A stretch of 61,898 nt of DNA, the filler included, from Basidiobolus ranarum (taxonomy: Eukaryota), in assembly GCA_040143965.1 (NCBI GenBank). It is 18 parts of 18 records of this genome, joined end to end, with 100 filler letters (N's around TTAATTAATTAA, not from the genome) between each part and the next. Parts side by side here need not be neighbours in the genome. Positions count along the whole stretch, not along the records: positions 48,277 to 51,610 come from JASJQH010002560.1; positions 51,711 to 55,041 come from JASJQH010002561.1; 16 more parts are not named here. One strand, 5' to 3'. The translations under genes were made by a program, and so were the position numbers. The notes under the pieces were generated by a model, which worked only from the letters and a program-made list of their open reading frames with translations, was not told the DNA's origin and searched no databases. Shown in pieces: positions 1 through 61,898 of the stretch; within the stretch, counting starts at the first letter, position 1; each line of letters opens with the position of its first letter.

Positions 1-22637: not shown

Positions 22638-24089
22638 CCCTAACTGAAATTTGAGGATTGTTATTGCAGTAAAACTGTCCCAATTTTAATCCATTTGGGA
22701 TTAACCATTTGCTTACCATCATAAAATTGTCAAGTTAGATTTGATTTTAATCAATTTTTTCAGTTTCTGAAGTGAAATTTCAAGATCTCACCTAATAGTT
22801 GCACATGATTGGCTACAATCTCAGCAAACTACGGATCAATGCATGTGTGAAAAATGTAACACAAATTTTACACATTTACCACTTGAATGCTGATTTGTCA
22901 CCTTTGAAATTCCTAGTTTCATCGATATATTCTCCTGATTTTTTTTATAGAGTTCTTCATACTCAAAATTTGTCTCATATCCTACCCAAGTTTGTATCAA
23001 TATCTCCATCAAAGCCCACCATTGTATTAATGTTGCTGAATCAACATTCTTCCAGCTATCTGGTGAATACCCTGCAATATTGTGCCACTCTGTACTAAGT
23101 TTTTCCCAGATATCTTCATGGTCAACACCAGACTCAATGTCAAGTGGAATGTTCTTCTTCTGAAGCCACTTTCTGCATATGTGCACTGTGTTTTTCCCTT
23201 TATACTTTTGAAAATACTCCTCAAGTACTTTGACCATTTTCATACATCCTTATAGTGTGACACTACTGAGGGTACTTTGTGGTGTTTGTGCAACTTTTTG
23301 CTTGCCTTCAGCTTTAGGGCTAATTTAAACACCTTGAATAGTACCAGTTGAGGTTAGAGAGTTGTGAGTTTTATTTGCTGGGGTTTTGGCTTGTTGAGAG
23401 GTGCCAGGTTTTGGATAAACTTTTGAATTTAGCACTTTTCCAACTGGTGTACCTGGATCCATGGTGAAATTAAGCTTTTTTGCTAGTATACCTGACTCTG
23501 GAATTGCGGAACTTTGTAATGGTGTGAAAAATTTGGTAAGTGGGATGGTTGAGCCTAAACTCACTGGCTCCTTTACTTTTCCCTAGGGTTTACCAACTTC
23601 CTACTTGTTGAGTACTTCTTTAGCTGCTTTTCTTTCTTTTCCAAGTCAGTAATTGCATACATTTTTCAGATGTTTCATGAACAGGCCCACACTAGCCCAA
23701 TTGCTGTTTGTTTGCAAAAACCCAGGATACACAACATGAAATAAGTCGAGATCCTTCAGATTGATGCCTGGTTTTTGGTTTTTCCACAATTGGCTCAAAT
23801 CCAGGTGATTTTGGGCACAATTCCTCACAGTTTCCAAAATGTTGAACCACTCATCTTCAGAGCAAGTGACGGCAGCTCTGACATTCAGAGTCTTTTGGTT
23901 TGCCGGTTTTCCTGTGAGATTTCAACTCTCATGTGCCCAAGCAATTTTGGGTTTTTGTGTAGGATTAATGGTCTGACACATATTCTGCTCTGCTAGATTG
24001 TCACAGTGATGTTCATATGTATGGTGTGCAATTGATTGAAATCCCATATGAGAATGGATGGAGGGAGCAGCATGTTGCTGTTGCTCAAG
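22638..24089 (-). mobile_element. Repeat carrying unclassified degenerate ORF (ORF-X) ending in a CCCTAAC terminus
   Basis: Copies at 26518-27536, 41403-41609 and 56366-57096. Shared peptide VLEEYFQKY..KNTV..CRKWLQ.KNI.LDI.SGVDH.DIWE. Homology stops at CCCTAACTGAAATTTG (22638). Confidence 0.75.
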
Positions 24090-24189
24090 NNNNNNNNNNN
24101 NNNNNNNNNNNNNNNNNNNNNNNNNNNNNNNNNTTAATTAATTAANNNNNNNNNNNNNNNNNNNNNNNNNNNNNNNNNNNNNNNNNNNN

Positions 24190-26251
24190 TGAAGTGCCCA
24201 AGACAATGCCAGAAGTTGTAGTACATTTATCCCAAACCAGGAGATCAAATTGGTTCAGAAATAGGCCTGAATACTATATTAATGAGTCTCAAAATTGGGC
24301 CTATGCCTGACTGCTCAAATACATGAGCCCCAGACTGTAAAAGAGGCCCTGAATGGCCCTCACACAAAATTTTGGAGATCTGCAATGGCTGATGACTACC
24401 AGGACTGGATTGATAATCAAACTTGGATTTTAACCAACTTACTGGATGATAAAAAATCAATTGGCTGCCAATGGGTGTTTAAGGTTAAATACAACTCTGG
24501 TGGCAATATATAAAGGTACAAGGCTAGACTGGTAGCCAAAGGCTATTCCCAAACACCAGGAATAGATTATACAGAAACTTTTGCTCCTATAGCAAATTTA
24601 ATTCAATTGGATTGATTTTAGCAATTTCAGCTAAATATCAGTTTATCATACATCAAATAGATGTTAAACTACCTTTTTCTATGGTGAGCTTGCGGTGGAG
24701 ATCAATATGGACCAGCCAGATGGATTTGTAGACCCAAAAAACCCTGAAAAAGCTTGCAGACTCTGGTAAACACTCTATGGCTTAAAACAATATTCAAGAG
24801 CTTGGAATGGCAATATAGATGCTTGTTTGGAAACACTCAAATTCCAAAAGGGTAATGCTGACTATAGTGTCTACCTCAGGCCAGATTAGACAAAGCCAGT
24901 TTTATTAGCCTTATATGTAGTTGATCTTATTATAGCAACCAATGACTTGAAGACTTTGGAGAAAACCAAATCCAGCTTATCTGCCAAATTCAAAATGACT
25001 GATTGTGGTGAACTGCTGTACTATCTTGGAATCCAAATTAAGATAGATAGAACTACCAAAAAAATCACTTTAAACCAGTGTAAGTATATCCAAGATATAC
25101 TAAAGAAGTTTAAAATGGAAGAATGTAATCCAGTATCTACCCCAATGCAGACAAATCTTAACTTGACCAAAAATGGCTCAAATCAGGTGTTTTTGGATTC
25201 AAATGAAAGCCACAAATATCCTTATCAATCTATGGTTCATAGTTTGATGTATATCATGGTTGGAACAGGGCCATAAATTGCATATTCAGTGGGAGTGATG
25301 TGCCAATATCTTCAAAATTATGGATTTGATCAAATCATAGCAGTTAAGTGGTTTCTTGGATATTTGAAAGGTAATGTGAATCTATGCTTAAAATACCCAT
25401 ATTCTGGATCAAATTTTGATCTAATGGGTCATCAGATTCAAATTGGGGAAGAGATATTGAAGTCATGAGATCTACAACAGGATACTTGTTTCTTTGCTAT
25501 AATGGAGCTATTTCTTGGAATTCAAAGAATCAACCTACTGTGGCACTTTCAACAACAGCAGCTGAATACATGGCTGCCTGTGAAGCAATAAAAGAAGCAA
25601 TATGGTTAAGAAAACTATTAACAGATTTGGGTTATTCTCAAAATTCACCAATTACAACATTGCAAGTTAATCAAAGTTGTATCAAATTAGCTAAAAATCC
25701 CATGTTTCAGAATAGAAGCAAACAAAAAGATAATAAGCATCACTTCATGGGAGAGACTATAGAGAATAAGTTTATTAACTTAACTTATTGTTCTATAGAA
25801 GAAGTGATTGCTGATATATTAACCAAACCATTAGCTACACAGAAATTTGAGAAATTTAGACCTTGATTAGGATTAGTTTCTACAACTAATTTGTTGAGGA
25901 AGAGTGTTGAAATTAGCATTGCCTAAACACTTATATAGTATATATAGCATAGTACTCAGTTATCTTATGATTTACTAAGATATTATCAATTATTCTAAAT
26001 TGGAATTTAATTAGAATATTTTTACCAACTCAAAAGTTCTCAGATATGTAGATTTTTTAAACTTGTGCTAGAAGCCCCAAACTTTGCACACATGTTCCTG
26101 GGACCTACCTTAACACATTCTACATGTTAGTTTGCTTACATATTGACAAAACAATAAATGTCAACTTTCTACGCAATAAATCAAAAAGTGAATACCTCTA
26201 ATTCCTCTAATTCTCCAAACCACTTCCAACAGGCTCCCAAATACTTTAACA
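24190..26251 (+). mobile_element. Ty1/copia family A, 3' part (RT, RNase H, PPT, 3' LTR 25905-26251), pseudogenised
   Basis: [72 protein letters not shown]...TTTAACA, 347 bp. Confidence 0.94.
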
Positions 26252-26405
26252 TGAATACCATCAAAATACCAACAAGAAACCATCATCACACCATCAGAAT
26301 CCCTGGCAGAATGCAAGCCACCAATTTTATGATGGTTCTCTGATGGTTTTGCTATTTTGGAGGGTTGACCTGATCTGGATCAAGTTGATTTTATTTTTGT
26401 TTGGG
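26252..26405 (+). mobile_element. Subterminal region and terminus of the CACTA/CMC element, directly abutting LTR-A
   Basis: Matches 14370-14523 and the reverse of 2572-2730. Ends TTTTTGTTTGGG. Confidence 0.65.
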
Positions 26406-26517
26406 TGTGATCATCAGAATCTTCAGTATTTTAGTACAACCAAAGTTCTCTATCACCATCAAGCAAGATGATAATTATTTTGTGCCAGTTTCAACTTTAT
26501 GATTACATATTGATCAG

Positions 26518-27536
26518 CCTTAACAGATATTTGTGGATTGTTATTGTAGAAAACCATCACAATTTTAATCCATTTGGCATTGACTGTTTACTCACTGTCA
26601 TAAAATCATCAAGTTAGATTTGATTTTAATCAATTTTTTCAGTTTCAGGAGTGAAATGTCAAGATCTCACAAATTAGTTGTGCACAATTGGATACAATCT
26701 CAGAGAACTATGGATCAACATGCGTGCAAAAACATAACTCAAATTTTACAGAATTACCACTTGAATGCTAATTTGTCCCCTTTAAATCCCTGGTCTCTTA
26801 TATTTATTGTCCTAAATATTTTTATAGAGTTCTATGTACCCAAGGTTTAGCTCATACCCAACACAAGTTTGTATTAATATCTCCATCAAAGCCCACCATT
26901 GTATCAATATTGCTGAATCAACATTCTTCCAGCTATCTGGCAGATACCAAGCAATATTGTGTCACTGTGTATTAAGTTCTTCCCAGATATTGGCATAGTC
27001 AACACCAGACTGAATGTCAAGTTGAATGTTCTTCTTTTGAAGCCACTTTCTGCATACTTGCACTGCGTTTTACCCTTCATACTTTTGAAAATACTCCTCA
27101 GACACTTTGACTATTTTGTATGTCCTTGTAGTGTGACACTATTGAGGGTGCTTTGTGGTGTTTGTGTGGCTTTTTGCTTGCCTTTGCCTATGGGATTCAA
27201 TTCAACACTTTGAAAAGTACCAGTAGAGGTTGGAGAGCTGTGAGTTTTATTTGCTGGTATTTTGGCTGGTTGAAAGGTGCCAGGTGTTGAATAAACTTAA
27301 AATTTAGAACTCTTTCAACCAGTGTACCCAGTTCCACGGTGAAGTTAAGCTTTTTTGCCAGCATATCTGACTCTGGAAATGCAGATCATTGTAATGGTGT
27401 GAAGAATTTGGTAAGTGTGACAGTAGAGCCTAAACTCACTGGCTCCTTTGCTTTGCCCTGAGTTTACTAACTTCCTGCTCCTTCAGTACCATTTTAGCTG
27501 CTATTCTGTCTTTTCTAAGTCAATAATTGTGTACAT
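26518..27536 (-). mobile_element. ORF-X repeat copy with terminus
   Basis: Colinear with 22638-23660. Begins CCTTAACAGATATTTG. Confidence 0.75.
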
Positions 27537-27636
27537 NNNNNNNNNNNNNNNNNNNNNNNNNNNNNNNNNNNNNNNNNNNNTTAATTAATTAANNNNNNNN
27601 NNNNNNNNNNNNNNNNNNNNNNNNNNNNNNNNNNNN

Positions 27637-27916
27637 ATCTACACTCCATTTGGTTCTTCGCCTTCGTGGTGGTGCCAAGAAGAGAAAGAAGAAGACTTAC
27701 ACTACCCCTAAGAAGATCCCTCACAAGCACAAGAAGGTCAAGTTGGCTGTTCTCAAGTACTACAAGGTTGATGAGAACGGTAAAATTACCCGTCTCAGAC
27801 GTGAGTGTCCTTCTCCCGAGTGCGGTGCCGGTGTCTTCATGGCCTGGCATCACGATCGTCAATACTGCGGAAAGTGCGGTCTTACCTATGTCTTCAAGAA
27901 GGACGGTGAGAACTAA
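27637..27916 (+). CDS. RPS31: Ubiquitin-40S ribosomal protein eS31 (S27a) fusion, 5'-truncated
   Basis: [12 protein letters not shown] followed by [15 protein letters not shown] and the C4 zinc finger [15 protein letters not shown]...YCGKC. Confidence 0.98.
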
Positions 27917-28256
27917 ATTTTCGCATGTTCAAACTTTGAATAAAGCTCAACTTTTCACTATATCTGTTGAAAATGGCTGGATGGATGGATGGATGTTAAT
28001 TAATATCCTTAGATTATTACATGCAAAGAAATATGCTTGTTGGTCATTTTAGGATGGAGCGGTGGCCATCTCTGTTCTCTAATCAGATCGGTCAGTATAG
28101 ATAACACTACAAATCGAAGCATGATTGGTGACAAAAGCCACTTTATGTTTAATTCATTACTGTACATAGAGCGAGTCAAGTGCAAAGAAAAATAGTTGGT
28201 TGTGTGTATATACACTATGACGAAAAATATATACAAAATTGAGATCAACACAGAGA

Positions 28257-28755
28257 TCACCATTTTGATGGGACACTCTGACGACGCTGTATGTTAGGAA
28301 CTTCACAACTAACAAATGCCTCAGCCTCGGTATCCGCAGAGAAACGTCTGGGCTGCTGTGGATTTCGTAATGTCACCATATCGACCAAAATCTGTGCTGC
28401 CTCCATCATTTGCACTTGCTGATGCTTTGTTAGGTTGAATTTAAGGCAGGTTTCCCAAGACTCATGGTGCTCCCAAAAATGCTACGATACAAACATGTCA
28501 GACGTCACTCTACTAAGAATGACCCATATCCAATATATAGCATATTCTTACCTTGAACAGACAGTTCCTATGCTTGTACTTTTTACCACACACGCTACAG
28601 GTATGTATGGTGCGAAAATTGGTGGAGCTATTTTGAAGACGTAGTTCACTTTTGTTGTGGAGGTTTTCTCGAGCTGCTTTCAAATGAACTTTGAATGTAT
28701 CCTCTTTAGAAAACAGGAAGTTGGCTTGGCTTTGGATACCGCTGAAGACAGTCAT
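28257..28755 (-). CDS. Small single C2H2 zinc-finger protein (142 aa; exons 28755-28552 and 28481-28257)
   Basis: Splicing out GTAAGA..TAG (28551-28482) gives HTCSVCGKKYKHRNCLFK|HFWEHHESWETCLKFNLTKHQQVQMMEAAQILV, a conserved fungal C2H2 + KHQQVQxxEAA pattern. Confidence 0.88.
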
Positions 28756-30186
28756 TATAGTAAAGTGGCCAGTACAAAGGGGAAACGATAAATGTGATTT
28801 GATGAAAATGAGACTGTCCAACCCACCACTTATATACTCTTTCCATAAATTGACTAGAAATTTTAGGAATTATTCAAGACGAGGAATCATTGGTGGTGTT
28901 GGATAGAAATGATGAATTGATTGGTGGGTGGAATTAAAAAGGGACGTTGTATTGATTTCCAAAAAGTTCAAGAAAACCCATCACTTACTTGATATCAATA
29001 CAAGGTGTTCCAAAAATTTCTACCATTCATGATACCTGGCCAATAGTGGTTGGGAAGCTCAGAAAACTTTCCATGTCACACTTAAACCAGTATGGTGAGA
29101 ATGCGGAGTTATGGTAACTTTCTTCTCTATGCTTCGTCTCTAGCATGATGATGGTGAATGTCGGTTAGCTTGGATATTTATATTCGATTGTTTTCCATTA
29201 ATTTTAAGTGTGTCGGTGTAGGGTTTGGTAAGTAGTAATGCGGTGGTGCAATGTCCTCAACCGGTTTTTCTCTAGTTTGTAAGAAAATGAAACAAAGACT
29301 GATGCATTTGAATTTGCATCCGCATCCGCATCCACATCCACTTTCTTAATACTCTCAATAATAGGGGCATTACTAACAAATTACAACATGCTAAAGATGC
29401 CTTATCGATTGGCCCAATTGGTGGTCACTTGACATTATGTATTCTTAATTGATCACGATTTGCATGAAATAGGGTTATCATGTCTAGAAGCAACATAGAA
29501 ATAGGGCTCTAATATTTATTACTATAGAAGCAACACTTGTCCGTCAATCGGTCCATGAAAAGGAATAGGGAAAGGGAAAGGAAACCTAGATTAATGAAGA
29601 ACTACTTTCTTTAAATTGTGACCAATCAGATGGCACTTTCCTAGTTGCTTTGAGTAATCCCAAATAATCGCACCACTGATACATGGCAATCTCCGAAATT
29701 ATCTTGATTTTCAGCCTACACTTAACCAATAAGTAGTGATGGTTGTCAGACTAACTGCTTTCCATTCTAATATACTTTCGACTGGTTGCTTCAGTAAATA
29801 TTTATTCGGGAGTGTTAAAATTTAATTTAAATCAATCCCACTGTATTATGTTTAGCATTCCAATATATTATGTTCAACTGGGTGCTTTACTTTGTTACCC
29901 ATGTTTTCCAACTACTATAAAAATCCTATGGAGGTAGGATTAGGGTTGATTGTTGAGGTTCATAGGTCACTACATAATTATTCAATATTTGTTTGCCTTG
30001 ACTATTAATTGAAACATAGTGAGTGAGCATTGGGTGGTTCCCCAACATTTTCGAACTCCTTTAACAAATCGGATTCAATATCTATGCGGTACCTGACAAT
30101 CCAAATCATACATTCTACATTCTACATTCCACATATTACTTCATTACTAAATTTCCCATCCAAGTTGATAAGGTTAACCTTACAAC

Positions 30187-30981
30187 TGTTGAAATTAACA
30201 TAACTTAGGCATCTATATATTCATATATAGCTTGGTATTTGGTTACTCCATAGTTCACTAGATTGGACCCGCTATTCTCAAGGAATCTACTTGCAAGTTT
30301 GAAGATATATAAATTTTTCAAACTTGTTCTAGAAGCCCCAAATGTTGCACACTTATTCTTTGGACCTCCTTCAGCACATTATGCTGAAATTAGCATTGCC
30401 TAAGCACATACATGGTCATATATAGCTTGGCATTTAGTTATCCTATATTGAACAAAGATATTGTTGAAGTATTTGGGAGCTTGTTGGAAGTGGTTTGGAG
30501 AATTAGAGGAATTGGTGGTTTTCACTTTTTGATTTATTGAGTAGAAAGTTGACATTTATAGTTTTGTCGAGATGTAAACAAACTAACATGTAGAATATGC
30601 TAAGAAAGGTCCCAGGAACATGTGTACAAAGTTTGGGGCTTCTAGCACAAGTTTGAAAATTCTATATATTTGAGAACTTCTAAGTTGGTAAAAATATTCC
30701 TAGTAAATTCCGATTGAGAATAATTGATAATATCTTAGTGAGTTATAAGATAACTAAGTACTAAGCTATATATGACTATATAGATGTTTAGGCAATGCTA
30801 ATTTCAACACTCTCCCTCAACTAAATACTCATATAAACTAATTCTAATAAATGTCTAAATTTCTCAAATGTCTGTCTAGCTAATGGTTTGGTTAATATAT
30901 CAGCAATCATGTCTTCTGTAGAACAATAAGTTAAGTCAATAAACTTATTCTCTATAGTCTCTCTAATGAAGTGATGCTTAA
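30187..30981. mobile_element. Nested copia LTR-A stack: diverged plus LTR (30187-30381), plus LTR start (30382-30461), minus 3' LTR (30462-30809) with PPT and RNase H end
   Basis: TGTTGAAATTA at 30187 and TGCTGAAATTAG at 30382. Minus-strand PPT GAGGGAGAG and IADILTKPL at about 30880-30910. Confidence 0.88.
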
Positions 30982-31081
30982 NNNNNNNNNNNNNNNNNNN
31001 NNNNNNNNNNNNNNNNNNNNNNNNNTTAATTAATTAANNNNNNNNNNNNNNNNNNNNNNNNNNNNNNNNNNNNNNNNNNNN

Positions 31082-31504
31082 CCCACCACCCCTTCCCCCT
31101 CCAGCCCCCCCAGCGCCACCACCATTCCCGCCCGCTCCACTGCCAGCGCCCTATCCTCCAGCTCCCCCGCCATTACCACCAGATTCACCACCATTTCCTC
31201 CTCCACTGCCGCCAGAGCCACCACCCTTTCCTCCTGATCCACTGCCAGCGTCATAGGCTCCAGCTCCTCCGCCATTACCACCAGATCCACCACCGCTACC
31301 TCCTACCCCACTGCCTGGTCCGTATGAACCAGTCCCTCCTCCGTTCCCTGGGGCACCTCCTCCATTACCAGCTGCGTGATCATTGATATCATAAGCTCCG
31401 ACCCCATTACCACCAGCGCCGTTGTATCCAGCGCTAGTTCCACCAGCACTTACAGTACAAGCAGCGGAAACGAAGAACAAAAGGGACGAAGCAGAAAATT
31501 TCAT
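31082..31504 (-). CDS. Secreted glycine-rich protein (possible cell-wall/surface structural protein), probably 3'-truncated
   Basis: Signal peptide MKFSASSLLFFVSAACTVSA, then G/S/N/A repeats with GAYD units. Gly-rich coding continues in frame past the TAG at 31153-31151. Confidence 0.8.
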
Positions 31505-33445
31505 AATTTAACAAGTATGGATTTATGATTCTACAGTTGAAATGTAATATGAGAGGAGATAAGGCAAAATGATCTATTTATATAGTTTTAATAATCAGCC
31601 ATCATGTTGGTAGAAGTAGTCGTTTAGCCACGTAACTTACATTAGCTCAACACAATATTGAAATAAATTTCCTTCCCCCTTAATCCTGCCCCCTCACTAA
31701 TTCCAAATTTTGTCGATAATATCACTAGAAAGTGGACAATTTGTCTCATTCTGTATATTTCAATATTTTAATCGTGTAGATCTTTGTGGATCTGATTTTT
31801 CTTGTTCTATTCTGAATATAGTTTATACATCCTTGAGAAGAAATTCAAGGAGCATTTGTTCCCCAAATTGCCCAGAAACACCGATCACATCGTGTTAGAA
31901 ATGCAAATGCGATCCGAATTATTTACCTTATAGTTGATGATTCTAACTGAAACAAGTTCACTTAGGAAATACAGCTACTGTAAAGTGGGTTACCGGTATA
32001 TGTTAGCACGATTTTGCGTGCCTTTCTAGTATTTTATTATATTTGGATATGTTACGGATTAATGGTATCTATGCTTTTCTTTTATATTGCTCAAAACTTG
32101 GGATTAGCCATTCGTAGGTAGCCAATATGACATTGAAAAGTGTTGCACAGCCTAGCCTTCTTACTAACTACAGCACATGTCACAACAATGTACTGCTGGC
32201 TCCCTTTCTCTCCTTTCTTTAGTTTACTTGATAAACAGTTTCTTTCAATAATAACTCGGAACCATATTGATCACTATGACAGAGGATTTTTCATTATTGT
32301 GCTTGAATATTACTCCTCTAAGACTAACTGAAAGGATATCACTTAATACTTTAGAGTAAACCCTCCTCCAGTATGGTCCATCAGCTGATATCTAAGAATC
32401 CCCCTAACTGACTAATTATCCAGGGGAATCAGTCAATACACATTGGTGATTGAACCAGTTTGCAATTAAATATACCGTTGGAATTCACTAACCATAGTTA
32501 TAAGGGAATTAAATAGAGGTCGGCCGTAATCAGCACTATTTCTCACTCAACCTCATTGAAAGTATAGATGAGTATATAACAAATACAGAATTGACTTGCC
32601 ATCGACTGTATCTCAGCTGTCCACAATTTGTAGCTAATTGTAAGATTCCTCCACTACAGGAACTAGTTCCAAGACCTAGATATTCTATTACACAACCCTT
32701 TTTGTTGTCTCATGTGTTATTGCATTCACTTCTGTAGCACTCTTAAAACATAATTAATGCGGCATCTAGAGACGTCCTTGCGATATTGTTAGATTATGGA
32801 TAAAATAAACTATAAATAGTTAAAGATAAATGAATTATATACACATAAATAAACCTCTCATTTATGAGTCCTGTTACACAGATTGAACGTGTGAGACTAA
32901 TAATTGGTTGAATAAGAGAAAACAGAACTAATGAAATAATATTACTTGGTAAATACATGGATGAGTTCTTCATATGTTTGTACTTAACCACCAAAGGATG
33001 CATTCCCATATATGCCAACATCAATCAGAATGACCTTCATCTTTTAATGTAAAGTAAATCATCCCTACACTATGTTGTATTTCTAACAGACATTCAAGCA
33101 GCATAAGTATATAGACAAATATAGAATTGTAGAACAATGGTCGGTACTCTTAATTGGAGGCCATGCATGAATGAGTGCTTAGAATTCGCCTTACATATTT
33201 TCATTATAGAGTACTTGACAGTTACATCTAGAGTATTCCGCATAGAATTTAAAACATGAAAAACGAAACACTCTCTGGAAATCAGATAATCCCAAACCTA
33301 TTACCCAAAGTATACTGGACCATGAATGTACTCATCTCCTATACTGTAATAACAGCACCTATTCGCCACAGTTTGCAGTAATACTGGTAAAATGTCTTTT
33401 TATTTTTAGATATAATTTAACCGGATATGTACATTACAGTTTCAT

Positions 33446-33736
33446 TTAGTTGGAGTTCGCGTCCATACGAATATCTCCCTTGGTGGCTCCTACCTTACCC
33501 TCAGCTTGCATCTGTTCGTTACCAATGGCTGAGCCAACAGTGTCTTTGATATTGCCCTTCAACTTCTCACCAGCACCTTGGGCATATCCTTGGGCCTGGC
33601 CAGCCTTGTACTCGGCATCAGCTTGAGTTTGTTTGGCTGCTCCTTCAGCTTGCATTTGTTCATTTCCGAGAACACTTCCAGCGGTTTCTTGAACGTAACC
33701 AGTAGCGTATTTAATGTTAGCGTTGACTTTATCCAT
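33446..33736 (-). CDS. CsbD-like/LEA-type hydrophilic stress protein (Hmp1-like), 96 aa
   Basis: Two internal repeats GxxxETxGSxxGNEQMQAEG. TATAAAAA about 60 nt upstream. Confidence 0.85.
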   Translation of the reverse strand: MDKVNANIKYATGYVQETAGSVLGNEQMQAEGAAKQTQADAEYKAGQAQGYAQGAGEKLKGNIKDTVGSAIGNEQMQAEGKVGATKGDIRMDANSN

Positions 33737-33826
33737 GTTGAATTGATTGTAGTTCGAGTTTAAATGGTTTGTTCATCTAATTATGACACCAACCTTTTTT
33801 TATAGCATATTAGCTTACAAACATTC

Positions 33827-33909
33827 TTCACGAAGTTTCCAGGTGACGAAAACCGAACCGACTATCATTTCCAGACTCCTATTCTCTTTATGGAACTCCA
33901 CTGACGTAA
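33827..33909. promoter_or_regulatory. Heat-shock element plus CRE/ATF site upstream of the CsbD-like gene
   Basis: Perfect TTCacGAAgtTTC at 33827-33839 and TGACGTAA at 33902-33909. Confidence 0.5.
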
Positions 33910-34223
33910 TGTATACATCTACTCCCTATCACATGTAAAATAAACCAAAAAGAAATTAATTCCAATATTACTCAATCGATTATTGAAGTTTCGTTGAAAG
34001 TTATTGACAACATGCAATATTATTAACTTGGAAAGGACAGGAAAAGCTTAAGAGTAAATAAGCAATAATCTCTGAATCGTTAATTGTGACTAATGTCACC
34101 ATCCTATATATTGTGCGAATGTAAAGATTATTTTGTACGTATTTGATTGTTACTACTGACTGGTGTGCTCGGATAGTATCCTTACCCGAATTTGGAGCAT
34201 TTCATTCAGTCAGGTCTCCATCA

Positions 34224-34279
34224 TACTCGGCATCTGCTTGGATTTGTTTAGCAGTACCCTCAGCTTTCATTTGTTCATT
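34224..34279 (-). pseudogene. Diverged partial duplicate of the CsbD-like gene
   Basis: 56 bp colinear with 33609-33664; NEQMKAEGTAKQIQADAEY versus NEQMQAEGAAKQTQADAEY. Confidence 0.6.
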
Positions 34280-35780
34280 GAATTGCTTTTGTTCTTTAAT
34301 CTTCTGTTTGTTTATATATATACATATTCAGGTGATATTGAACTCGTGATATAAGAGCATTATTGTCGGTATCTTGCTGTAATTTCAACAAATACATACT
34401 CTAATACGAAATCAAATATGTCTNNNNNNNNNNNNNNNNNNNNNNNNNNNNNNNNNNNNNNNNNNNNTTAATTAATTAANNNNNNNNNNNNNNNNNNNNN
34501 NNNNNNNNNNNNNNNNNNNNNNNTTAGCTAATACCATCAAGAAAGTGTGACCAAATAGTAAATATATACTGAGATAAGGATATGCAATGTAGACCCTGAT
34601 TCTATTGAATGGGATGCTCCATTCTGCAGTGGCTGATCAGCTTGCAGATTTTGTATTCTCAGAGTGATTAGTCGGAATTGGATCTCATAGATGCTAGTGG
34701 ATCCAGAGCTTATTTTAGGGTTTGAGCTTGGTCTAACTGCTACTATTGGTTGGAGATCGTAAGTAGTTTGCCCTGGAGAAGGATTTCATTTGCTTGATTG
34801 TTCATCTGCTGTTATTGATATTGCTACATATTTGTAGCTAACAAAGCATTAGCATGCTTGGGCACAGATGAAGTAGATACATCTGACTCATTCCATGATC
34901 CCATGACACCCTTCTCAAGAATAGGATTTGAGTCTATTTATTGTGGTGGTAATGAGCTACAAGGAAGTGTGTCTATAGTGGGTGCAATCCGAGTCTAAAA
35001 TACCCAAGATACAATGCTTCTTTTAAAGGCCTGAATAAAACAGGCTTGGTGGGGATCTGTTTATCTGTGACAAGGAATCCACTTCTACAAGGGTGCGTCC
35101 CATTGCTCACTCTGCCAACATCAATCTTTACTGCCTATGCCACCGGCTGAAGTAATCGTATTCAATTTGGTTGGTAGCTTTACCGGTTGGCAGTGTATTA
35201 GCCATCAACCAGTGTTCAGACTATACTATCAGTTTGATCTCAATTTCTACCCACCCGCCCTTATATCAATACGGGTTTTTACCATCCTCACTTCTGTACC
35301 CGTGCCCTTCGAGGGGTACCTATTTAAGTGATAAACAATATGGAATAGGAATTGGAAAGATTAATTGCAATCAATTCTTTGTCCCTGCAAATTCCTGAAT
35401 AGATAACTATCAACAGTGAGATGTTTTAAATTGGCCATTGTGTACTACAATTGGTGATTTCAGGCTGCACTTGAAGCTTGTAGTTGAGAGTTGGCCAACC
35501 GCAGGTATAGTTTCTTTTTTTGGATAGTTCATTCCCGTGTCCACCTCTCATTGTCTGCTTAAAATCAGAGATGGATAGCAGGTGAACGGAGAAAATTATC
35601 AAACCTTGGTGAAGATTTTGCCTAAAACCTTTCCAAACTCTGTTCCTATATTTTGCTAGTGAGCATACCTTCGTTTATCTTGCTGCATTTATAGTATTCT
35701 TTAATTGTCTTTCAAAGTCCTCGAAGCTCTTATCAAACTGGTGTAAAGTCGTTTTTCGTTCTTCTATATTCCCACACGCA

Positions 35781-37611
<1,831 letters not shown>

Positions 37612-38943
37612 TCTAATCATCATAGAATATCACCATTGCATCTCTGTATGTTTCTTATGGCATCATCATATTTGGCATTCAATTCTTACTATCACTATGA
37701 TATCCATCGTTTGTTATGTTTTTTATATTTATTTCCATCAGCTAAACATACACACACGGTTTCTTAATAAAAACCACAAATGACATTGGATCTTATGTTA
37801 AGGTGAGCCCTTTAATGCTAGTCTTCGACTTGGTTGGCTGGCGAGCATATATGTAAGTATACATNNNNNNNNNNNNNNNNNNNNNNNNNNNNNNNNNNNN
37901 NNNNNNNNTTAATTAATTAANNNNNNNNNNNNNNNNNNNNNNNNNNNNNNNNNNNNNNNNNNNNTATTGTCACAATATCTTAAAAGATTGATGTCTTGAT
38001 TGTCACTTTGTTTAGATTAGTATTTAAGCTAAATAAAGTCCACACCATCTGGTGCTTTTCATCCCCCCTAAATTACACTCTAACCTAGCAGTGGGAACTA
38101 GGAGGAACAGTAGCTTACGCCATGGTAAGCCATCTGCAATGTAAGAGATTGCTACAATGCTCTCCAGGGTATGTGCTTATCACAGTGTCAAGATATAGCA
38201 ATCTAATTAAATGGTAAATAGAAATGGATAATCTAGCCAGTTAATCAACCTAACTGGCTTAATCTAGTGTAATACTAAATATGTCAATCATTGGCTATAA
38301 TCGATTAAATAGTAACCAGCTAAATGAATATCTATTGGCCACTCAAAATAATAATCGCAATTTCGATCCACTTTACTGAACCACGACCAAAATCATTCAA
38401 TGGTGTAAAAGAATAATGAGACCTTATGGTATTCTAGCACTTTCATAAGTGATTTAGCCATAACTGCATATTGTAACGTAGCAGTAATAAAATACTGCTT
38501 TACGTTTCACATCAGCTTCGATTTACCGAGTAACTGTGGAGTGGGAGAGAGGGACCAATGGTAGTGTTTGCATCATTTGTGAACCATAAACTAGCCAAAA
38601 ATGTCGTAATGCAGCCTCTGCGCATTTCTTCGAGAAGCTGCTTGTAAGATCTGGAATTTAGGCTGTTGGTGTTGGGGTTTAATTAAGTTGATGTCCATTG
38701 TGCGTTCTCGAAATTCTCCGAGATTTGATTTATATAAAAATAGTATTCTCCAAATCATTCCTAAAAAGGGAACTTCATCGAAAACAACCGAGAATAGTGA
38801 TTAAAATATAACTTGAAATCTACAATCATGTTTCCCACTAGGACATCAACAAAATGATCGATCGATGATACATCTGGTTTTGCGCAATATGCATCACTTC
38901 AACATAATTTATTAGCTGGTTTTACGAAAGTATGACTCATAGG

Positions 38944-41302
38944 CTAAGCCCAGTCACAAATAATTGAGTCTTGGGATGTTGTGCAGACTGTACCTTCGGC
39001 ACATCTTTGTTTGAATAGTTTACCATAAGAGCATATAGTGAATTCGTCAGTCTCTCCAGAGTTGAGGCACTTGTAGGCTCCGTGCTTACATGTAGCTGCT
39101 GAGGACTCTGGGAGGAGCTCAGTGGTGACAGTTATAGTAGAGAAGGATGTGACTGTGATCGTAACTGTTGGGCGCTTACATATTGTAGGCTTTGCACCAT
39201 CACACCCAACACTTGTAATCTGACTAATATTTTCATCATACTCGGTGGTGCTTGTAGTCTCCGTACATTTCTCCCCCTCTATAGTGGTATGAGTCCCGGT
39301 GATGAAGGATTGGGTTGGCTTAGAAGCCATAGTAGACTTTTTGCAATCTTCGGTTTGGCCATCCTCTGTCGGCTTGGGAGATTTAGTAGCATTCACACAT
39401 CCGGTCGATTCGAGCTCCGAAGCTGTCAGAGTATCAGTGATCGCAGTAGTTTCGGATGTACATGTAGCCACGGTAGTGATGGTAGGCTTCACTGTAGCTG
39501 TATCCGTAGACTTTTGGGTAGCTTCTGTATTGATGGTTTTGGAACATTGAGGGGTTTGACTATTCTCTATGGTCGCTGAGGTTTCTGTTGTTCTTGAACT
39601 CTCCCCAGGAGCAGTAGAGTCATTAGGATATGTCGAACACTCAATGGTTTTGGTAGTATCTAGAGTAGATGCAGATTGAGTAGTTGCTGAATCAACAGAC
39701 GATACTGGTGTGGTAATTGTGAAGGTACTCATAGTTCCCGTGGTATCAGATGATGTAGTGCTCGCCGAATCATCAGTAGGTTCTAATATGGTAGTTGTAT
39801 CTTTCTCGGTAGTTTGAGTAGTTTGAATACCTGTAGAATCTGCCACTGTGCAGGTGCCAGTAATTTCTGTGCTATGAGATGTCGCTGTAGTTGAAATACT
39901 AGAGTAAGGAGTTTGTGTAAAGCATATAGTGTGTGAAGATGTAATAGATAAGGGTATTGAAGTAGCTTCTGTAGATGCGGTATGTATGATGGTTCCAGTA
40001 GTCTTGGTTGATAAAAGAGTATCCGTATTCTCTATGGTAGTCGGAGGGAGAGTAGTACTAAGGTTTGTAGTAGATTCTGATAAGGTAGTGACCACTGTTG
40101 GCTCCATGGGTGTCATACTCGGTGCAGTTATAGTTGATTTCAGAGTTTCTGTAATAACTGAAGTGGGTGGAGACCAAGTAGATTCTATATCATTGGTTGG
40201 TATCAACGTGGTGGTAGTTTCCATGGACTCAGTTCCTGTAATATCAGTAGTTGCCGATGGTTGGCTACTTTCGCAAACAGTTGTTGCTACTGACGTGAGA
40301 GTAGTCTCTGCTGGCTCTGTTGGTGTTCTAGATGTTCGAGTTTCGGTAGAATCTGTGCTTGATAGTGACTTAGTGGTTTCCGGTTCTGTAGCCGAAACAG
40401 ATATGGTAGTAGTCTCCGTTGACTCAGTAGGCGTGTTAGTCTGCGCAGTCTCTGTTGTTACTGGAGTGTCAGTCTCCGTAGTCTTCGTAGAGGTGCCAGT
40501 CTTTGTCGTCTGGTTACATGTGTAAGTATCCGTAGCCACTACTGATTTTGAAGTGTCAGTCTCCGTAGTCACTTTCGATGTTTGAGTGCCCTTAGTATCT
40601 GTAGTTGAAAGATACTGAGTACTTTCTGAGTTAGTGGTTCCTGTTGGCGTGGTAGTAATCTCTGTTGATGTTGAAGAGTCAGTTAACGTAGTCACTGTTG
40701 ATATAAGAGCGTCCGTAGAATCTGTAGTTGACTGAGTTTGAGTACTTTCGGAGTCCGTACTTGTTAGGGGCGTAGTAGTAATCTCGATTGATGTTGGAGT
40801 GTAAGTCTCTGTTGACTCCGTAGACGTGTTGGCCCCTGAACTTTCCATGGGAGCGCAAGTCTTCGTAGTCTCCGTTGATGTTGGAGTGCCAGTCTCTGTT
40901 GACTCTGCAGGTGTGTTCGTCTCAGTAGTCTCTGTAGGTGTGCTAGTCTCCGTAGTCTCTATTGATGTTGAGGTGTCGGTATCTGTTGACTCGGTAGGCG
41001 TGTTAGTCTTTGTAGTTTCGGTAGGCGTGTTAGTCTTTGTAGTTTCGGTATGTGTGTCAGTTTCCGTAGTCTCTATTGATGTCGGAGTGTTAGTCACCGT
41101 AGTCACTGTTGATGTTAGAGTGTCAGTTTCTGTCGACTCGGTGGGCGCGCTCGTCTCCGTAGTTTCTGTAGGTGTATTCGTCTCCGTAGGTTCTGTAGGC
41201 GTGTCAGTCTCCGTAGTATCTGTTGACGTTGGTGTGTCAGTCTCTGTTGGCTCGGTAGACGTGTTGGTTTCCGTAGTCTCTGTTGATGTAGGACTTTTAA
41301 TC
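38944..41302 (-). CDS. Thr/Ser-rich mucin-like protein with C-terminal CBM19-like chitin-binding module, 5'-truncated
   Basis: Open for about 785 codons to the contig edge. TETTETxTP tandem units. C-terminal CKHGAYKCLNSGETDEFTICSYGKLFKQRCAEGTVC...ICDWA. Confidence 0.85.
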
Positions 41303-41402
41303 NNNNNNNNNNNNNNNNNNNNNNNNNNNNNNNNNNNNNNNNNNNNTTAATTAATTAANNNNNNNNNNNNNNNNNNNNNNNNNNNNNNNNNNNNNNNNNN
41401 NN

Positions 41403-41609
41403 ATGCATTGATCCATAGTTTGCCAAGATTGTTGCCAATCATGTGCAACTATTTTGCAAGATCTTGAAATTTCACCCCTGAAACAGGAAAAATTGATTAA
41501 TATCAAATCTAACTTGCCAATTTTATGATGTTAAGCAAATGGTGAATTCAAAATAGATTAAAATTGTGATGGTTTTCCTAAGATAACGATCCGCAAATTT
41601 CTGTCAGGG
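41403..41609 (+). mobile_element. ORF-X repeat terminal segment
   Basis: Matches 56890-57096. Ends CAAATTTCTGTCAGGG. Confidence 0.7.
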
Positions 41610-41689
41610 CTTGGTGAACTTATTTTCTTTCTTGGAATCCAATTGAAGATAAATAGAGCTACCAAAACAATAACTTTAAACCAGTCTAA

Positions 41690-42736
41690 GTATACCCTAG
41701 ATATATCAAGGAAGTTCAAAATGGAATAATATACTTCAATATCTATGCCAAATGAGACAAATCTTAACTTGACCAAAAATGGCTGAAATCAGTTGTTTTT
41801 GGATTCATATGAAAGCCAGAAGTTTCCTTATCAACATATGGTTGGCTATTTGATATACATCATGGTTGGAACTTGGCTAGATATTGCATATTCAGTGGGA
41901 GTGATGTGCCAATATCTTCAAATTATGGATCTGATCAAATCAGAGCAGTTAAATAGATTTCTAGGTATTTGAAAGGTAATATGGATCTGTGCTTGAAGTA
42001 ATCATATTCTGGACCACACTTTGATCTGATAGTATATGCAGATGCAAACTGGAGAAGAAATATTGAAGACAGGTGATCTATAACAGGATGCTTATTTCTT
42101 TGCTGCAATGGAGCTATTTGTTGGCATTTAAAGAATTAACCTACTGTAGTACTTTCAATAACAGAAGCAGAATACAAGGCTGCTTGTGAAGCAAGAGAAG
42201 AAGCAATATGGGTAAGGAAACTCTTCGCAGATATATGTTATGCTTAAAAATCACCAATTGCAATATTTCAAGATAATCAAAGTTGAATCAAATAAGCTAA
42301 AAATCCCTTGTTTCATAATCAAAGCAAATATATAGATATTAGATATCAATTAATTACAGAGACTATAAAGAATAAGGTTATTGACTTAACTTATAGCTCT
42401 ACAGAAGACATGATTGTTGATATATTAACCAAACCATTAGCTCAACAGAAATTTGAGAAATTTAGATCTTTATTCTGATTAATTTAAATAACTATTTAGT
42501 TGAGAGAGAGTCTTGCAATTAGCACTGCCTAAACACCAATATAGTCATATATGGCTTAGTGCTTAGTTATCTTATAGTTCACTTAAATAAGATATATAGA
42601 GATTTTCCAACTTGTGCTAGAAGCCCCAAACTTTGCACCCATGTTCCTGGGACCTTCCCTAGCACATTCTACATGTTAGTTTGCTTATATCTAGACAAAA
42701 CTATAAATGTCAACTTTCAACTCAATAAATCAATAA
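41690..42736 (+). mobile_element. Ty1/copia family A RT/RNase H remnant with PPT and truncated LTR (42511-42736)
   Basis: Colinear with 25080-26180. PPT GAGAGAGAG at 42502-42510. Confidence 0.88.
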
Positions 42737-42739
42737 CCA

Positions 42740-44520
42740 ATAAGTCCAGAAAACTTTGAGCACTTACTGCTATATGTTGACCTTGGTTATTCCAGTATCA
42801 ATAGTGGTATATCAGAAGTTGAAGAAGAAGTAGATAGTTTTGTTATGGACTGGTTGTTATTGGCAAGCATTGGTCAACTCATAACACTTACTGTAAAGGA
42901 AGCAGCTTTGATTATTGAGGAATGGAGAGTTCAACCAAATCTTAGCAACCAGGTGTTGATTAGTTTTCTTACACTTTTACCACAGTTGATTGGCAACTGT
43001 TTCTTGCCACTGACCTGGTACAAGTTAAAAAAATTTGTCAACTGTATGACCTATAATCCTTCAGAAATTAAATTACCTTCATGTCCAAATGGTTGTTTGG
43101 CTTTCACTGTGATCTGAAAAACCTGAAGTCACATAGTGTTTGAACACAATTGGCAATCACTGAATTGGGTAATTATTGTTCATATATGGCTTACATAGCA
43201 TTGATTACCCATCTAAGTAATTAAACTACCTTTATGTCCAAATTGTTGTTTGGTTTTCACAAGTGATCTGAAAAACCTGTAGGCATATGCTGTTTGCACA
43301 CTATTGGCAATCACTTAATCAGGTAACTATTGTTCATATTTGGCTTACATACCATTTATTCCTTGTCTTAAAGTTTTGATGAAATCACCCAAATACAGAT
43401 CTTTGATCCAATACCAAAGTACTTGCTGTAATGCTGATGGTTTTACCAATATACTTGATGGATATCACTACTAGAATCTGAAAAGTCAAGGTTTCTTTGA
43501 GAACATGTATGATCATACATTTGCATTGGCTCTGGATGGGTTCTGACTTAACAAGTATACCATAGGATAGGCTTCTGGCCAATAATTTTAATCAACTTAA
43601 ATCTTCCTCCTTCTAAATGGTATGAGAGTAATAATACTTGGATACTATCCATCATATCAGGACCTAAGTGACTAGTACTTATAGATAGCTTCTTGGAGCC
43701 TTTGATTGTGGAATTTGAATGGATATCTAATGCAGTTCTGATGGGTGAATATTTTATTAAAGTTAATATCATTGTATGTACTGGTGACAATCCTGCCATC
43801 AGCAAACCTGGAAGTTTTTGCTAGCAGAGTGCACTATCTTGCTGTAGATTTTGTCAAATCAATGCAATTTACTCTATCAGGCATACACATTACTACTATC
43901 CAAATACAAAACTAAACTCCATGATTTTACCATCAAGAGCCTGGCCAGATTTCAACATGGTCACTGATATCAATTCACCTAATAGTAGTCTAATATCAAG
44001 CTTGGTATTAGCCATAAGCCTGAGACTATATTGCTAAAGGGGATCAGCTGGAGCCATAGCTTTCCATTCAGTGCTATGAACTTACTGTTCAACAATATTC
44101 ATGCTTTGTACTCTGTTATATAGTGGAAAACTCAATATGAAGGAGCCATATGAGATGGAATCAAAGCTTGAATCTGTTGGGAAAATGCTTGAAAACATTA
44201 AGATACCATCATATTTTACCAGAACTCCCATCAATATCCACACATTTAGGTGTTTATTCAAATGCAAAGACTGGAAGTATTGGAGTTATATATATTCAAG
44301 TAGAATCTTGAAACAATTTCTGCCTCATAAGTAATGGTAACATTGGCAGTTGTTTGTCAATATTGTTAATATATTATTATGGCATCAACTCACATTGGCA
44401 GATCCCAGACAGATGCAGCAGCTGTGCAAAGATTTTGTAATTGAATATGATTCACAGAACCAAGTGTTGTCCAAATCAATTCCAAATCCCCTAAACATGT
44501 TAATCATCTGTGATATTCCA
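42740..44520 (+). mobile_element. CACTA/CMC (Transposase_21/Tnp2-like) transposase pseudogene
   Basis: CPNGCLAF, ALALDGF, WPIILINLNLPPSKWY, SIISGPK, IDSFLEPLI, CTGDNPA, CRFCQI, KIPSYFTRTP, FKCKDWKYW. Confidence 0.85.
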
Positions 44521-46034
44521 CAGACTTTACCTCAGGCTCCTGAGAGTCCAGAATCAAAATTATGGGAAAATAGATGTCTGATGAAATTTCTTTTCTTCAG
44601 GACAATAAAACATGGGTTTTAAGTCCTCAGCCATCACAGAGAAAGCAAATAGGTTGCAAATGGGTTTACAAAGAAGAAATCCAGCTTATGTAACCATGGA
44701 GGAGACAAAGTAAGAATAGTCAGAGCAGCTGATATTTATANNNNNNNNNNNNNNNNNNNNNNNNNNNNNNNNNNNNNNNNNNNNTTAATTAATTAANNNN
44801 NNNNNNNNNNNNNNNNNNNNNNNNNNNNNNNNNNNNNNNNTTTGAGCTTTTTCAAAAAAACTATCACTCCTTTCGGATTGTGATATCAAAAGAATGTCAC
44901 AGCACATTCTAGCAGTTAGTGTTTGCCTCAGCAGAATCTTAGTCCGTCAGCTTCAAAGTGATATAGTACAGTGGATAGTGAGTTCACCTCAACTTTTCTT
45001 GCTGGATATTAAAACCATTGTATACGTGGTTCTGAGAATAAAAGTCGAAAATTCTTCTGATATTTAATGAGAGACGTAACTCGCTCATAATCAAGTCGAT
45101 CATCTAATATCCAGTCAAGCAATAATGTCAATTGAATGAAGAGCGAAACATACCTCAAAGGAGTGAAGCTTTCATGAGACCTTTAGGTACAGTTGCTTCT
45201 ATAATCCGCAGATACCTACGGTTGATTTCTTATGGCCAGAAATTCCCACTGAAAGCGCACTAGAGAAAGAACAAAAGAGATATATCAGCATAGATTCAGT
45301 TTGAAGGTGCATGTGGGCAAAAAAATACACTAGAGTGTCCTTCGGAGTCTAATTATAGAGATTGCGTCACACATGGAATGAACATTATGTACAAAAAAAC
45401 ATACTTTACTTTGACTTTGGATGTTTCATTATGGTGCTCATTGTAATGGCTTATAATTCAATACGGGAAGAAATGTTCAGCAGAGGATTCAAATATGCAG
45501 AGAGGCACAAGCGTGTGATGATTTTTGTGAAAGTATTCCTATATATTAGAAAACATCTTTGGATCCAATCGTCTTACTCTTCTTTGAAGAGTCGAATTCA
45601 GTTAGCAAATTAGTTACCGATCACAAGCGTAAAAGACATTCGGAAACTGTCAAAGCATACTAATGCTGCTTGATTGCTCTCTTATTCTGGATGACTTTGC
45701 AGTCCCTACTTGTTACCAAGATTCAATAGCACTTCGTGCTTCAGTTGCGTGGTTTGGAGTTTAAAATATTTTTAAAAGACTATAGGCAGTGTTATAGAGA
45801 TTAACATGAACAGTACAAAATAAACAAGCAAATTGATTACAGATTCAATTGAAGATTCGAAGGGAGCATTAAAAAGATGGAGATAATTTGAAATCAACAT
45901 ATGATACAAAGTACTCTATTTCATCTCATAACAAAATCCCTTATGTTTACGAGGATATATAGCAACTGAACGGAATCGAGAAGTAAAAGAAGACAGAAAA
46001 TTCGCTAGCAAGTAACACGAATATCAGGATATAG

Positions 46035-46604
46035 CTAGGTCAATTTCTGGGCAGCTGTGAGGACAGGGGACAGGCTCAGAGAATTGACAGTGTCAGATTT
46101 GAAGGCGCGGATCGCCTCAATTACAAGATGAAAATCTTCCGCATCCAGCCAATCTGCTTTTAACGGTTGTGTGACCTTACTGGACTTTTCTGAAGAGCTC
46201 TGTTCGAAATCAATAGAAGAGCCTATACTGTGAATATTCGAACCTACGGGATTATGAATTGTATCCTGTAGGACGGCACGTATCGCTTCTTGAGCATAAC
46301 CATAATCCTCAGTTGTATTCATCCAATCTTTTCTCACAAGCTTTGATGGAGTAATGGACTCCTCTTCCTGGCTCCTATACGCCCCAATGGTGTGTACATG
46401 CGATCCGGCTAAGGAATTGATAGTTTCTTCGTTTATGGACCGTATGGCTTCCTGTACATACCCTTGACTTTCTTCAGCATCCATCCAATCTCTTTGATCA
46501 ACCTGCTTCCTGACCGAATATGCACGGGAGCCGTTTACGACGACAGCACGAGCAGAGAGGGGTCTAGTAAACTTGGATACGATGGTTTTGATCATGTAAG
46601 ACAT
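46035..46604 (-). CDS. Hypothetical protein (about 189 aa) with mitochondrial-presequence-like N-terminus and three internal repeats
   Basis: Intact ORF in CpG-normal DNA. TATATAAAG about 80 nt upstream. N-terminus MSYMIKTIVSKFTRPLSARAVVVNGSRAYS lacks acidic residues. Three DWxxxEx(4-5)xEAIR repeats. Confidence 0.7.
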   Translation of the reverse strand: MSYMIKTIVSKFTRPLSARAVVVNGSRAYSVRKQVDQRDWMDAEESQGYVQEAIRSINEETINSLAGSHVHTIGAYRSQEEESITPSKLVRKDWMNTTEDYGYAQEAIRAVLQDTIHNPVGSNIHSIGSSIDFEQSSSEKSSKVTQPLKADWLDAEDFHLVIEAIRAFKSDTVNSLSLSPVLTAAQKLT

Positions 46605-47424
46605 GTTATTGGTAGAGATCAAGGGTTTGTTGAAGACGGGCGGAAGATATGCCAACGTTGCAAGGTTGGAATGCAAAGGCCGACTTTATATATTCGATCT
46701 ACTCTCCGGAAGTAGCAGTCAGATGGCCTAGATAGTAATGGACTTGGATCAGATCTCGAAGATCTGATTCCTGCCATGAAGCGATCCTCACCCATTGTGA
46801 AATGTACTGTAGTCTCTTGGCCCTCCCCTAGAGGAGCTTGCATAAATGGATTTGAACGATTCATCATCGTTGCGATAGGAAATTTCGGTGGACATGCATT
46901 AATTTGATCAGAATCTCAGCAGATGGTGGAATTAAACGCCACTAGTTTCGTTCTTGAATGGATAATCTTACTCCTGCGTAGAATTGTTTATCATTGGCCA
47001 TAACGCTATTATTAACCAATATACCACAGGGTTTAAACACGTTGTCTTAATGATTCGCAGATGTGCATCCTTTACTGTGAGAAGCGTGCCAAACTCATGA
47101 AATGTGCCTGGTTGGGATTATCCAGCTGTACATTGTTTACCATTGATTAACTATCCCTCAAAAAGCAAGTATGGCAAATATGAAACAGGTGACCACCAAG
47201 TCTAGCTCTTACCATGCTCTGTGCAGGAACATCGCGTGCCTATTCAGTTGAGGCACTTAAAACCCTAATTTATTGATGTGTATACATAGATAGGGCGGAC
47301 AACGCTACACAAAATAGTGATTCAAAGTATTACACAAAGAGGTGGTTTGAGTGCCTGATTTTAAATTCTAACTCGCGATGTACATAGAAAGCCCTGTAAA
47401 TTGAGATCACTACCAGTGGATGGG

Positions 47425-48176
47425 TTAGAATTTAACAAGCTTAGTCATAACAAGTTCGTCAGGGTTTTCCATCCTGAGATGCTGTAGACCAATTTCAATG
47501 ATGTCTCGAGCCTCCTGGGAGAATTTGCCATTCTCATCAGCACCGCACCAGTTCCCAGACGCTGCTTCAATGATTATCTCTAGCCCAAAATGTGTGCAGC
47601 AATGCTTGAACAGTTCTTCCATGTCAAGGACCTCCTTTACCGACGAGATATATGCTTGAAAGAATTGTTCAAGGAACTTCCAAACTGCTTCTTTTACAAG
47701 CTGGCTTTTGGATGTATGCCCCATTAAGAATATATTGACTGCAAAATGAGCTATTTCAACACCAGGGGAACTATATCCGAAGAATTCCCAATCTATTAAT
47801 GAAAGATAGGGGCTTGATTTAGTCCCGGCAATACTTTCATCAATAAAGACTGAACCGGTCCAGAAGTCACCAAATGTCAGGGCTTTTGCATTTGGTGAAT
47901 TTGCATCAATCAAGCATTGCCCAAATTCCCTCGCTCTTTGACCAATGGTTACAAAGTCTGGGACGTGTGCAGTTTCCAGGATGCCTTCTACACGCCCATA
48001 GACAGCATCCAAAAGCACCTCGCGTGACGGTAGATTGTTGAAAAAGGAATAAAGCTGAGACCAATGCTTATGCCCGAACAGGTGGATTTGAGCCATATAT
48101 TCTCCAAGCGAATGACCTATCCTGCCTCCTCGTGAAGAGTCATCCGTGAGAGACTCAAACCAGACTTTAAGGTTAG
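47425..48176 (-). CDS. APH/choline-kinase-fold phosphotransferase (methylthioribose kinase/PsiK-like), 5'-truncated
   Basis: Frame is open to the contig edge (NLKVWF...IGHSLGEYMAQIH). Catalytic loop LTFGDFWTGSV; metal-binding LIDWEF. Confidence 0.8.
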
Positions 48177-50248
48177 NNNNNNNNNNNNNNNNNNNNNNNN
48201 NNNNNNNNNNNNNNNNNNNNTTAATTAATTAANNNNNNNNNNNNNNNNNNNNNNNNNNNNNNNNNNNNNNNNNNNNTACAAAAGATTTTTCGGTTAATAA
48301 GTACATTTCTACATCCATAAATATATGGTCTTTTAGTACATATACCATTGGAAAGACCTAAAGGCAAAACCAATAAATTCATTTTTTAAAAAAGAGTATG
48401 ATGCATTAAGCTATATTTACATTCTAGCAAGTTACGTTGACACGCTTTCTCAGAGAATACCAATCATGTAAAGCAACAGTGAGAACTGCTTTAAGGAGGC
48501 TAAAAGCTAAGAGCTACACATGAGGATACTTCATAGTGAATGACCTGGATAAGTTGAACAACCAAGTTATAATAACTGGTATAAACGCGAGAAATGTAAC
48601 TAAAGTATATTGCTGTAAAGGCTAGATAGCAGTGTGATACAACGCAATTTCGATCGATTCTGATATTTACTGGTCGATAGAGTATAACGTATTAACAAAG
48701 TTTCGACTGCCATTAGCTGGTAAATAACTCACCAGTTCCGATAATTGTCGGTAGATCAATATTTCATAGAATATAAGCTGATCGCTCCCATAGCTCTTGA
48801 ATATCAAGAGGGACAAATGCCAGCTAAGTGACCACGAAAGCGAAACTTCAAAAACTGCAATCGGGATATCCTTATTTATATGAGAGTAGATCTGGAAAAG
48901 TGCTACTTTAATAGTGCGAGATCTGCTGGGCCTGTTCTCTAAATTGGCCATGAGGAGTTTATCTTTTTCTTGTGCGGACTGGATCTTGAATAGCTCCAAC
49001 GTCCAGATTTTGATTTAATCAGGGGCGTGTCAAGTTACCTGAAGCATACCATCTCGGAACGTTTCATTACAACATTGCAGAAGTAGCACATAGGCCAATG
49101 AAGTAAGAGGACATACGAGTTACTGAAGAAGGTAAAAAAGTACGAGTCCATAGCTGAAAGAGAGCAGGAACAAATTCAGAAAAAGGGGTTTATTTTAGAT
49201 ACAGTTTCCGTAAGTCTTGATCACTTCGAACCTGGTGCAATGTTCCAAGTGAACTTTGACATAACTCTTGCTAACGTAAGAGCTGCTTTCCCAAAGCTCT
49301 CAAGGTGGCGAGAAAATGGATGATTCGTATTACTTATTACCATTTGATGTTCATAACCACGCAACACCGTCTCTACATTACATATGAGTTTCTGATTCAT
49401 TCAGTGGTTTACCACGTGACAACTCACTCACGAACACTTACAATAAAGCTAGCAGTTTCGTTAACATGGCTGCTGATAGGGTTAGTTTTAGGTTAAACCT
49501 CATTTTTGTTTACAACAATTTTATTGGGTAACTACCTGTTCCTCGATCAAATAATCAATGATCGATCAGTTACTAAGGTTTGAAACACAAACTAACTGAA
49601 CTTTTCTATCCACAGTAGCTACCAATAACAGTATTATATATTTCGACAATTATCCCAGTTCTTTAGTCTAAATACATTTAAACATACTTAGGTATAGCTC
49701 AAATATATCAATAGCTAGTACTATTTGCTGATTTTGAATGAAGCACTAAGTATTTAACCATCATGATTTAGCCTTAAGATAGTAAGTAATGCACTCATGT
49801 GCTAAAATCTATATTAAGCTTAAGATATATGCTACTTTCCCCTTACATTTTTTTGTCTTCAAATTAGAATCTGACATTAATTGTGATCGTCAACATTTAC
49901 TCATAGTCTGTCCTTCATTAGGTAAGTAGAGATTATCAAAGAATGATAATGAACAGCTTCACTATATGCACTGAATTATAACTTTAAATAGTTAGGCAGA
50001 ACGGAATAATCGAGAGAGGCAAGGTTTTTATATATTTGGTATCACTAGTAACCGAGTAGCAGAACCCAAGAAAGGATGTTAGAGCAAATGATTGCTTATA
50101 TAATCAAGTTCGATTATCTCTATTTTTACCATTGTTAGTTGGACTTATATTGGATACGTATACTATAATGACATTTAGCTTGATGGTTTGCAGTTTATTC
50201 TGAAGTGTTTGTAAGACGTAATGCACATATAAAAGATAAATAAGAAGG

Positions 50249-51593
50249 TCAAATTCCTGATCGACTGAGCTCTGCTTTGAGGTACTTTTGGAACGAAGGA
50301 ACATAGTGATAGTTCATCAGTGTGTAATGAGCACCAGGCACATCGATATAATTGTTAACCTTTCGAGAGAACCCATCCCATCCTTTAAGCATACCGTTTA
50401 ACCAATCTTCCTTCTTACCAGCTAAAGGAATGGCATAAAATACAGAGACTCGTTCTACATTTCCGCTGGGTTCATAATTACGACCACATTTGAGTAACGA
50501 CTCTGCTATGTCAACCCACTTTTCAAGTTGGATCTGATCGATTTCCAATTCCTTAATTCTGTCTGGGGAAGCCTTCGACCAAATATAATCAATCTGCTCT
50601 GCACGAGTCAAAGTGTGAAGATACGGGGAAACCTTTTTAGCCTCTTCCTTGGTTATAAGATCTAGGAAATAGGACAAGTTCAAGAAACCCTCGGTCCAAT
50701 TTAATTCAAGCATTCTTGGCTTGATGTGGGGTGGAATGTTTACTAGTCCGACAAAGGCTACCCGTTGATTTTGAGCTTCTAATCGTTTAGCAATCTCGTA
50801 TGCTACCACTCCACCATAAGAATACCCGGCCACGGCGTAAGGTCCTTCAGGTTGGGTCTTGCGAATGGCTGCAGTATAAATGTCGGCCATCTCTTCCATG
50901 GATTCGAAGTAAGTTTGATTTTCATCAAATCCTCGAGCTCTCAATGCGTAGAATGGTCGCTCATTCACAAAATACTTCGCCAAATTGACAAAGATAAGGA
51001 CTTCACCTACACCAGGATGGACAAAGAATATGGGCACACCTGATCCCGTTACTTGTAACGGTACCACTGGATCATAGTTCTGGTTTGGCAAACCTCCCGT
51101 GACATTCGATTTGGTTTCATCCAAGTGTGTTGCAAGTGCTCGAATAGTTGGATGTTGCATGATTCTGATGACTGGCCAGTTCTTTGATGAAACGATTTAG
51201 TAAAAGTATTTCATCATATTATTAGATTATTCTAGTCTTACCTTCTCTAGTTTAAAATGTTCAATAATTCTTGCTTTGTACCTGAATTAAGTAATTGAAT
51301 TAGTTGGTGGACACAACGAAGGATTATACTACCTAAAGAAGAGCACTTACTGTACGACTTCTAGTGAGGAGCCCCCCATATTGAAGAAATTTTCTTCTAC
51401 GCACATCTCTTCAGAAGGTACATCAAAAATTCGTGACAAGAAGGAAGTCAAGATGAGTTCTGTGTCTGAAGTTGGCTTCTTATATTTTAAAGCCTTTCTT
51501 GCTTGGATAATTTTCTCGACGCTCTTCAAGCACTCGTTGAATTCCCCTTTTTCATATCGTTGACGTAGTTTATAATGAGCCGGTTTTTCGAAT
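50249..51593 (-). CDS. NRPS-like enzyme of the quinone-synthetase (A-T-TE) type: end of A domain, T domain, thioesterase; 5'-truncated
   Basis: Exons 51593-51351, 51281-51242 and 51181-50249. Ppant site FFNMGGSSLEV. TE motifs YDPVVPLQ, FFVHPGVGEVLIFVNLAKYF..RPFYALRARGF, GYSYGG, GLVNIPPH, VPGAHYTLM. Confidence 0.92.
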
Positions 51594-52069
51594 CTATTCG
51601 TGAATTAAATNNNNNNNNNNNNNNNNNNNNNNNNNNNNNNNNNNNNNNNNNNNNTTAATTAATTAANNNNNNNNNNNNNNNNNNNNNNNNNNNNNNNNNN
51701 NNNNNNNNNNTATGGCATCTGTACAAAGATTTTGTACTTGGCTATGCAAAGCTCTATTACAGGTTTAAAGAAGATAGACTGAATCTATGCTGGTATGCAA
51801 TGCATTTCCTGCTGCATCTTTCAAAATGCTTTGAGATTATAGGTCCTTGCCATACATATGGGGAGTTCCCAATGGAGTGCATCTGTGGTGAAATGATGCT
51901 CCATGTAAAAGTGTGAGTATTACTGTAAGCTAATCTGATTAACAATGTATCAGCAAAATCAGTGATGAATGTAATGCAATGGGTTAAGGAGACTCCAGAG
52001 TATATTAACCTTCCAACAAAGGGCTCTTTTTAATGTGCTCATGGTTTTTTGCATTTTTTGAGCACAATA

Positions 52070-54350
52070 AAAGCAACAAAACCCAAAATAACAGCAGTAT
52101 GCTTTACTAGCAAGCTAACCATGCAAAATTACTGAACATCTGAATTTTGGAAAGGCACTGACATTAGGCAAATAGCTGACTTATGTCGCCATTCACAATA
52201 AAAATAAACTCTTGAATGTTGATAAATTTCCTTAAGGAGTTTAGCCAATGTATCCCCAACTAGCATTCAACAAGAGTCCTCCCACAAGTAGATGTATCAT
52301 TGCTTGAATGGAATACCCTAGGTTAAAACAATAATCCTGCATATCTCAATCTATCTTACCAAGAATTCTGTCTTGCAGCTCTCCTAGAAATACCATCAGA
52401 TTAGCACACAAACAAATTAGTTCTAATTCAAGAGATACTTATTCTGATTCCATGAATTTGGTTTTGCTGTTGTTGCTGTGCCTAAAATCTCCTTATCCCA
52501 ATACATTACAATCATCACTCACTTTGCTGATAAATTGTTAATCAGATTAGCATACTGTAATACTGACAGTTTTACATGGAGCATTATTATAACACAGATA
52601 TACTCCATTTGAAGCTCTCATAATAGTAAACAAGGGCCTATAATCTCTAAGCATTGGGAAAGGTGGGGCAGAGAATCTATTGAATGCCAGCATTGATTCA
52701 GTCTCTCTTCTCTACACCTGTAAAAAAGTTTTCATATCAAACTACAAAATCTTTGCCAAGTTGCTGTATCTGCCAGAGATCTGCCAATGTAAGTTGATGC
52801 TGTAAGAATTTATTACCAATATCCACAAACAACTCCCAATGTTGTCAATACTTATCAGGCAGAAATCTTCTCAAGATTCCACTTGAATATATTCAAATCC
52901 AACACTTCCAGTCTTTGCATTTACATGAACACCTATATGTGTAGACAATGATGGGAGTCCTGGTAAAATATGAAGGTATCTTAACATCTTCAAGCATATT
53001 GCCAGTTGATTTGATCTTTAATCATTTCTTCAATGGCTTGAGCAGATCAAGTTTTCCACTCTATAGCTGAGTAAGTAGTATTGCAATGTTGTTGAATAAC
53101 AAGTGAATAGTGCCTAATGGGAAGCTTTGGCTCTAGCTGATCCTCAATAGCAATAAATTCTTGGGCTAATGCCTAATCTGAAGTTTGATGTTAGACTGAC
53201 TATTTGGTGAATTGATATCCATGAGCATGTTGAAATCTAACCAGGCTCTATATGGTAAAATCATGGAGCTTAGTGTTGTATTTGGATAGTAGTAATATGT
53301 AGGCCTTGTAGAGTAAACTCCATTAATTTTGCAAAATCTACAGCAATATTGTGTGCTGTACCTGCCGGAATCTCCAAATCTACTGATGGCAGAAGTATCA
53401 AAAATATTTACAATGATATTGGCCTTAAAAAATATTCACCTCTCTGAACCCCATTAGATAACCATTCAAATTCTGCAATCAAAGGCTCCAAGAAGCTATC
53501 TATAAAAACCGGGGATGTAGGCCCAGACACCATGGATAGTACCAAGCCAATATAAATCTTATACCATTAAGAAGGAGGAACATAGAACTTATTTAAAATA
53601 TTTGGCCAGCAAGTCTTTCCAATTATATATATGTTTAGTGAGAAACCTTGCAGAGTCAATGCAAGTGCATGATTATGTGTAATCTTAAAGAAACCTTGAC
53701 TTTTCAGATTCTGGTAGTTATATTCATCAAGTGTACCATATCATCAAAGCTTTATTATGGGGAATCAATGGAATATATGCCAAATATGAATGATATTTAC
53801 CTGATTTAGTGATTGCCAATTGTGTGCAAACAGTACATGGCTACAGGTTTTATGATCACCAGTGAAAGCAAAACATCCATTTGGATATGATGGTAGTTTA
53901 ATTCCTGAAGGATTATAAGTAATACAATTGATAAGTGTTTTCCAGTTGCACCAGGACTGTGGTAAGCAAAAGTTGCCAATCTACTCTGGTAAAAGTGTAA
54001 GAACACCAATAAACACCTGGCTGCTAAGATTAGATTGAAATCTCTACTTGTTGATAATCAAAGCTGCTTCCTTTACTGTAAGTATTATGAGTGGACTAAT
54101 GCTTGTGAATAACAGAGAATCCATTACAAAGTTGCTATCTTGTTCTTCATCTTTTGATATACTGCTTAACAGTAATGGAATAACAGAGGTCAACATTTGG
54201 CAGCATGTCCTCAAAGTAGTCTGGACTTATTGGTTCAGCCAAAGTTGCATTTCTACCTATATCATTCTGGTAATATAACTTTGGTAACTTTGCAGTATCT
54301 TAACTATCAGCAGTGTTACCAATACTTTGAGGTAGAGGACAGCTAGTGGA
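52070..54350 (-). mobile_element. CACTA/CMC (Transposase_21-like) transposase pseudogene, second copy
   Basis: Reverse-complement homolog of 42740-44450, continuing into the region shared with 2950-3361. Confidence 0.83.
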
Positions 54351-54388
54351 CTCAGTGGGCAAAACTAAAGTCAATTTTGTGCACTTAT

Positions 54389-55041
54389 TGTTGAAATTAT
54401 ATATATAGCAACTCATTATTTAGTAGTTAGTTTATTCATATTCTGATTATTTAGTACTCAATTCTGTCATTCAAAAAAATGTGTTTATTGCTCTAATTGA
54501 TAAAAACATCAATTAGATCACTTTTACCAATTTTCACTATTTTTTCAAAACTTCTCCAAATCACCTCATGTTTTCACCCATGCTTAAAAGGCATGTTTGT
54601 TATGAGCTAAGCATGTCCAATAGTCCTATTTCATAGTAAACTATTAATTGGACATATTCAATTCATTAAAACTAAAGTGTCTAATTCACAGATCCAAATC
54701 TTGTCCAAAACACTTCCAAATCCCCTAAATGCTTTTATCAGGTTATGGGCCCCAAGCTAGTTGTTGAAGGAATGTCTACCAGTGCTATTACTAACATTTT
54801 TGCATCTACAGAGAAGTTTGATGGTGAAGACTTTCACCTTTGGAAGATCAAGATGCAAATGGTGCTAGAAGACAAGGACCTTTGGGGATTTGTTACAGGA
54901 GAAGAAATAGAGCCAAAGGGACCACCAGACGCTGTCCTTGCCTTTCACAAGAAGCAGAGGAAAGCACTCTCTACACTTTGTCTACATCTCAGAGATTCTC
55001 AATTGAGGCACATACAATCAGCCAAAAACGTCCAAAATGCT
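54389..55041 (+). mobile_element. Ty1/copia family B 5' LTR (54389-54740), PBS and uninterrupted start of gag
   Basis: TGTTGAAA...TTTTATCA; PBS GGTTATGGGCCCC at 54741; gag EKFDGEDFHLWKIKMQMVLEDKDLW open to the contig end. Confidence 0.94.
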
Positions 55042-55141
55042 NNNNNNNNNNNNNNNNNNNNNNNNNNNNNNNNNNNNNNNNNNNNTTAATTAATTAANNN
55101 NNNNNNNNNNNNNNNNNNNNNNNNNNNNNNNNNNNNNNNNN

Positions 55142-55225
55142 CTATTATCAGGAACAGCTCTATCTTGGTTTGCCCCTTTGATGGAAAGTCAATCTCCACT
55201 ACTTATAAACTTCCTTGCCTTTCAC
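55142..55225 (+). mobile_element. Short Ty3/gypsy gag-like fragment
   Basis: LLSGTALSWFAPLMESQSPLLINFLAF resembles the LLxGxAxxW..P..E...P.L.NF..F gypsy gag motif. Confidence 0.5.
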
Positions 55226-55749
55226 CTTGAAACCCCCCAAGGTCAGCTTCCCTCTTATTCCCTGCTAAGGCAAAGGTACCTTCCACCTTTGGATAATTGG
55301 TCTAAGTGAATCCTTGTGAAGACACTACTGGCTGAGTTTACAGTTGTTTTTGATCAAAGAAGCTTTAGTACTTGATCAAGATCAAAGGACTTTGATACCA
55401 GTTTATTCTTTTGTCAAGGCGCCAATCATTTCTTCAACAGAAAGTTGGACATTGCATTGTGAATATCATTCCTAGAGAAACTTGTGCTTTTTAAAACTTC
55501 CCCCTCTCAAAATAGTAAGTATTACATCTACGCTGTAGTGTGGGATAGGGTGTTAACTTAAACATTCAGTAATAAAGCTTAATCCCACTACAAATCTCCA
55601 GCAAAGCTTAATTTTTTATACTGGAAGCTTAAAAATATCAATAGGAGATATATTCTGCACTCTATCTTTAAAGGGTAAAGACACAACTTAGTATGTCAAT
55701 AGCTTGAAGACTTTATGAGAAAAGATTATTTCTGATAATAGAACTATCA

Positions 55750-56365
55750 AAAATCCTCAATACTACAAGGGTAGATAAAACTCTGGTGCTTTCTCTAACT
55801 TGAAGTCTGAAGAAAAAGATATAGTTCTTTTGATATTGGGAAAGACTTTGATTAAGAGTTGGATATATTCTATGACTGTAAAAGTGAAGATAACTATGAA
55901 AGAATCTGTACTGTAATCTTCAATAGTCAAGCCTAGTTGAGAAGCAGCTGCAGCTTTGACACTTAGAAAACATCAGCATCAAGTACTGTTGCAGCTCTGT
56001 GCAAAATATGAAGAGCATCCATTAGCTGGTTCAAAAGTTAGTACTAATTTTGTGATCATATTGAGATCCTGAATTCTTGTGTTCTAAATATATGCTAGTG
56101 TTGATTTTTGCATTGGCAATTTTGAAATGGTTGTAGCTCCACCAATATTTGATCAAATCTTATGATTCTTGCATGGTTGCAAAGCTCTAATTTCAGAGTT
56201 TGTGATTGCAGCGTAAATTGTTGTAATAAGTTAAGCATTGATTTGACTATGAGCAATTGAATATACTTGTTCTTTTTCTTGATCTGTAAAATATTATAAG
56301 ATAGCAATAGATAATTTTCTTCCTGCTCATTATGTGCAATATATGATTGGAATATTTCCAACACT
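55750..56365. repeat. Second copy of the 1640-2508 repeat
   Basis: Direct similarity to 1640-2485, lacking about 130 bp of the contig-1 copy. Confidence 0.7.
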
Positions 56366-57096
56366 ACAACAGCTCTCCAACCTCAACAGGTACTTTTCAA
56401 AGTGTGGAAATTAGTCCCAAAGGTAAAGGCAAGCCAAAAGCCACACATACACCACAAAGCACCCTCAGTAGTGTCACACTACCAGGATGTACAAAAATAG
56501 TCAAAGTGCTTGAGGAGTATTTTCAAAAGTATGAAAGGAGAAACACAGTACAAGTATGCAGAAAGTGGCTTCAAGAGAAGAACATTCAACTTGACATTCA
56601 GTCTGGTGTTGACCATGCAGATATCTGGGAAGAACTTAATACCAAGTGGCACAATATTGCAGGGTATCTGCCAGATAGCTGGAAGAATGTTGATTCAGCA
56701 ACGTTAATAAAATGGTGGGCTTTGATGGAGATATTGACACAAACTTGTGTTGGGTATGAGCTAAACCTTGGGTATGAAGAACTCTATAAAAATATTCAGG
56801 AGAATATATCAAAGAGACTAGGGATTTTGAAGATAACAAATTAGCATTAAAATGGTGATTGTGTAAAATTGGAGTTGTGTTTTTTGCACATGTGTTGATC
56901 CATAGTTCTCTGAGATTCTAGCCAATCATTTGCAACTATTTTGCCAGATCTTGAAATTTCACTCCTGAAACTGAAAAAATTGATCAAAATCAAAGCTAAC
57001 TTGACAATTTTATGACGGTAAGTAAACAGTCAATCCCAAATGGATTAAAATTGTGATGGTTTTCCTACGATAACAATCCTCAAATTGCTGTTAGGG
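56366..57096 (+). mobile_element. ORF-X repeat copy with terminus
   Basis: Reverse complement of 26518-27240. Ends CAAATTGCTGTTAGGG. Confidence 0.75.
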
Positions 57097-58226
57097 CATT
57101 GCCATAGTTAGTAATGATGGGAAAGCATTGAAATTTTGGTGATATGTCTGCCTAATTAAAATTGTGCATTTACTGAGTTGAAGAAAAGAGAATACATAGT
57201 ATTTATTACTATGCGTTACAGCTGGAATAATCATGTTGATAATAGTAAACAACATGCATGTTGAATCAAAGTTTACCAAATATATATATGCTCTAGGCCA
57301 TAATGTTATTGCCAAAAACATGTGTGCTTCAGAATAAGTATTTTGTAAAAGAGTTGAAATGGCAGTTAAAAAATTTGTTATAGTAAATACTCCAGCAATC
57401 TCATCAGAAAACCATAGGGTAATTCATGTAAAACCAGTCAAAATCCAAATTGCTAGTAGTAGGAAGGATTTCTGATGGTATTACACTAATTTGATAAAGA
57501 TTCAGTCCAGATAATACAAAACTACTATTCATAGTGTATTAAAGTAAACTTTGTCTCAATGGCTAGTTCATTTGCAATAAGTACACAATATGTTGCTTTT
57601 CTACTGCAAATGCTTTTAGGGTTTATAGGAATAATACCTATAGCTAATCAAAGAATAATAGTCTTTCTTTGTTTGGATCCTGATTTACTTAAATTTTCAT
57701 TGAGGAGTCTGCTAAATCTATATTATAAGGTCATATTATCAGTTCTATATTCTAGTGCCATCTTTAGGCTTGGAAATCTCTCTTGCTATCTATTCAGGAC
57801 TGTGACTATGAGAGTTTGATCAGCTGTAGGTACTCCTATATATTCCATTTAATCTACTAAAATAGTGACGGTATTAATTAGTGGTTTAATGTCTTTTTGT
57901 TGATACACTTTTAATTCAAAGAATGTTCTTCTTGAAACATCTTATCAACAGCAGAACATGTTGGCTAGTCCTCCAAAGCCTTTACTTCTTCTTAGCAGTT
58001 TTAGCTCTTGAACATTGAATTAGCAACTTATCTCTGTTAAAATGGACTTGTTCTCTGCGATTATGCCAGATGTACTGTATATATCATATTAGATCAAGTA
58101 TTCAAAAATTTATGTGGCACAATTTGGCACAATCCATCACCCTCTGGCATGATCAATTTCAATCACATTTACTCAAATACATTGTTCCAAGATCTGATAA
58201 ATCATGGCACAATGGAACAAGTCTAA

Positions 58227-58471
58227 TATTTGGGAGCCTGTCGGAAGTGGTTTGGAGAATTAGAGGAATTGGTGGTTTCACTTATTGATTTATTGAGTAG
58301 AAAGTTGACATTTATAGTTTTGTCAAAATGTAAACCAACTGATATGTAGAATGTCTTAAAGAAAGTCCCAGGAGCATGCAAGCAAAGTTAGGGGCTTCTA
58401 GCACAAGTTTGAAAATCTATATATCTGAGAACTTCTAACTTGGTAAAAATATTCAAAGTAAATTCTGATTG
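58227..58471 (-). mobile_element. Partial copia LTR-A
   Basis: TATTTGGGAGCCTGTCGGAAGTGGTTTGGAGAATTAGAGG... matches LTR-A. Confidence 0.88.
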
Positions 58472-58571
58472 NNNNNNNNNNNNNNNNNNNNNNNNNNNNN
58501 NNNNNNNNNNNNNNNTTAATTAATTAANNNNNNNNNNNNNNNNNNNNNNNNNNNNNNNNNNNNNNNNNNNN

Positions 58572-60319
58572 TTAGGTTCCAAACTCTGCCCCATGGTTAC
58601 AAACATGTCCATCAAATCCTTGCACAATCGAACTCCATCTGAAGTGACATACAGTTTGTCGCTAGAGTGCAATGTATCATCAAAACGCTTGAGAATTCCC
58701 ACACCATATGTAAATCTGGCTTTACGTTGAGTCACTACAGCGGGATTAGCTCCAAAGAGTACGGCACCTAAACCTTCATTAGAAGCTTTGAAATTTGCAG
58801 TAATTTCTATCGACAGATGCTTTACCTCTCATTACCGCTTCACCCGGAGTAGTTGGGATAACAATATCAACGCCTTTAGTTCGCCCTAAAACTTCAAAAC
58901 TCTGTTGTAAAGCAATACAATTCGCAAAATTTCCTACTAATACAACTTTGCTAGAGAACGGTTAAAATTGATGCGTACTTGCTTAAACTGAACTATTGGC
59001 ATAGAACTACCTTATTTTTTTGTTATTTTCAAGTATTGTTTGTACGTGCTTCACCGTAGTATTTATAGTTGGTGCAAGAAACGTGTCATAGAAATATTTT
59101 CGAGGAATACACAGATTGGGACCTTTGATATTAAACTCCACTTGCTTCTCCTCTGCAAATCTATCAACTGTCTCATTCGAAGTTAGGTCATCGGGGTCAG
59201 CGTTTGCAGTTAGAGTATCAGGTAATACTAAAATTATATCTGATTCATTGTCAAAGGATATCTTCGCATTTTCCACATCATCTTGAAGTCTTGTATAACC
59301 CAAAGGGTCGTTAAGTAGTGCTTTGTAACGGTGTACACCAAATAATTGCTCAAGAAACTTTAGAATACGCTTGTTGACTACCGTTGATCCCCAGTCACCG
59401 CCTGTTGCTGGAATGACTATAGCAAAATTTTAGAGCTGGAAGACTGAATCTCATTCACAAATACATCCTACCTTCTCTGACGGTACGCCCACTATCAACA
59501 ACAGGCCCCACCTCATGAACTGTGACATCAATTGTCCCACCACCACAATCACATACCATATAGTATGATCCCTCTTTTTGCTCAATTCCCTGACTTTGAA
59601 GTACCCACAAGGAAGCCGCTTCTGGCTCTAGTGCAAGTTGTACACCTGTACCAACCAATTCGGCCAATTTGGCTGCTTCTTTCATCACTCGTTTGGCTGC
59701 ATCACTCCAGATTGCAGGGACAGTTAGCACCCATTTAATATCCTTGGGGTCTATATCACTATTGACTTTTTGGATTTGCTCCGAAGCCACTGCAAAGGGT
59801 TATTAATATCAGAGAGGAATGAATCAGTAACTCTAAAAAACCTTTTTTGATATAGCGTAAACTTTCCGAGAACACAATAGCTGCCGATACTTTATCTCCA
59901 TTTTCAGCCTCAATTGTTATATTATCATCCACTGACTCCGTGTACAATTTCATCTTGAAGAATTGAAAGAGTTTTCCTCTTCCTTTCATAGCTAAAGACT
60001 TATATTTGGTCTGTGCTGCACTTCCAAACGCGATAAATTCATTATCATCACTCAGTAATAATGCAGTTTTGGTTTTTCCAGCAAAACCATCTCTCCAAGG
60101 AGCATTTGGATATATTGAACCTCTCGGTTCAGTGATTCCAGCAACACCAGGGAAAGCATAAGCATAGCTACCGATCAAAATATTAGTATTTCTCAAAGCA
60201 ATATTTACATACAACCCGTCCTACCCTGTTCCGTATGTTCCGAAATCTATCGCTACCACACACTTGGCAGATGTTGGTCCCAGATGTTCTCTAAATATGT
60301 CCGGCGTAGGACCACTCAT
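58572..60319 (-). CDS. Atypical Hsp70 (HSPA12-like), multi-exon, 3'-truncated
   Basis: ATG 60319. VVAIDFGTYGTG|YAY, WVLTVPAIWSDAAKRVM, LALEPEAAS, VCDCGGGTID, GGDWGSTVV, RKARFTYGV. Introns include 60224-60168, 59841-59790 and 59471-59417. Confidence 0.9.
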
Positions 60320-61898
60320 TTTACGAGAGGATTCAAATTAACTACGGTTGGTTTATTTATTGATGCACAGTTTATATATGTGTGTATTTTTAACGATACA
60401 CCAAGAGGTCATTTAAAACTCACTCCCTATATGCACCCAACGGTTGTATATATCAACAACTTTCGGCAATATTAGGGGTGCGTATTGCGCTGTCTAACAT
60501 AAATGTAACCTTCAAAAATACTTGACTCCGAAAGTCACTGTTGAGGATTACTGTAAAACCATAAATCATATGAAGTAGATTTGTAGCATGATGACTACCA
60601 CTATATAATCATTTGACTCTACATTTCAGTGTCACTACGTCACTGGCAGAGCTAATTGAAGAGCAAACTAAATTCGTATGATAACATATTACTGGCGACG
60701 CAGTGTATTGTATACAGGTTCCATGGAATATTTGTGTACTCTGTGTATAGTTGAGCCTTTTTGAAACTCCCCACACTTTGGGTAATCATAGAGTAATATT
60801 ATATATTGAATATACAGTATGTACTATACGTAAACCTATTTCGAGGGTGCATCATTACTCAAAGCTCCATGAATGCGAGCTAGCATTCCATTGAATTTGC
60901 GTAAATATCTTGCCTTTTAATCGAACATGCATGCCCTTTGTTTTACCAAACAAAGACTCGGATGATGCCTAAATATGGAAATATCTGAAATCACAAAATT
61001 ATTACCAAGTGTAACACCCAAACTTTTGAAAATTGAACTAGACTACCTTAAGGCTAATGATATACTAAGAGTTATGGTAACGTTCTACTAAAAGTGTAAC
61101 GCGAAGCAGCATCATCCAAAAGCAGATATATACTGGTTTATCACCTATGGATGATGATTGCCAGGGATTCCTATATCTTAATTTTGTTCCCATCTCGGCG
61201 GTACAAAATCGGGAAACATCATCGATAGGAACTGGTTTCGGTATATGATGCTTTATCCAGTTACCGACTGGTTTAAAATCAAATCTGATGATTTGTGTAA
61301 TTTGCAATCGTTCACCGCACGACTATCTGGAGTACAAATATTTATTGATATGACTACAATCGTTGTAGAACCAAAACACATGGGGTGATACAAGATACAT
61401 CTTTAGTTCGGTACAAGGTTTCAGTCACAAGAAAGTATGTCCACTCATCTAATGGTTCAACAGTGAGGAATGCCAAAATGAGTCCATGTTAAATAAAATA
61501 CTCCCGTATAATGATATTATGCTCTTACCATTGGGAAAAGCAAAGTTCGGAGCATTCAGTTCATAGACCAATAGCTTACTTTCTTATGTTTACCATAAAA
61601 CTTGGTGTGAATTGTTAATTTCCATGTTATTGAGAGTCAAATTTTTCGACAAGAGATAATTCGTTGCGCGATAACTTTGTGCCAGATCCCATCCTGCTGA
61701 GGTGAAATACCTCAAGTTTCTGTATTGTTTGTTGTATTTATCATCCATTTATTGGCTAAATGTTACGTAATAGGGTTAGGGTAGGGGGGAGACAGTCACC
61801 AACAGGTGAAATCTTTATTTCAAACAAAACAAAGAAGCCAAAACTACTTTTGTAGTTTCTTAATCAAAGTGTGAAGTTCTGGAGTATTGGTGTGAATG

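What the first reader, a model, noticed from the sequence alone, without database searches (positions are those of the whole stretch)
50249..51610. Quinone-synthetase-type NRPS-like gene with introns in an apparently early-diverging fungus
The T-TE sequence closely follows the aryl-pyruvate-dimerising A-T-TE enzymes (atromentin synthetase AtrA/GreA/InvA, TdiA, bacterial RalA/EchA types). The triad appears to be Ser (GYSYGG), Asn (GLVNIPP) and His (GAHYT), the arrangement associated with quinone rather than furanone formation. These enzymes are known from Dikarya and some bacteria. With at least three introns, this copy is fully eukaryotic in structure. Inference: an unreported terphenylquinone or bis-indolylquinone pathway in this lineage, possibly from an old transfer. 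The A10 region reads FEKPAHYKL rather than a typical GK motif.
Basis: partly seen in the sequence, partly recalled or inferred. Interest (0 to 1): 0.7.

Follow-up and report, generated by a model that had tools for sequence, protein, structure and literature searches.

The report
Quinone-synthetase gene half in Basidiobolus
This is the back half of a real gene of the frog-gut fungus Basidiobolus that closely resembles the enzymes mushrooms use to make the pigment atromentin; it belongs to a much-duplicated gene family, its odd front end is stray DNA at a contig edge, and whether this particular copy works is unresolved.

Summary
The T–TE half of an A-T-TE (NRPS-like) gene is real: spliced, 397 stop-free codons, 85% identical to a full-length Basidiobolus ranarum protein encoded elsewhere in this genome. 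There are two introns, not three. The 'third intron' and the odd A10 motif come from the contig's last 40 nt, which match a tRNA-cassette contig exactly. The A domain lies on another contig (98% identical overlap). It has no introns, no C domain and a normal GKLSR motif, but carries a premature stop, so this copy's status is open. The family has at least 17 loci here: one complete intact paralog, several clean fragments, many decayed copies; dN/dS is 0.02–0.07. A-domain code position 5 is Asn, the published hydroxyphenylpyruvate signature, so atromentin is the likeliest product. The Ser/Asn/His triad is present but not diagnostic. No linked aminotransferase was found. The closest relatives are chytrid genes. 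A Basidiobolus-plus-bacteria clade is rejected (AU p=6e-7); a special link to Boletales is not supported (Dikarya monophyly p=0.57). Databases already auto-label a B. meristosporus homologue 'atromentin synthetase'; my eight paper searches found no characterised case outside Dikarya and bacteria. The scan had no look-alike finding. New member of a known kind.

The parts
51571..51610 (.). 40 nt of foreign DNA at the contig end, identical to G000:C8468:2667-2706 (tRNA-cassette contig); source of the apparent 'third intron' and 'FEKPAHY'; 1-nt overlap with the gene at 51571
51351..51571 (-). exon remnant: end of the A domain (after the A10 lysine), linker and first part of the T domain; 51397-51571 overlaps G000:C9193 at 172/175 nt
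51365..51367 (-). phosphopantetheine-accepting Ser of the T domain (GGSSL, aligned to GGTSI of AtrA)
51282..51350 (-). intron 1, 69 nt, phase 2, GTAAGT..TTCAG; same position in paralogs
51242..51281 (-). 40-nt micro-exon in the T domain
51182..51241 (-). intron 2, 60 nt, phase 0, GTAAGA..AAG (paralogs have CAG or TAG acceptors)
50249..51181 (-). last exon: end of T domain and complete thioesterase domain, 310 codons plus TGA; dN/dS 0.016-0.067 against 9 paralog pieces
50819..50821 (-). TE nucleophile Ser (GYSYGG)
50738..50740 (-). TE Asn (LVNIPP), aligned with the Asp of a solved NRPS TE (4zxh)
50327..50329 (-). TE His (GAHYT)
49468..49584 (-). conserved non-coding stretch downstream of the gene; its homologue lies about 850-950 nt upstream of the start codon in two paralogs (C8226, C2520); hints at a former head-to-tail array

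Best explanation
The stretch is the 3' 42% of one copy of a Basidiobolus family of tri-domain A-T-TE quinone-synthetase-type enzymes. Shown: domain layout, motifs, two T-domain introns, strong purifying selection, an intact full-length paralog (C7980 = P0001), and the near-identical A-domain half on C9193. Inferred from the characterised family: the A domain adenylates an aromatic alpha-keto acid (Val at code position 1), most likely 4-hydroxyphenylpyruvate from tyrosine (Asn at position 5); the T domain carries it as a thioester; the TE holds one unit on Ser and joins two units by two Claisen/Dieckmann-type condensations to release atromentin (about 55%; some other aryl-pyruvate dimer about 35%). 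The keto acid would come from an unlinked housekeeping aminotransferase. The family evolves by birth and death, partly in tandem. Whether this copy is active is open (about even): the assembled 5' half has a premature stop inside the overlap, and the assembled 3' half is joined to foreign DNA, most simply an assembly chimera.
For: 85% identity over 397 aa to P0001 and 49% to the characterised AtrA. P0001 is encoded letter for letter by C7980 after removing the two introns. Pfam A-T-TE and no C domain. Position 5: AtrA N318 and P0001 N315 map to NPS3 Asn323 by the +5 offset of the TE residues. Asn at that position was found in 108 of 307 motif-matched full-length homologues, all 108 among the Basidiobolus, chytrid and Boletales-dominated hits. 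dN/dS 0.016-0.067. At least 17 loci carry the T region. C2520 holds the end of one copy and the start of the next 2.9 kb apart.
Against: No biochemical or expression data. Position 5 contributes to but does not strictly set specificity (PMC10316625). The triad is not diagnostic. Only cyclic peptides are reported from Basidiobolus cultures; 'quinone' does not occur in PMC10964425 or PMC10478498. No aminotransferase on any copy's contig among 10 PF00155 matches, but only 9 of 43 candidates were scored and contigs are short. The Asn census is dominated by many Suillus entries and holds no characterised ascomycete atromentin synthetase. The A domain has CDHVA where most relatives have FDHVA, effect unknown.
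Confidence: 0.6

Rival explanations
1. This particular locus is a young pseudogene: the stop in C9193 and the join to tRNA-cassette DNA are both real, so no intact allele remains. Compatible with the family-level reading.
For: In-frame stop in C9193 inside the overlap; foreign join in C2560; only one copy of each half at about 98% identity; 23 of 37 examined family pieces carry lesions; weak AAG acceptor in intron 2.
Against: All 397 codons in the window and 557 codons of the A domain are open; the foreign piece is only 40 nt, ends at the contig end and comes from a cassette whose ends repeat, as expected of a chimeric read; both contig ends are dead ends; 3 differences in 175 nt fit two alleles.
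Confidence: 0.45
2. Same enzyme type but another product: polyporic acid, a mixed quinone, or a furanone/butenolide/dioxolanone core.
For: TE residues mis-predicted MelA; position 5 is not strict; the TE sets the core and its mechanism is not resolved (PMC9047271); full-length identity to bacterial homologues (43-46%) is as high as to Boletales (41-42%).
Against: Asn at position 5 and the LVNIPPH / HYTLM TE motifs match Boletales atromentin synthetases; the one row auto-named furanone synthase in my set has Asp, not Asn.
Confidence: 0.3
3. Direct horizontal transfer from bacteria into Basidiobolus, as published for many of its NRPS genes.
For: PMC7466969 reports frequent bacterial transfer of NRPS and NRPS-like genes; the A domain is intron-free; most A-domain hits after the early-diverging fungi are bacterial.
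Against: Basidiobolus groups with Spizellomyces and Geranomyces (SH-aLRT 99); holding 2 Basidiobolus rows with 16 bacterial-type rows costs 119.5 log units, p-AU 5.6e-7. An older transfer into a fungal ancestor is not excluded.
Confidence: 0.07
4. One reading: a third intron at the contig end and a genuinely altered A10 motif.
For: A TAG lies at 51594-51596 and the frame is open across the junction.
Against: No intron there in any of the four paralogs that span this site; the 40 nt match another contig's interior at 100%; C9193 shows the normal motif.
Confidence: 0.03
5. Tail of an ordinary multimodular NRPS, or contamination from a bolete or bacterium.
For: The genome holds many long NRPS ORFs with TE domains at 29-39% identity.
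Against: The overlapping contig starts at Met and has only an A domain; copies sit beside 60S ribosomal L5, arrestin and amidohydrolase genes; homologues at 85-86% in B. meristosporus.
Confidence: 0.02

Closest known systems
Boletales atromentin synthetases (clade II; AtrA of Tapinella panuoides = P0096, NPS3, InvA, GreA)
   Same: A-T-TE layout, about 950 aa, Val at code position 1, Asn at position 5, GYSYGG / (L)xNIPPH / HYTLM TE motifs; 49% identity over T-TE and 41-42% full length.
   Different: Zoopagomycete host; intron-free A domain and two T-domain introns (phases 2 and 0) against an average of 4.5 introns with pattern 1-0-2-2-1 (positions not comparable, figure not held); no clustered aminotransferase seen; large family with many decayed copies; product untested.
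Uncharacterised homologues in B. meristosporus (P0002; P0003 auto-named 'atromentin synthetase'), Spizellomyces, Geranomyces and Calcarisporiella (P0005, P0129)
   Same: Closest relatives: 73%, 51%, 47% and 51% full-length identity to P0001; Basidiobolus + chytrids SH-aLRT 99; chytrids share Asn5.
   Different: Calcarisporiella copies have Thr or Tyr at position 5, and P0129 has Asp in the TE; none is characterised in the papers I could search.
Bacterial A-T-TE enzymes (RalA / EchA type as named in PMC10316625; here Hyalangium, Streptomyces, Nocardiopsis, Xenorhabdus homologues)
   Same: Same layout; 43-46% identity; mostly Ser/Asn/His.
   Different: Ile/Val at position 5 (phenylpyruvate type); no introns; not the sister group. 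RalA and EchA themselves were not in my set.
Clade I basidiomycete and ascomycete enzymes (CorA, HapA, PpaA1, AcyN, TdiA, MelA)
   Same: Same layout and chemistry.
   Different: More distant (about 30-42% for 50%-cluster representatives); the named enzymes were represented only by unnamed or auto-named relatives.

Membership tests
Non-reducing NRPS-like A-T-TE enzymes | A, T and TE domains in one protein, no C domain | tested here: met
   P0001 Pfam; window T-TE plus overlapping A-only contig C9193 starting at Met. For this copy the link rests on a 172/175-nt overlap.
Non-reducing NRPS-like A-T-TE enzymes | T-domain phosphopantetheine Ser | tested here: met
   GGSSL at 51365-51367 aligned to AtrA GGTSI.
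Non-reducing NRPS-like A-T-TE enzymes | Val at code position 1 (alpha-keto acid activation) | tested here: met
   DHVAG in C9193, C8226 and P0001, same column as AtrA; rule from PMC10316625. GrsA numbering itself was not aligned.
Non-reducing NRPS-like A-T-TE enzymes | A10 lysine (GK motif) | tested here: met
   LGKLSR in C9193 and four paralogs; absent from the window contig because foreign DNA replaces it.
Non-reducing NRPS-like A-T-TE enzymes | Intact reading frame over the whole gene at this locus | tested here: inconclusive
   Stop in C9193, foreign join in C2560; no reads available. Met for paralog C7980.
Atromentin synthetases | Asn at code position 5 | tested here: met
   RINSGGE in C9193, C8226 and P0001; mapped to NPS3 Asn323.
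Atromentin synthetases | TE triad Ser/Asn/His | tested here: met
   not diagnostic of the product.
Atromentin synthetases | Clustered aromatic aminotransferase (Boletales atr cluster) | tested here: inconclusive
   None on any copy's contig among 10 PF00155 matches, 9 of 43 candidates scored; none among flanking ORFs; contigs are short.
Atromentin synthetases | Member of basidiomycete clade II by phylogeny | tested here: inconclusive
   Free tree joins Basidiobolus + chytrids with Boletales at SH-aLRT 90, but a tree with all Dikarya rows together fits as well (p-AU 0.57).
Atromentin synthetases | Makes atromentin from 4-hydroxyphenylpyruvate | not testable with these tools
   Needs an enzyme assay.
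Bis-indolylquinone synthetases (TdiA type) | Indole-3-pyruvate code and linked prenyltransferase / Trp aminotransferase | tested here: inconclusive
   TdiA was not in my set, so its code was not compared; position 5 matches the hydroxyphenylpyruvate signature; PMC7466969 predicts no DMAT genes in Mucoromycota or Zoopagomycota.

The most novel reading that the evidence does not exclude
Basidiobolus, with Spizellomycetales chytrids, makes atromentin-type terphenylquinones using an expanded, fast-turning-over gene family, and these Asn5 enzymes share a lineage with the Boletales atromentin synthetases. That would explain why bolete clade II stands apart from other Dikarya enzymes, push mushroom-pigment chemistry back to early fungi or to fungus-to-fungus transfer, and give the fungus a motility- and biofilm-modulating compound for shaping the amphibian and reptile gut microbiome.
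Probability: 0.25. Interest if true: 0.7.

Novelty: new member of a known kind. Interest (0 to 1): 0.4.

Why it matters
Only 15 natural products were known from the whole phylum Zoopagomycota in 2023, none a quinone (PMC10478498). An intact full-length paralog with a clear substrate prediction makes a cheap test. Terphenylquinones act on bacterial motility and biofilms (PMC10316625), which bears on the proposal that Basidiobolus structures gut bacterial communities (PMC10964425). The homologues in chytrids, Calcarisporiella, an amoebozoan and a diatom are missing from the quinone-synthetase phylogenies I read and bear on the 'evolved twice' reading. The enzyme type itself is well known, and the features that made this copy look unusual are artefacts or ordinary.

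Tried and rejected
Third intron and altered A10: rejected. Using other window genes (RPP2, RPS31, LETM1) for taxonomy or as cluster neighbours: rejected, they lie on unrelated contigs. Genome-contig scan with P0001 alone found nothing; repeated with alignment A2 it gave 524 confirmed of 592 stretches, 80 kept. Two bacterial rows (L101, L115) were translated in the wrong frame in the FastTree run and were dropped from counts and from the IQ-TREE set (44 of 110 rows used). The attractive grouping of Boletales with Basidiobolus and chytrids did not survive the AU test. The lesion census flagged C5119, C5126 and frameshifts in C9193 wrongly through compensating gaps; direct translation showed them open. 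No repeats of note on the contig. No solved structure of a close relative: best PDB hits are general NRPS TE domains, E about 1e-18. No remnant of a downstream tandem copy's coding sequence in the window flank. No sequencing reads could be examined, so the junction and expression stay open. No structure prediction was run, as it would not decide the product. Primary papers on the triad (Braesel 2015, Wackler 2011 and 2012, Geib 2019) were seen only as reference-list entries.

Full report
Setting. The window is a chain of contigs of about 3.3 kb separated by N spacers. The finding lies on window 48277-51610 = G000:C2560. Genes elsewhere in the window are not its neighbours. The TE exon's best database hit is P0001, named Basidiobolus ranarum (88%), then B. 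meristosporus (85-86% for two full-length proteins, one auto-named 'atromentin synthetase'), Calcarisporiella (66%), Spizellomyces (63%) and Boletales (55-58%). G000:C7980, spliced, translates to P0001 exactly, so the genome is Basidiobolus (Zoopagomycota). Family copies sit beside 60S ribosomal L5, arrestin and amidohydrolase genes, which argues against contamination.

Observation. On the minus strand there are three exons: 51571-51351, 51281-51242 and 51181-50249. Two introns (69 nt GT..CAG, phase 2; 60 nt GT..AAG, phase 0) give 397 codons plus stop with no internal stop, 85.1% identical to P0001 553-949 and 49.4% to AtrA. Both introns are at the same sites in the paralogs aligned. The T-domain Ser and the TE Ser, Asn and His are present; the Asn aligns with the Asp of a solved NRPS thioesterase, and the three motifs match the flanks given for the NPS3 triad in 10.1101/2020.03.25.008516 (passage).

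The third intron and odd A10 motif are not real. All four paralogs that span this site read TKNSLGKLSRGKL with no intron. Homology of the window to the family stops at 51571. A 34-nt pattern from the remaining end occurs twice in the genome: here and in C8468. All 40 terminal bases match C8468:2667-2706 at 100%, sharing one base with the gene. C8468 is a 5.5-kb contig with 13 tRNA genes and identical 111-nt ends. A chimeric read from a repeated cassette is the simplest cause (inference); a real rearrangement cannot be excluded without reads.

The A domain. G000:C9193 overlaps the window by 175 nt with three differences; the other paralogs match that region at 68-82%. It holds an intron-free A domain from Met, open for 557 codons, with a normal GKLSR, no C domain, and an in-frame stop at the site matching window 51544, where the window has a sense codon. 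Each half is present once in the assembly and both ends are dead ends. So there are two alleles or very recent copies, one with a stop and one joined to foreign DNA; an intact allele is about as likely as not.

The family. A TE search gave 122 matches from 128 scored candidates, including unrelated NRPS thioesterases. The T-domain region marks at least 17 loci (20 matches, less C9193, C8468 and one duplicate). Of 37 family pieces examined, 14 are free of stops, frameshifts and large indels and 23 are not, after correcting alignment artefacts; pieces are not loci. C7980 is complete; C8226, C5119 and C2832 are clean but cut by contig ends. dN/dS of the window's TE exon against 9 paralog pieces is 0.016-0.067, with dS 0.36-2.1, so this lineage was long under purifying selection. 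C2520 shows a tandem pair, and the window's 3' flank holds an element that lies upstream of the start in two paralogs. This is birth-and-death evolution.

Mechanism. By PMC10316625 (parts 1-4 of 7 read: abstract, introduction, results, discussion), such enzymes adenylate an aromatic alpha-keto acid and dimerise it by two Claisen/Dieckmann-type condensations. Val at code position 1 marks keto-acid activation. Position 5 is Asn in atromentin synthetases (NPS3 Asn323) and Ile/Val in polyporic acid synthetases, and it contributes to but does not fix specificity. NPS3 numbering runs 5 ahead of AtrA in the TE, which places Asn323 on RxNSGGE (AtrA N318, P0001 N315). C9193, C8226 and P0001 all have Asn. 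Of 307 motif-matched full-length homologues fetched, 108 have Asn, all among the hits (Basidiobolus, chytrids, mostly Boletales); Ile and Val account for 160. Atromentin is therefore my best guess (about 55%). The triad adds little: Asn occurs in 18 of 22 in-frame bacterial-type rows, and MelA, a furanone synthetase, was first predicted to make a quinone from its TE residues (section 18 of the preprint). That Ser/Asn/His goes with quinones is otherwise recalled; PMC8403587 says only that the ring type depends on the triad (passage). No aminotransferase is linked: 10 PF00155 matches, none on a family contig, 9 of 43 candidates scored; flanking ORFs of 110 codons or more on 13 loci were listed and 14 scanned, with none found.

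Origin. In a 44-row IQ-TREE tree (LG+C20 PMSF, quick search, SH-aLRT only) Basidiobolus groups with Spizellomyces and Geranomyces (99), then Boletales (90). All fungal rows but one long-branched Calcarisporiella copy are split from protist and bacterial rows (98). Names come; several rows are unnamed and were classed by their place in the tree. Forcing Basidiobolus with the 16 bacterial-type rows is rejected (p-AU 5.6e-7). Forcing 17 Dikarya-type rows together is not rejected and scores 1.9 log units higher (p-AU 0.57), so the Boletales link is unproven. The gene is old in fungi, or moved between fungi; the ultimate source is unresolved. P0001 differs in composition from the alignment and there are long branches.

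Literature. Eight full-text searches (listings and abstracts) found no paper on a quinone synthetase in Basidiobolus, chytrids or Calcarisporiella. PMC7466969 (passages and section 14) counts NRPS-like genes in Basidiobolus but has no occurrence of 'quinone' or 'TdiA'; its supplements, which I did not read, may list the homologues. The atromentin preprint (outline, passages, sections 11 and 18) does not mention Basidiobolus, Mucoromycota or Zoopagomycota; its figures and supplements were not available. PMC10478498 and PMC10964425 (passages) list only cyclic peptides from Basidiobolus. PMC7073580 (passages) notes A-T-TE genes widely in algae. PMC9047271, PMC9893682, PMC9603100, PMC12105029 and 10.1101/2025.03.31.646025 were seen as passages only. 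Subscription journals are mostly missing from the library. The scan's own notes held no look-alike of this sequence.

Verdict. A real, previously undiscussed but automatically annotated member of a known enzyme family in an early-diverging fungus. The specific oddities flagged are artefacts, the triad argument is weak, and the activity of this copy is uncertain. The value lies in the intact paralog, the substrate prediction, the family expansion and the chytrid kinship. Interest 0.4; new member of a known kind.

Noticed in passing
L034 (G000:C8468:1-5456): Contig with 13 tRNA genes of 12 amino-acid types and identical 111-nt ends, suggesting a tandem or circular tRNA cassette. Only the tRNA genes, not the spacers, matched other contigs.
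   Followed up: partly
L043 (G000:C2520:2-220 and 3106-3390): End of one family copy and start of the next on the same strand, 2.9 kb apart: a tandem pair. L052 (C9348) shows a tandem second copy that lacks its A domain.
   Followed up: partly
L014, L016, L030, L043-L046 contig ends: Several lesion-free TE pieces share identical 60-mers at their contig ends: recent duplication or gene-conversion patches that break the assembly.
   Followed up: partly
L014:3360-4046 (G000:C960): NmrA-like NAD(P)-binding oxidoreductase about 3.7 kb downstream of a lesion-free TE copy; a possible tailoring gene, not seen beside other copies.
   Followed up: partly
P0123, P0140: A-T-TE homologues with Ser/Asn/His in an amoebozoan (Dracoamoeba) and a diatom (Stephanopyxis) transcriptome entry, grouping together (SH-aLRT 97) between fungi and bacteria.
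   Followed up: partly
P0002, P0003, P0004: B. meristosporus gene models appear mis-spliced at the 40-nt micro-exon (skipped or read wrongly); P0004 is a TE-only piece fused to an unrelated domain (PF14735), perhaps a merged gene model.
   Followed up: no
window 47425-48177 (-): 250-codon ORF with a DFWTGSVFID...LIDWEF motif resembling a small-molecule phosphotransferase (recalled resemblance); no Pfam hit; separate contig.
   Followed up: partly
window 46035-46685 (-): 216-codon ORF with three imperfect repeats (DWxDAE..YxxEAIRA); no Pfam hit.
   Followed up: partly
window 58520-60220 (-): Intron-split Hsp70-like gene (Pfam HSP70 E=1e-6 on one exon).
   Followed up: partly
window 54685-55041 (+): Copia-type gag start (Retrotran_gag_2) at a contig end.
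   Followed up: partly
window 51711-54460 and 43825-44690: Stretches with similar translated words (IPSYFTRTP, ISGRYSNLAKIL) on two contigs, probably copies of a decayed repeat.
   Followed up: no
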